Assembly: GCA_944380265.1 (NCBI GenBank)
Contig: CALWGY010000001.1
Coordinates: 229,697 to 293,696, forward strand
Length of the DNA stretch: 64,000 nucleotides
Direction of reading: 5' to 3'
Origin: an uncultured Clostridia bacterium
Lineage (GTDB): Bacteria > Bacillota > Clostridia > Christensenellales > UBA1242
A program made the position numbers and the translations under genes. Positions 1-64,000 of the stretch are shown here, piece after piece. The notes under the pieces were generated by a model that was not told the origin of the DNA, searched no databases, and saw only the letters and a list, made by a program, of their open reading frames with translations. The first letter of the stretch is position 1. The number at the start of each line of letters is the position of its first letter.

Positions 1-200
1 ACTTTTCCGTTATAAGTTTTAACTGGCTCAAATTCTCCTAAAACGTAGGCATCAAGTTCTTCGCCATCACCAGAAACTGTGTTTGGAATGAAGCCATAGT
101 TAACTGGATAATAAAAACCGTGTTTTGGGTGTTTTGACCCAAGTGGACGATCAATTATAACAGTTACGTTTTTATTTAAAAAATCTTCACTATTAACCAT
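1..200 (-). CDS. inorganic pyrophosphatase-like protein, N-terminal 66 codons (rest lies outside the window)
   Basis: Reverse-strand translation from ATG 200-198 gives MVNSEDFLNKNVTVIIDRPLGSKHPKHGFYYPVNYGFIPNTVSGDGEELDAYVLGEF. This carries the YP.NYGFIP.T...DG(D/E).LD signature of family I soluble pyrophosphatases. It is absent from the ORF track because the window edge truncates it. Confidence 0.55.
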   Translation of the reverse strand, partial: MVNSEDFLNKNVTVIIDRPLGSKHPKHGFYYPVNYGFIPNTVSGDGEELDAYVLGEFEPVKTYNGK

Positions 201-233
201 AATTTTACCCATAATTAAATTTTTAAAATTTAC

Positions 234-1265
234 TTAAATTAGTAGTGTTGCATCGCCGAACGAAAAGAAACGATACTTTTCTTTTACAGCAATGTTATAC
301 ATGTTTAATGTGTTTTCAACACCTAAAAAGGCACTAACAAGCATGATTAATGTGCTTTCTGGCAAATGGAAGTTTGTTATAATTCCATCAACAACATTAA
401 ACTTAAAGCCAGGATAAATGAAAATGTTTGTGTTGCCATGGCAAGCAATCATTTTTCCGTGTTCTGCCCAAACACTTTCTAGTGTTCTTATGCTAGTTGT
501 TCCAACAGCAATAACACGTCTGCCTTCCCGTTTTGCTTTGTTTATTATGTCGGCACTTTCCTTTGTTACTTCGTAATATTCGGTGTGCATTTTATGGTTT
601 AAAATGTTGTTTTCACTAACTGGTCGGAATGTGCCTAAGCCAACGTGCAACAAAACCTCGGTTATAATTATGCCTTTATCTTTAATTTTTTGCAAAAGTT
701 CTTTTGTGAAATGTAAGCCTGCTGTTGGTGCTGCACTGCTACCATCAATTTTGGAATAAACTGTGTTATAACGCGACTTGTCTTCACATTTTTCTTTAAT
801 GTAATGTGGCAAAGGCATTTCGCCAATTCTATCTAAAATTTCTTCAAAAACACCATCAAACTTAAAAGTTATTTCACATGAACCAAAATCTTTAACAGAA
901 TTAACAACACAGGCTAGTTCATTAGAAAAAATTATTTCTGTTCCAACTTTTACGCGTTTTGTTGGTTTAATTAAAACTTCCCAATCGGTTAAGTTATGCC
1001 TTTTTAATAACAACACTTCAATTTTTGCATTGGTTTCGGCTTTTTTGCCAAATAATCTGGCAGGAATAACTTTTGTGTTGTTTATAACAAGAACATCGCC
1101 CGGTTTTAAATAATCAATTATATCTCTAAAAATTTTATGTTCAATTTGGTTTGTGTCCTTATGATACACCAAAAGCCTAGACATATCCCGTGGTTCCATT
1201 GGGTGTTGTGCAATTAGTTCTTCTGGTAAATCGTAATAATATGTTTTTTTGTTGTAAATATCCAT
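234..1265 (-). CDS. queA: S-adenosylmethionine:tRNA ribosyltransferase-isomerase
   Basis: 343-aa ORF. Recognisable QueA features run end to end: [12 protein letters not shown] at the N-terminus, TAGLHFT, and RFFSFGDA at the C-terminus. Confidence 0.93.
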
Positions 1266-1478
1266 TGTGTTTTCCTATTTAACTAAGTTTTAACTTAAAA
1301 TTTTTTTTAAGAATTAATTTACAAAAATATATTTGCAAAAATATATCCATGAAAAAATATCTGTAAAATACGATTATAAAAACGCATCTATGAAAATACA
1401 TTTGCAAAAATATGAATGTAAAATTTATCTGAAAAAATTCATATACAAAATTTTTTTATAAATTTTTAATGTTTTAAA

Positions 1479-2531
1479 TTATTCTTGTTCATCTTCTTTG
1501 CTAACAAACATATCAATGTATTTTTGTCGGCTTTCGCTGATTTTTTTGTTTAAGTGTTTGTATGCATTTGGAAGTGCAATTCTGCCCCTAGGGGTTCGTG
1601 CAATAAAACCAAGTTGCAACAAATATGGCTCGTAAACATCTTCAATTGTGTTGGATTCTTCGCCTGTGGCTGCACTTAATGTGTCTAACCCAACAGGACC
1701 GCCGTGGAATTTGTCTATTATGGTTAATAGCAATTTTCTGTCGGTGTAATCTAGCCCAAGTTCATCAACTTCCAACATTTCAAGTGCTTCCTTGCAAAGT
1801 TGCAATGTTATTATGCCTTCGCCTTTAATTTCGGCGTAGTCTCTAACACGTTTTAAAAAGCGGTTTGCAATACGTGGTGTTCCCCTGCTTCTAAGAGCAA
1901 GTTCTAAACACGCTTCATCATCAATTTTAATGTTTAAAATTTTTGCTGAACGTTTTATGATTTTGCTTAGTTCTTCCTTGTTGTAAAGTTCCAAACGGCA
2001 AACAACCCCAAACCTGTCACGAAGTGGGCCTGTTAACATTCCAGCCTTGGTTGTTGCACCAATTAATGTGAAAGGTTGAAGTTTTAAACGCATTGTTCTG
2101 GCACTTGGACCTTTTCCTAAAATGAAGTCTAGTGCATAATCTTCCATGGCAGGATAAAGAACTTCTTCAACTGCTCGGCTTAAACGATGAATTTCATCAA
2201 TAAACAACACGTCGTTTTTGTTAAGGTTTGTTAAAATGCTTGCTAAATCAGCAACTTTTTCAATGGCAGGGCCACTTGTTATTTTCAAACTTGAACCAAG
2301 TTCGTTTGCAATTATGTGGCTTAAAGTGGTTTTTCCAAGCCCTGGTGGACCATACAAAAGAACATGGTCTAGTGCTTCGCCACGTTTTTTTGCTGCTTTA
2401 ATGTAAATGTTTAAACTGTTTTTTATTTTATCTTGCCCAACATATTCTTCCATTGTGGTGGGACGAAGTGTGTTTTCAACATCTTCATCTTCCATGTTTT
2501 TTGTGCTGGTTATAAATCTTTCGTCTTCCAT
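1479..2531 (-). CDS. ruvB: Holliday junction branch migration helicase RuvB
   Basis: 350-aa ORF with Walker [10 protein letters not shown], Walker B FIDEIHRL and sensor RTPRIANR. Lies directly downstream of ruvA. Confidence 0.95.
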
Positions 2532-2649
2532 AAGACCTCGAAATTTTTTTATTTTTTTATAAACTTAAAATTATTTTATGAAGTTAATTTTTTTTATAAA
2601 AATTTTTAAATTATTTTTATAAAAGTTTTTAAATTTATTAACTTAAAAA

Positions 2650-3243
2650 TTAGTTCATGTTTTTTAATGCTTTTTGAACAATGCTTTCAGTTGTGTCGTT
2701 TTCAAGGGCAACTTTTTTAACAAGTTTTAAAGCATCAAATTTGCTAAGGCCCATATTAACCAAAAGTTCGCATGCTTCATCACAGGCAGTGGAAGTTGTT
2801 TCATTAAATGAAGTAAATTCGTTTAGAACTGAACCACTTAGATCGCCCAACTTGCCTTTAAGTTCAAGCACAATGCGTTCAGCAGTTTTTTTGCCAATGC
2901 CCTTTGCTTGTGAAATGGTTTTAACATCGCCAGAAATTATGCATGAAATTAAATTTTGAACGCTTATTGAACTTAAAATTACAAGTGCCATTTTTGCACC
3001 AACGCCAGACACTGTTATAAGTTCCAAAAACAAATTTTTTTCTTCTTTTGTTAAAAACCCAAACAAAGAAAAAGCATCTTCTCTAACATGCAGATATGTG
3101 TAAACTTTTGCAAATTCGCCAACATTTGGTAAATTTGAAAGTGTGTTTGTTGAAACAAAAATTTCGTACCCCACACCTGCATTTTCAATTATTACTGAGT
3201 TTTCAGTTTTATCTTCAATTATTCCACTTATGAAAGCATACAT
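2650..3243 (-). CDS. ruvA: Holliday junction DNA-binding protein RuvA
   Basis: 197-aa ORF with the OB-fold N-terminus MYAFISG and two HhH motifs (VSGVGAKMAL, KGIGKKTAERI). Adjacent to ruvB. Confidence 0.9.
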   Translation of the reverse strand: MYAFISGIIEDKTENSVIIENAGVGYEIFVSTNTLSNLPNVGEFAKVYTYLHVREDAFSLFGFLTKEEKNLFLELITVSGVGAKMALVILSSISVQNLISCIISGDVKTISQAKGIGKKTAERIVLELKGKLGDLSGSVLNEFTSFNETTSTACDEACELLVNMGLSKFDALKLVKKVALENDTTESIVQKALKNMN

Positions 3244-3498
3244 AATTTGTTTCCTTTTTTCTAATTACTTTTGGTTATTTTCAATATTTTATTGTTTTTA
3301 GTTATTGTTTAAATAACTGGTTATTATTTAATAACTTATTTAATTTTTAATTTTAATTAAAATCTATTTAATTTTTCTATAATTTTGTTTAACTTTTGTT
3401 TTTTTCATTTAGTTAAAATTCAAGTTTTAGCCTATTATTCAAATTTCAACCCATATTAGTATAAAACATTTACAGTAAAACACCAAACTAAATTTGTG

Positions 3499-3999
3499 TT
3501 ATTTAATTTGGGTGTTTGACAAAAATGTGTTGGTTTGGCTGTGGCAAAGTGCAACTGCCAAAGCATCGGCTGCATCATCTGGTTTTGGCACTTTTGATAA
3601 GTTTAAAATTGCTTTAACCATGTATTGAATTTGTTGTTTTTCTGCCCTGCCATTGCCAGTTAGTGCTTGTTTGATTTGAAGCGGAGTGTATTCAAACAGT
3701 TTTTCTTCGCCCAAATTTTTTACTGCTGACAACAAAATTACCCCACGAGCCATTGCAACATTAATAACGGTTTTTTGGTTGGTGTGATAAAATAACTCTT
3801 CCATGGCAAAACAATCGGGTTTATATTTTTTTATTAAGTATTCAATGCCATCATAAATTTTGTTAAGCCTTGTTGACATTTTTAAACTTTTGTCGGTTTC
3901 AATTACGCCATAGTCAATAACGGTTGTTTGATTTCTACTTTTTTCAATTACGCCAAATCCAACAATGGCATAACCCGGGTCAATGCCTAAAATTATCAT
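3499..3999 (-). CDS. ruvC: crossover junction endodeoxyribonuclease RuvC
   Basis: MIILGIDPGYA is a typical RuvC start. The ORF-track start (TTG 4053) adds 18 non-conserved residues. ATG 3999 is preceded by AAGGAA. Confidence 0.85.
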   Translation of the reverse strand: MIILGIDPGYAIVGFGVIEKSRNQTTVIDYGVIETDKSLKMSTRLNKIYDGIEYLIKKYKPDCFAMEELFYHTNQKTVINVAMARGVILLSAVKNLGEEKLFEYTPLQIKQALTGNGRAEKQQIQYMVKAILNLSKVPKPDDAADALAVALCHSQTNTFLSNTQIK

Positions 4000-4354
4000 A
4001 ATAATTCCTTTTTTATGTATTATGCAAATCTTAAAAAACAGCCTTATTTTCAAGATTTTTTGTTTATAATAAAAGTTTAAATAAATTTAAAAATTTTGTC
4101 AAATAATTTGTGCTATTAGAACATTAGTTTGATTAAATTGTGGAAAGATTTGTTTAATAACCACAACATAAAATGCTTTTGTTTGCACTATATTTTTCGT
4201 GTTAAAAATAACACAAGTTTTGTTTGTTTTTTTAAGTTTAATTAAAGTCGTGCCTTGTTTGTTTTTGGTTCAAAACAAACATTTAATTTGTTTGTAATAT
4301 TTTTTATTGTTTAATTTAAACACTTAAATTGTTTATAATATTTGTTTGCATACC

Positions 4355-4385
4355 TAAAAAAAATTGAGTATTTTAAAACTCAATT
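4355..4385 (-). terminator. rho-independent terminator after yebC-family gene
   Basis: Hairpin ATTGAGT(4363-4369)/ACTCAAT(4378-4384). On the minus strand it is followed by a U-run (plus-strand A-run 4356-4362). Confidence 0.6.
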
Positions 4386-4396
4386 TTTTTATTTTA

Positions 4397-5140
4397 TTAT
4401 TCTTCATCATCTTCTTCTGGAAGGTCAACGTTATGGTAAACTTCTTGAACATCATCGTTATCTTCCAAAGCATCAATTAATTTGTTAAAACTTGACAACT
4501 TATCTTCTGGCAAAGTTAAATAACTTGCTGGAACAAGGTCTAGTTCTGCACTGTCAACTTCAATTTTGTTGTTTTCAAAATATTCTTTTACTGCATCAAA
4601 GTTTTCAGGAGTTGAAATTATTTCATAGTAAGTGTCGTATGTAACGGTGTCGTCTGCACCAGATTCTAGTGCGTGCATCATAATTTCATCTTCACTAATA
4701 CCAATTCCCTTTGGAACAATTATTATGCCCTTTTTGGAAAATAAGTATGAAACACAATTTGTTGAACCCAAACTGCCACCAAACTTATCAAATAAGTGGC
4801 GAACATCGCTTGCTGTTCGGTTTTTGTTGTCGGTTAAGGCTTCAACAATTATTGCTGAACCGCCAGGGCCATAACCTTCATATGTGATGGCCTCGTAGTT
4901 AACTGAACCAAGTTCTCCGTTTGCACGTTTAATGGAACGAGTGATGTTGTCGTTTGGCATGTTGTTTGCACGTGCTTTTGCAATTAAGTTTTTAAGCTTT
5001 GCATTAGAGTTTGGGTCAGGTCCGCCTTCCTTAACTGCAACTTGAATTTCACGACCAATTTTTGTAAAAATTTTGCCAGTTGCAGCATCGTTTTTTGCTT
5101 TTATGTTTTTAATTTTGCTAAACTTGTTATGTCCTGACAT
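4397..5140 (-). CDS. YebC/PmpR family DNA-binding transcriptional regulator
   Basis: 247-aa ORF. MSGHNKFSKIKNIKAKNDAATGKIFTK and the acidic C-terminal tail are typical of the family. Confidence 0.9.
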   Translation of the reverse strand: MSGHNKFSKIKNIKAKNDAATGKIFTKIGREIQVAVKEGGPDPNSNAKLKNLIAKARANNMPNDNITRSIKRANGELGSVNYEAITYEGYGPGGSAIIVEALTDNKNRTASDVRHLFDKFGGSLGSTNCVSYLFSKKGIIIVPKGIGISEDEIMMHALESGADDTVTYDTYYEIISTPENFDAVKEYFENNKIEVDSAELDLVPASYLTLPEDKLSSFNKLIDALEDNDDVQEVYHNVDLPEEDDEE

Positions 5141-5157
5141 GTTTTTCTCCTTTTTTA

Positions 5158-5910
5158 TTATTTTATTTCGTACATAAGAATGCTTGCAGACACTGCTGCA
5201 TTTAAACTTTCAACATTGTTTTGCATTGGAATTGTTACGGTTATGTCGCTTAAATTTTGAAGTGTTTTTGAAACCCCATTTCCTTCATTTCCAATAATTA
5301 ACCCAAAAACACCATTTATGTTTGCTTGGTTTGGGTTAACACCAGAAAGGTTTGCAGAAACTAATTGAAAGCCCTTTTCTGTTTTTAGTTTTGAAAGTTC
5401 TTCAACTGTTAAATTTGTGAAATTAACATTGAACACATACCCCATGCTGCTTCTAATAACTTTTGGCAAAAATGGAAAAACAGAATTAATTGAAACTATG
5501 TTTTTAAAGCCAAAAGTAAGTGCACTTCTTAAAATTGAACCTAAGTTTGATGGGTCTTGCAAATTATCAATTACCAAAAATTTTTCATCAAAATTAAAGT
5601 TTTGTTTTTTAGGAAGTTCGAATATGGCAAAAATGCCAGCATGCGTTACAGTTTCTGATAGTTTGTTGGCAACAGCTTCTGTTATTTTGTAAGTTTGATT
5701 TTCAAATTTACTTATCACATCAGAAAACTTTTCTAGTTTGCTTTCTTCAACAAAAAGCCTTGAAAGTGTGTGCCCACTGTTAATTAAATCATAAATGATT
5801 TTTTCGCCTTCAACAAAACAAAGGTTGTTTGAAATTATGTCCTTTTTTTGTTTTAAGGAATTTGTGAATTTTACAGTTGGATTTGATGGTGATGTAATTT
5901 CTTTAATCAT
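5158..5910 (-). CDS. TrmH/SpoU family RNA 2'-O-methyltransferase
   Basis: 250-aa ORF with SpoU motifs LQDPSNLGSILRSA, IIGNEGNGVS and ESLNAAVSASILMYE. It sits downstream of rplT, as ysgA does in Bacillus. Confidence 0.8.
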   Translation of the reverse strand: MIKEITSPSNPTVKFTNSLKQKKDIISNNLCFVEGEKIIYDLINSGHTLSRLFVEESKLEKFSDVISKFENQTYKITEAVANKLSETVTHAGIFAIFELPKKQNFNFDEKFLVIDNLQDPSNLGSILRSALTFGFKNIVSINSVFPFLPKVIRSSMGYVFNVNFTNLTVEELSKLKTEKGFQLVSANLSGVNPNQANINGVFGLIIGNEGNGVSKTLQNLSDITVTIPMQNNVESLNAAVSASILMYEIK

Positions 5911-5985
5911 ATTAACCTTAAAATGTTTTTATTTTATAACGAAATTAAAACCTATATAAATTTTACATAGGTTTTAATTTTTTTG

Positions 5986-6339
5986 TTATGCTAATTTAGA
6001 TTTTGCTGTTTCGCAAAGTGCTTTAAATGCATTTGCATCGTTTAATGCAATGTCTGCTAAAACTTTACGGTTTAAGTTGATGTTTGCAAGTTTTAGTCCG
6101 TGCATGAATTTGCTGTAAGATAATCCGTTCATACGGCAACCAGCATTAATTCTTGCAATCCACAAACTGCGGAAATCACGTTTTTTAAGTCTTCTGCCAA
6201 CATATGCATATTGACCACTTTTCATAACTGCTTGGTTTGCAACACGATATAATTTGCTTCTAGCACCCCTGTAACCTTTGGCTGCTTTTAAAACTTTTTT
6301 ACGATTTTTGTTTGCGTTAACTGCTCTTTTAACTCTCAT
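5986..6339 (-). CDS. rplT: 50S ribosomal protein L20
   Basis: 117-aa ORF starting [25 protein letters not shown]. Part of the infC-rpmI-rplT operon order. Confidence 0.96.
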
Positions 6340-6363
6340 TGTAATTCTCCTTATTCTGTAATA

Positions 6364-6558
6364 CTATTGGTTAAGCATTGATTTAATATTTTTTTCATCT
6401 GCTTTTGACACATAAGCAGGTTGACGTAATGCCATTTTACGTGCAGGTGCTTTTTTGGTTAAAATGTGTCTGCGGTTTTGTTGTGAACGTTTAATTTTTC
6501 CACTAGGTTTAACTGAAAAACGTTTTTTTGCTGTGCTTCTTGTTTTTTGTTTAGGCAT
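6364..6558 (-). CDS. rpmI: 50S ribosomal protein L35
   Basis: 64-aa ORF starting MPKQKTRSTAKKRF. Lies between infC and rplT. Confidence 0.95.
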   Translation of the reverse strand: MPKQKTRSTAKKRFSVKPSGKIKRSQQNRRHILTKKAPARKMALRQPAYVSKADEKNIKSMLNQ

Positions 6559-6632
6559 AATTGTTCTCCTTAAATTGTAATATTTTTTTATGTTTTTAAT
6601 TTTTGCACAATTGTGCGGTTTGCAAAGTTATG

Positions 6633-7145
6633 TTACTTTGCGTTTTTTGGCGATATTACCATAATAATTTGTCTGCCGTTTATTGCCGCAGGTGTTGTAA
6701 CCTCGCCAACGTCAGCAACTAAATTTGCAAATTTTTCCATAATAGGCAAACCCATTTGAGGGTTTTGAAGTTGACGGCCAAACATACGCAAAACAACTTT
6801 AACTTTGTCGCCATTAGTTAAAAACTTTTTAACATTTTTTGCTTTAAAGTTTAAGTCATTATCAGCAATGTTCATGCTTAATTGCATACCCTTAACTTCT
6901 GCAACTTTTTGTTTTTTCTTGGCATCTTTTTCACGTTTTATCATGTCAAAACGATATTTGCCATAGTCCATAATTTTGCATACTGGTGGATTTGCAACAG
7001 GTGAAATTAGCACAAGGTCTAGCCCTTGTTCGTCGGCAATGCGTTTTGCTTCATCTAAACTAACAATGCCATAGGTTACGCCCATTTCTCCGTTTAATCT
7101 AACTTCGGTTGCTTTAATTTGCTCATTAATTAGTAACTCTTTAAT
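6633..7145 (-). CDS. infC: translation initiation factor IF-3 (AUU start)
   Basis: The ORF-track ATG (7085) removes the conserved N-terminus. The frame stays open upstream and reads IKELLINEQIKATEVRLNGEMG. ATT at 7145-7143 lies 8 nt after AGGAGG. AUU initiation is the known autoregulatory feature of infC. Confidence 0.85.
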   Translation of the reverse strand: MKELLINEQIKATEVRLNGEMGVTYGIVSLDEAKRIADEQGLDLVLISPVANPPVCKIMDYGKYRFDMIKREKDAKKKQKVAEVKGMQLSMNIADNDLNFKAKNVKKFLTNGDKVKVVLRMFGRQLQNPQMGLPIMEKFANLVADVGEVTTPAAINGRQIIMVISPKNAK

Positions 7146-7149
7146 GGCT

Positions 7150-7300
7150 GTATCCTCCTAAAATAAAATTAAAAAGTGGGTTAAAATGCACCCACTTCTC
7201 ACATAAAAAATAAATTAATTTTGTTATTTAATTTAGTTTTTATTACCAAGCGAAAATGTTTCATTTGCTGGTGAGAAGTTAAGTACCTCTACTTTTTATG
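7150..7300 (-). promoter_or_regulatory. L20-type ribosomal-protein leader (attenuator) of infC-rpmI-rplT
   Basis: The leader lies between a consensus promoter and the infC RBS. ACTTCTCAC (about 7270s) can pair with GTGAGAAGT. That segment overlaps the 5' arm of terminator hairpin AGTGGGT/ACCCACT (7175-7197) plus U-run. This layout matches the Firmicute L20 leader. Not checked with a covariance model. Confidence 0.5.
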
Positions 7301-7305
7301 GACTA

Positions 7306-7334
7306 ATTATATATTACAACAAAAACTTTGTCAA
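7306..7334 (-). promoter_or_regulatory. sigma-A-type promoter of the infC operon
   Basis: Minus strand reads TTGACA (7334-7329), a 17-nt spacer, then TATAAT (7311-7306). Confidence 0.7.
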
Positions 7335-7389
7335 CGGTTTTTTGTGTGTTTTTAGGCAGAAAAAAAGCAAGTTAATTTTAACCTGCTTT

Positions 7390-7857
7390 TTAGTTTGAAT
7401 AAACTTGTGAGTTTGTTGCATTTCCAACAAAGTTTAAAAATCTTTTTGCCATGCTAGTTCCTTCATTGCTTACGCATATTGCACATATTTTTTTGTTTTT
7501 TATGTGTTTTAAAGCCATATTTATCATTATTAGTGGCAAATTTGGTTGCCTAAACTGTTTCAAAATTAAAATTGATGGCAAATAACAATAATGCGATTTT
7601 GTTAAAAAATCTGCTGAATTAAAATTTATGTCGCCACTAAATTTTAAGTTTGTAATGTTACAAAACAATTTTTTTGAAATGTTTGCAATTATTAAATATC
7701 CAACAATTTTATTGTTTTCCAAACACAAAACAATTTTTGCTTTGTTAACGTAACGACAATACCAATTTGGTTTAACTGTTGTGCCGTAATAGGTTTTATC
7801 TAATTGATAAATTGGCTTTATTAAACTTGGTTCAAAATTTTGAATTTTTAACTGCAT
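7390..7857 (-). CDS. small hypothetical protein, weak GNAT-acetyltransferase-like features
   Basis: 155-aa ORF packed 3 nt downstream of thrS. The IVGYLII ... KQFRQPNLPLIMINMAL pattern resembles the GNAT beta4-alpha3 region, but the match is weak. Confidence 0.35.
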   Translation of the reverse strand: MQLKIQNFEPSLIKPIYQLDKTYYGTTVKPNWYCRYVNKAKIVLCLENNKIVGYLIIANISKKLFCNITNLKFSGDINFNSADFLTKSHYCYLPSILILKQFRQPNLPLIMINMALKHIKNKKICAICVSNEGTSMAKRFLNFVGNATNSQVYSN

Positions 7858-7860
7858 AGG

Positions 7861-9597
7861 TTACTTAATTTCTTTTGATTTTATTTCAGCCAAAATGTTT
7901 TCAACAAATTGGTTTATGGTTAATACGCCTTTGTCGCCTTCCTTGCGATGGCGAACTGCAACTTTATTTTCAGCCATTTCCTTGTCGCCAACAACAAGCA
8001 TATATGGAACTTTTTCTAGTTGTGCTTCCCTAATTTTTTTGCCGATTTTTTCGTTTCTGTCGTCAAGCTCAACTCTAATTCCATTATCTTCTAAAACGGC
8101 TTTAACATTTTTAGCATATTGTAGTTGAGCATCGGAAATGTTTAAAATTTTAACTTGAACTGGTGAAAGCCATGTTGGGAATGCCCCTGCAAAGTTTTCA
8201 ATTAAAACTGCAATCATACGTTCAAGTGAGCCATAAACAACACGATGAATCATTATTGGTTCCTTTAAACTTCCATCGCTGTCAACATATGTTAAGTTAA
8301 AACGTTTTGGAAGTTGCATATCTAACTGAATTGTTCCACATTGCCATTCTCTACCAATGCAATCGGTTACGTGAATGTCAATTTTTGGTCCATAAAAAGC
8401 ACCATCGCCTTCATTAATTTTATAATCTAAGTTCATGTGTTCTAGTGCGTTTTTAAGTGCTGTTTCTGCCATTTCCCATTCCGAAACTTCGCCAATGTGG
8501 CTTTCTGGCATGGTGGAAAGTTCAACAGAATATTTCAAACCAAAAGTTGTGTAAACTTGGTCAACAAGTTTCATAACATTTTTAATTTCATCTTCAATTT
8601 GGCTTGGAAGCATGAAAATGTGTGCATCATCTTGTGTGAAGCATCTAACACGCAAAAGTCCGTTTAGTGTTCCGCTTGCTTCGTGACGATGAACTTTTCC
8701 TAGTTCGCCAACCCTTAGTGGAAATTCCTTGTAGGAATGAATGTTTTGTTGATAGTAAAGCATTCCGCCTGGGCAGTTCATTGGTTTTATTGCAAAAGTG
8801 TCGTCTTCAACTTTAAATGTGTACATATTTGCTTGATAATGGTCCCAGTGCCCGCTAATTTCCCAAAGTTCGCGGCTCATTGCCATTGGAGTTTCAATTT
8901 CAACATAGCCTGCTTTTTTGTGAATTTCACGCCAAAATTCTATTAAAGTGTTTTTAAGTTGCAACCCCTTTGGCATGTAGGTTGGCATGCCCTTTGCATA
9001 GTCGGAAATGAAATATAGTCCAAGTTCCTTGCCAAGTTTGCGGTGGTCACGTTTTAGTGCTTCTTCCATCATGGCAACATAATTTTTTAGGTCTTCTTTG
9101 TTTAAGAACCCATAGCAATAAACACGTTGCAACATCTTATTTTTTTCGTTACCACGCCAATATGCTCCATTAACTTTGTTAATTTTGAAAGCAAAGCCAC
9201 GCAAAAATTTTGTGTTTTCAACGTGAGGTCCGCGGCACAAATCAACAAAATCGGAACCAGTTTTGTAAATTGTTATAATTTCGTTTTCTGGTAGTTCGTT
9301 AATTAGTTCTTCCTTATATTCGTTCCCCTTAAAAATTTTTAACGCTTCTTGTTTTGAAACTTCTTGTCTAACAAAGTCTTCGTTGTTTTTTATTATTGCG
9401 TTCATTTTTTCTTCAATTTGCTTAAAATCTTCTGGGGTTATGGAATGATTTAGGTCAATGTCATAATAAAAACCATTGTCAATTGCAGGACCAATTGTTA
9501 ACTTAACATCTGGCCAAATTTGAGTTAATGCTTTTGCAAGCACGTGTGCCATGCTGTGGCGATACATATGAAGTTTTTCTTCTAATTCTTTTTCCAT
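7861..9597 (-). CDS. thrS: threonine--tRNA ligase (lacks N-terminal TGS domain)
   Basis: 578-aa ORF. It starts about 10 residues before the editing-domain HxxxH motif (YRHSMAHVLA). Class II motifs and an anticodon-binding C-terminus are present. A T-box leader lies upstream. Confidence 0.95.
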   Translation of the reverse strand: MEKELEEKLHMYRHSMAHVLAKALTQIWPDVKLTIGPAIDNGFYYDIDLNHSITPEDFKQIEEKMNAIIKNNEDFVRQEVSKQEALKIFKGNEYKEELINELPENEIITIYKTGSDFVDLCRGPHVENTKFLRGFAFKINKVNGAYWRGNEKNKMLQRVYCYGFLNKEDLKNYVAMMEEALKRDHRKLGKELGLYFISDYAKGMPTYMPKGLQLKNTLIEFWREIHKKAGYVEIETPMAMSRELWEISGHWDHYQANMYTFKVEDDTFAIKPMNCPGGMLYYQQNIHSYKEFPLRVGELGKVHRHEASGTLNGLLRVRCFTQDDAHIFMLPSQIEDEIKNVMKLVDQVYTTFGLKYSVELSTMPESHIGEVSEWEMAETALKNALEHMNLDYKINEGDGAFYGPKIDIHVTDCIGREWQCGTIQLDMQLPKRFNLTYVDSDGSLKEPIMIHRVVYGSLERMIAVLIENFAGAFPTWLSPVQVKILNISDAQLQYAKNVKAVLEDNGIRVELDDRNEKIGKKIREAQLEKVPYMLVVGDKEMAENKVAVRHRKEGDKGVLTINQFVENILAEIKSKEIK

Positions 9598-9599
9598 GT

Positions 9600-9871
9600 T
9601 AATAATCTCCTTTTTGTTTGTTGGGCTTTATAAAAAACAAAAAGCCCTTTGAAATTTTCAAAGGACGAATAAACTTATCCGTGGTTCCACCTTAATTGCA
9701 ACAAATTGTTGCCACTTTAACTTGTTTTTTTCCTAAAACAACAAAAGGTTCAGTCCAAAAAGTGGTTTCAAAATTAATTTTAAGCAAGTGCTCTCAGCAA
9801 AACGCACCATTCTCTGTAACTTAAAGGTTTAATTTCTACTTGTTTTTTATCAACCTGAAATTAATTTTACG
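9600..9871 (-). promoter_or_regulatory. T-box leader (Thr) of thrS
   Basis: Minus strand carries AGAGA and GGTGCG Stem I elements and the T-box core AATTAAGGTGGAACCACGG (9697-9679). The terminator is CCTTTGA/TCAAAGG plus U-run (9632-9666). The candidate specifier is GAA-ACC-A (ACC at 9766-9764). Confidence 0.8.
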
Positions 9872-9877
9872 CTTTAT

Positions 9878-9906
9878 ATTATATGTTTTAAAACCTTTAA
9901 TGTCAA
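9878..9906 (-). promoter_or_regulatory. sigma-A-type promoter of thrS leader
   Basis: Minus strand reads TTGACA (9906-9901), a 17-nt spacer, then TATAAT (9883-9878). Confidence 0.7.
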
Positions 9907-9912
9907 TATAAT

Positions 9913-10644
9913 TTAAACCAATAAATTTACTTTTTTATTAAAAATGTAATAGATAATTTTGAAGGTGTTGTTTGTTAGCATTCCGGCACAATGCAAATTT
10001 ATTGTTTTTGGTGCAAGTGTTATTAAACCCGAAATTAGTTCCAGTTCAATGTTGTTTGTTTTTAGTGCTTCGTTAAACACAATTATGTTATTGTTTTCAT
10101 CAGCAAGCACAAAATTGCTTCCGTTAAAATAGACATCAATGCTTTTTCTTTTTGGTGTTATGGAACTTATTAAAAATTTTAACATTTCCAAAAATGTTTC
10201 ACTTTCCAAAAATAAAGTGTTGTTTGCACAAACGCTTGCAATTTGTTCCCATTTTAGTTGCAAGCTTTTTAGTTTGAATTTATAAAACGAATCTAGCACC
10301 AAACCATAATTTAATTCCAATTTGTTTAAAACTTCAAAAAAATCTTCTTCAAAATTAAAAAGTATTAAGCACTTAACAAATGCAGTTTTAAATTCGGCAC
10401 TTAAATTTTTTAGGTTTAGCATGTTTAAAAAATATTTTTCTTTATAAATTAACACAATGCTTTCGGCAATAATTCTTTTTAGTTTTTCAATAATTTTTAG
10501 TTTGAATTTTTCTTCGCATGCAATGCTTAATGAGTTGTTGTTTAAAGCAGTTATAACATTGACGTTTTTAAATTTTATAGATTTTTCAATATATGACAAA
10601 TGCTTAACATCGTTTTGGTTTGTTTCAATAAAAAATTCCCACAT
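9913..10644 (-). CDS. hypothetical protein, possibly YtxC-like (position-based guess)
   Basis: 243-aa ORF immediately upstream of thrS, which is where ytxC lies in Bacillus. I cannot verify sequence similarity by eye. Confidence 0.4.
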   Translation of the reverse strand: MWEFFIETNQNDVKHLSYIEKSIKFKNVNVITALNNNSLSIACEEKFKLKIIEKLKRIIAESIVLIYKEKYFLNMLNLKNLSAEFKTAFVKCLILFNFEEDFFEVLNKLELNYGLVLDSFYKFKLKSLQLKWEQIASVCANNTLFLESETFLEMLKFLISSITPKRKSIDVYFNGSNFVLADENNNIIVFNEALKTNNIELELISGLITLAPKTINLHCAGMLTNNTFKIIYYIFNKKVNLLV

Positions 10645-10727
10645 AAAATTTCCTTTCTTAAAAAATAGTATATGAAAATTTGATTGAAATATTTATTAAG
10701 ATTAATTTGATTAATAAAACTTTTATG

Positions 10728-10760
10728 TAAAAAAAACACTTTAACAAAAAAGTTAAAGTG
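10728..10760 (-). terminator. rho-independent terminator after the glycerol-3-P oxidoreductase operon
   Basis: Hairpin CACTTTAAC(10737-10745)/GTTAAAGTG(10752-10760). On the minus strand it is followed by an 8-nt U-run. Confidence 0.65.
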
Positions 10761-10805
10761 CTTATATTTTTTAGTGTTTTTTAATGTTTAAAATTATTTT
10801 TAGCT

Positions 10806-11144
10806 TTAAATTTGGTAGTTTCCAGTAACAACAACATCAACACCAAGGCTACAAACATTTTTTATTACCACATCGCCTGCTTTTGCACTGTTAACAAAAA
10901 CCTTTTCAATTTCGGCTAAAACATCTTTAATTTTGTTTTTTGGAACAAGATTTGTTGTTTTAACTGGCAAAACACCTTTTTTTGTTTGGATTAGTGCTGT
11001 AACCATTCTCATTGGGTTTGTTAGTTCTGATTTTCCATAAGTTTCGCCACGAACACACGAGTTGCCAGTAACTTTTATTTCATTTCCAACTTTTTCAACT
11101 GTTAATTCACAGCCAACCGGACACATTATGCAAACTGTTTTCAT
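10806..11144 (-). CDS. DUF1667 domain protein (small Cys-rich subunit of the anaerobic glycerol-3-P oxidoreductase cluster)
   Basis: 112-aa ORF starting MKTVCIMCPVGCELTV..GNSCVRG. Its start overlaps the stop of the upstream FAD oxidoreductase gene. Confidence 0.75.
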   Translation of the reverse strand: MKTVCIMCPVGCELTVEKVGNEIKVTGNSCVRGETYGKSELTNPMRMVTALIQTKKGVLPVKTTNLVPKNKIKDVLAEIEKVFVNSAKAGDVVIKNVCSLGVDVVVTGNYQI

Positions 11145-12376
11145 TACTGCCCCCTTACTAAAACTGTTACATCGCCTGTAATTTTAGATTTTTCAATTTC
11201 TATTTTTTGCATTTCGCCAGCATTTGCAGCCAAAACAAATTTTGAATAAATTTCTTTTCCATCACAATTTAAGGTTATAAACGATTTTGTTATTCTTGCA
11301 CTTAGTCTAAAATATATAACCAAATTGTTTGAGTCAGACAAATATGCTTCGGTTGGAGAAACATATTTAACACCATTTCCTGCAACAACCTTAATTGGCT
11401 TGTTGTAAGATAATTTTCCTAATGCAAATTTTGCTGCATTTTTGCCCGCAAGCATGCTTTCTTCCGTAACATTATCAACAAGGTCATGCACATGCAAAAC
11501 ATTTCCACAACTAAAAACTCCTGGCAAATTGGTTTCTCTGAACTCGTTAATAAATGCACCACCGGTTGCGGGATTTATGTTTAAGCCCTTAACCAAGTCA
11601 ACTTCCGGAATTAATCCAACCGACAAAATTAAGCAGTCGCATTTAACAAATTTTTCGGTTTCTGGTTTTGGAGTGAATCCATCAACTTCGGCAACATAAA
11701 CACCTTCTAACCTTGTGTTTCCAACAACACGAGTTACGGTGTGTTTTAGTTTTAATGGAATGTTGTTGTCGTTTAGGCACTGAACAATGTTTCGTTTTAG
11801 TCCGCCAGACTCGGGCATAATTTCCAAAACTTCCAAAACTTTTGCTCCTTCATAGGTTAATCTGCGTGCCATAATTAAGCCAATGTCGCCCGAACCCAAA
11901 ATAACAACATTTTTGCCAGGTAATTTTCCATGAACGTTAACCATTTTTTGCACCTGACCTGCTGTGTAAACCCCAACAGGACGAGAGCCCAAAAGGGTTA
12001 TGCCAGCAGGTGTTTTTTCACGACAGCCCATGGCAAGAACAATTGCTTTTGCTTTAACCAAAGTTTGTCCGTTTTGATTGATTATTGTAACATTTAAGCC
12101 ATCTATGTTAATTACAAAAGTGTTAAGCAAAACATCAACTTTTGTTTGTTTTAGCAAGTTTTCAAATCTAATGGCATATTCTGGCCCTGTTAGTTCTTCC
12201 TTGAAATAATGCAAACCAAAACCATTGTGAATGCATTGGTTTAAAATTCCACCCAGTTTTTCGTTACGTTCAATAATTAATGTTTTTGCACCTTGTTTAT
12301 AACTTTCAATGGCAGCAGCCATTCCAGCAGGTCCGCCACCAATTACGCAAACGTCATAGTTTAATACTTTTCCCAT
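11144..12376 (-). CDS. NAD(P)/FAD-dependent pyridine-nucleotide-disulfide-type oxidoreductase
   Basis: 410-aa ORF with two Rossmann GxGxxG motifs (VIGGGPAGMAAA, ILGSGDIGL). Middle gene of the three-gene cluster. Confidence 0.8.
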   Translation of the reverse strand: MGKVLNYDVCVIGGGPAGMAAAIESYKQGAKTLIIERNEKLGGILNQCIHNGFGLHYFKEELTGPEYAIRFENLLKQTKVDVLLNTFVINIDGLNVTIINQNGQTLVKAKAIVLAMGCREKTPAGITLLGSRPVGVYTAGQVQKMVNVHGKLPGKNVVILGSGDIGLIMARRLTYEGAKVLEVLEIMPESGGLKRNIVQCLNDNNIPLKLKHTVTRVVGNTRLEGVYVAEVDGFTPKPETEKFVKCDCLILSVGLIPEVDLVKGLNINPATGGAFINEFRETNLPGVFSCGNVLHVHDLVDNVTEESMLAGKNAAKFALGKLSYNKPIKVVAGNGVKYVSPTEAYLSDSNNLVIYFRLSARITKSFITLNCDGKEIYSKFVLAANAGEMQKIEIEKSKITGDVTVLVRGQ

Positions 12377-12387
12377 AATATTTTCCT

Positions 12388-13800
12388 TTATTTTTTAGGA
12401 TTTATGTTTGAAACATAAAAATTTGAACCCAAGTTTTCTTTTACAACTTCATTTTCTGGAATTTTGCAAGTTTTGCTTATTGTGCTTATTACTTTTGTTA
12501 AGCAAAAACCACCTTGACACCTGCCCATTCCTGCCCTAACACGGCGTTTAACAGCATCAACACTGTTTGGTTTTAATGGCGAATTTAATGCTTCCTTAAT
12601 TTCGCCTAAACTAACGCATTCGCATTTGCAAATAATTTTTCCGTAATCTGGATTGGATTTAATTAAAGCATTACGCTTGCTTTCGGTTAAATCGTTTAAG
12701 CATGTGTAAGGTTTGCGTTTTATCATTTTTTTGTCGGGAGCTTTTATGTTTAAAAGTTCTTCTGCAACATATTCTGCAATGGCAGGAGCACTTGTTAAGC
12801 CTGGTGAACAAATTCCTGCAAGGTTAACAATATTTGGTTTTGCTTTTGAAAGTTCAACAACAAAATCATCTCCGCAAATTGTTCTAACGCCAGCAAAGTT
12901 TCGAATGTTCTTTTTAAATGGAACATTTTTAATAATTCCGCTTGCCTTTTGCACAATTTCGTTTAAACCATTTAAAGTTGTTATGGTGGAACTATCGCTA
13001 ACATATGAAGTTGGACCAACAATTGTTTGACCATGCACTGTTGGAGTTATTAGCACACCCTTACTAAATTTGCTTGGAAGTGGAAAAATTGTTAAATTTG
13101 TTATTGGATTTTCTAGTTTATCAAGCAAATAATATTCCCCACGTCTAAATTCAATTTCGTGTTGTTCTGCTCCTAAAATTTTTGCAACTTCGTTGTAGCC
13201 TGCTCCTGCCGAGTTAATTATGGTTTTTGCACAAACTTCAAAATTTTTGGCACTTAATTTGTAACCTGAATCAACTTTTTCGCATTTAAAAATTTCGGTG
13301 TTAAACACCACTTTTGCACCATTTAAAACTGCTTCTTCGGCAAGTGCTATGGCAAACAAATATGGCGAAGAAATTGCAGAAGTTTCCGCATATAAACCAA
13401 CTGTTATGTTGTCACTTAGGCTTGGAACTTTTTTAATTAATTCTTCACGGTTTAGAATGTGAAGCCCCGTAACACCATTTTTAATGCCACGATTATATAA
13501 GTCTTTAACAACATCTAATTCTTGGCCCACAACAAGTGCACCACAATTGTTAATTGGAACACCCAATTGTTTTGTAAGTTCCTTCCAAAGTTTGTTGCCC
13601 CTAACATTAAATTTTGCTTTTAATGTGTTTGGTTTGCAATCGAAACCAGCATGAATTATGCCACTGTTTGCTTTTGTTGCACCAAGCGCAACATCGTTAC
13701 CTTTTTCAATTAAAATTACTTTTAAGTTTTTTCTGGTTAGTTTGTTTAAAATTGCACAACCAACAACACCACCACCAATTATTGCAACATCATAATTCAT
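12388..13800 (-). CDS. FAD-dependent glycerol-3-phosphate dehydrogenase/oxidase with C-terminal BFD-like [2Fe-2S] domain
   Basis: 470-aa ORF. N-terminal dinucleotide fold is DVAIIGGGVVGCA. The C-terminus has CKCECVSLGEI ... GRCQGGFC. Divergent from glpK. Confidence 0.8.
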   Translation of the reverse strand: MNYDVAIIGGGVVGCAILNKLTRKNLKVILIEKGNDVALGATKANSGIIHAGFDCKPNTLKAKFNVRGNKLWKELTKQLGVPINNCGALVVGQELDVVKDLYNRGIKNGVTGLHILNREELIKKVPSLSDNITVGLYAETSAISSPYLFAIALAEEAVLNGAKVVFNTEIFKCEKVDSGYKLSAKNFEVCAKTIINSAGAGYNEVAKILGAEQHEIEFRRGEYYLLDKLENPITNLTIFPLPSKFSKGVLITPTVHGQTIVGPTSYVSDSSTITTLNGLNEIVQKASGIIKNVPFKKNIRNFAGVRTICGDDFVVELSKAKPNIVNLAGICSPGLTSAPAIAEYVAEELLNIKAPDKKMIKRKPYTCLNDLTESKRNALIKSNPDYGKIICKCECVSLGEIKEALNSPLKPNSVDAVKRRVRAGMGRCQGGFCLTKVISTISKTCKIPENEVVKENLGSNFYVSNINPKK

Positions 13801-14049
13801 AGCATACCCCTAAAAAATTTTGTTTAATTTACGAAAAATTTAAAAATTACTTTTTAATTTGTTTTAAATTATGTTCTTTTATTTTTTACACTTTAACTTT
13901 AAAAATGTAATTACTAAAACTTAAAAAACTAATTACTAACTAATTATATCAAAAAAAGATTAAATAACTAAATAAATAACTAATTTGTTTTAAATTTTTT
14001 ACAAAATTTGTTAAAATGAAAGCAAGTTAAAATTAGGGGGTAATTTTTT

Positions 14050-15522
14050 TTGAACAAAAAATATATTTTAGGGATTGATGAAGGAACAACAAGTGTTAGA
14101 ACTGTTTTGTTTAACACCGACACAAACGAAATTGAAAACATTGAAAAAGTTAAATTTCATCAATACTACCCAAAGCCTGGCTGGGTTGAACATGATGCCG
14201 AAGAAATTTGGAATGCAACTTTAAAAACATTAAACGACACAATTGAAAAGTTTAATTTAACGCAAGATAATGTTTTTGGCATTGGTATAACTAATCAGCG
14301 TGAAACCACTGTTGCATGGAACAAGTTAACAAACAAAAGTGTTTGCAAAGCAATTGTTTGGCAATGCAGGCGCACAGCAGATTTTTGTAAAACCATAAAA
14401 AACAAAATTTACATTAAAAAAGCCACAGGGCTTATTGTTGATGCATATTTTTCAGCAACAAAAATGAGATGGATGCTTAATAATGAACCAGAAGTTAAAA
14501 AGTTAGCAAAAACCAACAACTTGCGTTTTGGAACAATTGATGCGTTTTTGGTTAGTAAATTAACAAATGGAAAAAGTTTTTACACCGATGTTACAAATGC
14601 ATCACGCACCATGCTTTACAACATTTCAAAAAATTGTTGGGATGAAAAACTTTTAAAACAGTTTGGCATAAGCAAAAATTGGTTACCTGAAATTAAGCCT
14701 TGTAGTTACAATTTTGGAATGGCAGAAACAATTTGTGGAGATATTCCAATTTTAAGCATTATTGGCGACCAACAATCATCACTGTTTGGTCAAGGTTGCT
14801 TTTTTGAAGGTATGGCAAAATGCACATATGGAACAGGTGCTTTTATTTTGATGAACACAGGCGATGTTTTGGACATTTCCAACAAAAAAATGTTAACCAC
14901 TGTTGCATGGAAAATTGGCAACAAAACAACATATGCTTTGGAAGGTAGTGTTTTTAATGCTGGTGCTGCCCTTGAATGGGGAAACAGGCTTGGACTTTTT
15001 AACAACTCGCGTGAAACTTCTGCCCTTGCCGAAAGCATTCCTTCAAACGAAGGTGTTTATTGTGTTCCAGCATTTACTGGTTTGGGTGCACCATATTGGG
15101 ATTCGGAAGCAAAAGGAATTATTTGTGGAATTACTGGTGGAACAACAAAAGCACATGTTAGCCGTGCAATTTTGGAAAGCATGGCATATTCAATTTTTGA
15201 CATTATTGAAACCATGAAAAAAAGCAATATTCCACTTAAAGAACTTAGGTGTGATGGCGGAGTTAGCAAAAACGACTTTTTATTGCAATTTCAGTCGGAT
15301 ATAACTGGTGTTAAACTATTACGACAAGAAAGCATTGAAGCCACAGTTTTAGGAACAATTTACATGGCTGGATTGTCGTGTGGAAAATACAAAAACTTAT
15401 CGGAAATTTCAAAGTTAATATCATTTAAAGATGAATTTACAGCAAAAATGGACTTAAAAGAAAAAAATAAATTAATTAATGGTTGGCACAAAGCAGTTAA
15501 AAAATGCTTAACCAAAATTTAA
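14050..15522 (+). CDS. glpK: glycerol kinase
   Basis: 490-aa ORF with a TTG start after AGGGGG. ILGIDEGTTSVR, GITNQRETTVAW and the FGGY-family C-terminus are typical. Confidence 0.95.
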   Translation: MNKKYILGIDEGTTSVRTVLFNTDTNEIENIEKVKFHQYYPKPGWVEHDAEEIWNATLKTLNDTIEKFNLTQDNVFGIGITNQRETTVAWNKLTNKSVCKAIVWQCRRTADFCKTIKNKIYIKKATGLIVDAYFSATKMRWMLNNEPEVKKLAKTNNLRFGTIDAFLVSKLTNGKSFYTDVTNASRTMLYNISKNCWDEKLLKQFGISKNWLPEIKPCSYNFGMAETICGDIPILSIIGDQQSSLFGQGCFFEGMAKCTYGTGAFILMNTGDVLDISNKKMLTTVAWKIGNKTTYALEGSVFNAGAALEWGNRLGLFNNSRETSALAESIPSNEGVYCVPAFTGLGAPYWDSEAKGIICGITGGTTKAHVSRAILESMAYSIFDIIETMKKSNIPLKELRCDGGVSKNDFLLQFQSDITGVKLLRQESIEATVLGTIYMAGLSCGKYKNLSEISKLISFKDEFTAKMDLKEKNKLINGWHKAVKKCLTKI

Positions 15523-15534
15523 GGAGAAAAAAAT

Positions 15535-16416
15535 ATGCGAAAAGAAATTGTTGTTGGATATGAAAACAAAGATTTGGTTGGATACTTTTGGGATGAAGTT
15601 GCTTCTCCAAAAGCAGTTGTTCAAATTGTTCATGGAATGCAAGAACATGCAAAACGTTATGATGATTTTGCAAAGTTTTTAAACAGTAAAGGTTTCATTG
15701 TTTTTGCAAGTGATTTAAGGGGGCATGGTGAAACTTGCGGAAATGTTAAGGACCTAGGACACACAAATGGTGACATTTTCAATGAAATTGTTAAGGACCA
15801 AATTATTATTACGGAACTTTTACAAAAACAATATGGCTTGCCTGTTTATGTTTTGGGTCATTCCTTTGGCTCGTTTATAACACAACGTTACATTCAGGAA
15901 TGTTCACTTGCAAAAAAAGTTGTTATTTGTGGCAGTGCTTACACAAAAACATTTATTATGTGGATGGGCGGACTTGTTGCAAACTTAACTGCCCTATTTA
16001 AAGGAAGTCACACCCGTGCAAGGCTTATTGAAAAACTAAGTTTTGGAAGTTACGCAAAAAATTTTGAACACGGAAACTGGTTGTGTTCTGATGAAAGTGT
16101 GTTTGAAGCATATAAAAAAGATGAATATTGCGGAACACCATTTCCTGTTTGTTTTTATAAAAGCATGTTTAAAAATGTGTTTAACAACTATAAACACTTA
16201 AAAAACATTAGTAAAGACCAGCAAGTGTTTTTAATTGCTGGTGACAAAGACCCAGTTGGTGAAAATGGAAAGTTGGTTGAAAAACTTTATGCGGTTTACA
16301 AAAAACACGGTGTTGATGTTTCATTAAAACTTTATAAAAATGACCGACACGAAATTTTGAACGGTGTTAACAAACACGAAGTTTATGCTGATGTTGTTAA
16401 CTTTTTTGAAAAATAA
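15535..16416 (+). CDS. alpha/beta hydrolase (lysophospholipase / monoacylglycerol lipase type)
   Basis: 293-aa ORF with nucleophile elbow GHSFGS plus late D and H residues (GDKDPV, DRHEIL). Co-oriented 12 nt after glpK. Confidence 0.75.
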   Translation: MRKEIVVGYENKDLVGYFWDEVASPKAVVQIVHGMQEHAKRYDDFAKFLNSKGFIVFASDLRGHGETCGNVKDLGHTNGDIFNEIVKDQIIITELLQKQYGLPVYVLGHSFGSFITQRYIQECSLAKKVVICGSAYTKTFIMWMGGLVANLTALFKGSHTRARLIEKLSFGSYAKNFEHGNWLCSDESVFEAYKKDEYCGTPFPVCFYKSMFKNVFNNYKHLKNISKDQQVFLIAGDKDPVGENGKLVEKLYAVYKKHGVDVSLKLYKNDRHEILNGVNKHEVYADVVNFFEK

Positions 16417-16446
16417 ATAAATTTTAATTAAACAAAAATACGAATT

Positions 16447-16477
16447 AAAAAACACACAATTTATGTGTGTTTTTTTG
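16447..16477 (+). terminator. rho-independent terminator of glpK-hydrolase operon
   Basis: Hairpin ACACACA-ATTTA-TGTGTGT (16452-16470) followed by TTTTTTT. Confidence 0.75.
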
Positions 16478-16540
16478 CTTAATTTGGGCAAAATTTAACA
16501 TTTTGCATAGTTTGTTTGCATAGCACGCAAATTTAATATT

Positions 16541-17653
16541 TTAAACAAGTTTGAATGTTAATGTTGAAGGGTTATGGTCGGAAAATTCAAAATTAACACT
16601 TTCACCCAAAACCAAGTTTGTTACATTTTCAACAACCACATTGTCACTTACAATAAAGCCATCTAAAACAACTGTGTAATTAACACCTTTTGTGTAAGGC
16701 ATGTCGGTTGAACGGCAAGTTGCATCATCTGTTGCAGCAGCAAAATTGAAATGCTCTGGTAAATCTTCGTTTGTAAGCTCAAACACCCACTCTGGAATTT
16801 CTTGCTCAGTTTCAAACAAATTTAAGCTGTTAGCAATGTCGTGGTTAAAGTCGCCACCAGCAATAACATAATTGCCCTTTTCATATTCGCTGGTTAAAAT
16901 TGAATTTAGTTTTTCTAGTTGTTTTTGTCTGATTTTTCCACCTTCATCGTAAGCAGACATATGTGAATTAATTAACACTAATTGTTTGCCATTTTCCAAA
17001 TTAATTCTGTTAATTGAAAAGCAACGGTCTAGGTCAAAAAATTTGTTAGGAAAACTTTCGTCAACTGGATATGAAATTCGGGTGGATTCATCAATTTTAT
17101 ACTTGCTGAATGTTGCAACTCCTGCTGTGTTTGCTCCGTGTGGGTCGTTGAATGGATACAACAAATATGCTGAATGAAAGTTTTCTGCAAATGTGTAGCC
17201 CATGTTTTCGTTTATGCCTTTAAGCATTTCCAACTGATTAACATTGTGACTGCGTGTTCCTTTTGTGTCAACTTCTTGGAAAAAATAGAAGTCGGAATTT
17301 AAGGTTTTTGCAACGTTTATTACTCCATTTGTGTTGTCTAAAACAACTTGTTTGTTTTTTGCAGTGCTGTTTTTGCCTGTAACCTCTTTTCCGTTTTTCA
17401 TTTTTCCACTATCCATAAAAAATGAAAATTCATGATTGTATGCGCCAAACCCAATGTTGTATGTTGTGATTTTGTAGGAAGTGTTGGTTTGAACAACATT
17501 TGTTTGATTATTGTTTATTTCTAGTGTTAAATTATCTTCAATTCTGTAATATTGTGCAGCAACATAAATAACATAGCCTGCAACAACTAAAATTAAAAGT
17601 CCAATTAAACTTGCAAGAACTATTGCAGTTATTTTAAAAACTTTTTTTGCCAT
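16541..17653 (-). CDS. membrane-anchored endonuclease/exonuclease/phosphatase (EEP) family protein
   Basis: 370-aa ORF with an N-terminal TM helix (ITAIVLASLIGLLILVVAGYVIYV). EEP motifs are YNIGFG, FFQEVD, GGDFNH and the C-terminal SDHNP. Confidence 0.7.
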   Translation of the reverse strand: MAKKVFKITAIVLASLIGLLILVVAGYVIYVAAQYYRIEDNLTLEINNNQTNVVQTNTSYKITTYNIGFGAYNHEFSFFMDSGKMKNGKEVTGKNSTAKNKQVVLDNTNGVINVAKTLNSDFYFFQEVDTKGTRSHNVNQLEMLKGINENMGYTFAENFHSAYLLYPFNDPHGANTAGVATFSKYKIDESTRISYPVDESFPNKFFDLDRCFSINRINLENGKQLVLINSHMSAYDEGGKIRQKQLEKLNSILTSEYEKGNYVIAGGDFNHDIANSLNLFETEQEIPEWVFELTNEDLPEHFNFAAATDDATCRSTDMPYTKGVNYTVVLDGFIVSDNVVVENVTNLVLGESVNFEFSDHNPSTLTFKLV

Positions 17654-17884
17654 TTTTGTTTTCTCCCTTAATTTCTTTTTTCCTTGGTGTTTTAAAGCAA
17701 AAACAATTGACTTATTAATTTAAGTATAACCCAAAACACTATTTAAAACAAATTAATTTTGTGTTTAAATTTTTTATGTTAATTTTATGTTTTGTAACTA
17801 TGTTTGTAACTATGATTTTAAATTTGATTATAAATAAAATAACTATTTAATTGAAAATATAATTTCAATTATTTAACACAAAAC

Positions 17885-18736
17885 TTAAATTATGGTTAAA
17901 ATTAGACCAATAATAACAATTACGCAACTAAAAAGCTTTAAAATTAAATGTTTTTCCTTGTAAATTAATCCACCCACAAACACACTAACAATTAGTGAAC
18001 TTTGCCTAAGTAATGTCATTAAAATTACGCTTGCATTTGGGTTTGATGCAGCAACAAAATGGCATTTGTCGGCAAGAAAACTTATGGCGCTTAGTGTTGG
18101 AATGAAAATGTTTGTTTTTATAGCGCAAAACTCAACTTTAGTTTTTGTTTTTAGCATAAACATTAAATAAAATATTACAATTAAAATAACGTAATAAAAT
18201 TGTAAAGTTTGTGTTTGAACTTCTATTAAAATTACTTTATCTAAAAAAACAGAAATTGAAATTATTAGTGATGCCGACAATGTTAAGAAAACATGTTTAA
18301 TTTTAACTTTTTGGTTTTTACTTTTGCCTGTTTTAAAATTCAAATTAGAAAGAGTTATTCCTAAAATTATAATAATCATGCCCAAAATTTTTAAACCACT
18401 TAATGATTCGTTTAAAAAAATTGCACCTAGTAGTGTTGAAAACAAAATTTTGCTTAACATTAAAATGCCATACAAACTAATTGGCACAAGTGTGATGGAT
18501 TTAAACCCAAGTAACCACCCCAAAAACACGCAAAAGCTTTTAAGCAAAATTAGCATAAAATTTTTAATGCTTAAATAAAAAGTTGTAACTGTGGGAACAA
18601 TTAAAACCAAACATATTAAGTTAAATAAAAGCAGAACATTTGAAACATTATTTTGTTTTAACGCTTCTTTTTTAACAATGTCGCTTGTGCCACAAAGCAA
18701 ACCATATGTTAATGATAAAATTATCCAACTATCCAT
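17885..18736 (-). CDS. EamA/DMT-family transporter
   Basis: 283-aa ORF, highly hydrophobic with about 10 predicted TM segments in a two-repeat arrangement. Confidence 0.6.
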   Translation of the reverse strand: MDSWIILSLTYGLLCGTSDIVKKEALKQNNVSNVLLLFNLICLVLIVPTVTTFYLSIKNFMLILLKSFCVFLGWLLGFKSITLVPISLYGILMLSKILFSTLLGAIFLNESLSGLKILGMIIIILGITLSNLNFKTGKSKNQKVKIKHVFLTLSASLIISISVFLDKVILIEVQTQTLQFYYVILIVIFYLMFMLKTKTKVEFCAIKTNIFIPTLSAISFLADKCHFVAASNPNASVILMTLLRQSSLIVSVFVGGLIYKEKHLILKLFSCVIVIIGLILTII

Positions 18737-18769
18737 AATATTATCATATTTTTTTTGTTTAAAATGCGT

Positions 18770-18798
18770 TAAAAAAACACACTGATTTAAGTGTGTTT
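18770..18798 (-). terminator. rho-independent terminator after cadA
   Basis: Hairpin ACACACT/AGTGTGT (18777-18797), flanked by an A-run and a T-run so it may work in both directions. Confidence 0.65.
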
Positions 18799-18874
18799 TT
18801 AATTAATTTTTTGTTTAAATTTTATTAACTTTATTTTAGATTTATTACTTACTTTTAATTTGTAAGTTTTAAAT

Positions 18875-21169
18875 TTATTTTTTCTTTTTATGTTTTGCTT
18901 TTACAGTTTTTGTTTTATTAAACTTTGTTGCAAAAATTCTAACAGCATTCAAAATTGCAAGAACACTAACACCAACATCGGCAAAAATTGCTAAATACAT
19001 TGGTGCCAAGTTGAAAATTCCTAAAATCATTATTGCAAGTTTTATAACTAAACAAAAAACAATGTTTTCTATTGCAATTTTGCGTGTTTTTTGTGCAATG
19101 GTTATGGAATCGTTTATGGAATTTATGTCGTCTGTCATAATTACAACATCGGAATATTCAATGGCACTATCACTTCCCTTAATTCCCATTGCATAGCCAA
19201 CAAAAGCGCTGTTTAACACTGGTGCATCGTTAACGCCATCTCCAACAAATCCAACAGAATTAAATTCTTTTTCAATTTTTTCAAATTCTTCAACTTTTTC
19301 TTGTGGCAAAAGATTACATTTGAAATCATCAACTCCAACATCATATGAAACATATTGAGCGGTTGCTTTGTTGTCGCCTGTTAACATTATTGTTTTAATA
19401 CTTTTACTTTTTAAACTTTCAATTGCAGGTTTTGCAGTTTCTTTTATAACATCAGAAACAACAACATAACCCAAATATTCTTTATTTTTTGCAACATAAA
19501 TTATTGTTCCTGCAACTTCTTGCGGAGTGAATTTTATTTTTTTGCTTTTTAACAACTTTTCGTTTCCACAAACAACTTCGTTTCCTTCAATGGTTGCAAC
19601 CACACCCTGCCCCATAATTTCTTTTGATGCAGAAATTAAGTTTTGATTAATTTTGTTGTTTCCAACAATGCACTTTGCAATTGGATGATTTGATGTGCTT
19701 TCAGCGTAAACTAATAACCTTAACATTTCGTTTTTGTTATCTTCTGCGCAAACTTCAGAAATTTTGAATTCGCCTTTTGTTATTGTTCCTGTTTTATCAA
19801 AACAAATTGCTTTTAATGAATTTATGTTATCTAAAACATTTGCTCCTTTAATTAACAAGCCATTTTTTGCACTTAGCCCTAAACCGCAATAATATGTTAG
19901 AGGAATTGAAATTACTAATGCACATGGGCAAGAAATAACTAAGAACACTGCCGCTCTTTTAACACCACCAACAATTCCATTTGAATAAAGTGGGAACAAA
20001 GCAAACAACAAAACTGCAATTAAAACAATAATTGGTGTGTAATATTTTGCAAATTTTGTTATAAAGTTTTCTGCTTTTGATTTTTTTGCTGAATTGTTTT
20101 CAACCAAATCCAAAATTTTTGCAACAGTTGAGTTTTCATATAAACTTAAAACCTTTGCATAAACTGGATTTGTTAAGTTTATTGACCCAGAATAAATTTT
20201 TGTGTTAACACTTGCATATTTTGGCATGCTTTCGCCAGTTATGGAACTTGTGTTAAAGTTTGTTTCTGATTTTATTATTTCAACATCGGTTGGCACTTTT
20301 TCGCCAACTTTTATTAAAATTATATCATTAACTTGCAACTCTTCTGGTTTTACAACTTCAACTTTTCCATCAACAATTTTGTTTGCGTATTCCGACTTTA
20401 AATTTATTATGTTACCAATTGCCGAACGTGATTTTTGAACAGCATGGTTTTGGAACAATTCACCAATTTGATATAAAAGCATTACGGAAACTGCTTCTGG
20501 CATTTCCTGAATGCAAAATGCTGCAATGGAAGCAATACTCATTAAAAAACGTTCATCTAAAAACTTTCCTTTAATTATGTTTTTTATTGCGCCCCAAATA
20601 ACATCGTAGCCCACAACTAAATATGAAACAATGAAAATTAAAAACTTCCACCAAAAGCCAATTGGCAACGTTAAACCTAAAATAAACAAAAACGCACTAA
20701 TATAAACTCTAATAAAATCATAGTTAAACCAATTAATTTTATATTTTTCTTCTTTCAACTTAACTTTTTCAGAAAAATTTTCAAGTTCTGGAAGTTCGTT
20801 TAAATTTTCTTCTTCAATAAGTTTGTTAATTTGTTCATCGGAAACATGAGCATGATTAACATTTGAAACTGTTACAACATTGTTTTTAAAGTTTTTGTTT
20901 TTGCTTTTTGCCTTTAATGAATCCAAATATTTTTGCTTACTTAAATTTTTAACAATAACATTTGGCAAAACTTTGCTTGTTACCTGTTGCAACATATCTT
21001 CAAGTTCTTGTTCAGTTTTAGTAAAATTATCTGTGGTTTCAACATACAATTTTAAATCAACAAAACTAAGGCTGGCACTTTTAATGTAACTAAGTTTTTT
21101 AATTGCACCTTCTAGTTTGCTTGCACAAACCGCACAATCAACACCAACAAGTTTAAAATTAACCTTCAT
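18875..21169 (-). CDS. cadA: heavy-metal (Cd/Zn/Co-type) translocating P1B-ATPase
   Basis: N-terminal HMA domain with CAVC, plus CPC (SCPCALVIS), DKTGT and GDGVNDAP. ATG 21169 is preceded by AAGGAG. The ORF-track GTG 21187 adds 6 residues. Confidence 0.9.
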   Translation of the reverse strand: MKVNFKLVGVDCAVCASKLEGAIKKLSYIKSASLSFVDLKLYVETTDNFTKTEQELEDMLQQVTSKVLPNVIVKNLSKQKYLDSLKAKSKNKNFKNNVVTVSNVNHAHVSDEQINKLIEEENLNELPELENFSEKVKLKEEKYKINWFNYDFIRVYISAFLFILGLTLPIGFWWKFLIFIVSYLVVGYDVIWGAIKNIIKGKFLDERFLMSIASIAAFCIQEMPEAVSVMLLYQIGELFQNHAVQKSRSAIGNIINLKSEYANKIVDGKVEVVKPEELQVNDIILIKVGEKVPTDVEIIKSETNFNTSSITGESMPKYASVNTKIYSGSINLTNPVYAKVLSLYENSTVAKILDLVENNSAKKSKAENFITKFAKYYTPIIVLIAVLLFALFPLYSNGIVGGVKRAAVFLVISCPCALVISIPLTYYCGLGLSAKNGLLIKGANVLDNINSLKAICFDKTGTITKGEFKISEVCAEDNKNEMLRLLVYAESTSNHPIAKCIVGNNKINQNLISASKEIMGQGVVATIEGNEVVCGNEKLLKSKKIKFTPQEVAGTIIYVAKNKEYLGYVVVSDVIKETAKPAIESLKSKSIKTIMLTGDNKATAQYVSYDVGVDDFKCNLLPQEKVEEFEKIEKEFNSVGFVGDGVNDAPVLNSAFVGYAMGIKGSDSAIEYSDVVIMTDDINSINDSITIAQKTRKIAIENIVFCLVIKLAIMILGIFNLAPMYLAIFADVGVSVLAILNAVRIFATKFNKTKTVKAKHKKKK

Positions 21170-21479
21170 TGTTCTGCTCCTTTTCACTAACGTGAATCCT
21201 ACAAATGTTTAACAAGATGTTAATGTGCTCATCAATTAAAAAATATGTTACATAGTTGCCATTTTTTTTGCTGCCAACAATATAATTATTTTTTAAAATT
21301 TTAAGTTGATGTGAAACTAACGATTGCGAACTTGATGTTACTTGGGCTAATTCGTTAACTGTTTTTTCACTTTCAAGCAGTGAAAAAATTAGTTTTAATC
21401 TGGTGGTGTCACCAATAATTTTAAATATATTACCAACACGTTCAATTTCTTCATTGGTTGGCGGTGTGAACTTTTCCAT
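21159..21479 (-). CDS. cadC: ArsR/SmtB (CadC-like) metal-responsive repressor
   Basis: 106-aa ORF with winged HTH LAQVTSSSQSLVSHQLKILK. It overlaps the cadA start, and palindromic operators lie upstream. Confidence 0.85.
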   Translation of the reverse strand: MEKFTPPTNEEIERVGNIFKIIGDTTRLKLIFSLLESEKTVNELAQVTSSSQSLVSHQLKILKNNYIVGSKKNGNYVTYFLIDEHINILLNICRIHVSEKEQNNEG

Positions 21480-21510
21480 AAAAATCCTTTTGAACTGTTA
21501 TTAATATGGT

Positions 21511-21530
21511 ATATGAATTTTGGTTCATAT
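21511..21530. promoter_or_regulatory. candidate CadC/ArsR operator 1
   Basis: Inverted repeat ATATGAA-N6-TTCATAT, located between the predicted promoter and the cadC RBS. Confidence 0.6.
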
Positions 21531-21541
21531 TCGTTACAACT

Positions 21542-21570
21542 AGTATATGAAAAGTTGTTCATATTGTCAA
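21542..21570 (-). promoter_or_regulatory. sigma-A-type promoter of cadC-cadA
   Basis: Minus strand reads TTGACA (21570-21565), a 17-nt spacer, then TATACT (21547-21542). Confidence 0.65.
21545..21564. promoter_or_regulatory. candidate CadC/ArsR operator 2 (overlaps promoter spacer)
   Basis: A second ATATGAA-N6-TTCATAT inverted repeat, 34 bp from the first. Confidence 0.6.
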
Positions 21571-21771
21571 CAAAAAATTTTAATTAATTTTAAAAAATAA
21601 TTATTCAATGATATTTATAATTATGCATTAACAAACTTTTTTATAATTAGGCATTTTATGCGTTAATTTTTTTAAAGTTTAGAAGTTGTTTTGTTAATTT
21701 TTTAAAAAACTTTAAACTCATTTTGAATTAATAAGTTTAAATTGAATTAAAAATAAGTTTGTTAATTAAAA

Positions 21772-21794
21772 CAAAAAAACCACAAAAATGTGGT
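21772..21794 (-). terminator. rho-independent terminator after metG
   Basis: Hairpin CCACA-AAAA-TGTGG (21780-21793), flanked by A- and T-runs. Confidence 0.6.
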
Positions 21795-21811
21795 TTTTTT
21801 TAAAATTTTAA

Positions 21812-23803
21812 TTAACCTTCATATTGCCATTCTGGTTTTTTAAAGAAATCTTGTTTTGGTTCTAAGAATGTTGGTTTATGATTTTTTGGGTCTTTTACAA
21901 AGAAATATATGTCTTTTTCAATGTTTTTCCAATCAAAAATGGATTTGTCTAGTTTCAAAAACTCAACAACATGTTCAACACTGTCTGGTGCAATTGGATG
22001 CAACAGTGTTAAAGCCACACGTGACATGTAAAGTGCATCAACCAAAATTTGTTTGCCCTTTTCGGTGTTCGCTAAGTCATTAGAATAACCTGTTAGGGTT
22101 TTATTTATGTTTCTAATTAAAGTGTCAAGTTCGTAGCAAACCATGTGGAATTTGTGTTCATAAACTGCTTTTTCATATTTTAAAATTGTGCATAAACATT
22201 CATTTTTAACATTTTCACTAACTTCGCCATATGGCATTATTCCATCATAATCTTTTTGCCATGTGTAGCAAAGAGTTCTTAAAACACGATTGAACACATT
22301 GGTTAATAAGTTATATTCCCTAACAACTGGGTCTTGTTCGTTTGGATTTGCATCTGGGTTTAGTGGTTTAGGCATAAAACTTGCACTATTATTTCCAACA
22401 TTCATTCCTAAAAAGTGGAAACGCAATTGTTCGGCGCTGTAATATTTTAAAAGATCGTTTGCCATTGGTGGTTTTACTGCTGAACTTGAACTTGCTTTTT
22501 TGTTTAGAAACAAAGTGTGTTTGTTTGCAACAATTTGAGGAATTGACAAATCTCCTTCTTTAACATTTATGGTTGGGTTTTCGCCTTGCATTGCAAACCA
22601 CATTGCTGTTTGTGCTGGACCATAGAAATATATGTTGTCTTCGCCAATAAATTGATAAACTTTTGCATCTTTTGAGCACCACCAATCTTTTAATGTGTTT
22701 TCTTGTTTGGTTTCCATTAAATAGGTTTTAGTGAATGATATTGGTGCCCACAAACTTTCTGGCCAACACCAGAAAGTTAGGTTTTTAAGTTCTTTTGTGT
22801 CGGGTGCTTTAACTCCCCACTCAATGTTTCCTGTTAATCTAAATGGAACAAGTGTTTTGCCAGTTCGGTAACGTATTCCATTTTTTGTTAAAATTTCACA
22901 AGCCAATTCGCGGTTTGCAAGTTTTTCAAATTTTACAGTGAATGATGGTTTGTTATCAACAATAACTTCATGTTTTGGCAAGTTTGTTATTTTGTTAAAT
23001 TCTTCCAAATATTCTTTTTTAATGTAAAGTTCTGGCTTTTTCAAAAACTCGTTAATTTCTTTTATAACATAACTTCTTGTTGGCGTTTTTTCACTTAAAT
23101 ATGTTGTCCATTCTTTTAACAAATCAATGTAGTTATCCAAATTAAAATACCAGTTGCCAATTTCTTTTAAAACTGGTTTTTTACCAGATAGCGTGCTAAT
23201 TGGGTCTATTAATTCTTCTGGCATGTATTGATGTCCCAAATCGCATTCATCAGCATAAGCGTGTTCGCTTGCACATCCTTCAAATGGGCATTTACCCATA
23301 ACTTGGCGACCATTTAAAAATGTTTGTTTTTCTTCATCATAAAATTGCAAAGTTTTTAAAGCACTTAAATTTTTTGTTTCCATTAATCTGTTAAAAACAT
23401 CTTCCGACATTTTTTGATGAACATCTTTTGATTTGCCTAATCCAGATGCTCCAAAATAGTTTAATGAAATGTTGTAACTACTTAAAATTTGTTTGTGGAT
23501 TTTATGAAATTTTGAAACATACTCTGTAATGCTTCCTTCAAACTCTTTTTTCTCAATTGCTTTTCTATATCCTTCCATTGCAGGGCTTCCATAGCAATCG
23601 GTGCCTGAAACATAAATAACATTTTTTTCTCCAATCCTGTCACGCAAAAAACGTGCAAAAAAATCGGAATGGATAAACAATGTTATGTGTCCGCAATGCA
23701 AAGATTTGTTGCCATATGGCATGCCTGATGTTACAATTGCCCTTGTTGGCCACACTGGTCTACGTTCTTTCATTCTGTTTAAAACTTCTGCTGTAATTCC
23801 CAT
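21812..23803 (-). CDS. metG: methionine--tRNA ligase
   Basis: 663-aa ORF with class I HIGH-type motif (SLHCGHI), a Cys-knuckle insertion (CPFEGC...) and a helical anticodon-binding domain. RBS is AAGGAGA. Confidence 0.93.
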   Translation of the reverse strand: MGITAEVLNRMKERRPVWPTRAIVTSGMPYGNKSLHCGHITLFIHSDFFARFLRDRIGEKNVIYVSGTDCYGSPAMEGYRKAIEKKEFEGSITEYVSKFHKIHKQILSSYNISLNYFGASGLGKSKDVHQKMSEDVFNRLMETKNLSALKTLQFYDEEKQTFLNGRQVMGKCPFEGCASEHAYADECDLGHQYMPEELIDPISTLSGKKPVLKEIGNWYFNLDNYIDLLKEWTTYLSEKTPTRSYVIKEINEFLKKPELYIKKEYLEEFNKITNLPKHEVIVDNKPSFTVKFEKLANRELACEILTKNGIRYRTGKTLVPFRLTGNIEWGVKAPDTKELKNLTFWCWPESLWAPISFTKTYLMETKQENTLKDWWCSKDAKVYQFIGEDNIYFYGPAQTAMWFAMQGENPTINVKEGDLSIPQIVANKHTLFLNKKASSSSAVKPPMANDLLKYYSAEQLRFHFLGMNVGNNSASFMPKPLNPDANPNEQDPVVREYNLLTNVFNRVLRTLCYTWQKDYDGIMPYGEVSENVKNECLCTILKYEKAVYEHKFHMVCYELDTLIRNINKTLTGYSNDLANTEKGKQILVDALYMSRVALTLLHPIAPDSVEHVVEFLKLDKSIFDWKNIEKDIYFFVKDPKNHKPTFLEPKQDFFKKPEWQYEG

Positions 23804-23828
23804 AAAAATCTCCTTGTAATTACATATA

Positions 23829-23977
23829 ATATTATCGGAAGTTTTGTCTGCAAGCGCCGTTAGGCATTTGCAAGCAAAACTAATGTTTTTTCAAACTGCA
23901 GTGGCACAAGTTATTGTGCAAGTTGCGTTAGTAAACTTTAAAATTTAACTTGTTTAAATTTTAACACCTCATAGTTT
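23829..23977. repeat. structured tandem-repeat unit 1 (149 nt)
   Basis: Starts ATATTATCGGAAGTT. H1 23841-23880 caps GCC-GTTA-GGC. P1 5' strand 23893-23903. H2 23904-23919 (GCACAA-GTTA-TTGTGC). H3 23920-23938. H4 23940-23962 (AAAATTTAA-CTTGT-TTAAATTTT). P1 3' strand 23965-23977. Confidence 0.85.
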
Positions 23978-24122
23978 ATATTATCGGAAGTTGTAGGCAA
24001 GCAGCCCGCAGGGATATTTGCATACAACTGATGGTTATTCAAACTGTGATGCCACAATTTATTGTGGAATTGCCATCGGCAATTTAAAATTTGCTTGTTC
24101 AAATTTTAATATCACGTAGTTT
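23978..24122. repeat. structured tandem-repeat unit 2 (145 nt)
   Basis: H1 23990-24028 (GTTGTAGGCAA / TTGCATACAAC around CCC-GCA-GGG). P1 24041-24051 with 24111-24122 (GTGAT/ATCAC). H2 24052-24067 (CCACAA-TTTA-TTGTGG). H3 24068-24084 (AATTGCC-ATC-GGCAATT). H4 24086-24107. Confidence 0.85.
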
Positions 24123-24271
24123 ATATTATCGGAAGTTGAAGGCAAGCAGCCCGTAAGGGACAAAAGCATACAACTGATGTTTATTCAAACTGCGGTGACA
24201 CAATTTATTGTGTGGTTTGCATAGGCAAACATTAAAATTTAACTTGCTTAAATTTTAACACCTCATAGTTT
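24123..24271. repeat. structured tandem-repeat unit 3 (149 nt)
   Basis: H1 24135-24174 (cap CCC-GTAA-GGG). P1 24187-24197 with 24259-24271 (GGTG/CACC, AAACT/AGTTT). H2 24198-24213 (ACACAA-TTTA-TTGTGT). H3 24215-24230 (GTTTGC-ATAG-GCAAAC). H4 24234-24256. Confidence 0.85.
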
Positions 24272-24348
24272 ATATTATCACACAAAAATGAAATTAGGCA
24301 ACTTTTATAAAACATAATTCAAAAAAATCCCCAAAAATGGTGGTATTT

Positions 24349-24490
24349 TAATTATCGGAAATTGTTGTCAAGCAGCCCGCAGGGACATTTGACAGCAACT
24401 GATGGTTATTCAAACTGCGGTGACACAAGTTATTGTGTGGTTTGCGTAAGCAAACATTAAAATTAAAATATAATTATAAATTTTACACAA
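24349..24490. repeat. structured tandem-repeat unit 4 (3' part degenerate)
   Basis: H1 24362-24398 (10 bp, TTGTTGTCAA/TTGACAGCAA, with one T.G pair). P1 5' strand 24412-24422. H2 24423-24438. H3 24440-24455 (GTTTGC-GTAA-GCAAAC). H4 and the P1 3' strand are not recognisable. Confidence 0.75.
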
Positions 24491-24541
24491 CATATTTTTA
24501 TATCAGGTTTTAAAATTAAACCAATTTTTTTATGGTGGAAA

Positions 24542-24739
24542 ATGTATTTTAATTATCATGCAAAAGCAAAAAACTTAATTAAAAATGGGAAATTAATTGA
24601 TTACAAAATTGTTGAAAAATATAACAACATTTCGCCTGCTTTGCTTCTAATTTTTGATGAATTAATTATGCCAATAAGACAACATAGGTGGCAGGAATAT
24701 TTTGATTTGATTGAACAAATGAATGCTGATGAAAAATAA
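24542..24739 (+). CDS. small hypothetical protein (65 aa)
   Basis: ORF MYFNYHAKAKNLIKNGKLIDYKIVEKYNNISPALLLIFDELIMPIRQHRWQEYFDLIEQ has a globular-looking, non-low-complexity composition. It ends 57 nt before a plus-strand terminator. The SD is weak (GGTGGA only 2-3 nt from the ATG). Confidence 0.45.
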   Translation: MYFNYHAKAKNLIKNGKLIDYKIVEKYNNISPALLLIFDELIMPIRQHRWQEYFDLIEQMNADEK

Positions 24740-24796
24740 AATACTTAATTAGTTTTGCGTTGTTTGTGTTAATGGTTGCATTGTCAATCAAATATT

Positions 24797-24830
24797 AAAA
24801 AACAAGAATGTGGTTAATTCTTGTTTTTTA
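24797..24830 (+). terminator. rho-independent terminator after the small plus-strand ORF
   Basis: Hairpin AACAAGAAT(24801-24809)/ATTCTTGTT(24817-24825) followed by TTTT. It overlaps the stop codon of the convergent gene 24814..25458. Confidence 0.5.
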
Positions 24831-25458
24831 CAATTTTACTAAATGTGTTGTTTGTTAGCATTTCCTTTTTTTGTTTTAGTTCTGTTTCAAATTCCTTCAA
24901 GTAATTTTTTACTGCACTTTCTGTGTCATATTTTTCTTTGTCACCAAACAAACTTGTGTTTTTTGCACGTTCCCATTCACACTTGCAATATATGGTTGAA
25001 TATGTTTGCAAATATTCAATTCCGGTTTTTAATGTTTCAAAAATTTTTTCTTTTTCTTTTTTTGTTATGGTTTGAACATTTAAAATATAATTGAACAGCA
25101 AATCGTTTAATGCATTAAGCGTTTCACGCATTTCAATTTCGGCTGTGCCCTTATAGTTTATCGCATAAAAAATTTGTGATTTGTTGTATTCAAACTTTTT
25201 AAATTCTTCATTCAAATTTGCATTGGGTGTCATAAAAGAATAAATACTTTCAAAACAGTTGCTTAAACTTTGTTTTAAGTTTTGCATGGTTATTACCCTA
25301 TTGGAAGTTATTAAGTCAGTGTAACGCTTTTTCTTGTTTGTTGATGCTGTTACAATGATGTTTACAATAACACCGCCCAAAGATAAAATTCCAACAATAA
25401 ATGTTGCTAAGTTAAATTCGTTTGATAATGCCACACTAAGCAAATTAGATATGCTCAT
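24814..25458 (-). CDS. hypothetical membrane-anchored protein
   Basis: 214-aa ORF with one N-terminal TM helix (FIVGILSLGGVIVNIIVTA). The rest is helical and charged. I recognise no family. Confidence 0.6.
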   Translation of the reverse strand: MSISNLLSVALSNEFNLATFIVGILSLGGVIVNIIVTASTNKKKRYTDLITSNRVITMQNLKQSLSNCFESIYSFMTPNANLNEEFKKFEYNKSQIFYAINYKGTAEIEMRETLNALNDLLFNYILNVQTITKKEKEKIFETLKTGIEYLQTYSTIYCKCEWERAKNTSLFGDKEKYDTESAVKNYLKEFETELKQKKEMLTNNTFSKIVKNKN

Positions 25459-25689
25459 ATTTTTACCTTCCCACCAAAATTTTGTGTGTTATGTGTTAAA
25501 TTTTGCAATGTTAATTATTTTAGTTAAATTTTGTTATTACTAACACAAAACACCTAACACATAAATAATACCACAAAAATTGCATCAAACCAATAATTAC
25601 CAGCAAAATATGGGTATTAACTTTAAATTTTGAGCAAAAATAATATTACAAAGTAATTTAACTTTGTAATTTATGGGAGGTGAACTGAT

Positions 25690-25971
25690 ATGGCAAGTAA
25701 CAAAACTACTGCAAAATCTACTAACAGCACAAAAGCTTCTAGTTCAAGAGCTAAAACCAGTGCTAGAACAAGAGCAAAAAGTTCAACTGAAAGTTCTAAT
25801 TCAACAACATCAAACAGAACTTCCAATAAAACTTCTTCTTCTCGTGCCACATCAAAAATGTCTGGTATGGGAACAAGTGCAAAAAGCACAAACTCTGCAT
25901 CTCGCTTAGGTAGATCATGTTCAAAAACCACAGGCAAAACTAATGCTAAATCAAATAATAAAAAAGCATAG
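25690..25971 (+). CDS. small, extremely basic Ser/Thr/Lys/Asn-rich protein (93 aa)
   Basis: ATG is 9 nt after a strong SD (GGGAGGTGA, 25675-25683). A clean terminator follows immediately. The sequence is low-complexity and lacks hydrophobic segments. Confidence 0.6.
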   Translation: MASNKTTAKSTNSTKASSSRAKTSARTRAKSSTESSNSTTSNRTSNKTSSSRATSKMSGMGTSAKSTNSASRLGRSCSKTTGKTNAKSNNKKA

Positions 25972-25975
25972 TTTG

Positions 25976-26009
25976 CAAAAAACATAGGCATTTTGCCTAT
26001 GTTTTTTTG
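25976..26009 (+). terminator. rho-independent terminator
   Basis: Hairpin CATAGGC-ATTTT-GCCTATG (25983-26001) followed by TTTTTTT. Confidence 0.75.
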
Positions 26010-26096
26010 TGTGTTTAATTAAAACAATTTAATAAAATATTATGTTTGATTATGATAGTTTAATTAAAAAATAACAACCAACTGGTTGCTATTCTT

Positions 26097-26183
26097 TGGT
26101 GCCGAAGACCGGACTTGAACCGGTACGATGTTGCCACCGCAGGATTTTAAGTCCTGTGCGTCTGCCTATTCCGCCACTTCGGC
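26097..26183 (-). tRNA. tRNA-Leu (anticodon UAA), CCA encoded
   Basis: Minus strand reads GCCGAAG...CAGGA-CTTAAAA-TCCTG...long variable arm...GGTTCAAGTCC...CTTCGGCACCA. The cloverleaf was drawn by hand. Confidence 0.9.
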
Positions 26184-26191
26184 ATATAAAT

Positions 26192-26266
26192 TGGAGGCAC
26201 CGTCCAGATTCGAACTGGAGCATAAAGGTTTTGCAGACCTTGGCCTTACCGCTTGGCTACGGTGCC
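26192..26266 (-). tRNA. tRNA-Cys (anticodon GCA), CCA encoded
   Basis: Minus strand reads GGCACCG...AAGGT-CTGCAAA-ACCTT...AGTTCGAATCT...CGGTGCCTCCA. Confidence 0.9.
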
Positions 26267-26323
26267 ATTACTCTTTTAATCTTAACGAACCTAAATCGGC
26301 TTTTCCTTTTGTTAAAAATAAAA

Positions 26324-26398
26324 TGGAGCGGAGGACGGGATTTGAACCCGCGACATTCGCCTTGGCAAGGCGACGCTCTACCGCTGAGCCACCCCCGC
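26324..26398 (-). tRNA. tRNA-Gly (anticodon GCC), CCA encoded
   Basis: Minus strand reads GCGGGGG...TCGCC-TTGCCAA-GGCGA...GGTTCAAATCC...CCTCCGCTCCA. Confidence 0.9.
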
Positions 26399-26422
26399 AT
26401 AATTTAATGCCATAAAAATAAA

Positions 26423-26498
26423 TGGTGGGAGTTATAGGGCTCGAACCTATGACCTCCTGCTTGTAAGGCAGATGCTCTCCCAACTGAGCTAAACTCCC
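26423..26498 (-). tRNA. tRNA-Val (anticodon UAC), CCA encoded
   Basis: Minus strand reads GGGAGTT TAGCTCAGTTGGGAGAGC ... CTGC-CTTACAA-GCAG ... GGTTCGAGCCC ... AACTCCCACCA. Confidence 0.9.
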
Positions 26499-26555
26499 AT
26501 CCTTGAATATGCTGTGAAAATTTAAACTTGCTAAGTAAGTTGCCTTGCGTACCTA

Positions 26556-26590
26556 AAGGCAGATGCTCTCCCAACTGAGCTAAACTCCCA
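26556..26590 (-). pseudogene. duplicated 5' half of tRNA-Val (truncated at the anticodon)
   Basis: 35 nt are identical to 26465-26499: one flanking nt plus tRNA positions 1-34, ending just before the anticodon. No T-arm or 3' acceptor strand follows. Confidence 0.8.
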
Positions 26591-26648
26591 CATCAATAAT
26601 ATTATTTTGTTAACGCTAATAAACCAATGTTTTATTGAACGCTCTTAT

Positions 26649-26677
26649 AATATACCAAAACATTTAAAAAAAATCAA
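26649..26677 (-). promoter_or_regulatory. sigma-A-type promoter of the tRNA operon
   Basis: Minus strand reads TTGATT (26677-26672), a 17-nt spacer, then TGgTATATT (extended -10, 26657-26649). Confidence 0.6.
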
Positions 26678-26916
26678 CAATTTTTATTAAAAAAAATATT
26701 ATTTTTTAATATTATTTTTTTTGTTTATTTTATTAATAAATTTATGATTGAAAGCAATTAAAATGTTACACATTTTTTTGTGTTTTTAACAGAAACTTTG
26801 TTGATTTTTTGAATGGAACTTATAAACCCAACAAATTAACTCATAAAAAAATAAAAAAACTCAAAAACGAAATTATTTCTGAGTTTTTAATTGATTTTAT
26901 GTTATATTAAATTGGC

Positions 26917-28584
26917 TTATTCTAGGCTTATAATGTAATAATAAACCGGTTGACCACCCGAAAGCAAAGTAATGTCGCAATCAGGATATTTTTCTTCTAA
27001 TCTTGCTTGAAGATTTTCAGCTTCTTCTTGTTTGATGTCTTTGCCATAGAAAAGTGTTATGTTAACAATGTCTTCTGTTTTGATTTTTTCAATTAAATCT
27101 ATTGTTGTGTCGTTAACAAGCAAGCCTTTTGCTAAAATGTTGTTATCATCAAGCCCAATAATGTCGCCTTGATTTAGGTCAAAACCATCAACATGTGTTG
27201 TTCTTACTGCATATGTTACTGATGCAGATTTAACACTTTCTTTGCTGTTTGTCATGTTTTCAACATTTTCTTCGGCTGTTGCATCAGGATTGAAAGCAAG
27301 TGCCGCTGAAACACCTTCTGGAACAGATTTTGTTGGTATTACATGAACAATTTTTTTGGTTAATTCTTTTGCTTGTTGAGCAGCAAAAATTATGTTTTTG
27401 TTGTTTGGTAAAACAAAAACTTCTTTTGCTTGAACTTTGTCACATGCTTTGGCAATGTCATCGGCACTTGGGTTCATGGTTTGTCCACCCTCAATTATTG
27501 CATCAACCAAAATGTCATTAAACACTCCTGCAATTCCATCGCCTGGTGCAACTGCAACCATGCCAAATTGTTTCAAATTTGCCATTGCTTGTGTGCGTTG
27601 ACGCTTTAATTCGCGGTTTTGTTCAAGCATATTTTCAATTTTTAAATTAATTAATTCGCCAAGTTCTAATGCAAAACCTAGGGCTTTGTTTGGTTCGTTT
27701 GTGTGAACGTGAACCTTAACAAGTTCAAGGTCGCCAATGCAAACAACACAGTCGCCAATTGTCATTAAAAACTCACGTAACTTGTCAATGTCGGAAACAG
27801 TGGTTTTCTTTTTCATGTGGGTAACCATGAATTCTGTGCAATATGCAAACTCAATGTCGCCCAAATTTTCAAGATTTATAATGTAATCGTTGCTATCGGA
27901 AGAAAATTGTTGAGATGCACTTTGTGGTTGGGCACCCATTTCTTCTTCAATGCTAATGTCAATATCTTCACCAAGAAGCATTTTTTGCATTCCTGTGAAA
28001 ATAACAATTAAACCACGACCACCAGCATCAACAACGCCGGCTTTTTTAAGCACAGGCAACATTTCTGGTGTTTGTTGCAAAATTGCTTCACCATCAGTTA
28101 AAATAATTTCAAAAAATTGTTCGAAATCACTAACCTTTTTTGCTGCCTTTAATGCTGTTTCAGCCATAATTCTGATAACAGTTAAAATTGTTCCTTCCTT
28201 TGGAACAGTTACGGCTTTGTATGCTACTTGTGCCCCTTCGTTTAGTGCTTTTGCAAACATTTTTGTTGTAAGTTCGGTTTCACACTTTGCAACTTCGGTT
28301 GAAATACCTTTTAAAATTTGTGACAAAATAACACCCGAGTTTCCACGAGCACCACGCAAAGCACCTTTACTTAAAGCGTTTGAAATTGCAGCAAAAGAAC
28401 TGTCTGGACAGTTGTTAATTTCTCTTACCGCACTATTAAATGTTAAACTCATGTTTGTGCCAGTGTCACCATCTGGAACTGGAAAAACATTAAGTGAATC
28501 TACGAATTTTTTGTTGTTTTCTAATACCTTAGCACCTGCAATAATCATTTTGCGGAATAGTGTGCTATTAATAGTCTTTTGCAT
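26917..28584 (-). CDS. DAK2 domain-containing protein (YloV family)
   Basis: 555-aa ORF with DAK2 motif VPDGDTGTNM and a YloV-type C-terminal domain. It follows an Asp23-family gene, as yloU-yloV do in Bacillus. Confidence 0.85.
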   Translation of the reverse strand: MQKTINSTLFRKMIIAGAKVLENNKKFVDSLNVFPVPDGDTGTNMSLTFNSAVREINNCPDSSFAAISNALSKGALRGARGNSGVILSQILKGISTEVAKCETELTTKMFAKALNEGAQVAYKAVTVPKEGTILTVIRIMAETALKAAKKVSDFEQFFEIILTDGEAILQQTPEMLPVLKKAGVVDAGGRGLIVIFTGMQKMLLGEDIDISIEEEMGAQPQSASQQFSSDSNDYIINLENLGDIEFAYCTEFMVTHMKKKTTVSDIDKLREFLMTIGDCVVCIGDLELVKVHVHTNEPNKALGFALELGELINLKIENMLEQNRELKRQRTQAMANLKQFGMVAVAPGDGIAGVFNDILVDAIIEGGQTMNPSADDIAKACDKVQAKEVFVLPNNKNIIFAAQQAKELTKKIVHVIPTKSVPEGVSAALAFNPDATAEENVENMTNSKESVKSASVTYAVRTTHVDGFDLNQGDIIGLDDNNILAKGLLVNDTTIDLIEKIKTEDIVNITLFYGKDIKQEEAENLQARLEEKYPDCDITLLSGGQPVYYYIISLE

Positions 28585-28626
28585 TATAACTCCTTTTAAC
28601 TAACCAACGAACGCACATGAAAAAAA

Positions 28627-28977
28627 CTAGACTCTAACACCAACAACATTAACATTAACAGAGTCTATAATCATTCCTGTGAACTGCTCTAAACCATATT
28701 TTACAGATTTTTTTAAACTGTCGGCAACTGCACCAATTGACACACCATATTTTAAAATGACATATAGGTCAACATAAATACGGTTGTTAACTGTTAAAAT
28801 TTTTATGCCTTTGCTTAAAGTTTGTTTTTTAAATAACCCAGAAAAACTATCAGTTAACTTGTTGTTAACCAAATCAACAACACCATAACAATCACGAGCA
28901 ATGTATCCAGTTACAATGGCAATTGCTTCGTTAGAAATGGTAATATTACCATAGGCGTTACTTGTTTTAACTGACAT
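28627..28977 (-). CDS. Asp23/Gls24 family envelope-stress protein (YloU-like)
   Basis: MSVKTSNAYGNITISNEAIAIVTGYIARDCYGVV is typical of the family. ATG 28977 is preceded by AGGAG. The ORF-track start adds 24 residues. Confidence 0.8.
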   Translation of the reverse strand: MSVKTSNAYGNITISNEAIAIVTGYIARDCYGVVDLVNNKLTDSFSGLFKKQTLSKGIKILTVNNRIYVDLYVILKYGVSIGAVADSLKKSVKYGLEQFTGMIIDSVNVNVVGVRV

Positions 28978-29202
28978 TTTTTCTCCTAATAATTTTATTA
29001 ATTTTTTTGACACATTAATTTTTAGTATTTTAAAAATTAAAGTTGCCAAAATGTATGAAGAAAAGTTCTACATACCTTTTATATATTACATTATAACCTT
29101 AAAAAAGTAAACAATTTTATTTGAATTTGTGTTTTATGGCTAATTATTAGTTAAAATTACTTACAATAATTTATTAATTGTTATTTTTTTTGAAAAATAT
29201 TG

Positions 29203-29231
29203 TTGCATAGTTATGGTTTATTTGATATAAT
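29203..29231 (+). promoter_or_regulatory. sigma-A-type promoter of rpmB
   Basis: TTGCAT (29203-29208), a 17-nt spacer, then TATAAT (29226-29231) with TG at -15/-14. Confidence 0.6.
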
Positions 29232-29262
29232 ACAATGCAGTTTAAATTTAACGGAGGTTATT

Positions 29263-29448
29263 ATGCCAAAAGTATGTTATATTTGTGGAAAAGGTAAAGT
29301 TTCTGGCAATCAAGTTAGCCATTCTCATATTGCAACTAAGCGTACTTGGAGTGCAAATTTACAAAAGAAAGCTATTGAGGTTGATGGAAAACCAGAAAAA
29401 AAATACATTTGCACAAAATGTTTAAAAACTTTAAAGAAAGAAGACTAA
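29263..29448 (+). CDS. rpmB: 50S ribosomal protein L28
   Basis: MPKVCYICGKGKVSGNQVSHSH. ATG 29263 lies 5 nt after GGAGG. The ORF-track TTG 29200 start is an upstream extension. Confidence 0.9.
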   Translation: MPKVCYICGKGKVSGNQVSHSHIATKRTWSANLQKKAIEVDGKPEKKYICTKCLKTLKKED

Positions 29449-29460
29449 TTATTAAAAAAT

Positions 29461-29485
29461 AAGGAGATAACCTCCTTTTTTTTAT
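29461..29485 (+). terminator. rho-independent terminator of rpmB
   Basis: Hairpin AAGGAG-ATAAC-CTCCTT followed by TTTTTTT. Confidence 0.75.
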
Positions 29486-29645
29486 TTTTATTTAAAATTT
29501 AATAAGTTTAAGACACCAATTTTTTAAATATAAATTTTAAAATTGGACTTAAAAATTTTGGACACTTAAAACAATAAATTCGCAAAACCCTTTTCCACCT
29601 CCGAGCGCTTTTATTATGTTTATATGAAAAAACACAAATTTTAGT

Positions 29646-29672
29646 TAAAAAAAGGCATGATTATTTCATGCT
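29646..29672 (-). terminator. rho-independent terminator after rpe
   Basis: Hairpin GCATGA-TTATT-TCATGC (29655-29671), flanked by a 7-nt A-run and a T-run, so it may work in both directions. Confidence 0.65.
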
Positions 29673-29759
29673 TTTTTTGTTTTTATGGTTTAATTTTGTG
29701 CTTAGTTTTTTATTGATTAATACAAAGCAATTTAAAATTTAATTGCGAACCTTAGCAAC

Positions 29760-30422
29760 TTATTTTGTTATGTTTTTAATGTTTTTTATAAACAGTGCCC
29801 TGTTTTTTTGCTTGTAAACCGCATTACCCATAACAACAATGTCGGCACCAGCTTTGTAAACTTTTGCTACATTTTCTTCGTTAATTCCGCCATCAACTTC
29901 AATTTTTATGTTATATTGCTTTTCGGTTATAACCTTTTTTAAATATTCAATTTTGGTAAGTGTTCCATCAATAAATTTTTGTCCGCTAAGCCCTGGCTCC
30001 ACACTCATAACAAGCACAAGATCACAAAGTGGCAAAAACCTTTCAATTTCGGAAATTGAAGTGTTCGGCTTAACACTTATGCCTGCCATTATTTTTTTCT
30101 TTTTTATTTCATTTAACAAATAAAACAAATTTGTTTTGTTCTTAAAACTTTCGTAATGAACAGTTATAATTGTTGGCTTGGATTTATAGTATTCTTTCCA
30201 AACCTGAATTGGGTTGGAAACCATTAGGTGAACATCAAGTGCAATTGTGGAATTCTCACTTACTTCATACAATTTTTTTGCACTTAAACATTTGTTTTCA
30301 ACAAAATTACCATCCATAACATCGCAATGCAAAAAATCGGCATCGGTTTGCTCTAAGGTTTTAACGTAATTTATTAAATCTTCTTCCCGTTCTGGGTTTG
30401 TGCTTGGTGCAATTTTAATCAT
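29760..30422 (-). CDS. rpe: ribulose-phosphate 3-epimerase
   Basis: 220-aa ORF with LHCDVMDG, DVHLMV, MSVEPG and VDGGI motifs. Confidence 0.9.
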   Translation of the reverse strand: MIKIAPSTNPEREEDLINYVKTLEQTDADFLHCDVMDGNFVENKCLSAKKLYEVSENSTIALDVHLMVSNPIQVWKEYYKSKPTIITVHYESFKNKTNLFYLLNEIKKKKIMAGISVKPNTSISEIERFLPLCDLVLVMSVEPGLSGQKFIDGTLTKIEYLKKVITEKQYNIKIEVDGGINEENVAKVYKAGADIVVMGNAVYKQKNRALFIKNIKNITK

Positions 30423-31284
30423 AAACTTTATCCCACTTTTGTTTTAGTTGTTTTAGAAGTTGTGTGTATCGGTTGTAACGTTCCAAATTAATTTTGCCAT
30501 TATTTACAGCATTTATAACTTCACAACCAACTTCAGTTGTGTGTGTGCAATTGTTAAATTTGCATTTATAATTTTCAAACTCTGGATAGTAATATGGCAA
30601 ATCGGAAAATTTAAAATTTAGTTCCAACATGCTAAAACCCGGCGTGTCGGCAATTAAAATGTTGTTTTCCAAAACAAAAATTGTGCATTCTCTTGTTGTA
30701 TGTTTTCCGCGTTCAACTTTTTTGCTTAAAATGTTTGTTGCTTGGTTAATTTGTGGGTCAATTGCATTTAGCAAACTGCTTTTTCCAACCGCACTTTGAC
30801 CTGCAAAAACGCTTGTTTTGTTTTGCAACACACTTTTTAATTCTTGAATGTTGTTTTGTTTTAAAGCACTAACAACAATAATTTTTTTAACAACTTGTTC
30901 AAACTGTTCCTTTAAGTCTTCAATTTGTTGTGACGAAGTTATGTCGCTTTTGTTTATTACCAAAATTGGTTCGATGTTGTTAATAAAACAGTTAATAATT
31001 AATTTGTCAACCAACATTAAATCTGGTTTTGGAACAGGCGAAACAACAATTAACAGCTGGTCAATGTTTGTAACTTTTGGCCTTATTAGTTCATTTTTAC
31101 GTGGCAAAACCTTAGTAATTACATAGTTATTACTAAATTCATCTTTTTTTATTTCCACATTGTCGCCCACCAAAATTCTGCCTTGCTTTTTTAAGTTGCC
31201 AAGTGGAACTGCGTTAAAAAACTGATTATTTGAATAAACTTGAAATTGGTTTGAAACCCCTTTAACAATTTTGCCTAAAATGAT
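30415..31284 (-). CDS. rsgA: ribosome small-subunit-dependent GTPase A (non-AUG start upstream of the ORF-track start)
   Basis: Circularly permuted GTPase motifs NKSD, GQSAVGKSSL and DTPGF, plus Zn knuckle CKFNNCTHTTEVGC. The frame stays open upstream of TTG 31173 and encodes GKIVKGVSNQFQVY...GRILVGD, which matches the RsgA OB-fold N-terminus. The only starts after the in-frame TAA (31290-31288) are ATC 31284 and ATT 31281, 6 and 9 nt after AAGGAG. Confidence 0.8.
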   Translation of the reverse strand: MILGKIVKGVSNQFQVYSNNQFFNAVPLGNLKKQGRILVGDNVEIKKDEFSNNYVITKVLPRKNELIRPKVTNIDQLLIVVSPVPKPDLMLVDKLIINCFINNIEPILVINKSDITSSQQIEDLKEQFEQVVKKIIVVSALKQNNIQELKSVLQNKTSVFAGQSAVGKSSLLNAIDPQINQATNILSKKVERGKHTTRECTIFVLENNILIADTPGFSMLELNFKFSDLPYYYPEFENYKCKFNNCTHTTEVGCEVINAVNNGKINLERYNRYTQLLKQLKQKWDKVYD

Positions 31285-32573
31285 TTTTTACTCCTTGAAC
31301 TTTTAGTTACATTTTTGTTTGTATTTTTTGTTTTGTTTTGACTTGAATTTTTATTTAAACTTTTGCTAGTTTTGTTTGATTTTGATAAAAAACTTTTATT
31401 ATTTTTTTGGTTTAATTTGTTTTTTGCATAGTTTTTGTTTTTATTTTCATTAAACCCTGTGTTTTTGGCTTTGTTGCTAGCATTTTTTGATGTTTGCAAA
31501 GTAGTTGAATTTTTTTGTTTTTCAACAATTTTGGTTGAATTTTGTTTAAGTTCCTTGTTTCTAAGCTGTCCACAAGCACCATCAACATCATCACCCAAAC
31601 TTTTTCTGATAGTTGCGCTTATGCCAAACTTTTTTAGTTCCCTTAAAAATGCGTTTGTTTTTGCTTCGGAAACACCATAAAGACCACGTTCCTTAACTTC
31701 GTTTAGCGGAATTAAATTAACTTTTGGGTTTAATTCAGCCAAAAGTTCTGCCAATTCCCTTGCATGCTTAGTTTCGGAGTTAACACCACTTATTAGTGCA
31801 TATTCAATGTAAATTTTTCGGTTTGTTATGGTTGTGTAATATTTAGCTGATTCAAGAACACTTTCAATGGAAAAACTTTTTGCAACAGGCATAATTTGTT
31901 TTCTTATTTCGTTGTTTGGTGCATGAAGCGAAATTGCAAGGTTAATGTTTAGTCCTGTGTCGGCAAGTTTTTCAATTTTTGAAGGAATGCCACAAGTTGA
32001 AAGTGTTATGTTTCTAACAGAAAAGTTAAATCCGCCATCATCGGTTACAAGTTTTAAAAACTTAACAACATTATCAAAATTATCAAGTGGTTCACCCGAA
32101 CCCATAAGCACCAAATTTGTAAGCTTTCGGTCGGTTACTGAGCCACCAAGCCAAGTGTTAACTGCAACAACTTGCCCCAAAATTTCGCCTGCTGTTAGGT
32201 TTTTAACAAAACTTAATCCGCTAGCACAAAACGCACAATTCATTTTGCAACCAACTTGCGTGCTAACACACAAAGTGTTTCCGTAACTGTGCTTCATTAA
32301 CACACCTTCAATTAGGTTGTTATCGTTAAGTTTAAATAAAAACTTAACAGATTTGTCGTGGCTGGTTACTGTTTTATGAATTTTAACGGCTTGCATTTGA
32401 TAGTTTGCATTAGTTAAATCTGTTAAAAATTGTTGCGGTAAAACAGTGTTATCGCCAAAGTTTTTACCATTTAAAATGGCATTATATAGTTGTTTTGCCC
32501 TAAATTTTGGTTGGTTTAGGTTTAAGGTTATTTGAGTTAATTCTTCTAAATTATAATCTAACAAATTATTCAT
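31275..32573 (-). CDS. rlmN: 23S rRNA/tRNA m2A methyltransferase RlmN with a 92-aa Lys/Asn/Ser-rich C-terminal tail
   Basis: Radical-SAM motif CKMNCAFCAS and catalytic C-terminal GACGQL. The ORF then continues for 92 low-complexity residues. Confidence 0.88.
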   Translation of the reverse strand: MNNLLDYNLEELTQITLNLNQPKFRAKQLYNAILNGKNFGDNTVLPQQFLTDLTNANYQMQAVKIHKTVTSHDKSVKFLFKLNDNNLIEGVLMKHSYGNTLCVSTQVGCKMNCAFCASGLSFVKNLTAGEILGQVVAVNTWLGGSVTDRKLTNLVLMGSGEPLDNFDNVVKFLKLVTDDGGFNFSVRNITLSTCGIPSKIEKLADTGLNINLAISLHAPNNEIRKQIMPVAKSFSIESVLESAKYYTTITNRKIYIEYALISGVNSETKHARELAELLAELNPKVNLIPLNEVKERGLYGVSEAKTNAFLRELKKFGISATIRKSLGDDVDGACGQLRNKELKQNSTKIVEKQKNSTTLQTSKNASNKAKNTGFNENKNKNYAKNKLNQKNNKSFLSKSNKTSKSLNKNSSQNKTKNTNKNVTKSSRSKKSF

Positions 32574-33843
32574 ATCGTACTAATTTCCCTATAAAAAATC
32601 CTTCTGTTTGGCTAATGTGCGGATAAAATGTTTTTAGTCCAAAATTATCTAATGCGTTAACATTAAAAGTGTTAACAGGCTCAATTTTAAAGTTTTTGTT
32701 TAACTTTAAAAACTTGTTTACAACATCTTCGTTTTCTTGTGGCAATATTGTGCAAGTGCTGTAAATTATAAAACCACCCTTTTTAACATATTTTGCATTA
32801 TTATTTAAAATTTGAAGTTGAAGTGTTGGAAGTGAGTCAAACTTTAATTCGTTGTTAATTAAAATGTCTGGCTTTTTGTTAATGACTCCTAGCCCTGAAC
32901 ATGGAACATCTAAAATAACGCAATCAAACTTGTTTTCAAATTCCGGGTTAAACAAAGTTGCATCGTGTTCCATGGTTTTAATGTTTTTAACGCCCATGTT
33001 TGAAGCATATTCTTCTATTAATTTAACACGATGAGCATAAACATCACAAGCAATTACACTGCTTTTTGGATTTAGTGTAGCAACATAAACTGCTTTCCCG
33101 CCTGGTGCAGAACAAGAATCTAAAATATTTTTTCCACCGCAATTTTTTGAAACAATCATGCTTGGAATGCCTTGCGGAGTGTAACACCCATTCAAACTTT
33201 TTTCGCGAACAAGTTTTGAATAATCCACCCAAACAGCATCAGTAAAAACTGACGGAGTAAAGTCGATTTTTAAAGTTTGCAAAGTACTTAAAAAATTGCT
33301 TATTGTTGTTTTTTGTGTGTTAATTCTAACATGCGTTTTTGTGCTTAAATTGTAACTTAAATAATTTTCAACAAAACTTTCATCAAAGTTGTTGAGTAAC
33401 AATTTAACAAACCAAATTGGTTTTGAATATGTTACCGAATAATATTTAAACTTGTCAAATTTGTTTGGATAAACAAAATTTGAAACGCTAATCTTTTTTA
33501 AAGTTGCGTTAATAAACGAAACATATGGTTTAAGTTTTGAATGTTTGGCAATTTCAACAAGTTCAAAAACATATGCAAAATTTGGAATTGAATTTAGTTC
33601 CAACTTTATGTATGCCCCAATTTTTAAAATTAGTTTAACCTGTTTTTTGGGCTGTTTTTTAACAAATTGAGAAATAAAATATTCTAACTTAACATCTTGG
33701 TCCATAACACCATAAACAATTTTAGTGACCAAATTAAAATTTATGGAATCACTAAAATTTTTGTTTAGTTCAATTGAAGCATATGCTCCATTAAAATACA
33801 CATTATTAAGAATGTTAAAAGCCAAGTTTAGTTCTTTATTCAT
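32566..33843 (-). CDS. rsmB: 16S rRNA (cytosine967-C5)-methyltransferase
   Basis: 425-aa ORF with a NusB-like N-domain, SAM fold CSAPGGK, and catalytic DVPCSGLG and YSTCT. Confidence 0.85.
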   Translation of the reverse strand: MNKELNLAFNILNNVYFNGAYASIELNKNFSDSINFNLVTKIVYGVMDQDVKLEYFISQFVKKQPKKQVKLILKIGAYIKLELNSIPNFAYVFELVEIAKHSKLKPYVSFINATLKKISVSNFVYPNKFDKFKYYSVTYSKPIWFVKLLLNNFDESFVENYLSYNLSTKTHVRINTQKTTISNFLSTLQTLKIDFTPSVFTDAVWVDYSKLVREKSLNGCYTPQGIPSMIVSKNCGGKNILDSCSAPGGKAVYVATLNPKSSVIACDVYAHRVKLIEEYASNMGVKNIKTMEHDATLFNPEFENKFDCVILDVPCSGLGVINKKPDILINNELKFDSLPTLQLQILNNNAKYVKKGGFIIYSTCTILPQENEDVVNKFLKLNKNFKIEPVNTFNVNALDNFGLKTFYPHISQTEGFFIGKLVRYE

Positions 33844-33854
33844 TTTTTACCATT

Positions 33855-34814
33855 TTAGTTTTCGTTTAAAATTTGATTGCAAGCAATATGTTTTCCGTTA
33901 AGCAAATTTTTTGTTGGCATAACTTTGCCATTTTCTGCTTGCATTTCGGTTAGTTCAACAAAACCATCTGCACATTTAACAATTAAACCTTGTTTTGGTG
34001 AAGAAACAACAACTTCGCCATTTTTTGCGTTGTTGTTTAGTTTTAAATTTTCAACTTTTTGTTGCTCCACAACTTCGGCACGATAAACTTTAAACCTGCC
34101 TTCAATTGCATTAATTTCACAAATTGGCCAAGGGTTAAGCCCCAAAACAAGGTTTTTAACTTCATTACTTGTTTTGTTAAAATCAATTTTGCTCATTTCT
34201 TTTTTAAGCATTTTGCAAACAGTGGCTTCATTGTGATTTTGTGGAGTGTAAGTTATTGTGCCATTTTCTAACATTGTTAGTGCTTCAATTAAGCATTCTG
34301 CCCCAACAACTTTTAACCTGTCAAAAAGTTCTCCTGCGGTTTCGTTTGGCAAAATTTCAACTGGTCTTTTTAAAATTATATCGCCATCATCCATACCAAC
34401 ATCGCTTTTTAAAATGGTTATTCCTGTTGTTTTTTCGCCGTTAATTACTGCCCACTGAATTGGTGCTGCACCCCTATATTTTGGAAGCAAACTTCCGTGA
34501 ACATTAAACACGCCATGTTTTGATGCTTCCAAAATTTCTTTGCTTAAAATTTGACCATATGCAGCAGTTACAAAAACATCGGCATTCAAGTTTTTAAGTT
34601 CCGTAACGCCATCTCGCCTAATTTTTTCGTATTGTAACACCTTTATGTTGTGTTTTAGCGCTAATTGTTTAACAGGACTAAAAACAACTTTTCCATTTCT
34701 GCCAACAGGCTTGTCGGGTTGTGTTACAACTGCAATAACATTGTGATGGCTTGATATTAATTTTTCAAGTGTTGGCACAGCAAAATCGGGTGTGCCAAAA
34801 AAAACTATTTTCAT
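33855..34814 (-). CDS. fmt: methionyl-tRNA formyltransferase
   Basis: 319-aa ORF starting MKIVFFGTPDFAVPTL, with HGSLLPKYRGAAPIQWA. Confidence 0.95.
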   Translation of the reverse strand: MKIVFFGTPDFAVPTLEKLISSHHNVIAVVTQPDKPVGRNGKVVFSPVKQLALKHNIKVLQYEKIRRDGVTELKNLNADVFVTAAYGQILSKEILEASKHGVFNVHGSLLPKYRGAAPIQWAVINGEKTTGITILKSDVGMDDGDIILKRPVEILPNETAGELFDRLKVVGAECLIEALTMLENGTITYTPQNHNEATVCKMLKKEMSKIDFNKTSNEVKNLVLGLNPWPICEINAIEGRFKVYRAEVVEQQKVENLKLNNNAKNGEVVVSSPKQGLIVKCADGFVELTEMQAENGKVMPTKNLLNGKHIACNQILNEN

Positions 34815-35284
34815 TAGTTGTTTCCTTTCTTTTTTGGTTTATATTCTCTTTCCATTTTGTCAATGAACAAAATGCCTTTTGTGTGGTCAATTTCGTGTGA
34901 TAATGCACATGCCAAATAACCTGTTCCGGTTATTACAAATTCGTTGCCATATCTATCGCATGCTTTAACTGTTAACTGCTTTGGTCGTTTTACATAACCT
35001 GAAACGTTTTTAACGCTTAAACAACCTTCCACTTCGCATTGTTCGCCAATTTCTTCCAAAATTTCGGGATTAATAAGTTCCAAAAACAAATTGTTAACTT
35101 CAACAATTATTGCTTGCTTTAAAACACCAACCTGAACCGCTGCCAAACCGCAACCGTTTGCTTTGTGCATTGTTTCTTTCATGTCGTCTAAAAGTTCCCA
35201 CAAACTTTCATTGAAATTTACAACTTTTTTGCTTTGTTTTCTAATAAATTCATTATCAGAATAAACAATGTTTCTAATTGCCAT
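34814..35284 (-). CDS. def: peptide deformylase
   Basis: 156-aa ORF with motifs GCGLAAVQVG, EGCLS and HEIDH. Confidence 0.95.
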   Translation of the reverse strand: MAIRNIVYSDNEFIRKQSKKVVNFNESLWELLDDMKETMHKANGCGLAAVQVGVLKQAIIVEVNNLFLELINPEILEEIGEQCEVEGCLSVKNVSGYVKRPKQLTVKACDRYGNEFVITGTGYLACALSHEIDHTKGILFIDKMEREYKPKKKGNN

Positions 35285-35298
35285 TTTTTCTCCTTTTA

Positions 35299-37494
35299 TT
35301 ATCCTAAATTTTGCGGATTAACTTCCACAAAAACAGTAACATTTTTGTTTGTTATGTTTGATATTTCAAAAATTTGTTTAACCAAATTTTGATTGTTTTC
35401 TTTAATACGCATTAAAACTTGATATCTAAATTTTTTCTTTATTTTTGCATGTGGTGAGCGCATTGCTTCCAAAAAATAGAATTCCGTTTTATTGTTAATT
35501 CTTAAATCCTTAAATTTTAAAAACAAGTTGTGCGTTAAGTTTTTTGCCAGTTCATTATCTTCACTTGTAACAAGCACCCTAATAATTTTTGAAAATGGTG
35601 GAAAAGATGCAGTTTCGCGAAGGTTTATTTCCTTGTTATAAAACCTTAAATAGTCGTAGTTTGCACAAAAATTGTAAACATAGTGCTTTGGAAAAAATGT
35701 TTGTAAAACCACCTTTCCTTCCAAATTTTTTCTGCCTGCACGCCCTGCAACTTGTGTTACTAACTGATAAGTTTTTTCGTTTGCTTTATAGTCGGAATAA
35801 AACAAACTTAAATCGGCATCCAAAATTCCAACCAAAGTTACACTTGGAAAATCGTGACCCTTTGCAATCATTTGAGTGCCCACCAAAATTGAAGGTTTTG
35901 TTTTTTCGAATTCGGTTAAAATTTTTGCATGGGCGTTTTTGGTTGTTGTGGTGTCGTTATCCATTCTAAAAATTGGAGTTTTAGGAAAAATTTGTTTAAG
36001 TTCTTCCACCACTTTTTCTGTGCCAGTGTTGCCAAGTTTTAAATTAACATTGCCGCAATTTGGACATTTTGTTAGTGGCTTAAACTTTTTTCCGCAATAG
36101 TGGCATTTTAACAAATTATCTTCCTTATGATACACAAGTGAAACATCACAATCGGAACATTTTGCAACATAGCCACATTCCCTGCACATTTGAAAACTGG
36201 AAAATCCACGCCTGTTTAAAAACAAAATTGTTTGCTCATTGTTGTTTATGGACTTACTAATTTCGTTTATTAATTCCCCAGAAAAAATTGATGTGTTGCC
36301 ACTTCTAAACTCTTTGCACATATCAACAATTTGCATTTTTGGCAGTGGCATTTTGTTAATACGTTCATTTAAAGTTATTAAATTATAACTTCCATTTTGG
36401 GCTTTATAAAAACTTTCAATTGTTGGTGTTGCACTGCCCAAAACAAGCGGACAGTTGTTATATTTTGCCCTGATGAACGCAACTTCGTTTGTTTCGTAAC
36501 GTGGGTTGTTTTCCGATTGATATGACCCATCGTGCTCTTCATCAATAATTATTGCACCAAGGTTTTTAAGCGGTGCAAAAATGGCAGACCTTGCACCAAC
36601 AACAATTTTTGCCTCTCCATTAAAAATTCTGAACCATTCATCATATTTTTCGCCATCGGAAAGCCCTGAATGCAAAACCGCAACAGTTGAACCAAAACGA
36701 GCTCTAAATTGTTTTACGGTTTTTGGGGTTAACGAAATTTCTGGTACAAGCATTATTGCTGTTTGATTGTTTTTTAATGCATTTTTAATAACATGCATGT
36801 AAACTTCGGTTTTTCCGCTGCCGGTTACACCAAACAACAAATTAACAAGTTTTTGTTTTGATAAAATTTGGTTAACTGCTTCCATTTGCTTTTTTGTTAG
36901 CACCAAATCATCTTCCAAGTTTGGGCTTATTTCCTGCATTGGAAGCCTTGATTTGTTTTCCGTAACAAAACCAACAAATCCTTTTTCAATTAATTTGTTT
37001 ATGGTTGCATTTCCAAATTGTTTTTTAAGTTTTACAATGCTTTCTGATGCCACATTTTTTAAATAGGCACAAGCCGAAATTTGATTTTTTGAATTTGCTT
37101 TAATTTTGTTTAAGTGCTCCATTCCAAAAGAAGTTAAATAACAAAAAGTTTCGGTTTGTGACTTAACTTTTCCGCTTCTTATTTGACTTGGAACAATTAA
37201 ATGCAAAATGTCTATAATTCTTAGATTATATATGTTTTTTAGTTCAAAAATTAGGTTTAGCATTTCAGGAATTATTATTGCAAAATTGTCTAGTGGTTTT
37301 AAAATTTGTTTAATTTGATTTTTGTTTAGGTTTGTTGTTTCCTTTAAATTTAAAACATAGCCTTGAATTGTTCGGTTTCCAAAAGGCACTAAAACCCTTT
37401 GCCCTAAAAGAATGGTTTGGTTTTCAGGGCACTCATAATCAAAAATTTTATCTAATGAATTGGTTGAAACATCAACAATTACTTCTGCAAACAT
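35299..37494 (-). CDS. priA: primosomal replication restart helicase PriA
   Basis: 731-aa ORF with Walker A GVTGSGKT, DEEHD, and a Cys-rich Zn-binding insertion (CRECGYVAKCSDCD...CHYCG...CPNCG). Confidence 0.9.
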   Translation of the reverse strand: MFAEVIVDVSTNSLDKIFDYECPENQTILLGQRVLVPFGNRTIQGYVLNLKETTNLNKNQIKQILKPLDNFAIIIPEMLNLIFELKNIYNLRIIDILHLIVPSQIRSGKVKSQTETFCYLTSFGMEHLNKIKANSKNQISACAYLKNVASESIVKLKKQFGNATINKLIEKGFVGFVTENKSRLPMQEISPNLEDDLVLTKKQMEAVNQILSKQKLVNLLFGVTGSGKTEVYMHVIKNALKNNQTAIMLVPEISLTPKTVKQFRARFGSTVAVLHSGLSDGEKYDEWFRIFNGEAKIVVGARSAIFAPLKNLGAIIIDEEHDGSYQSENNPRYETNEVAFIRAKYNNCPLVLGSATPTIESFYKAQNGSYNLITLNERINKMPLPKMQIVDMCKEFRSGNTSIFSGELINEISKSINNNEQTILFLNRRGFSSFQMCRECGYVAKCSDCDVSLVYHKEDNLLKCHYCGKKFKPLTKCPNCGNVNLKLGNTGTEKVVEELKQIFPKTPIFRMDNDTTTTKNAHAKILTEFEKTKPSILVGTQMIAKGHDFPSVTLVGILDADLSLFYSDYKANEKTYQLVTQVAGRAGRKNLEGKVVLQTFFPKHYVYNFCANYDYLRFYNKEINLRETASFPPFSKIIRVLVTSEDNELAKNLTHNLFLKFKDLRINNKTEFYFLEAMRSPHAKIKKKFRYQVLMRIKENNQNLVKQIFEISNITNKNVTVFVEVNPQNLG

Positions 37495-37513
37495 AATTAC
37501 CTTTTACTTTTTT

Positions 37514-37550
37514 TAAGAAAAATTCTATTGCTAAAATGAAGCAATAGAAT
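37514..37550 (-). terminator. rho-independent terminator after rpoZ
   Basis: Hairpin ATTCTATTGC/GCAATAGAAT (37522-37550). On the minus strand it is followed by a U-rich run. Confidence 0.6.
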
Positions 37551-37735
37551 TATTCACTAACAATTTTACCAGTATAAACTTCATTAATTGCACGTGTTAC
37601 TTCTGGGCATTCTTCTTTTTCAGATTCTGTTAAAGTTTGTTGAAGAAGTTTTGCACGTTTGCTTACTATTACTGCCAATTTATATGGATTTCCAACTTTT
37701 TTAACAAGTGCATCAATAGGTGGTTTTAATAACAT
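37550..37735 (-). CDS. rpoZ: DNA-directed RNA polymerase subunit omega
   Basis: 61-aa ORF, MLKPPIDALVKKVGNPYKLAVIVSKRAKLL. Confidence 0.85.
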   Translation of the reverse strand: MLLKPPIDALVKKVGNPYKLAVIVSKRAKLLQQTLTESEKEECPEVTRAINEVYTGKIVSE

Positions 37736-37952
37736 ATTTTTGCTTCCTTTTAATTATTAATTATACTAACTATATTAGTATAGCAACAAAGTGACGGAAA
37801 ATAAAGAGAAATTTGAAAAATTTTTAATATTTTTTTATTTAAATTTTTAAGTAATTTTAATTAAAATTATAATTTTTTCACCCCTGATTTGATTGAAATG
37901 AAAGTTTTTATATTTTAAACTTTCAATTTTATTATTTCAATTTTTACTTTTA

Positions 37953-39944
<1,992 letters not shown>

Positions 39945-40007
39945 TTAAAATATTGTTATTAAATAATAACAAATATTTTTAAAAATAATTTTATAATTTA
40001 AACAAAT

Positions 40008-42251
40008 TTATTTGCTTTTTAAAATTTGCAAAGGTGCCATGCTAAGTGACAATGTTTTGTTACCAAACTTACCAAAATCAACTGTAACATCTGGTGTTTG
40101 CGATGTTAAATTTGCATTAATTATTGTTCCAACACCAAATTTTGGATGCAAAACTTGCGTTCCAACTGTGTAGGAAGAATAGTTATTTTTTTGTGTGTTA
40201 AGTTTTTTGACCATAACATCTTGCAAATTACTTGAAACATTTTCATTTGTTTGTTTTGCATAATTATACACGTTTTCTGTATAATTATTATTTGAATAAG
40301 ATTTTGAATAATCGTAATAATTTTTTGTTTCGGTTCTAAAATTATTAACAAAATTTGGGGTTTTAACCACCAATTCCATTTCCTTTAAAAATCTGCTTGC
40401 AATGGAAAAACTTCTGTCGTGATATAAGTATCTAGACTTAGTGTTTGTTAAAAACACTTGTTTTTTTGCACGCGTTATTGCAACATACATAAGTCTGCGT
40501 TCTTCTTCAATTTCATTTTCGGAATCTTGTGCACGGCTTATTGGAAACAACCCTTCTTCCACCCCAATTATGAAAACATAATCAAATTCCAAGCCCTTTG
40601 AAGCGTGAATGGTGCTAACGTTTACCGCGTTTTTATCATCTTCTGCTTCATCAATTGAACTTTGAAGTGTTATGCTTTCAAGATAATCGGAAAGTTCACA
40701 ATTAGGGTTTTGATGCTCGAATGATTTTATGGATTCAAGCAACTGCGAAATGTTTAAAAGCCTGTCGTTGTCTTCATCATCAAGTTTGTTGTATGCTTCC
40801 AAAATATCTGCAAGTTTTATAACTTCATTTGCAAAATTATAAATTCCAGAAGTTTTATCTGGCAAATTTTGATAAACATATTTTAACGATGAAAGTTTTT
40901 CGCGTAGTGCCTTTGGTAAATCATACATTTCATCGTTTAAAACAACTTCTAACATGCTAACATTGTTTGTTTTTGCAATGGTTTCAATTTTTTCAACACT
41001 AACATTGCCAATTCCGCGTTTTGGAAAATTTATTATTCTTTTTAAACTTTCGTTATCTTTTGGATTAATTGTTAAACGCAAATATGCAAGCACATTTTTA
41101 ATTTCTGCCCTTTCAAAAAACTTGAATATGCCAGAAACAACATAAGGCAAATTGTAACTTAACAATTTTTCTTCAATTAATCGGCTTAACGCACTTAATC
41201 TAAACAAAACTGAAATTTGGTTTGGCTGAACACCATGACTTATTAAATTATATATTTTGTTCGCAACATATTCTGCTTCCTTAACTTCATCTTGTGCAGT
41301 GAAATATGTTGGTGGTTCGCCTTCTTCATTTTCAGTCCACAACACTTTTTCAATGCGTGAAACATTATGTTTAATTAACTTGTTTGCAATGTTTAAAATG
41401 TTTTTTGTGCTTCTGTAATTTTGTTCAAGTTTATAACATTTAACATTTAAAAAATCTTGTCTAAAATTGATAATGTTTTCGATGTTTGCGCCACGCCAAC
41501 CATAAATGCACTGGTCTTCATCACCAACAACAAAAATGTTTTTGTGCTCACCTGCAAGCATTTTTGCAATTTTATATTGCACCAAGTTTGTGTCTTGGAA
41601 CTCATCTATGTGAATGTATTTAAACCTGTGTTGATACAACTTTAAAACATTTGGGTGAAGTTTAAATAGTTCCAAAGTTTTTGTTAACAAATCATCAAAA
41701 TCTAACGCATTATTGTTTTTTAACTGATTTTGATACTCAGAATAAACCTTTTTAACATCAGCTGCATTTGGTTTAAATTCTGTTATTGCATAGTATTCAT
41801 CTGGGTCAAATCCCAAGTTTTTTGCTTTGTCAATTTCACTTGAAAAATCTTTAACCTTATCGGATTCAAAACCTAAATCGGTTACAATTTTTTTTAATAA
41901 TTTATCTTTATCAGATGTGTCATAAATTGTGAAATATCTGTTAAACCCGTTAAGGTTTGAAATGTTTTCCCTTAAAATTTTTGCACACATGCTGTGAAAA
42001 GTTGAAATCCAAATGTTGTTTGCATTTGGACATGCCAACAAAATTCGTTCCTTCATTTCGTTTGTTGCTTTGTTTGTGAATGTTATTGCTAAAATGTTGT
42101 ATGGGTCAACACCACATTCATTTATTAAATAACTAATTCGTTCCGTTAACAACCTAGTTTTTCCGCTGCCGGCACCTGCTGTTACTAAAATTGCACCATT
42201 AACATCAATTGCTGGTTTTAATTGTTCTTCGTTAAGTAGGTTAAGCGACAT
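40008..42251 (-). CDS. pcrA: ATP-dependent DNA helicase PcrA (UvrD family)
   Basis: 747-aa ORF with AGAGSGKT, DEFQDT and QNYRS. A C-terminal Tudor-like segment (VGTQVLHPKFGVGTII) is preceded by an Asn/Tyr-rich linker. Confidence 0.9.
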   Translation of the reverse strand: MSLNLLNEEQLKPAIDVNGAILVTAGAGSGKTRLLTERISYLINECGVDPYNILAITFTNKATNEMKERILLACPNANNIWISTFHSMCAKILRENISNLNGFNRYFTIYDTSDKDKLLKKIVTDLGFESDKVKDFSSEIDKAKNLGFDPDEYYAITEFKPNAADVKKVYSEYQNQLKNNNALDFDDLLTKTLELFKLHPNVLKLYQHRFKYIHIDEFQDTNLVQYKIAKMLAGEHKNIFVVGDEDQCIYGWRGANIENIINFRQDFLNVKCYKLEQNYRSTKNILNIANKLIKHNVSRIEKVLWTENEEGEPPTYFTAQDEVKEAEYVANKIYNLISHGVQPNQISVLFRLSALSRLIEEKLLSYNLPYVVSGIFKFFERAEIKNVLAYLRLTINPKDNESLKRIINFPKRGIGNVSVEKIETIAKTNNVSMLEVVLNDEMYDLPKALREKLSSLKYVYQNLPDKTSGIYNFANEVIKLADILEAYNKLDDEDNDRLLNISQLLESIKSFEHQNPNCELSDYLESITLQSSIDEAEDDKNAVNVSTIHASKGLEFDYVFIIGVEEGLFPISRAQDSENEIEEERRLMYVAITRAKKQVFLTNTKSRYLYHDRSFSIASRFLKEMELVVKTPNFVNNFRTETKNYYDYSKSYSNNNYTENVYNYAKQTNENVSSNLQDVMVKKLNTQKNNYSSYTVGTQVLHPKFGVGTIINANLTSQTPDVTVDFGKFGNKTLSLSMAPLQILKSK

Positions 42252-42383
42252 AAAAAAACTCCTAAATTTTATTACAAAAAATTATAACAAATTTAGAAGT
42301 TTTAATCAATTTATAACATGCTTAATATTATATTTTTGAACTTTTGTTTGTTTGCGCTAAACTTTAAAAATGTTTAAACTTAA

Positions 42384-42478
42384 TGATGGCTGGGGGTGTG
42401 CGATGGCACAACGCAGTTGTGCGTTTTGCGGTGGCAAAATTAAAATTTAACTTTCGTTAAATTTTAACATCGCACACC
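42384..42478. repeat. dispersed partial copy of the 23.8-kb structured repeat (junction module only)
   Basis: TGATGG tag 42384-42389. P1 GGTGTGCGATG (42395-42405) pairs perfectly with CATCGCACACC (42468-42478). P1 encloses H2 42406-42422 (GCACAAC-GCA-GTTGTGC), H3 42424-42439 (TTTTGC-GGTG-GCAAAA) and H4 42442-42465 (AAAATTTAA-CTTTCG-TTAAATTTT). Confidence 0.8.
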
Positions 42479-42485
42479 TTTCCAC

Positions 42486-42872
42486 CTAACTAATTTTGCT
42501 TTTTAAATTTAAATTATATTCATTTTTAATTTTGTTATATTTATCAACAACATTTAAAACATAAAATTGTTTTTCAACATCTGTTAATTTACTAAAAACA
42601 TTGTTATCAATTAAAAGCCCAATAGGATTATAAATTTCAACAGGACTATTTAAAATTTTGTAAACTTTGCTTACAAAATCTTCATCAATTTCGTTTGTTA
42701 TTGAAACAAAAGTGGCTTTTGAATTTATTTTTTTAAATGAATTAAAATTTTTTACAAAATAACTGTTAACAGTCATTGCATTTTTTGCTTTGGCTTTTTC
42801 TGCATTTGTATATAACCCACGTTTTAAGCGTTCTTTGGCAAGTGATGCCATACTTTTTAAATTACTACTCAT
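42486..42872 (-). CDS. hypothetical protein (128 aa)
   Basis: Plausible ORF with an RBS (AAGGAG) upstream of pcrA. I recognise no family. Confidence 0.55.
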   Translation of the reverse strand: MSSNLKSMASLAKERLKRGLYTNAEKAKAKNAMTVNSYFVKNFNSFKKINSKATFVSITNEIDEDFVSKVYKILNSPVEIYNPIGLLIDNNVFSKLTDVEKQFYVLNVVDKYNKIKNEYNLNLKSKIS

Positions 42873-43149
42873 AAAACTTTACTCCTTAAATTTTTGTTTG
42901 TTTTTTTCTTACACATAAAAGTTTAACTTGTAAATTTTAAAACAAAAAGCAAAAATTTAAAGATTTGTTGCAAGTTTTAAAATAAGTGTTTTTTATTTAT
43001 TTTTCGCCATTTTTCTTTTGGCTAATTTGTACAATTTTAAAATTTTTTGAAGTTTTTAAAACTTGATATTTTGTTAAAACCACCCATTTAGTTATTAAAA
43101 AGCATTGTTTACATTAATTGTTTTAACAGTTTTAAACTAAAAATTTAAA

Positions 43150-43176
43150 AAGAAAAAACAAGAGTTTTCTCTTGTT
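43150..43176 (-). terminator. rho-independent terminator after rpsU
   Basis: Hairpin AACAAGAG-TTTT-CTCTTGTT (43157-43176). On the minus strand it is followed by a U-run. Confidence 0.7.
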
Positions 43177-43178
43177 TT

Positions 43179-43367
43179 TTAGCCTTTATTGTTCTTTTTA
43201 TTACGTTTGATTGCTGCTTTGGTTTTCTTTTTACGTTTAACACTTGGTTTTTCATATGCTTCGTGTTTACGCAAATCGCCAATAATGCCATCTTTTTGGC
43301 ATTTACGTTTGAAACGTTTAATAGCACTTTCAACGTTTTCGTTTTCTCCAACTTTAACTGTTGACAT
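43179..43367 (-). CDS. rpsU: 30S ribosomal protein S21
   Basis: MSTVKVGENENVESAIKRFKRKCQKDG...YEKPSVKRKKK. ATG 43367 lies 8 nt after GGGTGA. The GTG 43379 track start is possible but less likely. Confidence 0.85.
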   Translation of the reverse strand: MSTVKVGENENVESAIKRFKRKCQKDGIIGDLRKHEAYEKPSVKRKKKTKAAIKRNKKNNKG

Positions 43368-43441
43368 TAATTTTTTCACCCACTTATTATAAAATTCTTC
43401 AAATATATTACTTTAAAAATTCGCCTTTGTCAAGGGAAAAA

Positions 43442-43834
43442 CTAATTAAGTTTTAACTCGTTAAAAATTTTTTGCAAATCAAAATTTTGTTTTGGAGCAT
43501 CTTTTAAAATTTTTATGCCATCGCCGCTTTTTCTTGGAATTATGTGAATGTGAAAATGTTGAACATCTTCGTTAATGTTAAACAAATTAACCGCATTAAA
43601 TCCACAATTTTGAACGTAGTGATTCGACACTTTTTTAACCGCCTTAATTACTTCACACAAATATTTTTCATCGCAATCAAGAACATTTTGAAAGTGTTTT
43701 TTAGGAACAACCAAAGTGTGACCATAATAATCACAAGCAATGTCTAAAAATGCATAAACATATTCGTTTTCATAAATTTTGTAACTTGGAATTTCACCTT
43801 TAATAATTTTGCAAAAAACGCAATTTTCACTCAT
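43442..43834 (-). CDS. HIT family hydrolase
   Basis: 130-aa ORF with N-terminal CVFCKI and histidine triad HFHIHIIPR. Confidence 0.85.
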   Translation of the reverse strand: MSENCVFCKIIKGEIPSYKIYENEYVYAFLDIACDYYGHTLVVPKKHFQNVLDCDEKYLCEVIKAVKKVSNHYVQNCGFNAVNLFNINEDVQHFHIHIIPRKSGDGIKILKDAPKQNFDLQKIFNELKLN

Positions 43835-43864
43835 AATTTTTCTCCTTAAATTAATTTTTATTTA

Positions 43865-45157
43865 TTATTCTAAAACCAGTTCCGCTTTCATTCCATTTTT
43901 GAATGGCTCGGTTAATTTAACTTTAACAATTTGATTTGGTTTTACAGGTGCATTTAAACTTAAATATGTTTTAACATAATTTTCAGTGTAACCAACATAG
44001 TAATTTTCTTCTGTTTCTTCAACAAGCATGTTAAAAGTTTGATTTTTAATTGAATTAAAGTAATTTAACATTAGTTCGTTTTTTAAGTCGTTAAGTTTTT
44101 TAAGTCGTTGTTTAACAACAACTCCGCTTGGGGTTTTTAACCCATATGCTTTTGTTCCTGCACGTTTTGAATAAGGAAAAATGTGCATATTACCAAAGCC
44201 CGCTTTTTTAACCGTGTTTAATGTTTCTTCAAACTCTTCATCTGTTTCGCCAGCAAAACCAACAATAACATCGGTTGTTATGTTTGCATTTGGATAATAT
44301 TTTTTTATAAGTTCAATTTTTTGTAAATATTCATCTGTTGTGTAATGCCTGTTCATGCGTTTTAGCACAGAATTGCTTCCACTTTGCAAACTTAAATGAA
44401 ATTGCGGACAAAAGTTTGGAGTTCGAATTAGAAAATGCATAAAGTCATCAGTTATAACATTAACTTCCAAACTGCCAAGTCTAATTCTGGCTGGCAAATT
44501 TCTAAGTGCAAAAACAAGTTCGCCAAGTGCAGGCTTTCCATCAATTTTGTAACTGCTTAAATCAATGCCAGTAACCACAATTTCTAAACTGGTTTTTGCT
44601 AGCATTTCCGCTTCAATTAACACACTTTCAAGTTTACGTGACCTGCTTCTGCCCCTAACATATGGAATTAAACAATAAGAACAAAAGTTGTTACAACCAT
44701 CTTGCACTTTTAAATATGCCCTTGTTTGAGTTTTAAAAGGCGAATTGATGTTTTCATTATAACTTGAAGGAAAATCAAAAATTTTAAATTCGTGGTTGTT
44801 AATAAGTTCCAAAATGTTTTCCTTGCCTTCGTTGCCAATTACTGAAATAACATTTTCTTTTTTAAATTGTTCTGGGTTGTTTTGGCTTGCACAGCCACAA
44901 ACAACAATTTTTGCGTTTGGGTTTAGTTTTGAAAGTTTTGAAATGTATTGCCTAGATTTTTTTTCGCCTTCGTTCGTTACCGCACAAGTGTTAACAACAT
45001 AATAGTCGCTTGGTTCGTGGTTTAATGTTACCAAGTAGCCAGCATTGTTTAAAATTGTTGCCATGCATTCAATTTCATATTTATTAACTTTACAACCAAG
45101 GCTTATTAAACAAACCTTTTTAGGCGATTTTTCTAAGTTTTGCATAGTACTTAACAA
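43865..45157 (-). CDS. mtaB: tRNA threonylcarbamoyladenosine methylthiotransferase MtaB (YqeV-like)
   Basis: 430-aa ORF with a UPF0004 N-domain, radical-SAM motif CNNFCSYCLIP and a TRAM C-terminus. It follows rsmE, as yqeU-yqeV do in Bacillus. Confidence 0.8.
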   Translation of the reverse strand: MLSTMQNLEKSPKKVCLISLGCKVNKYEIECMATILNNAGYLVTLNHEPSDYYVVNTCAVTNEGEKKSRQYISKLSKLNPNAKIVVCGCASQNNPEQFKKENVISVIGNEGKENILELINNHEFKIFDFPSSYNENINSPFKTQTRAYLKVQDGCNNFCSYCLIPYVRGRSRSRKLESVLIEAEMLAKTSLEIVVTGIDLSSYKIDGKPALGELVFALRNLPARIRLGSLEVNVITDDFMHFLIRTPNFCPQFHLSLQSGSNSVLKRMNRHYTTDEYLQKIELIKKYYPNANITTDVIVGFAGETDEEFEETLNTVKKAGFGNMHIFPYSKRAGTKAYGLKTPSGVVVKQRLKKLNDLKNELMLNYFNSIKNQTFNMLVEETEENYYVGYTENYVKTYLSLNAPVKPNQIVKVKLTEPFKNGMKAELVLE

Positions 45158-45873
45158 TACTCCTTAAAATGGTTTAAAACAATTGAAGTTAACATTATTG
45201 CTGCTGTTTCTGCACGCAAAATTCGATTACCCAAACTTATGCTTTTTGCACCGTGTGCCAACAAATATTTTATTTCTTCTTGTGCAAATCCGCCTTCACA
45301 CCCAACAATTATTGCAATGTTTTTGGCGTTTGAATTTTTGGCTAAAACAGTGTTTAAATTTGAACTTTTTTCAGTTTCATTTGCAAAAATTATAAGGTCA
45401 TGTGCTTTAAGCATGTTATCAAGCTTTAATATGTTTTTTGTATCACAAATATTCATTGGAATGCTTCTGCCACACTGCTTTAAACTTTGTTTTGTAACTG
45501 TTATTAATTTTTCAGTTTTTGTTCCTTTATCCTTATTAACAGTGTAAGCACTTTCAAATGGCACAAAATTTGAGCACCCAAGTTCGGTTAATTTTTGCAC
45601 AACAAGTGTTAAATTATCGTTTTTAATAAGTGCCATGTAGCAAGTTAAATTAACTTTTGGGTTTGCAGTGTTAAGTTCTTTTTTTTCAACTTTTAAAACA
45701 GAATCTTTTTTGTTTATTTCACACACTTTGCAATAGTAGTTAAATTCATCGCCACACACAACTTTAACTTGGTCGTTAACATTAAGCCTTAAAACATTTT
45801 TTAGGTGGTTGTGTTCGTCGTCCTCTAATTTTATTAAGTTTCCATCAATTTTATCTACAAAAAAAGTTTTCAT
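45151..45873 (-). CDS. rsmE: 16S rRNA (uracil1498-N3)-methyltransferase
   Basis: MKTFFVDKI is an RsmE-like start, and the SPOUT C-terminus has GCEGGF and LGNRILRAETA. The start choice (45873 vs 45891) is uncertain because neither has a good SD. Confidence 0.8.
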   Translation of the reverse strand: MKTFFVDKIDGNLIKLEDDEHNHLKNVLRLNVNDQVKVVCGDEFNYYCKVCEINKKDSVLKVEKKELNTANPKVNLTCYMALIKNDNLTLVVQKLTELGCSNFVPFESAYTVNKDKGTKTEKLITVTKQSLKQCGRSIPMNICDTKNILKLDNMLKAHDLIIFANETEKSSNLNTVLAKNSNAKNIAIIVGCEGGFAQEEIKYLLAHGAKSISLGNRILRAETAAIMLTSIVLNHFKEYC

Positions 45874-45952
45874 ATTAATAATATAACACATAAATTTGAT
45901 TTATTAAAGATTTTTTAAGTTTAAAATAAAAATTAATTTCAACAAAAATTTA

Positions 45953-45984
45953 TAAAAAAATAATACCAAAATAATTGGTATTAT
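45953..45984 (-). terminator. candidate terminator after dnaJ
   Basis: Hairpin TAATACCAA/TTGGTATTA (45961-45983). On the minus strand it is followed by a 7-nt U-run. Confidence 0.5.
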
Positions 45985-47111
45985 TTTATATCTTTTAAAT
46001 CTTTAACATAGTTTTTATAACGGCTAAAATCATTATTTTCAAAATTTTGTTTAACTTTTTCAAGTGCTTGTTTTGTTTCTTTATTCAAACTTTTTGGTGC
46101 TTCACCAACAATTGTTACATTTATGTTTCCGTAATTGTTTGAATTTAGATTTTTAATGCCTTTGCCTTTTAACTTGAATATGGTATTACTTTGAGTAAGT
46201 TCAGGAATTTTTATGGTTGTTGTTCCTTTTGTTAATGGAATTTCAACTTCGCCACCAAGCAAAAGTGTGTAGAATGGAACATAAACTTTTAAGTTTAAGT
46301 CGTATCCATCACGAACAAACATTTTGTGGTCTTTAACACTAACATAAATGTGCAAATCACCATTTCTGCCACCACGAACACCTGCATTTCCGCCACCCGG
46401 TTTTGTTAAAACTTGGTCGTTGTCAATGCCTGCTGGAACATTTATTGAAACAGTTTTGTTTACTTTGTTATAACCATCGCCATTGCAATATTCACATTTT
46501 TCAATAATCTTTTTGCCAGTGCCATTACAAGTTTTACAAACACCAGTTCTAACCACTCTACCCAAAATTGTGTTTTCGGTGTAACTAACAGTTCCAGCAC
46601 CATTACATTCTGGACAAGTTGTGTATTTTGTTCCATTTTTTGCACCTGTGCCATTGCACTTAGAACATGTTTCAATTTTTGAAACATTAACTTCTTTTGT
46701 GCAACCAAAAACCGCCTCTTCAAATGTTAAGTTCATTTTTATGTTTATGTCTTGCCCATCAACAGCCATGTTTGCTCGACTTTTCCCAAATCCGCCACTA
46801 AACATGTTAAACAAATCATCAAGCCCGCCAAAACCAAAGCCACCACCAAAACCACCAGAGCCATTTGCTCCGCCAAAGAAATCGTTTGGATTTGGTCCTT
46901 GTGCACTTCCATAGTTATCGTAATTACTTTTTTTGGTTGGGTCGCTTAAAACTTCGTATGCTTCGTTAATTTCTTTAAATTTTTCGGCAGCACCTTCTGT
47001 TTTGTTTATGTCGGGGTGATATTTTTTTGCTAAATTTCTGTAAGCAGATTTAATTTCATCGGCACTTGCTGTTTTTGAAACACCCAAAATATCGTAATAA
47101 TTTTTTGCCAC
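45981..47111 (-). CDS. dnaJ: molecular chaperone DnaJ
   Basis: J domain with HPD (KKYHPDINK), a G/F-rich region, and four CxxCxGxG zinc motifs. Confidence 0.95.
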
Positions 47112-47303
47112 TTTAATTAGTCCTTTTTGTTAAAGTTAATTTTTTTAATTTATTTTTTAACCGCAAACGAAAACCCCAAAATTTGTAGGTTTTCGTTTTA
47201 AGCTAAATTATATGTTTCAATTAAACTTTATGTGATGGTTAAGTTTTATTTAAAGTTTAATAAAAAACCAAATTAAATTAATGATTAAAATTATGATTTA
47301 AAA

Positions 47304-49130
47304 TTATTTGTTGTCTTTTTTGTTTTTGTCTTCTTCAACAATAATTTCATCATCTTTTTTGTTTTCTTGATTTTGTGCTTGAGCTTTTTCTGCTGCTGCT
47401 TGATATAGTTTTGTTACAATTGGTTCGTTTTCTTTGCTTAGTTCTTCCATTGCTTTTCTAATTGTGTCGGCATCATCACTTTTGAATTGTTCTTTTGCCT
47501 TTTCAATTGATTTTTCAAGTTTTTCTTTGTCTTCGCTAGAAATTTTGTCGCCATTTTCTTTAAGCATTTTTTCAAGAGCAAACACTAAGTTGTCGGCATC
47601 ATTTTTCAAGTTTACAAGTTCTTTACGTTTTTTGTCTTCTTCTGCATGAGCTTCTGCTTCTTTAATTGCCTTGTCAATTTCATCTTCTTTTAAGTTTGAT
47701 GAAGCAGTTATGGTTATGCTTTGAGATTTGTTTGTTCCCAAATCTTTTGCACTAACAGAAACAATTCCGTTTGCATCAATATCGAAAGTAACTTCAATTT
47801 GAGGAACTCCCCTTGGTGCAGGAGGAATGTCGTTTAATTGGAAACGTCCAAGAGTTTTGTTGTCTTTTGCAAATTCACGTTCGCCTTGCAAAACATGAAT
47901 GTCAACACCTGGTTGATTATCAACAGCGGTGCTAAATACTTGTGATTTTTTGGTTGGAATTGTTGTGTTACGTTCAATTAATTTTGTGAACACTCCACCC
48001 AAAGTTTCAATTCCTAATGATAGAGGTGTAACATCCAAAAGCAACACATCTTTAACATCACCAGCAAGAACGCCTGCTTGAATTGCTGCACCCATTGCAA
48101 CGCATTCGTCTGGGTTGATGCCCTTAAATGGTTCTTTTCCAGTTAATTTTTTAACTGCTTCGTTAACAGCAGGAATACGTGTTGAACCACCAACCATTAA
48201 AACTTTTGAAATATCGTTAAATGAAAGTTTTGCATCACGCATAACTTGGTTAACTTTGTCTAGTGTTTTTTGAACTAGATATTCTGTAATTTGGTCAAAT
48301 TTTGCACGGCTTAAATCGTATTCTAGGTGTTTTGGACCTGTTTCGTTTGATGTGATGAATGGAAGTGAAATTGTGGTTTTGTTAACAGCACTTAAATCAA
48401 TTTTTGCTTTTTCACTTGCTTCTTTTAATCTTTGAAGTGCAAGTTTATCTTTGCTTAAATCAATTCCTTCATTTTTCTTAAATTCTTCAATTAACAAATT
48501 CATAATTTCTTGGTCGAAATCGTCGCCACCTAAACGGTTGTCACCAGCGGTTGCCAAAACTTCAAACACGCCATCGCCAATTTCCAAAAGTGAAATATCA
48601 AATGTTCCACCACCAAGGTCGTAAACCAAAATTTTTTGGTTTTTGTTTTCGCCTTTATCAAGACCATATGCAAGTGCTGCTGCTGTTGGTTCATTGATAA
48701 TTCTTAAAACATCTAGCCCTGCAATTTTACCAGCATCTTTTGTTGCTTGACGTTGGCTATCTGTAAAGTATGCAGGAACAGTGATTACTGCTTGTGTTAC
48801 TTTTTCGCCAAGATATGTTTCAGCATCGGTTTTAAGTTTTTGCAAAATCATTGCTGAAATTTCTTGTGGTGAATATTCCTTATCAAAAATTTTAACACGA
48901 TAGTTTGAACCCATTTCACGTTTAATTGAAATAACTGTGTTATCTGGGTTTGCAACAGCTTGTCGTTTTGCAACTTGACCAACCAAACGTTCGCCATCTT
49001 TTTTGAATGCTACAACACTTGGGGTTGTTCTGTCGCCTTCTGCATTAGGAATTACGGTTGCTTCGCCGCCTTCCATAACTGCAACACATGAGTTTGTTGT
49101 TCCTAAGTCAATACCAATTATTTTTGCCAT
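47304..49130 (-). CDS. dnaK: molecular chaperone DnaK
   Basis: 608-aa ORF with [18 protein letters not shown] and an EEV-less acidic/Lys-rich tail. Confidence 0.97.
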
Positions 49131-49198
49131 ATTTTTATATCTCCTATTTTTTTAAAAATTTCCTTTATTTTTTTGTTTTTTATATATTTGCAAAGTAG

Positions 49199-49804
49199 TT
49201 AAAGTTTGTTAATTTTAACCACACTATGCCTAATAACTTTGTCGTCGGTTTTATAACCCTCTTGCAACTCTTCCAAAACAACTTCATCTTCTTTTGTTTC
49301 GTCGCAATCGGTTAAAACGGCGTTATGCAAATGAGGGTCAAATTTTTGCCCCAAGCACTCAATTTTGTAAATTCCAAAACTGGAAAGTGCTTTTATTATT
49401 TGATTGTGAATAAGTTCTAGCCCCTTTAATGCATTTTCATCTTTAATTGTTTCTTTTGCCTGCTTAAAACTATCCATAACTGGCAGCAGTTTTGAAACAA
49501 ATGCAAAAACACCATTGTTAAAACTTTGTTTTTCAATTTCTGCGTTTCGGCGTTTGTAATTTTCAAAATCTGCTTGAATGCGTTGTGCTAGTTCCAAATA
49601 ACCCAAAGTTTCTTCGTCAACATCATTGTGTGAGCAATTGCAATCATCGCCACATTCGCAATGGTGTTTGTTATTACCATTGTGCTTTTGGCAATTAGTT
49701 TTGTTGCACTTTTCTTTGTTTTCAGTTTCAGTGTTTTGTTCAGGCTTTTGTTTTAAAACTTCTTCTTCGGATTTGATATCAGTTTTTTTTGTTTCTTTTG
49801 CCAT
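49199..49804 (-). CDS. grpE: nucleotide exchange factor GrpE (with Cys/His-rich N-terminal insert)
   Basis: 201-aa ORF with GrpE core QRIQADFENYKRR ... FDPHLHNAV. Confidence 0.9.
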   Translation of the reverse strand: MAKETKKTDIKSEEEVLKQKPEQNTETENKEKCNKTNCQKHNGNNKHHCECGDDCNCSHNDVDEETLGYLELAQRIQADFENYKRRNAEIEKQSFNNGVFAFVSKLLPVMDSFKQAKETIKDENALKGLELIHNQIIKALSSFGIYKIECLGQKFDPHLHNAVLTDCDETKEDEVVLEELQEGYKTDDKVIRHSVVKINKL

Positions 49805-49807
49805 TTT

Positions 49808-50854
49808 TTACTCCTTATTATACTTTGACAATTCATCAGAAATATATTTTAATGCAGATGCAATTTTTGCATAGTTCATTCGTTCTGGCCCAAGCACACT
49901 AACCGATGCCACAACACCATTTCCAATGTGATAGTTTGTGTTTATGATGGAATAGTCGGAATATTTTTCGTTTAAATTTTCTTCGCCAATTGTGAAAACT
50001 AGGTCGTTTGAAGAATTATCATCAATGTTTTCAATAATATCTTTAATTTCCTTTTCGTTTTCAATTAGTTTTAAAAATTTTTTTGCTTCGTTAATATCCT
50101 TATATTCTGGCTCATTTAAAAATTTGGTTGAGTTTGAATGAATGAATTTGTTTGTTCGTTCGTCTGCAAACTTTTTTAAAATGTCTGTTACAGCAACAAA
50201 CAATTCCTGATAAAATTTGATTTGCTTTTTAAACAAATTGTTATAATAATCAATGTTTTCAATTATGTCGGTTATTTTTTTGTTATATAAATTTGTTGTT
50301 AGATATTTTGAAGCATCTTTGCAAACATCTTCTGTAACCGACGGATTTAACTCAATTGTGTTGTTTATTATTCCTGCATTTGTTTGAAACAACAGCAAAC
50401 CTTGCCCTGTAATTAACGGAATTATGTTTATTCCTTGAACTGTTAAATCATCAATGCTTTTAATTCTAACATAAGTTGGAAAAGAAGTTATTTGATTTAT
50501 GCTTTTTGCAATGTCGGTTAAAATGTCGCTTAAAAAAGCAGAACGCATAACAAACTTATCTTTAATTTCGTTAATAACGTTTGGATCTAGTGTGTTGTTT
50601 TTGATTATGGTGTTAACGTAATAACGATATGCCTTGGTGGTTGGAATTCTGCCACCACTTGTGTGAAGTTGTTTTAAAAACCCCATTTCCTCTAACGCAC
50701 TAAGTTCGTTTCTAAGTGTTGCACTACTCAAATTTTTAAATAGTGTTTTGTGAACCTTTTCGCTTGTTATTGGGCTGGCGTTTTCAATGTAACTTTCAAC
50801 AGCACTAATAAGTAATTCATGTTTACGTTCTGATATTTTAAAATTATCTTTCAT
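49808..50854 (-). CDS. hrcA: heat-inducible transcription repressor HrcA
   Basis: 348-aa ORF with N-terminal wHTH (SSATLRNELSALEEMGFL). First gene of the dnaK operon, with CIRCE upstream. Confidence 0.92.
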   Translation of the reverse strand: MKDNFKISERKHELLISAVESYIENASPITSEKVHKTLFKNLSSATLRNELSALEEMGFLKQLHTSGGRIPTTKAYRYYVNTIIKNNTLDPNVINEIKDKFVMRSAFLSDILTDIAKSINQITSFPTYVRIKSIDDLTVQGINIIPLITGQGLLLFQTNAGIINNTIELNPSVTEDVCKDASKYLTTNLYNKKITDIIENIDYYNNLFKKQIKFYQELFVAVTDILKKFADERTNKFIHSNSTKFLNEPEYKDINEAKKFLKLIENEKEIKDIIENIDDNSSNDLVFTIGEENLNEKYSDYSIINTNYHIGNGVVASVSVLGPERMNYAKIASALKYISDELSKYNKE

Positions 50855-50890
50855 TTTAACCTTTAATTTAGCAGTCTAATTTTTTAATTG

Positions 50891-50917
50891 TTAGCACTCT
50901 TTCCTTTTAAGTGCTAA
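50891..50917. promoter_or_regulatory. CIRCE operator (HrcA binding site)
   Basis: TTAGCACTC-N9-AAGTGCTAA has one mismatch to the consensus TTAGCACTC-N9-GAGTGCTAA. It lies 4 nt downstream of the -10 box. Confidence 0.9.
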
Positions 50918-50921
50918 TTGC

Positions 50922-50950
50922 ATTATATGCTTATTTTATACGCAAGTCAA
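50922..50950 (-). promoter_or_regulatory. sigma-A-type promoter of hrcA-grpE-dnaK-dnaJ
   Basis: Minus strand reads TTGACT (50950-50945), a 17-nt spacer, then TATAAT (50927-50922). Confidence 0.75.
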
Positions 50951-51273
50951 CGAAAATATGTTAAAATTTTTTAATTTTTTTTACTTTTTTTAAAAAATTT
51001 TTTAACTTTTTATTTTTGATTTTTTTAATGATAATTTAAAATAAAATTTGATAAATACGATTTTTTGAGATAAAAATTGAAGAAGATAAAAATTGATAAT
51101 TGATAAATAAGAATATAAATAATTAGATAATTATATTAGATGATTTTAGATAATAATTAAAATATAATCTATAAAATATTGTTTAATAACATTTAAAACT
51201 TCAAATTTTGTTTGCAATAATATTTTAATGGATTAACAAATTTTTTAAAATCAAATATGTTTTAAAAAACATG

Positions 51274-51327
51274 AAAAAAATGCAATTAAATTGTTTAAAA
51301 AAACAAATTTTAAACAATTTAATTGCA
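51274..51327 (-). terminator. terminator after hemW (20-bp perfect inverted repeat)
   Basis: TGCAATTAAATTGTTTAAAA (51281-51300), 7-nt loop, TTTTAAACAATTTAATTGCA (51308-51327). On the minus strand it is followed by a 7-nt U-run. Confidence 0.65.
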
Positions 51328-51335
51328 TTTAATTT

Positions 51336-52466
51336 TTAACTTACTAAATTAAGTATTATTTGATTTAATACATAAAAACCATTAACTGTTGCAAACAAAT
51401 GGTTGTTTTCAACTTTTATTAATCCTTGATTTAACAGTTCTAAAATTTGTTGTTCTTTTTCTTTTAACAAATCGTAGTTATAATTTTTAATTAATTTGTT
51501 TAAGTCTATTCCCTCAACTGTTCTTAGCCCCAGCATTATTGTTTCTTCAATTAGTTCATAACTTGTTAGCGTTTCAACATTTTCTTGCACGCTTTTATTT
51601 TTTGAAATGTTTGAAATGTAGGTTTCTATGTTCGAAATATTGTTAAACCTTTTATTTTCAACAAAACTGTGTGCCGAACAACCAAAGCCAACGTAGTTAA
51701 CCATGTTCCAGCAATTTTTGTTGTGAACGCATTCAAAACCCGGTTTTGCAAAATTTGAAACTTCATAACGCGAAAAGCCGTTAAGTTTGGTTTGCTTTAA
51801 AACATAATTAAACATTCCCAAAACCTTTTCTTCTTTTGGAAGTTTAACTTCGCCATTTTCAACCATTTTAAAAAGTGGTGTGTTTTCTTCCAAAATTAAG
51901 GTGTAAGCACTAATGTGAGTTAAACCAAGTTTAAAACAATAGTTTAAAGTGCGTTTAACATCGCCCTGTTTTTGCCTTGGCAAACCAATCATAACATCGG
52001 CATTAATGTTTTTAAATCCAACTTTTTTAAGGTTGTTTATGGCAAGCAAAAAATCGTTAAATGTGTGTGCTCTGCCAATTAATTTTAAAAGTCTGTTGCT
52101 TGTGGTTTGAACACCAACCGACACCCTGTTTATGCCACAATTAAACCATTCTGTTGCGTTTGTGTAGGAAATGGAATTTGGGTTTGCTTCAATGGTTATT
52201 TCTGCGTTTGGTGCAACATTATAGAACTTTTTTATTGCATTAACAATTAAACTAACTGACCCCGCTTGCAAAATGCTTGGTGTTCCGCCACCAATGAAAA
52301 TTGTTGTTATTTGAAAGTTTTTATATTTTTCACTTTCACGTTTTATTTCTTTAACCAAACTTAAAACATAGTCGTTAATCAAATTTGGCTTAACTTCCGA
52401 ATAAAAATTGCAATATGTGCATTTTTTAACACAAAACGGAATGTGAACATAAATTCCAAGTTCCAT
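51336..52466 (-). CDS. hemW: radical SAM heme chaperone HemW (HemN-like, oxygen-independent coproporphyrinogen oxidase family)
   Basis: 376-aa ORF with HIPFCVKKCTYCNF and GGGTPS. Its start overlaps the lepA stop (ATGA). Confidence 0.88.
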   Translation of the reverse strand: MELGIYVHIPFCVKKCTYCNFYSEVKPNLINDYVLSLVKEIKRESEKYKNFQITTIFIGGGTPSILQAGSVSLIVNAIKKFYNVAPNAEITIEANPNSISYTNATEWFNCGINRVSVGVQTTSNRLLKLIGRAHTFNDFLLAINNLKKVGFKNINADVMIGLPRQKQGDVKRTLNYCFKLGLTHISAYTLILEENTPLFKMVENGEVKLPKEEKVLGMFNYVLKQTKLNGFSRYEVSNFAKPGFECVHNKNCWNMVNYVGFGCSAHSFVENKRFNNISNIETYISNISKNKSVQENVETLTSYELIEETIMLGLRTVEGIDLNKLIKNYNYDLLKEKEQQILELLNQGLIKVENNHLFATVNGFYVLNQIILNLVS

Positions 52467-54277
52467 CAGTCAATTTTTAAAATGCTCATAAATGCCTCTG
52501 ATGGAATTTCCACCGAGCCAATTTTACGCATTCGTTTTTTACCTTTCTTTTGTTTTTCTAGTAGTTTACGTTTTCTGGAAATATCGCCACCATAACATTT
52601 TGCCAAAACATCTTTTCTAAGCGCTTTAACAGTTTCACGAGCAATAACTTTTGAACCAATTGCTGCCTGAATTGGAATTTCGAACAACTGCCTTGGAATT
52701 ACTTCCTTCAATTTTTCAACAATGGAACGCGACTTATAGTATGCTCGGTCTTTGTGAACAATCATGGAAAGTGCATCACAAACTTCGCCATTTAGCAAAA
52801 TATCAACCTTAACAAGGTCACTTTCCTTATAACCCAAAATTTCGTAATCTAAGCTTGCATAACCACGAGAACAAGATTTTAGTTTGTCAAAAAAGTCGTA
52901 AATAATTTCGTTAAGTGGAATGTCGTAAACCAACTGGCAACGGTTTTTATCTAGATATTGCAAATCTTTGTGTTCACCACGTTTTTCTTGCGCTAGTTCC
53001 ATTAAGTTGCCAACATATTGTGGTGGTGTGAAAATGTTAACACGTGTTATTGGTTCTTCCATATAATCAATTTCTTGTGGTTTTGGCAAATCGGCTGGGT
53101 TGCTAACCAAAAGTGTTTCGCCAGTTGTTGTGTGAACTTTGTAGCAAACCGATGGTGCGGTTGTTATTAAATCTAGGTCGAACTCACGTTCCAACCTTTC
53201 CTGAATAATTTCCATGTGCAGTAGCCCCAAAAATCCGCACCTAAAACCAAAGCCAAGTGCTTGGCTAACTTCTGGTTCATATTCAAGTGATGCATCGTTT
53301 AGTTTAAGTTTTTCTAGTGCATCTTTAAGTTCATCATAGTCAGCACCATCAACACAAAAAATTCCACTAAACACAACTGGTTTTACTTCCTTATAGCCCG
53401 GAAGTGGATTGTTTGTTGGATTTAAAGCATTTGTTATTGTGTCACCCACCTTGGTTTCCGAAACATTTTTTATGCTTGCACAAATGTAGCCAACATCGCC
53501 AGCCAAAAGTTCGTTTTGCATTACTGGTTTTGGTTCAAACACCCCAACTTCGGTTACATCATATTCCTTTCCTGTTATGAAAAACTTTATTTTGTCGCCA
53601 GCCTTAACTTTACCATCGAAAATTCTAACCAAGCACACTGCACCTTTAAAATTGTCGTAGTAACTATCAAAAATCAAAGCACGCAAAGGTGCGTTTTCAT
53701 CACCAACAGGTGCTGGAATTTTTGTTATTATTTGTTCCAAAACCTGATTAATGTTTGTGCCATCTTTTGCACTAACACATGGCGCATCTTGGGCATCAAG
53801 TCCAATTATTTCTTCAATTTCCTTTTTAGCAGTTTCAGTGTCGGCACTAGGCAAATCAATTTTGTTAATAACAGGCACAATTTCTAGGTTGTTATCAATT
53901 GCCAAATATGCATTTGCAAGCGTTTGAGCCTCAACACCTTGTGTTGCATCAACAATTAAAATTGCCCCTTCACATGCAGCAAGCGACCTTGAAACTTCAT
54001 AAGTAAAATCCACATGACCTGGTGTGTCTATTAAGTTTAGTTCATATTCTTCCCCATTAAAATTATATTTCATTTTTGTTGGGGTTAGTTTTATTGTTAT
54101 TCCTCGCTCTCTTTCAATATCCATGGAATCTAGCACCTGAGCACTAAGTTCACGTTTGGAAAGTGTTCCAGTTAGTTCAATTAACCTATCGGCAAGTGTG
54201 CTTTTTCCGTGGTCGATGTGCGCAACAATACAAAAATTTCTGATGTGTTTTAATCTGTTCTGCAAAGTAATCTCCAT
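52466..54277 (-). CDS. lepA: elongation factor 4 (LepA)
   Basis: 603-aa ORF with [18 protein letters not shown] and the LepA-specific C-terminal domain. Confidence 0.96.
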
Positions 54278-54600
54278 AAAAATTTATACTAATATAGTAT
54301 AGCAAATTAAACAAAAAAGACAAAATTTTTATTGATAATATTGTTTTATTGTTTGTTAATGTTAATTAACTTATTTTAGCATTTAACTTATTTTATTTGA
54401 TAGATTTGATGTTTATATTTATTAAAATTTTAACAACCAAAAATTAAAAAATACATAAATTATCTGCTTTTTGTCATAAACACCCCAATTTTTGATTAAA
54501 AATTAGGAAAAAAACATAATAGGTTTGCCAATTTTTTTTATTTTTGCTAGAATTATTACATTAAATGAATTTGATAACCCTAAACAAGGATTTATGATAT

Positions 54601-55326
54601 ATGGATATATTTGAAAGTTGGCTTGTGAACAACACCATTTTAAAATATGGTATGGTAACACCAGAAGAGCCTGAAAACACAATTGGAGCATTTGACGGTG
54701 CAATTAAAATTAACGCACCAATTTTGATTTGCGTGCAAAGTTTGGATGATGAAAATTTGGTTTGTTTTTCCTACAAAAACATTTCTAAAATAACAAACGG
54801 CACGGGATATGTTCAAACACTTTCTTTAAACGAAGTTGAAAACTTGAAAGTTAAAAACACAAAATATAATGTTTTATCATTTGAAAAAGCATTAAAACAC
54901 ATAAATGGTCAAGTTCCTGTTTTAATTAACATTTTTAACGATGGTGTTGTTGGCAAAATGGAAAGCAACATTTTAAAAGAACTTAAAAATTACAAAGGCG
55001 AATTTGCTGTTATGTCCACTAACCCATATGTGCTTGAATGGTTTAAAAACAATGCAAACGATGTTTTGCGCGGAATTAAAAGTGGAAAGTTTGATGACAA
55101 ATATTATGGTAGCATTAAAACCAAAAAATTAACTAAGCTTAAATTTAACAAAATTTGCGAACCAGATTTTATTGTTTACAATTTTGAAGATTTGCCAAAC
55201 AAATATGTTAACAAATGGAATGTGTTACCAATTATTGCATATGGCGTTACAAATGAATCGGAATATTTAAGTGTTGTAAAGCACTGCGACAATGTTATTT
55301 GTGATGGATTTATTCCTGAAATTTAG
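54601..55326 (+). CDS. glycerophosphodiester phosphodiesterase (GDPD)-like protein with a non-canonical N-terminal motif
   Basis: 241-aa ORF. EPENTIGAFDGAIK matches the GDPD PENT..AF..A motif, but the preceding HRG is replaced by KYG. Confidence 0.6.
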   Translation: MDIFESWLVNNTILKYGMVTPEEPENTIGAFDGAIKINAPILICVQSLDDENLVCFSYKNISKITNGTGYVQTLSLNEVENLKVKNTKYNVLSFEKALKHINGQVPVLINIFNDGVVGKMESNILKELKNYKGEFAVMSTNPYVLEWFKNNANDVLRGIKSGKFDDKYYGSIKTKKLTKLKFNKICEPDFIVYNFEDLPNKYVNKWNVLPIIAYGVTNESEYLSVVKHCDNVICDGFIPEI

Positions 55327-55412
55327 TTTAAAAACAATAAGCAAAAACAAATCAAAGTAGAAATTGAAAACACAAATTACAAGATTATTAAAAAAATAAA
55401 ACTATTACATAA

Positions 55413-55448
55413 GAAAAAAAGCACTAACATTATATTAGTGCTTTTTTT
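55413..55448. terminator. bidirectional terminator between convergent GDPD-like and ABC genes
   Basis: Hairpin GCACTAA/TTAGTGC (55421-55441), flanked by a 7-nt A-run and a 7-nt T-run. Confidence 0.7.
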
Positions 55449-55496
55449 AGGCATATTTTAAAACTTTGCATAATACTTAAAATTTTATGTTTTGTT

Positions 55497-57347
55497 TTAA
55501 TATTGCAATGGTTGTGTTGTGTTATTTAAAACTTCTGTTTCATCTGCTAAATTTTCAACCAAGAACATTTGGTTAAACACTTTGTTGCGTTTAAATAGTT
55601 CATCAAATGTGCCACTATCTTCAATTTTTCCATTATCCAAAAAGTAAATTTTGTCGGCATTTTTTATGGTTGACAATCGGTGAGCAACAATTATAATGGT
55701 GCTTTTACCCTTTAACTTATCAATGCTGTGTTTAATGCTTTCTTGGGCAAAGTTGTCAAGAGAACTTGTGCTTTCATCAAAAATTATAATGCTAGAATTT
55801 CTTAAAAGTGCCCTTGCAATTGCCAAACGTTGTTTTTGACCACCAGAAAGTTTTATTCCACTTTCGCCAACCTTTGTGTTAATTCCGTTTTTTAAAGTTG
55901 CAACAAATTCATCGAATGCGGCATTTTTTAGTGCCGTGTTAATTTCTTCATCGGTTGCATCTTTTTTTGCGAGCAATAAATTTTCTTTTATTGTGGCATC
56001 GAATATGTATGGGAACTGGTTAACAAGCGAAATTGATTTTCGCAAAGTTTGTTTTGTTAACAAGTTTATGTTAACATCATCAATTAACACTTCGCCGCCA
56101 TCGGCTTCATACATTTTTGATATCAAATTTAAAATGGTGGATTTTCCACTGCCAGACCTACCAACAAAAGCAACTGTTGTGTTTGGTTCAATTGTGAAAT
56201 TCAAATTTTCAAACACTGTATTTTTGTTTGTTAGTGTCCAAACAGGTTTTAGTTTTTTTGCTTGTTTTTTTGTTATTTTCCCTTTTGATTCAGGTTTTAC
56301 CATTTCATATTCTTTATATGCATAACAAACATTTTTAAACTCAATTTTACCTTTAACATGTTCTAAATTGACATCTCCAAATTTTTCACAAATAAATTCT
56401 TTATTATCATACAACCCAAACATGCGCTCTGCCGCAATTTTTATTTCAACCGCTTGCGTTGACAAATTTCCAATGCAATATATAAAATTATACAATCCAT
56501 CACTGTTTGAATAAACAATCATAAATGTTGCAAAAGTGATTAGTGCTTTATCAAGTAAAACAACACCCAAAATAAGTAATCCTATTTTTGCCACTTCAAC
56601 AATAAAATTTCTAGCAGTTGAAATAAGCATGTTGTCAATGGCGGTTTTATAGCGCACATCACGATATTTTGTGTATGCACTGTTTGATAGTTCACTTAAC
56701 TTATCCTCAAGTCCAATTGATTTAATATCTTTTTCACTTCGAACAATTTCGGTTGTTAGTGTGTTAATTCTATCGTTAACTTGCCTTGTTTTTTGTCGGT
56801 TTTGCTTAAAAGTTTTAACTCTTTTTCTTTCAATAAAAAAGCAAACAATTAAAACTGCAAAAATAATTAAACCAATATATATGTTTAAAACCGAAACATA
56901 AATCATTATTGTTGTTGAAGTTATGATGGAAGTTATTAAATTTACCATGTTTGCAAATTCAAAAACTAATCGCTCTGGGTCATAAACAATACGTTGCACA
57001 AATGTTCCAGTTTCGTGATTTGCGTATGTTTCAGAATTAAGTTTGAAAGCCTGTTTTGCAAGGTCAAAATTCATGTCGCTTGTTATTTTGTTTGAATATT
57101 TGCTAAAAACATAGTCGGTTAAATTATATATTAGCCTTCTTAAAACATAACAACCAAGAACAATTAATAAAAACATTATTCCGTTTTTGTATTGTGCAAG
57201 CGTTATTTTTTCAATGGATTCAGCCAAAAGCAATGTTATGGCAACTTCCATTCCAGCACTTAGCATTTGAAGAACAACATATAATATTATTCCAACTTTA
57301 TATTTTTTTAAATAATTTTTAATTGTTACCGTGTTTTTATTATCCAT
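55497..57347 (-). CDS. ABC exporter, fused permease/ATPase (MsbA/type I exporter-like)
   Basis: 616-aa ORF with a 6-TM N-domain, Walker A GRSGSGKST, signature LSGGQKQR and Walker B IIIFDE. Confidence 0.85.
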   Translation of the reverse strand: MDNKNTVTIKNYLKKYKVGIILYVVLQMLSAGMEVAITLLLAESIEKITLAQYKNGIMFLLIVLGCYVLRRLIYNLTDYVFSKYSNKITSDMNFDLAKQAFKLNSETYANHETGTFVQRIVYDPERLVFEFANMVNLITSIITSTTIMIYVSVLNIYIGLIIFAVLIVCFFIERKRVKTFKQNRQKTRQVNDRINTLTTEIVRSEKDIKSIGLEDKLSELSNSAYTKYRDVRYKTAIDNMLISTARNFIVEVAKIGLLILGVVLLDKALITFATFMIVYSNSDGLYNFIYCIGNLSTQAVEIKIAAERMFGLYDNKEFICEKFGDVNLEHVKGKIEFKNVCYAYKEYEMVKPESKGKITKKQAKKLKPVWTLTNKNTVFENLNFTIEPNTTVAFVGRSGSGKSTILNLISKMYEADGGEVLIDDVNINLLTKQTLRKSISLVNQFPYIFDATIKENLLLAKKDATDEEINTALKNAAFDEFVATLKNGINTKVGESGIKLSGGQKQRLAIARALLRNSSIIIFDESTSSLDNFAQESIKHSIDKLKGKSTIIIVAHRLSTIKNADKIYFLDNGKIEDSGTFDELFKRNKVFNQMFLVENLADETEVLNNTTQPLQY

Positions 57348-57396
57348 AAATTTTTAACCCTTAGTGTTTATTAATTGGAAAATAATTAATGTGCAA

Positions 57397-58683
57397 CTAT
57401 ACATTTCTTAACTTTTTTCGAACTAAATTTTTTTCTTTTCCATTTGAAGATGGTTTGTAATACACCCTATCTTTTAATTCCTTTGGCATGTAGGTTTGCT
57501 TAACATATCCACCAAAGTCGTGCGGATATTTGTAAGACCCAGTTTTGTCGTTTATGCCACTTTCATGATTTTTTAGGTTGTTTGGCACTTGTGCATCAAT
57601 AAAGTTTTTTGCATCTTCCTTGGCTAAATTTTTTGCAATCAACACAGAATTACTTTTTTCTGCTTCACACAAATATATTATTGCATGCGACAAATTTAGT
57701 TCACATTCTGGCATGCCAAGTTCCTTAACTGCAATTAATGAACTTATTGCCATTAAAAGTGCGTTGCTATCTGCCATTCCAATGTCTTCGCTGGCATGAG
57801 CAATCATTCGCCTTGCAATAATTTTGGGGTCACAGCCACTAAGCAATAATTTTTGGCTGTAATAAAGTGCCGCCTCTGTGTCACTGCCCCTAAGGCTTTT
57901 ACAAAATGCACTTAAAACATCGTAATATGTTGTTTCATCAAGTGTTACTGCCTTTTTTTGAATGCATTCTTCTGCTGTTTGTTTGTCTATAACAATTACG
58001 CCACTTTTGTTTGCTGGTGTGGTTTTAACAGCAAGTTCCAAAGCATTATATGCATTTCTAACATCGCCAGCACTTGCCCATGCCAAGTGATTTAGTGCAT
58101 CGGGTTCAATTTTAATTTTAAGTTCGCCATAACCACGTTCCTTATCGTTAATTGCACGATTTAATGCAGTTATTATGTTTTGCTTGCTAAGTGGTTTAAA
58201 TTCAAAAACTCGGCAACGACTAACAATTGCACGTGTCATGTTGATGTATGGATTTTCAGTTGTGCTGCCAATGAAAATAATGCTTCCTTCTTCAATGGCT
58301 TCCAAAACGCAATCGGATTGCGCCTTGTTCCATCTGTGGCATTCATCAAGCAACAAAAATGTTTTTGTTCCATAAAGTTTTAAGTTGTTTCTGGCTTCGT
58401 CAATAATTGCTTTTGCTTCCGCCACCCCAGAACTTACTGCATTAAGTTTTTTAAACACGCCCTTGCAAGTGTTTGCTATTATGTTTGCAATGGTGGTTTT
58501 TCCTGATGCAGGTGGACCATAAAAAATACAACTGCCAATGCTACCACTTGTTATTGCTCTAACCAAAAAACTGTTTTTATAAATTAAATGCTCTTGCCCC
58601 AAAAATTTATCAAGTGTTTTTGGACGCATTCTGTCGGCAAGTGGTGCAAACTGTTTAACATTTTCTGAAAATAAATCGAACAT
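57397..58683 (-). CDS. rarA: replication-associated recombination protein A
   Basis: MFDLFSE...PLADRMRPKTLD with Walker A GPPASGKTT and the MgsA C-domain. ATG 58683 is preceded by AAGGAAA. The ORF-track start adds 15 residues. Confidence 0.88.
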   Translation of the reverse strand: MFDLFSENVKQFAPLADRMRPKTLDKFLGQEHLIYKNSFLVRAITSGSIGSCIFYGPPASGKTTIANIIANTCKGVFKKLNAVSSGVAEAKAIIDEARNNLKLYGTKTFLLLDECHRWNKAQSDCVLEAIEEGSIIFIGSTTENPYINMTRAIVSRCRVFEFKPLSKQNIITALNRAINDKERGYGELKIKIEPDALNHLAWASAGDVRNAYNALELAVKTTPANKSGVIVIDKQTAEECIQKKAVTLDETTYYDVLSAFCKSLRGSDTEAALYYSQKLLLSGCDPKIIARRMIAHASEDIGMADSNALLMAISSLIAVKELGMPECELNLSHAIIYLCEAEKSNSVLIAKNLAKEDAKNFIDAQVPNNLKNHESGINDKTGSYKYPHDFGGYVKQTYMPKELKDRVYYKPSSNGKEKNLVRKKLRNV

Positions 58684-58728
58684 TGTGTTTTCCTTTTTAT
58701 TACTTAAATACATTAAAGTATAACACAA

Positions 58729-59976
58729 TTATGCTTCGTTTTCAATTTTAATGGTGTTGTTTAATTTTAAATTTAATGTTTTTATGTTTTTTAAAATTAT
58801 CCCATTATAAACAACATAGCAATCATCATAATTGTTATTAATTAATAACTTGATGTCATTATAACACACTTCAATTTTTCCAATGTAAAATTGCGGTTTA
58901 AAAAACAAAATTGTATCTAAATTAAAACCAACACCCACAACTTGCATTAAAATGAAATTGTAAAGATCAAAATATTTTTTTGCATTAAACAAAAATTTTA
59001 TGGTTGTTTTGTAATAATACGGATAATGTTTTTTAACAAACAAAAAATTGTTGAATGGTTCAAAATTAAAGTTGTTTTTATATTCATTAATTAACAAATT
59101 TGGCAAAATATCATTTATTAATGTGTTCAGTTTTTCATTTTTTGTTTTAATTTTAAACTTAAAAATGTTTAACATGTTTTCAAACAAATTGCTGGTATTT
59201 TTTTTGGAAACTAAAAAACCATCATTTTGTTTTTCGATTAAAAAGGTGTTGTTTACAACTGCTCTGTTTTTAAATGTTTTTAAGTTTTGAATGTTAACAT
59301 TTAACAAATTTTTTATGTTTTTAGCATTTTTTATGGTTACTTTGCCACTGTTAAAACTAAAACCAAATTGTTTTTTGTTAATTATTTTTTTTGATACTTT
59401 TTGTTTTGAGATATGTTTTAAAAAAGTTGTTTGCGTAAAAAAATTTAAAGTTTTAAATCCACCACATAAATAAAATTTAAAAACTTGAATATTTTTGTTA
59501 CCTAACAAATTAAAATGGTTGTAACATTGTTTTTTAACACCATTAATATTTGCTTTTGTTAAATTTGAAAAGTTAACATTTGTTACAACAAAATTTTGTG
59601 CATTATTTGTTTTTGATTTTATGTTTATTATTGTTTTGTTACTAAAAACATGAAAAACAACCAAAAATTGTGCGTTATTTTTAAAAAAACAAATGTGATT
59701 TTTTGCATTTGCTAACTTAAAATTTTTAAGTTTGTTGCCATCAACAAAAACATAAAAATTTGTTGTGTAAAATTTGTTAGTTAACTTTTTTGGTTTTAAT
59801 ACCTTTCTTTGTTTTGATAAAATGTGTTTTTGTTTTATTTGTTTTTTAGTTTTATGTGCAAGTTTTTTAACATCACTTGTAACGCACAAAGCTTTTGGAA
59901 GTGGGCTTGAACCAATGGTTAATAACAAAAGTATTATAAAAAAAATTGATAAATTTAAAACATATAAAATTGTCAT
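58729..59976 (-). CDS. hypothetical Asn/Lys/Phe-rich protein with N-terminal signal/anchor
   Basis: 415-aa ORF with an N-terminal hydrophobic segment (LNLSIFFIILLLLTIGSS). I recognise no family. Confidence 0.55.
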   Translation of the reverse strand: MTILYVLNLSIFFIILLLLTIGSSPLPKALCVTSDVKKLAHKTKKQIKQKHILSKQRKVLKPKKLTNKFYTTNFYVFVDGNKLKNFKLANAKNHICFFKNNAQFLVVFHVFSNKTIINIKSKTNNAQNFVVTNVNFSNLTKANINGVKKQCYNHFNLLGNKNIQVFKFYLCGGFKTLNFFTQTTFLKHISKQKVSKKIINKKQFGFSFNSGKVTIKNAKNIKNLLNVNIQNLKTFKNRAVVNNTFLIEKQNDGFLVSKKNTSNLFENMLNIFKFKIKTKNEKLNTLINDILPNLLINEYKNNFNFEPFNNFLFVKKHYPYYYKTTIKFLFNAKKYFDLYNFILMQVVGVGFNLDTILFFKPQFYIGKIEVCYNDIKLLINNNYDDCYVVYNGIILKNIKTLNLKLNNTIKIENEA

Positions 59977-60011
59977 ATTAAATTATTGTTAAAAACTTAA
60001 AATTTAAACAA

Positions 60012-60050
60012 TAAAAAAAAGAAAACACATAAATAATTTTATGCGTTTTC
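60012..60050 (-). terminator. rho-independent terminator after rnpB
   Basis: Minus strand hairpin GAAAACGCAT...ATGTGTTTTC followed by TTTTTTTT. Confidence 0.7.
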
Positions 60051-60394
60051 TTAGTTAGACATTAAATAAGCCGAGTTCTGTATTAAGTGGTCATCTATCT
60101 AGACACGGTATTGCTAGCGTGTTCAAGCGATGTATCGAAAAACCAAGCGAGCAACTTTTAAATGTTTTTCTTATCTTGCACCGAGTAGTGTTTACAGCAA
60201 ATGTTAGTTACCTAACAAGTTGGTGAGCTCTTACCTCGCCCTTTCACCCTTACTTTAAAAACTTAAAGCGGTTTATTTCTGTTGCACTTTACCTTAGGTC
60301 ACCCTAGCCAGACGTTATCTGGTACCCTTGCTCTGTGGTGCTCGGACTTTCCTCATAAGGTTACCCTCATGCGACCACATAAATATCTAACTAA
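60051..60394 (-). ncRNA. rnpB: RNase P RNA
   Basis: Minus strand contains the universal P4 elements GAGGAAAGTCCGAGC and ACAGAACTCGGCTTA. P1 forms between TTAGTTAGATATTTA (5') and TAAATGTCTAACTAA (3'). A consensus promoter ends 6 nt upstream and a terminator follows directly downstream. Confidence 0.9.
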
Positions 60395-60399
60395 TAAGT

Positions 60400-60428
60400 A
60401 TTATACTACAAAACAACTTTTTTTGCAA
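60400..60428 (-). promoter_or_regulatory. sigma-A-type promoter of rnpB
   Basis: Minus strand reads TTGCAA (60428-60423), a 17-nt spacer, then TATAAT (60405-60400). Confidence 0.75.
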
Positions 60429-60508
60429 CCCCTATGCCATTTTTATTTTTACTTGGGAAAATGTATAGGAATTTTTAGAACAAAACATTTTTTGTTGAAC
60501 AAACCAAA

Positions 60509-61414
60509 TTAAACTTGTTGTTTGGAATCACTTAAAAATTTTGAAAGAGCATTTTTTTGTGCATTTGCAATTAAATTTTGCAATTTTCTAATTTTTAAAA
60601 GTATTTGAATTTTGCTTCTTGCTCCAAATTTTGAAAAATTGTTTTTAATGCTTTCAAATTTAAAAATGTTAAAAATGTTAACTTCTGGGCTGTAAACAAC
60701 AGAAGCAATGTTTAATTTTTGAATTGTGTTAACTTTTTCATCGGATTGTTTTAAAATGTAAGAACTTTTTTCTTTGAAAACTGTTGTTGATTTTAATTCA
60801 CTTTTGTTTGATTGGTTGTTTTTAGTGTTTATTGTTTGTTTTGCAAAAACAACAGCATGTGTGTGTGCATTAATTACTGTGGTGGTTGTTTTAAGCTTTT
60901 CAATTTGGTTATCATTCACTTTTTCTGTTTTTTGAATTACAACGCATGGCGTGTTACTTAAAACTTCTTCAAAGCACACAACTTCACTTTGACCAAAATC
61001 GCCAAGGTGGTTAAAACTTATAACGTTATTGTTAATTTTTAATTCATATTTATCTGTTCCAACAATGTAAGTAAACAAAAAGTGCGGAGTTGTTTGAATG
61101 TTTGATTTTGCTAAATTACTTAAAATATTGTTTGAACCTGAAACATTTTGCCTTAAATTATGTAAAACATACTTTCCTTGCTCAGTTTGTTCTGATATTG
61201 CACTATAATCAACAACTTCCATGTTTTTTGTGTTTTCAGTTGTTAAAAAGTCATAAATACTTAAAAACTGAGAATTGATTCCTTCAAAATTTGCACCAAA
61301 AAAATCTGTTATGTTATCTAGCCTTAAAAGTGTTGGATTTTTTTTAACTTCCGAATTATAAATTGTTTGTGCCATGCGAAACATATCATAATTTTCAGAA
61401 AAAATCATACACAA
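60509..61414 (-). CDS. hypothetical protein (301 aa)
   Basis: ORF with GGAGG upstream. Cytoplasmic-looking composition. I recognise no family. Confidence 0.55.
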   Translation of the reverse strand: MCMIFSENYDMFRMAQTIYNSEVKKNPTLLRLDNITDFFGANFEGINSQFLSIYDFLTTENTKNMEVVDYSAISEQTEQGKYVLHNLRQNVSGSNNILSNLAKSNIQTTPHFLFTYIVGTDKYELKINNNVISFNHLGDFGQSEVVCFEEVLSNTPCVVIQKTEKVNDNQIEKLKTTTTVINAHTHAVVFAKQTINTKNNQSNKSELKSTTVFKEKSSYILKQSDEKVNTIQKLNIASVVYSPEVNIFNIFKFESIKNNFSKFGARSKIQILLKIRKLQNLIANAQKNALSKFLSDSKQQV

Positions 61415-61720
61415 ACAACCTCCATTTGTTTTTAATTTATAGTTAAATTTTACACCAAAAACAACCCAGTGTCAATATTGATATTTAGTTATATTTTTAT
61501 AACTTTAAAACACATTTTTTTATTTTTAATCTTTAAAAGTTTTGTTGGTTTAAAACATTTTTATTTTTTGTGTTTTCATTAAAAAGTATTAAATTTTTAA
61601 TGTTCCATGTTTTTAGCAATAAAAAACTTTGCTTAACATTAAACATAAGAACAAAAAAACAACTTTGTTTAAAACTTAAAAAAACTTTAACTACAAAATG
61701 TAATTAAAGTTTGTTAAATT

Positions 61721-62416
61721 TTAGTAATATTCACTTTTAGAAATGTTTTCACGCATGGAATAAAGTGCTTTTTTCTCTAATCTTGAAATGTAACTTCTGC
61801 TAATTTTTAGTTTGTTTGCCACTTCCCTTTGAGTTAGTGCTGGAAGACCATTTAAACCATATCGCAAACAAATTATAACATATTCACGCTTTGTTAGCAC
61901 GCTTTTTAGTTTTTGATTTAACTTTTCAGAAATAACCGAATTGTTAACTTTGCTTTCAACATCATCGGAATCAAACATGATGTCTATCAGTGCAAGTTCG
62001 TTATCTTCGCTGTCGGTGCCAAGCGCTTCTTCAATTGAGATTGTGTTTTTATGTTTTTTGTTAACACGCAAAAGCATTAAAATTTCGTTTTCAATGCACT
62101 TTGCCGCATAGGTGGAAAACTGCGTTCCATGATTAAGTTTGAATGTTTTTATTGCTTTAATAAGTCCCAAACTTCCAACCGAAATTAAGTCATCTGCTTC
62201 ATCTGCCCCATTATATTTTTTAACAATGTGAGCAACCAACCTTAAATTGTGCTCAATTAAAATTTTGTATGCATTTTGGTCGCCTTCATGATATTTTTGC
62301 AGATACATGTTTTCTTCTTTGCTTGTTAATGGTTTTGCAAATGTTGAATTGTTTTTAACATAGGAAGAAAAAAGCATTATTTTTTGTATAAAAGTTACGT
62401 AACTTTCAAAAATCAT
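61721..62416 (-). CDS. sigK: sporulation-type sigma-70 family factor, pro-sigma-K-like
   Basis: 231-aa ORF. SYVKNNSTFAKPLTSKEENMYL...ILIEHNLRLVAHIVKKY aligns by eye with B. subtilis SigK (SYVKNNAFPQPLSSSEEKKYL...MLIEHNLRLVAHIVKKF). Region 4 is SRSYISRLEKKAL. A 17-aa hydrophobic leader precedes the SYVKNN site. Confidence 0.8.
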   Translation of the reverse strand: MIFESYVTFIQKIMLFSSYVKNNSTFAKPLTSKEENMYLQKYHEGDQNAYKILIEHNLRLVAHIVKKYNGADEADDLISVGSLGLIKAIKTFKLNHGTQFSTYAAKCIENEILMLLRVNKKHKNTISIEEALGTDSEDNELALIDIMFDSDDVESKVNNSVISEKLNQKLKSVLTKREYVIICLRYGLNGLPALTQREVANKLKISRSYISRLEKKALYSMRENISKSEYY

Positions 62417-62533
62417 TTTTTACCTCATTTTTAATTTTTTTTGTTAACCTCCAATTTTAATTAAAATATTTATATGTTTTATTTTGTCGAAATTTGCTTG
62501 TACAAAATTAAATTGTTAAAGTTTTATTAAAAA

Positions 62534-62560
62534 TAAAAAAAACCACCATTTTAGGTGGTT
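62534..62560 (-). terminator. rho-independent terminator after U32 peptidase gene
   Basis: Hairpin AACCACC/GGTGGTT (62541-62560). On the minus strand it is followed by an 8-nt U-run. Confidence 0.7.
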
Positions 62561-62615
62561 ATTTTTATGTTTGCATAGTATTTTGTTGTTAATTTTTTAT
62601 ATATTTTTTAATAAA

Positions 62616-63818
62616 TTAAACAATCTTTTTTCTTAAAATATCGCCCGGCATTAGTTTTAAATTTGTTTTTAAATATAGTTTTTGTTGCACTTGCAACGCA
62701 TCCATTACATCTGCCCCATTTTCATCTTTCAAACTTTCAACAGCAATGGTTTTGTTAAATGTTTTGTTTGGACTTAACACTTCTAATGTGTCACCAACTT
62801 TAAATCTGTTGCGTTGTTCAATTAAAACTTGTCCATTTTTGTTTTCCGACAAAACAACAGCCATAAATTCATGTGTTTGAACAGGAGTGGAAGAAGACAA
62901 ACACTCTTTGTCGGAACTGCCAAAATAAAAACCAGTTGTGTAATTTCTGTGGCTTGCCTTGTTAAGTTCAAGTGTTAAGGCACTATCTTGTTTATGTTTT
63001 TGCAAGTTATCAATTGCACGCCTATATGCATTAACAACTGTTGCAACATAATAAACACTTTTCATTCTTCCTTCAATTTTAAAACTTGTAACACCTGCAT
63101 CAATTAACTCTTGAAGATATTCAATCATGTTTAAATCTTTGCTGTTTAAAATGTATGTTCCGCGATTATCTTCATAAATTGGATATTCTTCGTTGTTTCT
63201 GCTTTTTTCATGAATTGTGTATTCCCAGCGGCATGCCTGAACGCACGCACCTTTGTTGGAATCACGATTTGCCATATAATTTGAAAGCAAACATCTACCA
63301 GAATAGGAAATGCACATTGCACCATGAACAAATGCTTCAAGTTCAACATCTGCCGGAATAAAATCTCTAATTTCCTTAATTTCCTTAACACTAAGTTCAC
63401 GAGCAAGCACCAAACGTTTTACGCCTAGGTCGCAAAAAAACTTTGCCGCATATTTGTTTGTTATGTTTGCTTGTGTGCTAACATGAATTTCAAGTTTTGG
63501 GCAAACCTTTTTAATAAGTTCAATTATTCCAACATCGGCAACAATTACGGCATCAACACCAATTTCATATAAATATTTTAAATATTCTGCCATGCCATCA
63601 AAATCGGCATTATGTGCAATAATGTTAACCGTTACGTATGCCTTTTTGTTAAGAGAATGAGCATATTCAACACTATCTTTTAAATTTTCGTCAGTAAAAT
63701 TTCCAGCATATGCCCTAAGTCCAAATTTTGTGCCTGCAAAATAACAAGCATCTGCTCCAAAATAAAACGCTGTTTTAAGTTTGTCCATATTGCCCGCAGG
63801 CGCTAAAAGTTCAACCAT
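62616..63818 (-). CDS. U32 family peptidase
   Basis: 400-aa ORF. MVELLAPAGN...GADACYFAG, E..VHGAMCISYSGRCLLS and the C-terminal beta-barrel are typical of the U32 (collagenase-like / RlhA-TrhP) family. Confidence 0.85.
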   Translation of the reverse strand: MVELLAPAGNMDKLKTAFYFGADACYFAGTKFGLRAYAGNFTDENLKDSVEYAHSLNKKAYVTVNIIAHNADFDGMAEYLKYLYEIGVDAVIVADVGIIELIKKVCPKLEIHVSTQANITNKYAAKFFCDLGVKRLVLARELSVKEIKEIRDFIPADVELEAFVHGAMCISYSGRCLLSNYMANRDSNKGACVQACRWEYTIHEKSRNNEEYPIYEDNRGTYILNSKDLNMIEYLQELIDAGVTSFKIEGRMKSVYYVATVVNAYRRAIDNLQKHKQDSALTLELNKASHRNYTTGFYFGSSDKECLSSSTPVQTHEFMAVVLSENKNGQVLIEQRNRFKVGDTLEVLSPNKTFNKTIAVESLKDENGADVMDALQVQQKLYLKTNLKLMPGDILRKKIV

Positions 63819-63829
63819 AATTTATCCTT

Positions 63830-64000
63830 TTAATTTTTTAATTTTGCAATGGAAACACCATCGCCAACATTTAGTTCAACACTTTCAAAACTATAGTCAA
63901 GTTTTATTTGACTTAAAAATTTTCGCAAATTAACAACAATTGTTCGTTTGCGATGCGGAATTGTTCCAACAATGAAAATCATGTTTTTAAAGTAAACATT
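63830..64000 (-). CDS. C-terminal 56 codons of an unidentified protein (5' part outside window)
   Basis: The open frame runs from the window edge to TAA at 63832-63830 (...VELNVGDGVSIAKLKN*), 11 nt before the U32 gene start. Function is not recognisable. Confidence 0.4.
   Translation of the reverse strand, partial: NVYFKNMIFIVGTIPHRKRTIVVNLRKFLSQIKLDYSFESVELNVGDGVSIAKLKN

Follow-up and report, generated by a model that had tools for sequence, protein, structure and literature searches.

Small structured interspersed repeats of the bcr1, BOX, ERIC and REP types have been catalogued for decades, and to our knowledge the mechanism that mobilizes most of them is still unknown. Stabilization or processing of mRNA has been proposed for BOX, ERIC and Correia elements. 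The integrative mobile elements exploiting Xer (IMEXs) include CTXphi, TLCphi, VGJphi and the gonococcal genetic island, and integron cassettes insert core to core in a specific orientation and form head-to-tail arrays by means of an integrase that is a Xer relative. Integron attC sites are conserved in structure over sequence (in the folded single strand, boxes pair, some bases bulge out and the terminal structure varies), and both attC and the CTXphi attP(+) site provide precedents for rebuilding a junction duplex from a folded strand. The closest described repeat, bcr1 of B. cereus, is one of the group A repeats bcr1-bcr3, is ~155 bp long, has 5-bp direct repeats and a TTTAT motif, and adopts a cruciform-like fold kept by compensatory changes, with site-specific recombination-like mobility proposed (PMC3184786, PMC6542083, PMC6199540). 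Transcription of bcr1 is on record, and its fold has been read as an RNA structure (PMC3184786).

We analyzed a 64,000-nt stretch of DNA from an uncultured Clostridia bacterium (the window), in which an earlier note had described a tandem array of structured units beside metG. The array is real: Tandem Repeats Finder detects it (call at 23878-24279, period 146, 2.7 copies, 80% matches), and nhmmer and Infernal resolve four head-to-tail, full-length units of ~146 nt each at 23829-24498. These units are copies of a small mobile DNA element that has no genes, folds strongly and recurs across the genomes of a group of uncultured, low-GC gut Clostridia. Our preferred reading, to which we assign a probability of roughly 0.55, is that three integrated copies, plus one more, of a ~146-nt, gene-less, non-autonomous mobile cassette make up the array, and that this cassette would move by Xer-like recombination and may pass through a plus-strand single-stranded form. 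The cassette has two modules, A being the tag plus hairpin H1 and B a perfect four-way junction in which helix P1 encloses H2, H3 and H4. The single ORF of at least 40 aa inside the array encodes 54 aa on the minus strand (ORF list). The copies in the window and their boundary sequences are:

23829 to 23977, plus strand: unit U1, 149 nt (nhmmer 133 bits; CM R1 126 bits, model positions 1-146), with the tag ATATTATCGGAAGTT, H1 capped by C-GTTA-G, the linker, and P1 around H2/H3/H4 in that order; fold -39.8 kcal/mol, z = -3.3

23978 to 24122, plus strand: unit U2, 145 nt; fold -42.3 kcal/mol, z = -3.8

24123 to 24271, plus strand: unit U3, 149 nt (nhmmer 154 bits; CM 128 bits), with H1 cap C-GTAA-G

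24272 to 24279, plus strand: right-hand core/tag copy ATATTATC, the right boundary of the U1-U3 insertion, read directly

24349 to 24498, plus strand: unit U4 (nhmmer 122 bits, model positions 3-145; CM 111.9 bits, positions 1-146)

24499 to 24507: degenerate tag TATATCAGG, directly after U4

42393 to 42478, plus strand: solitary module-B copy (nhmmer 34 bits; CM 37.5 bits, model positions 67-143)

Some boundaries differ from those first described. The aborted restart at 24272 is present, as a tag copy of 8 nt rather than 9, and the fourth copy, said to decay after 24455, continues at full length to ~24498 according to nhmmer, the CM and the sequence; its tag has diverged (TAATTATCGGAAATT), its H1, H2 and H3 are intact, and its H4 and P1 3' strand have decayed. 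The fifth, partial copy had been overlooked. This lone four-way-junction module, found by nhmmer, lies upstream of a pcrA/uvrD-like gene (assigned by Pfam) and places two unit loci 18 kb apart within the window; its P1 is a perfect 11-bp pair, GGTGTGCGATG/CATCGCACACC, and its H2 loop is C-GCA-G.

RNAfold predicts the architecture that had been described by eye (P0, GC-capped H1, linker, and P1 with H2-H4) in U2 and U3 and a part of it in the other two copies, the MFE structure of U1 having H1 and the P1 junction without P0 and that of U4 having P0, H1, H2 and H3 without the closing P1 and H4. Plus-strand fold z-scores of the array units range from -2.5 to -4.2. U2, which has the top CM score of the entire data set (155.8 bits), is laid out on the plus strand as follows:

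23983 to 23986 with 24032 to 24035: P0

23989 to 24029: H1, capped by a C-GCA-G triloop

24036 to 24040: linker

24041 to 24051 with 24110 to 24122: P1

24052 to 24067: H2

24068 to 24084: H3

24085 to 24108: H4

The paired substitutions that the earlier note had listed are present in the four copies and are strongly confirmed across the family. In a CM-based alignment of 80 distinct copies (RNAalifold on a plain MAFFT alignment gave just part of the fold), 44 of the 52 base pairs have compensatory changes on both sides, with covariation seen in H1, H2, H3 and H4. Paired cells amount to 86%, compared to 31-43% when the partners are slid, counts that overstate the number of independent events because the copies have a common ancestry. 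The covariation score is 0.318, compared to 0.04-0.06 for slid partners, and this value was reached in none of 500 shuffles. Covariation is far above background and points to constraint on a folded strand, not to a recent simple duplication. The conservation of P1 and H2 is inflated by ascertainment, because P1 and part of H2 served as search anchors (the tag, H1, H3 and H4 did not), and P0 is without covariation support because it is nearly invariant.

The plus strand is favored, being more stable in 38 of 39 units with RNA and DNA parameters alike. Wobble pairs had been cited as a sign of RNA, but this argument is weak because G.T (173) is not clearly favored over A.C (125), each being dominated by a few columns; orientation relative to neighboring genes, 14 vs 9, also has no clear bias. 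With no clear excess of the one and no clear bias in the other, neither RNA nor lagging-strand ssDNA is positively shown. The H1 caps are C-GNA-G in 41 copies, where N is each of the four bases, and C-GNNA-G in 4, and the H3 loops are mostly C-G(N2-3)A-G. GCGNAGC and GCGNNAGC are DNA mini-hairpins (PMC13037366), and by their sequence the H1 and H3 loops are of this DNA mini-hairpin type.

These observations bear on the alternative that the units are a structured ncRNA gene or element that works as plus-strand RNA, such as an sRNA present in many copies, an element for processing or stability, or an RNA guiding its own mobility, with spread as DNA being secondary and tandem junctions supplying a promoter (TTCAAA or TTTAAA, 18 nt, TATATT). 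Strong covariation in the helices and the better folding of the plus strand agree with a functional RNA, as do the promoter-like hexamers that a promoter scan places at unit-unit junctions (23953-23982 and 24098-24127) and the transcription and RNA-level interpretation of bcr1. However, Rfam (15), scanned against the whole window, has no match in the array at gathering thresholds, as the earlier note had anticipated in recognizing no known RNA family, and at E up to 10 the array has chance-level matches alone (13-18 bits), with no T-box and no riboswitch. Moreover, there is no intrinsic terminator inside the units, solitary units are without a conserved upstream -35, orientation relative to neighboring genes is mixed, G.U is not clearly enriched relative to A.C, and the loops, mostly GNA triloops or GTTA/GGTA/GACA tetraloops, fit DNA mini-hairpins and not the RNA GNRA rule. 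We therefore consider it distinctly unlikely that RNA function is primary.

The cassette is multi-copy, dispersed and insertion-polymorphic, and its helices are kept by compensatory change. A genome-collection scan found 8 loci in 7 Clostridia MAGs, a metagenome scan anchored on P1 only found 68 loci, of which ~43 are true, and Infernal returned 85 CM matches from 83 sources, representing ~33 distinct genomic sites, all intergenic. The genes that adjoin units are unrelated, and the four orientation classes are all represented; rplL, proB, obg, hslU, mreB-like and pcrA-like genes are among these neighbors, in every orientation, and tandem pairs occur at loci L007, L008, L009, L029, L033, L041 and L059. 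Identical 145-nt units with different flanks are found in one metagenome (L014, L061 and L047). Modules recur in different combinations: L065, at a different locus, joins a module A nearly identical to that of U1 to an L047-type module B, module B of U3 is nearly identical to that of U4, and an extra module C of ~80 nt can lie between A and B. The number of units at an orthologous site differs by one between L024 and L059, and in same-strain contigs the spacer between metG and the 65-aa ORF is 594 vs 739 nt, a difference of about one unit length, the unit missing from contigs L080, L081 and L086 being U2. Contig ends are frequently inside or beside copies in MAGs and metagenomes, and copy-number differences among short-read assemblies could be collapse artifacts.

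The earlier note had set a MITE or IS identity as a possible refutation of novelty; mobile-repeat behavior is borne out, but there is no described family to which we could match the element. A search for an autonomous partner built as module A, an ORF and module B found module C alone between A and B. All-against-all BLAST found no recurrent protein among the 224 ORFs within 2.5 kb of units, and Pfam recognized only housekeeping genes, with no recombinase, transposase or autonomous partner, among all 51 large ORFs of the window. Tyrosine recombinases among Pfam-scanned neighbors number only two, a phage-type enzyme in L018 and a XerC/D-like one in L074; the latter shows that the lineage has such a gene and proves nothing about the units. 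In blastn searches, neither 50,697 phage records nor 72,556 plasmid records gave a match that would indicate a phage or plasmid origin, and three IMG/VR pattern matches were chance matches without a unit.

The metG locus allows the insertion to be reconstructed from its flanks. The features involved are:

21812 to 23803, minus strand: metG, methionyl-tRNA synthetase, 663 aa (Pfam tRNA-synt_1g, E = 1.6e-62)

24274 to 24301, minus strand: ancestral metG promoter (promoter scan), with -35 TTGCCT, a 16-nt spacer and extended -10 TGTGATAAT

24542 to 24739, plus strand: 65-aa ORF (ORF list), the first 16 nt of which, ATGTATTTTAATTATC, carry a tag-like target

Removal of exactly 443 nt (U1-U3, 23829-24271) restores colinearity with sister species and with their promoter, and the insertion point is precisely between the metG -10 box and ribosome-binding site. 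The ancestral promoter is intact and aligns with TTGATT...TGTGATATT in L090 and TTGCTG...TGTGTTATT in L093, and the 443-nt array now parts it from the metG ribosome-binding site. As read from the sequence, metG mRNA would begin either at the old promoter, with ~470 nt of antisense units, or at a hybrid promoter at the U1 edge; because the ancestral promoter is now upstream of the array, antisense units are probably in the metG 5' UTR. L093 has a 62-aa ORF that we liken to the 65-aa ORF by its position and by its start, which is also ATGTATTTTAATTATC. About 35 nt of the 5' region of the 65-aa ORF are duplicated to the left of U4 (~24322-24361, read directly). This duplication flanking U4 is predicted by none of the models and counts against our preferred reading as well.

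As the earlier note had reported, 25 nt lie between U1 and the metG ATG at 23803, and the note had raised the idea that the array is a leader or promoter region of metG or points toward the 65-aa ORF. A dedicated cis-regulatory array for either gene is compatible with this proximity and with the probable presence of antisense units in the 5' UTR, but sister-species metG loci (L090-L093) are empty of units, metG orthologues of 82-86% identity having none upstream, and the same unit adjoins rplL, proB, obg, hslU and other genes in any orientation. T-box and riboswitch searches gave no match, and a leader of either kind for metG is ruled out by the empty orthologous sites. Because these sites are empty, a dedicated metG element is refuted, and the broader proposal of a regulatory array for metG or the 65-aa ORF is highly improbable.

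Both junctions of every insertion have in common just an 8-bp core, TTTATATT. On the left, only positions -3 to -1 are conserved (TTT, in 21-29 of 35 sites), and on the right only positions 0 to +4 (ATATT; A38 T38 A36 T30 T39 of 43 sites); at the L067:5550 unit, both flanks carry the variant ATAAT. Target sites are without the conserved arms of true dif or attB partners. The tag is nearly invariant though it was not a search anchor, with ACTTCC kept in a second tag variant (L044/L048) and ACTCC in module C. The ends of A+B units, ATATTATCGGAAG at the 5' end and CATCACATAGTTT at the 3' end, are not inverted repeats, and module-B-only copies have perfect 11-13-bp terminal inverted repeats, TCAAACTGTGATG.

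A classical MITE could produce several of these features. A DDE transposase encoded elsewhere in the genome would prefer the target TTT-ATATT and generate a 5-bp ATATT duplication, and the fold would be a by-product of inverted repeats or of later RNA-level selection for mRNA stabilization or processing. The ATATT direct repeat at unit flanks, the ATAAT on either side of L067:5550, the terminal inverted repeats of module-B-only copies, and the multi-copy, intergenic, dispersed distribution are all as this model expects. In full A+B units, however, terminal inverted repeats that would match an autonomous IS are missing, and the supposed duplication does not vary by site but has the same sequence at essentially all sites, with conservation reaching the TTT on the other side. 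Furthermore, covariation is independent in each of the four internal hairpins, a feature that end-binding by a transposase would not call for, and no related transposase gene was found in ~750 kb of related loci and no IS partner was found. We regard transposition of this kind as unlikely. Two of the same features nonetheless speak against our preferred reading: the ATATT repeat could just as well be a target-site duplication made by a transposase that strongly prefers its target, and the inverted repeats of module-B-only copies resemble those of a classical MITE.

Where two units join, the minus strand reads ACTTCCGATAA-TATAAA-CTATGTGATGT, a sequence that matches the XerC arm and central region of Firmicute dif; this central region is also where the shared core falls. 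We found this likeness by mismatch scans against the dif sites of B. subtilis and S. aureus (sequences from PMC3025954). The canonical junction 28-mer, ACTTCCGATAATATAAACTATGTGATGT, is identical to S. aureus dif at 22 of 28 positions by our own count, and at 15 of 17 positions in the XerC arm plus central region. The likeness of this 17-mer is highly significant: a scan of 1.35 Mb with up to 2 mismatches allowed finds it at units in 26 cases and at no other position. With up to 7 mismatches, the dif-like 28-mer has 11 occurrences, again all at units. In these scans the other half of the 28-bp site, the XerD arm beyond the 6-bp central region, resembles dif no more than background does. Targets are many dispersed sites that have only the flanks TTT and ATATT in common, rather than a single chromosomal dif. 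In the array, the junction sites are:

23964 to 23991: dif-like site of like kind at the U1/U2 junction

24109 to 24136, minus strand: dif-like 28-mer at the U2/U3 junction, ACTTCCGATAA-TATAAA-CTACGTGATAT

The same junction could be read as ...AGTTT^ATATTA..., a site nicked by an HUH enzyme, in which case the units would be derivatives of an IS200/IS605-type or IS91/Helitron-type element transposed as ssDNA and the tandems would be products either of rolling-circle read-through or of successive insertions on the 3' side of one short target. The ssDNA-type hairpin loops, the lack of terminal inverted repeats in full units and the head-to-tail arrays accord with this model, as does a resemblance of the junction to what we take to be the phiX174/pC194-type rolling-circle nick site, CTTG^ATATTA; the resemblance was considered as an explanation and is not supported. 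Both flanks are conserved, TTT on the left and ATATT on the right, whereas IS200/IS605 elements constrain the left flank only; the left-end and right-end hairpins are unlike each other, the 14 vs 9 orientation bias is not clear, and no Y1 or Y2 HUH gene was found near units. The differing end hairpins, the constrained right flank and the lack of Y1 near units also separate the units from IS200/IS605 PATE and REP/RAYT elements. We judge movement by an HUH enzyme to be very unlikely.

Our preferred reading, by comparison, is that the units form a new family of the bcr1 kind, whose structured repeat cassettes are non-autonomous and probably moved by Xer-like site-specific recombination. Movement would be conservative: the ends of an excised unit, once joined, would recombine with a target that has the same core, and because every insertion would regenerate two cores, head-to-tail arrays would follow. 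The recombinase would be Xer-like, given that the joined ends resemble the XerC arm and central region of Firmicute dif, and the folded species is predicted to be plus-strand ssDNA. Our confidence is greatest for conservative recombination, lower for a Xer-like recombinase and lowest for plus-strand ssDNA. In a modeled circle, the tag would pair with the A-B linker and stack on P1, rebuilding a quasi-duplex across the junction, and H1 and H2-H4 would serve as stable, compact caps that end in mini-hairpin loops. In circular DNA folds, tag and linker pair beside P1 in many of the units listed, and the unpaired ATATT core in a 5x5 internal loop that was expected in these folds appears in 0 of 39 units, with tag-linker pairing instead.

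A more specific version of this mechanism, which we advance only tentatively, holds that the units exist as 146-nt gene-less circles, folded ssDNA rods with a pseudo-dif junction, and that host Xer or a close relative integrates them at any TTTATATT. H1 and the H2-H4 junction would then be caps that resist nucleases and SSB, and the TTTATATT target would often be a promoter -10 box, so that integration would build arrays and rewire promoters.

The unit family offers an unusually clean handle on how structured repeats are mobilized, with exact insertion boundaries, a common 8-bp core, a nearly invariant tag that corresponds to the XerC arm plus central region of Firmicute dif, and dozens of compensatory pairs, and with a testable hypothesis, Xer-type recombination of a folded mini-circle. 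If this hypothesis is true, Xer hijacking extends from phages and genomic islands to 146-nt parasites, and the mechanism might also account for bcr1-type repeats in Bacilli; if the mini-circles themselves exist, the units would be the smallest known integrative elements. In practical terms, units break short-read assemblies of gut Clostridia MAGs, and they matter for MAG annotation and for the reading of promoters because assemblies break at them and their insertion splits promoters from genes, here that of metG.

Compared to known systems, the units are like the BOX elements of pneumococci, the REP/BIME/ERIC elements of enterobacteria and the Correia elements of Neisseria in being small interspersed intergenic repeats with stable predicted folds whose insertion near promoters or 3' ends can affect neighbor genes, and like BOX (A-Bn-C) in their modular build with repeated sub-units (PMC3184786). 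They have no sequence relationship to these elements, and unlike BOX, REP, ERIC and Correia repeats they have a fixed target core, no terminal inverted repeats in full units, and a four-way junction fold with extensive covariation. Like attC sites, the units conserve structure, probably have as substrate a folded strand with boxes that pair, bases that bulge and a terminal structure that varies, would insert core to core in a specific orientation, and have a core at each array boundary of their head-to-tail arrays. The attC core is GTTRRRY, however, whereas the unit core is GTTTATA, and an attC core reading found no support; unit cassettes are without ORFs, unit arrays also lie at many chromosomal sites and not at one platform, no integron integrase or attI platform was recognized among Pfam-scanned unit neighbors, and no neighbor family recurs.

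The units compare with the IMEXs and the pdif modules of Acinetobacter in that their joined ends are dif-like in the XerC arm and central region, and in the units, too, exchange would map to that region and integration would regenerate sites and allow tandem pile-up; as with CTXphi attP(+), two imperfectly complementary stretches of a folded plus-strand ssDNA could come together as a duplex site. In contrast to IMEXs, the units are 146 nt long and carry no genes, their targets are many dispersed pseudo-sites with the 8-bp core rather than a single chromosomal dif, and the XerD-arm half of their junction is not significantly dif-like. The likeness to bcr1 rests on published descriptions, and the blastn search of 72,556 plasmids, which may include bcr-bearing B. 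cereus plasmids, gave no match. bcr1 belongs to another host lineage than the units, which are from uncultured Clostridia, and consists of two independent stem-loops, whereas the units combine a long hairpin with a perfect four-way junction, have prominent head-to-tail arrays and shuffling of modules A, B and C, and have a dif-like junction of a kind not reported for bcr1 as far as we checked. Both are nevertheless ~150-bp, non-coding, multi-copy, intergenic repeats, each of a narrow Firmicute lineage. Close relatives differ in where either repeat lies in the genome, and for both a mobility resembling site-specific recombination has been proposed, with no mobilizing enzyme known. Both also have 5-bp end repeats with TTTAT (the junction in units is AGTTTATATTA) and a cruciform-like fold with compensatory changes. 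Thus, the units resemble bcr1-type repeats in length, dispersal, insertion polymorphism, end direct repeat and compensated fold.

The tandem multi-hairpin array that an earlier note had described next to metG was borne out at 23829-24498 by Tandem Repeats Finder, which reported a 146-nt period at 23878-24279 (2.7 copies, 80% matches), and by a profile HMM followed by a covariance model, which delimited four head-to-tail units. Each unit consists of module A (a tag and hairpin H1), an A-B linker and module B (helix P1 enclosing hairpins H2, H3 and H4).

Array features and the partial copy (U1-U4 by profile HMM, then covariance model)
21812-23803, minus strand: metG (Pfam tRNA-synt_1g)
23829-23977, plus strand: U1, full-length
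23978-24122, plus strand: U2, full-length
24123-24271, plus strand: U3, full-length
from 24272: 8-nt copy of the tag, ATATTATC, directly after U3 (sequence reading)
24349-24498, plus strand: U4, full-length, H4 and P1 3' strand decayed
42393-42478: fifth copy in the window, partial, consisting of module B; its P1 is perfectly paired over 11 bp (HMM)

Column identity among U1-U4 is 82%, and 25 nt separate the metG ATG from the start of U1. The aborted restart claimed at 24272 is present but proved to be the tag copy, and the claimed decay of the fourth copy is real in H4 and the P1 3' strand, although U4 nonetheless extends to 24498. A stretch of about 35 nt from the 65-aa ORF's 5' region lies on either side of U4 (24322-24361 and 24521-24557), reading CC..AA..ATGGTGG..TATTTTAATTATC with a 6-nt indel between the copies; this duplication far exceeds the 8-bp core (the short sequence common to both insertion junctions) found elsewhere and is predicted by no insertion model considered.

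Further copies, which the earlier note had proposed collecting, came from two scans. An exact-pattern scan, run on a single genome for each species, found 8 loci in 7 uncultured Clostridia MAGs, several at contig ends, and a metagenome scan anchored on the two strands of P1 only returned 68 loci, about 43 of them with real copies, yielding 39 distinct full-length units. Three IMG/VR matches were attributed to chance, and the phage and plasmid collections searched gave no match to the unit. Tandem pairs are common (loci L007, L008, L009, L029, L033, L041 and L059). The units are intergenic, and the housekeeping genes beside them are unrelated (at L008, for instance, the array follows rplL and precedes proB); their orientation relative to the two neighbouring genes falls into all four classes (14, 9, 7 and 3 cases). 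Three loci of one metagenome carry identical 145-nt units in unrelated flanks, and a fourth combines another module A (U1 type) with the module B of these three. L024 and L059 differ at an orthologous site by exactly one unit. The array is composed of members of a dispersed repeat family and is not a metG element; we put the probability that the unit is a mobile dispersed repeat at about 0.9.

The metG locus itself provides empty sites. No unit lies upstream of the metG orthologues of L093 (86% identity) or L090-L092 (82% identity), and excising exactly 443 nt (23829-24271) makes the window colinear with these sister loci: it then reads GTTGCCTAATTTCATTTTTGTGTGATAATAT^TATATGTAATTACAAGGAG...ATG, and the L090 counterpart reads GTTGATTTAATTTTGTCTTGTGTGATATTATAATAAAGTAATTTAAGGAGG...ATG. 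The proposal that the array serves as the metG leader or promoter is contradicted by these orthologues and by the restored colinearity. The ancestral promoter is intact:

24301..24274, minus strand: ancestral metG promoter (TTGCCT, 16 nt, TGTGATAAT)

Together with the colinear excision, this places the insertion of U1-U3 just after the -10 box. Either metG transcripts would now cross about 470 nt of antisense units, or they might begin at the U1 edge, where a hybrid promoter would read TTGCAG, 16 nt, TATTAT. The arrangement seen at metG holds for 10 of 33 sites, with 5-56 nt between the left end of a unit and the start of a gene that points away from it. An identical MetG protein is encoded on 22 contigs. 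Of the ten listed, eight start at a point 50-300 nt upstream of metG, which falls within U1 in seven of them and within the following unit in L081; the repeat thus breaks assemblies. The two contigs that cross the array have a spacer of 594 nt in place of 739 nt and lack U2, a difference that could be real or an assembly collapse. One same-strain contig (L087:1-77) has a module A of U1 type followed by a linker and P1 start of U2 type, either a U1/U2 hybrid from unit-level recombination or an assembly chimera.

RNAfold gave U2 and U3 a common anatomy: P0 (a short helix flanking H1), H1 topped by a small GC cap, a linker of 5 nt, and P1 closing a perfect four-way junction with H2, H3 and H4. 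The minimum-energy fold of U1 lacks P0, and that of U4 lacks the closing P1 and H4; fold Z-scores of units range from -2.5 to -4.2. We mapped the U2 fold onto the 39-unit alignment and realigned 85 matches (80 distinct) to the resulting covariance model. Standard pairs occupied 86% of cells, compared to 31-43% with partners slid by 1-3 columns, and among the 80 distinct copies 44 of 52 pairs showed both-sided changes, with a covariation score of 0.318 versus 0.04-0.06 slid; none of 500 shuffles reached the observed values. Each of the hairpins H1 to H4 covaries. P0 gains no such support because it is nearly invariant, and conservation of P1 and part of H2 is inflated because they were search anchors. 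The unit fold is maintained by selection, as the claim of compensatory stem changes had implied, and its reported unfamiliarity agrees with an Rfam search in which no family matched the array.

The plus-strand preference also stood, with the plus strand more stable in 38 of 39 units under RNA and DNA parameters alike; the wobble-pair argument offered for it is weak, as G.T pairs (173) show no clear excess over A.C (125). H1 caps are C-GAA-G (n=34), C-GTA-G (n=4), C-GCA-G (n=2), C-GGA-G (n=1), and C-GTTA-G or C-GTAA-G (n=4), and H3 loops are mostly GC-GTTA-GC, GC-GTTTA-GC, GGTA, GACA or GAAA. These belong to the GCGNAGC and GCGNNAGC mini-hairpin types, which have extraordinary stability in DNA (PMC13037366), and most tetraloops of the units break the RNA GNRA rule. 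The loops are therefore mild evidence that the folded species is ssDNA; ssDNA as the substrate is possible but somewhat doubtful.

When array boundaries were compared (35 left, 43 right), the only conserved flank positions were -3 to -1 on the left (TTT) and 0 to +4 on the right (ATATT), so that both junctions read TTTATATT; target sites carry no conserved arms. Such junctions are what exchange inside a common core would leave, and this is probably how they arose; an enzyme that strongly prefers one target and duplicates 5 bp there may instead explain the shared junction sequence. A third cassette type of about 80 nt, module C (ATATTAAGGAGNGAGAG...long hairpin...ATATATAGTTT), has end motifs of the same kind as the A+B unit and was seen as a solitary cassette, between units, and within the A-B linker, where it is inserted at TTTAT.

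Module C copies in related loci
L008:1498-1578: module C
L001:1-93, minus strand: module C
L031:12199-12274: module C
L004:6592-6668: module C inside a unit
L056:5816-5895: module C inside a unit
L008:5602-5680: module C inside a unit

Exchange within a core can be compared with dif, the Firmicute Xer site of XerC arm, 6-bp central region and XerD arm. The junction between two units reads ACTTCCGATAA-TATAAA-CTATGTGATGT on the minus strand; dif is ACTTCCTAGAATATATATTATGTAAACT in B. subtilis, ACTTCCTATAATATATATTATGTAAACT in S. aureus and ACGTCCGATAATATATGTTATGTCAAGG in Symbiobacterium (PMC3025954). Over 676 kb of related loci, both strands, the 17-mer of XerC arm plus central region (≤2 mismatches) occurred 26 times at units and 0 elsewhere, and the full 28-mer (≤7 mismatches) 11 times at units and 0 elsewhere; the XerD-arm half did no better than background. 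The tag, nearly invariant although never a search anchor, fits a dif-like junction, and so, independently, does the 8-bp core that units share with their targets: it coincides with the predicted central region of 6 bp and 2 nt more. In folds of units as DNA circles, the tag pairs with the A-B linker beside P1 in many of the units shown, so the plus strand would rebuild a quasi-duplex across the junction, a structure we infer to resemble CTXphi attP(+) and attC. That the enzyme moving the units is Xer-like we propose tentatively.

No transposase, integrase or HUH gene was found in the window, where the 51 large ORFs are housekeeping or unassigned, and no protein family recurs beside units. At L018, 297 nt separate the left end of a solitary unit (2695-2841) from the start of a phage-type tyrosine integrase (1046-2398, minus; Pfam Phage_integrase, E = 1.4e-26), a single case that recurs nowhere else. 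At L008, oppositely oriented units (1347-1723, plus; 5518-5741, minus) surround a 3.8-kb segment with three ORFs (248, 402 and 303 aa). The one of 402 aa resembles a C5 cytosine methyltransferase (PCQ motif), and the segment between the repeat arrays may therefore be a restriction-modification or defence island. Beside the array, a 214-aa ORF (24814-25458, minus) has no Pfam match and a hydrophobic N-terminal stretch. No counterpart was called in the sister species L093, where no more than 128 nt separate ORFs of 62 and 91 aa; in the window the interval from the 65-aa to the 93-aa ORF spans 950 nt, and the 214-aa ORF therefore looks like a lineage-specific insertion. The 93-aa ORF (25690-25971, plus) is low-complexity and rich in Ser, Thr, Lys and Ala. 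Because an ORF of 106 aa on the other strand overlaps it, its coding strand is doubtful; upstream of metG, small ORFs called in L090 (79 aa) and L093 (91 aa) have a similar location. A four-tRNA cluster (26100-26498, minus) and class A RNase P RNA (60051-60390, minus, 266.8 bits) are ordinary housekeeping RNAs. The minus strand carries nearly all genes of the window, and GC skew is negative over its whole length, which fits a location within a single replichore.

The unit family fails the defining tests of a MITE, an IS200/IS605 derivative, an integron cassette, a true IMEX and an Rfam family (no match). Its closest known kind is bcr1 of the B. cereus group, an element of about 155 bp with 5-bp direct repeats, a TTTAT motif and a cruciform-like fold kept by compensatory changes, whose proposed mobility is site-specific recombination-like, by an unknown enzyme (PMC3184786, PMC6542083, PMC6199540). 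Compared to bcr1, the unit family occupies a new host lineage, folds into a four-way junction and shows pronounced arrays and module shuffling, and its dif-like junction offers a concrete, testable mechanism.

Follow-up and report, generated by a model that had tools for sequence, protein, structure and literature searches.

A decayed, self-folding insertion beside pcrA belongs to a mobile repeat family of uncultured gut Clostridia with a putative link to Xer/dif recombination

Introduction

What is a compact, cloverleaf-like structure doing in the gap between two conserved genes of an uncultured gut Clostridia bacterium? The stretch of DNA analysed here (hereafter the window; 64 kb, 31% G+C, standard code, nearly all genes on the minus strand) carries such a structure immediately beside pcrA. 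A first-pass annotation, made from the letters of the window, had described it as the fifth copy of a four-way junction that otherwise occurs in an array upstream of metG, and had read the element either as a cis-acting leader or 3'-UTR element or as the mark of a preferred insertion context. We ask here whether the element serves pcrA, how it came to lie there, and to what kind of repeat it belongs.

Results

The structure beside pcrA is a lineage-specific insertion

We found P1, H2, H3, H4 and the linker word, all of which had been picked out from the letters within 42384-42478, to be present (Table 1), and folding agreed with the proposal that they form a single structure. The minimum-free-energy fold is exactly the four-way junction, 84 nt at 42395-42478, at -49.5 kcal/mol, compared with -24.0 ± 3.0 kcal/mol for shuffled sequences (n = 200; z = -8.55; 0/200 as good). 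In the predicted fold P1 is lengthened by additional pairs, and the complement of the junction folds nearly as strongly (z = -7.57). The element had been described as lacking the hairpin H1. The hairpin is indeed absent, but its sequence is partly there: the 5' half of H1 is kept (GAACTTTTGTTTGTTTGCGC versus GAAGTTTTGTCTGCAAGCGC), and the array units can be aligned to the element from end to end. We refer to the whole inserted unit as copy 5; its boundaries are good to about 1-2 nt.

The structure is not a tRNA. ARAGORN and Rfam RF00005 find four tRNAs only, at 26.1-26.5 kb, and a tRNA-like identity was rejected; the first-pass annotation had itself noted the lack of D- and T-loop signatures. 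Even with the threshold relaxed to E ≤ 10, the sole match within 42300-42560 was to rli51 and is put down to chance. Searches of the element and the array against Rfam, at the gathering threshold and at E ≤ 10, returned chance matches only.

A look-up found no entry for the exact PcrA protein; the PcrA orthologue loci, obtained via homologues, share the gene order dnaK, dnaJ, rsmE, MiaB-like, HIT, rpsU, 128-aa gene, pcrA, ligA, rpoZ, priA. The 128-aa gene, labelled an orphan in the first-pass annotation, is a conserved gene that every relative examined carries at this position. Its distance from pcrA is 99-109 nt in relatives (L117, L118 and L119) versus 233 nt here, and relatives with 82% and 76% identical PcrA gave no covariance-model match at the pcrA locus, while a same-species contig carries the element there. 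Copy 5, which begins directly after the stop codon of the 128-aa gene, is a lineage-specific insertion of ~149 nt. The pcrA promoter is placed between copy 5 and pcrA and, because copy 5 lies upstream of this conserved promoter, it is not a pcrA leader. A tempting reading of the locus, that of a regulatory RNA of pcrA, is thereby removed.

Table 1. Features of the pcrA and metG loci, in positions of the window
Feature	Position	Strand	Remarks
Array, four units of the family, upstream of metG	23832..24499	+	
Array junction modules	23888-23978, 24036-24123, 24182-24272, 24407-24499	+	covariance model
Complete dif-like 28-mer, unit 1/unit 2 junction	23964..23991	-	ACTTCCGATAA-TATAAA-CTATGAGGTGT
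Complete dif-like 28-mer, unit 2/unit 3 junction	24109..24136	-	ACTTCCGATAA-TATAAA-CTACGTGATAT
pcrA, UvrD/PcrA helicase	40008..42251	-	
pcrA promoter TTGATT-17-TATAAT with TG	42281..42309	-	conserved in all four lineages compared
Whole inserted unit, copy 5, ~149 nt	42337..42485	+	empty-site comparison and full-length array alignment
Decayed left end and remnant of H1 5' half	42337..42383	+	alignment to array units, left-end consensus
Linker word TGATGG, conserved	42384..42389	+	pairs with left end (helix P0) in intact members
P1 5' strand GGTGTGCGATG	42395..42405	+	pairs with 42468-42478
H2 GCACAAC-GCA-GTTGTGC, c(GCA)g triloop	42406..42422	+	fold, family covariation
H3 TTTTGC-GGTG-GCAAAA	42424..42439	+	fold, family covariation
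H4, 11-bp A/T-only stem, loop CTTTCG	42440..42467	+	most sequence-conserved hairpin of the family
P1 3' strand CATCGCACACC	42468..42478	+	pairs with 42395-42405
Conserved 128-aa gene, function unassigned, without Pfam domain	42486..42872	-	same position in relatives

Copy 5 belongs to a dispersed repeat family

Three matches to the H4 hairpin pattern lie in the window. A GTDB scan that covered one genome per species, and whose locus count is a lower bound, finds the pattern at more than 115 loci in about 40 MAGs, almost all of them uncultured gut Clostridia. Hosts among the matches listed include 'Christensenella sp. UBA6406', Candidatus Caccovivens faecavium and many BRZ_/E*_ bins. For many of these matches a contig end is 30-130 nt away; tandem matches also occur, at a spacing of ~140-148 nt.

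We built a covariance model, R1, on the junction (P1 closing H2, H3 and H4), which follows the linker CTGATGG. In the window it detects five copies, none of them on the minus strand: the four of the metG array and, as the fifth, copy 5. Family membership of copy 5 is directly supported by its R1 score (75.9 bits, E 7e-13) and by its retention of TGATGG. A weak model match at 7583-7696 was rejected as a copy, having an H4-like hairpin only. In the wider search R1 yielded 145 copies from 100 sources, to which further loci added another 17. Together with subfamilies of the same architecture, these counts uphold the first-pass view of a modular, dispersed family rather than a one-off duplication, as well as its choice of the junction module, the most constant structural part across the family, as the core. 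BLAST against plasmids and phages and a pattern scan of IMG/VR returned nothing similar, and our literature search found no paper describing the family. We conclude that this is a previously undescribed family of non-coding, mobile repeats of ~146 nt in uncultured gut Clostridia (Christensenella-like MAGs).

Insertion is also evident at metG, where relatives with 82-86% identical MetG lack the array. There, the element entered at the -10 region of the promoter and split the -35 box from the -10 box. A strain of the same species (GCA_949297495.1) differs at the metG array both in how many units it carries and in how they are arranged. Empty sites came from the PcrA and MetG orthologue loci; a search for them among the element loci gave filled/filled pairs only.

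Insertions are found at TTTATA-like, AT-rich sites, which bears out the preferred insertion context that had been offered as one of two readings. Copies lie between convergent genes (18), between tandem genes in antisense (17) or sense (11) orientation, between divergent genes (7) and inside an ORF (1). Element orientation is 31:17 relative to the local gene strand and 38:39 relative to GC skew, and by these proxies we detected no replication-strand bias. Outward promoters are plausible at both element ends (TTGCAA-17-TAATAT on the left, TTTAAA-18-TATATT on the right), yet in the promoter scan these candidates do not rise above chance, and the orientation of neighbouring genes shows no reflection of them. 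Among 640 neighbouring ORFs there was no recurrent transposase, and the recurrent neighbour proteins are housekeeping ones (ABC transporter, MnmE, aminoacyl-tRNA synthetases, RarA and Fmt). In the search for an autonomous partner, truncated copies at three loci (L028, L038 and L103) carried no element-borne ORF.

The fold of the family is under selection

In the model alignment, 89.9% of cells were paired, versus 77.9% in shuffles and 30-47% when partners were slid by 1-3 columns. Double changes were found in 33/34 pairs, with three or four pair types per position in H2 and H3. This covariation backs all four helices and also a fifth pairing, P0, between the left end and the linker, for which three left-end types are matched by their partners (ATCG/TGAT, ATTATGC/GCATAAT and ATAGG/CCTAT). 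In the main subfamily, P0 includes wobble and G.A pairs and does not form a clean duplex. Other subfamilies have a wholly different P1 (CGGAAGT/ACTTCCG, AGTAAGT/ACTTTCT) and a different H4 (AAAATTTTA-TGATAG-TAAAATTTT) within an unchanged architecture. Copy 5 itself had been noted for stems that differ in sequence from the array and still pair, and four double substitutions, all of them compensatory, indeed separate its P1 from the family consensus. Structure and covariation are thus directly supported, and the structure of the family is under selection.

The two strands do not fold equally well. H3 loops are of the type c(GNNA)g, closed by a C-G pair and variable at the two inner positions, and read G..A in 99 cases versus T..C in 1; H1/P0 contains tandem G.A pairs. 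These asymmetries identify the plus strand as the better-folding one. GNNA loops and tandem G.A pairs stabilise RNA and single-stranded DNA alike. Within the helices G-U pairs are no commoner than A-C pairs, a strand test that is uninformative, partly because H3 is misaligned in the model alignment.

Unit ends build a dif-like core

Conservation profiles and single-copy flanks define the intact unit as (TTTATA)-TTATCGGAAGT-H1-CTGATGG-spacer-P1/H2/H3/H4-..CACATAG-(TTTATA). In 21/22 tandem junctions the gap between ..TAG and TTATCGGAAG measures exactly 6 nt, and in 16 of these it is occupied by TTTATA. On the complementary strand the unit junction reads ACTTCCGATAA-TATAAA-CTATGTGATG, which has the sequence and spacing of a dif-like 11-6-11 core, that is, a 28-bp attachment core of XerC arm, 6-bp centre and XerD arm; this core is present in the family and lost in copy 5. 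The predicted dif sites of Macrococcus caseolyticus and Desulforudis audaxviator read ACTTCCGATAA-TATATA-TTATGTAAACT and ACTTCCGATAA-TAGATA-TTATGTTGCCT, respectively (PMC3025954). On the complement, the left end of the family is identical to the XerC arms of both and is therefore an exact XerC-type arm. The junction centre is of the correct length and TATA-like. The other arm, formed by the P1 3' strand, retains a TATGT core and is degenerate as a XerD-like arm, matching at 6-8/11 positions.

Variation at the left end runs through other known arms. The variant ACTTCGCATAA, found in L001 and L005, is that of the L. casei arm, and ACTTCCTATAA and ACTTCCTAGAA, in a third lineage, are those of the S. 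aureus and B. subtilis arms. Two more come near the S. aureus and C. botulinum arms, the latter compared as ATTTTCTATAA: L089 carries ACTTCCTATA(T), and L044 carries ACTTTCTATA(T). The dif site of B. cereus reads ACTGCCTATAA-TATATA-TTATGTTAACT.

We scored ~1.9 million positions with a weight matrix made from 20 distinct published Firmicutes dif sites, which may differ from the host genomes' own dif. Thirty-two 28-mers exceeded 14 bits and all of them (32/32) were element junctions; the best junction scored 26.7 bits and the lowest real dif 25.3 bits with the same matrix, the resemblance to dif having been noticed after the fact. Flanks of single insertions are weakly dif-like, being more dif-arm-like than controls beside the same hexamers (p = 5e-6 and 1e-11, with the right-flank result inflated by decayed neighbouring units). 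A further dif-like string, CTGATGGTCA-TACATA-CTATGTGATG, is formed inside the unit by the linker, the spacer and the P1 5' strand. In the folded single strand it faces the junction string; the two arms are both paired, and between the centres some positions are mismatched. Genes for Xer-family recombinases are encoded in host loci. Judged by these sequences, the family has an unexpected and testable putative link to Xer/dif recombination.

Copy 5 is probably an immobilised relic

When tested for intact ends (TTATCGGAAGT on the left; ..ATAG and TTTATA on the right), copy 5 had neither. Its left end reads TTTTTGAAC.. where intact members have TTATCGGAAGT, so that the XerC-arm-like end is gone. 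In intact members, the P1 3' strand together with ATAG makes up the XerD-arm-like right end; copy 5 lacks both ATAG and TTTATA, and its right side reads CACACC-TTTCCA. Copy 5, with both arms lost, is a decayed member of the family; it is probably immobile and most simply an immobilised relic.

The junction of copy 5 has a G+C content of 0.42, the highest among the ~160 model matches listed and equalled only by the same-species copy (L116); the remaining matches listed range from 0.14 to 0.38. In the second strain the junction is identical and the H1 remnant differs at several positions. A metagenome scan for copy 5's P1 variant elsewhere gave one chance match, in a GC-rich coding region. A perfect GC-rich junction in an AT-rich genome leaves room for a secondary use that copy 5 may have acquired; a role for pcrA is not indicated.

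A rival reading is that of a functional structured RNA family, small RNAs or mRNA-stabilising elements made from the plus strand, of which the repeats would be the genes. Copy 5 might then be an antisense RNA, or might have been exapted as a 3' structure of the 128-aa gene. The strong covariation, the GNNA loops, tandem G.A and wobble pairs confined to one strand, and the junction of copy 5, which is perfect, richest in G+C among the matches listed and shared with the second strain despite decayed ends and a differing H1 remnant, are all in keeping with an RNA. Set against it, orientation relative to neighbouring genes is mixed, and in the window the plus strand is antisense to every neighbouring gene; a promoter scan found no internal promoter above chance, there is no Rfam family, G-U pairs are not in excess over A-C, and presence varies among close relatives. 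We therefore regard an RNA function for the family as unlikely.

Transposition and cis-regulation account less well for the family

Mobility could also be owed to a transposase. Asymmetric ends with subterminal hairpins, a main subfamily without long terminal inverted repeats, structure conserved on one strand, and flanks that are fixed and AT-rich rather than a variable duplication recall IS200/IS605-derived PATEs, which are moved as single-stranded DNA by a Y1 HUH transposase that recognises subterminal hairpins and inserts on the 3' side of a short, fixed target, which is not duplicated. This origin is quite unlikely, in our judgement, given that element orientation is not tied to replication by either proxy, that TnpA/TnpB do not recur among the 640 neighbouring ORFs, where no cognate Y1 TnpA was found, that the left and right hairpins are unlike one another, and that the model does not predict an 11-6-11 dif-like junction with canonical XerC arms.

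We give little credence to a classical MITE, mobilised in trans by a DDE transposase, in which P1 and the left end would be (sub)terminal inverted repeats and TA/TATA the duplicated target. Inverted repeats differ between subfamilies, with ends that match at only 6/10 positions in the main one and a 10-11-bp repeat, TATCGGAAGT, in the L054-type one. The flanking 6-mer, TTTATA at the right end, is the same everywhere instead of changing with the site as a duplication would, nor do variants on the left co-vary with those on the right. The covariation of the internal hairpins and P0 would be left unexplained, and no transposase was found near the copies. This is despite general features that suit a MITE (small, non-coding, multi-copy, AT-rich-targeted, in both orientations) and a closest literature analogue, bcr1, that is described as MITE-like. 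Functional RNA, IS200/605-type and DDE-type MITE are thus possible readings that each fail at least one test.

The regulatory reading, in which pcrA and metG would be controlled in cis by a leader (T-box-like or of another riboswitch type) or a 3'-UTR element, had in its favour that the element sits close upstream of both these housekeeping genes. It has almost no probability left: a conserved promoter separates copy 5 from pcrA, the element lies on the strand antisense to the genes, relatives lack it at both pcrA and metG, no T-box or other Rfam family matches it, and copies at other loci occupy all gene contexts, in both orientations. Varied contexts, both orientations and terminal repeats were what the first-pass annotation had named as grounds for refutation, and for the regulatory reading these grounds essentially hold.

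Discussion

A proposed mobilisation by Xer recombination

On balance we lean towards mobilisation of the family by Xer-type tyrosine recombination, through a folded single strand that would resemble the attP of CTXphi. Right end, TTTATA and left end, joined head to tail, would build the dif-like 11-6-11 core, and a Xer-type tyrosine recombinase of the host would recombine this core with pseudo-sites that contain TTTATA. Such an exchange would leave the 6-bp centre repeated at both ends of the insertion and recreate a full site at each unit junction, and tandem arrays would be explained, because every junction would again offer a complete site. In the folded single strand, intrastrand pairing by P0 and P1 would make both arms double-stranded and set a second, internal dif-like site opposite the first, much like the arrangement in the folded CTXphi attP. 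The two arms would be capped compactly by H1 and H2-H4, a role that would explain why the pairing of these hairpins is conserved and their sequence is not.

We infer dependence on Xer, the single-stranded intermediate and the reacting strand from the relatives of copy 5, since copy 5 itself lacks both arms. Loop asymmetry favours the plus strand, where the observed boundary is the XerD cleavage position, XerC cutting the other strand; XerD catalysis or double-strand recombination must therefore be assumed. Several observations weigh against the model. Known Xer-exploiting elements use a single chromosomal dif, whereas the copies of this family are dispersed over many sites; the XerD-like arm is weak and P0 of the main subfamily imperfect; and a double-stranded circle of 146 bp would be very small.

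A broader claim, which we advance tentatively and with somewhat less than even confidence, is that the family constitutes a new class of mobile DNA: gene-less, self-folding, CTXphi-like attachment sites of ~146 nt that would hijack XerC/XerD, spread to pseudo-dif sites and build arrays. If true, these would be the smallest Xer-exploiting elements known. Xer recombination would then be exploited not only by phages, islands and plasmid modules but also by minimal non-coding parasites, which would multiply within one chromosome, and one would have to ask how a genome tolerates dozens of dif-like sites. The assembly and annotation of gut Clostridia MAGs are affected as well, because contigs tend to end at the repeats and because an insertion can rebuild a promoter, of which metG is an example.

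Comparison with known systems

Integron attC sites combine variable sequence with a conserved folded single strand, a tyrosine recombinase and variable terminal structure. The family differs from them in that the R''/R' consensus (RYYYAAC / GTTRRRY) is not evident by eye in its ends, and in having no cassettes, no intI and dispersed copies.

The pdif modules of Acinetobacter carry genes, have complete inverted flanking sites, reside on plasmids and are without a conserved fold. Like the family, they are segments bounded by XerC/XerD-type sites, and they are thought to be moved by Xer (PMC11705084).

REP/BIME, BOX, RUP, Correia and ERIC repeats resemble the family in being short, structured, intergenic, multi-copy and sometimes modular or tandem (PMC3184786). 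None of them is described with dif-like ends. REPs differ further as palindromes of 20-40 nt with a GTAG or CGTC head, and RUP and Correia by their clear inverted repeats and TA duplication.

In CTXphi, two attP sites pair within a folded single strand. IMEX, and the attP of CTXphi in particular, share with the family a dif-like 11-6-11 core in which the XerC arm is good and the XerD arm poor; neither IMEX nor the family has an integrase of its own, and both occur as tandem copies. The features that define the folded attP, two inverted dif-like sites paired in one strand around a mismatched centre, are found in the family, with P0 imperfect. IMEX differ as kilobase-sized phages and islands at one chromosomal dif, in contrast to a gene-less unit of 146 nt at dispersed pseudo-sites.

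The closest described analogue, as judged from published descriptions, is bcr1, a group A repeat of the Bacillus cereus group, which is likewise non-coding and of similar size, ~150-155 bp (PMC3184786, PMC6542083, PMC3446304). Its flanking direct repeat is TTTAT, compared with TTTATA in the family, both being fixed, short and AT-rich. In both, loci vary between close strains and a cruciform-like fold is kept by compensatory changes. They differ in host clade, in structure (two stem-loops on a stem in bcr1 versus a four-way junction plus H1) and in the tandem arrays that the family forms, unlike bcr1. The bcr1 literature examined describes no dif-like reading of the bcr1 ends. A mobility resembling site-specific recombination has been proposed for bcr1 (PMC3184786, PMC6542083, PMC3446304). 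If the Xer reading of the family is true, the older bcr1 puzzle in Bacillus may share its explanation, and bcr1-like structured repeats, the mobility of which has gone unexplained for about twenty years, would gain a testable mechanism.

Insertion of the array into the metG promoter

Comparison with relatives' metG loci that lack the array (L122 and L123) showed that the ancestral metG promoter, which reads TTGCTG-17-TATAAT or TTGATT-..-TATAAT in relatives, has been split in the window by insertion of the four-unit array between its -35 and -10 boxes. The metG -10 region is preserved in the window, and the closest -35-like hexamer is TTGCAG, 16 nt upstream of TATTAT. Because this hexamer sits inside the left end of the element, the sequence suggests that metG, an essential gene, may now be under the control of a hybrid promoter, combining an element-derived -35-like hexamer with the retained -10.

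The arrangement of the array also varies between strains, as seen at L121, the corresponding locus of a same-species assembly (GCA_949297495.1). There the metG-adjacent unit is a chimera composed of H1 of window unit 1 and the junction of window unit 2, a composition that places the crossover in the linker/spacer. Beyond the 77-nt spacer, L121 carries two units vs one in the window.

Genes and module variants at other loci

Class I aminoacyl-tRNA synthetase genes adjoin several copies of the element in other genomes (L002, L007, L015, L026 and L047), like metG in the window. This adjacency looks coincidental, since the copies lie upstream or downstream of these genes and on either strand. At L010, a Xer-type tyrosine recombinase gene lies ~5.4 kb away from an element copy, and two more distant tyrosine recombinases were found at L018 and L064.

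In some copies the H4 loop is flipped inside its palindromic stem and so runs in the reverse sense relative to the remaining module. In one lineage of MAGs the module is rearranged to P1-Ha-H4-Hb-P1', with arms ACTTCCTAGAA or ACTTCCTATAA.

An inverted repeat in the window is flanked by hrcA and a HemN-like radical-SAM gene; its sequence differs from the CIRCE consensus.

Coordinates of the features discussed, in the window or in other loci (L-numbers)
Feature	Location	Strand
metG start	window 23803	
Array insertion in metG promoter	window 23826-23842; compared with L122 700-926, L123 3780-4012	
Array	window 23832-24499; L121 3454-3917	
tRNA gene cluster (four genes: Leu, Cys, Gly and Val)	window 26097-26498	minus
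Copy 5 junction	window 42395-42478; same-species copy, L116 5316-5407	
128-aa 'orphan' gene	window 42486-42872	minus
Perfect 23-bp inverted repeat, 7-nt spacer (AAATGCAATTAAATTGTTTAAAA / TTTTAAACAATTTAATTGCATTT)	window 51278-51330	
RNase P RNA, class A (267 bits)	window 60051-60390	minus
Xer-type tyrosine recombinase gene, cut off at locus end	L010 7464-8000	minus
Flipped H4 loop or rearranged module	L007 4293-4383; L012, L062, L037, L029, L099	

Copy 5 and its neighboring gene

In every relative examined, the 'orphan' gene beside copy 5, the decayed single unit near pcrA, keeps its place between rpsU and pcrA and a length of 127-128 aa; its protein had no match in Pfam. The copy 5 junction has the highest G+C (0.42) among the ~160 listed hits of the covariance model built on the junction module, a value shared only by the same-species copy. 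Its pairing is perfect despite the decay of the unit's ends; two strains share an identical junction but differ in the neighboring H1 remnant. A GC-rich, perfectly paired and strain-identical junction may be a sign of secondary constraint.
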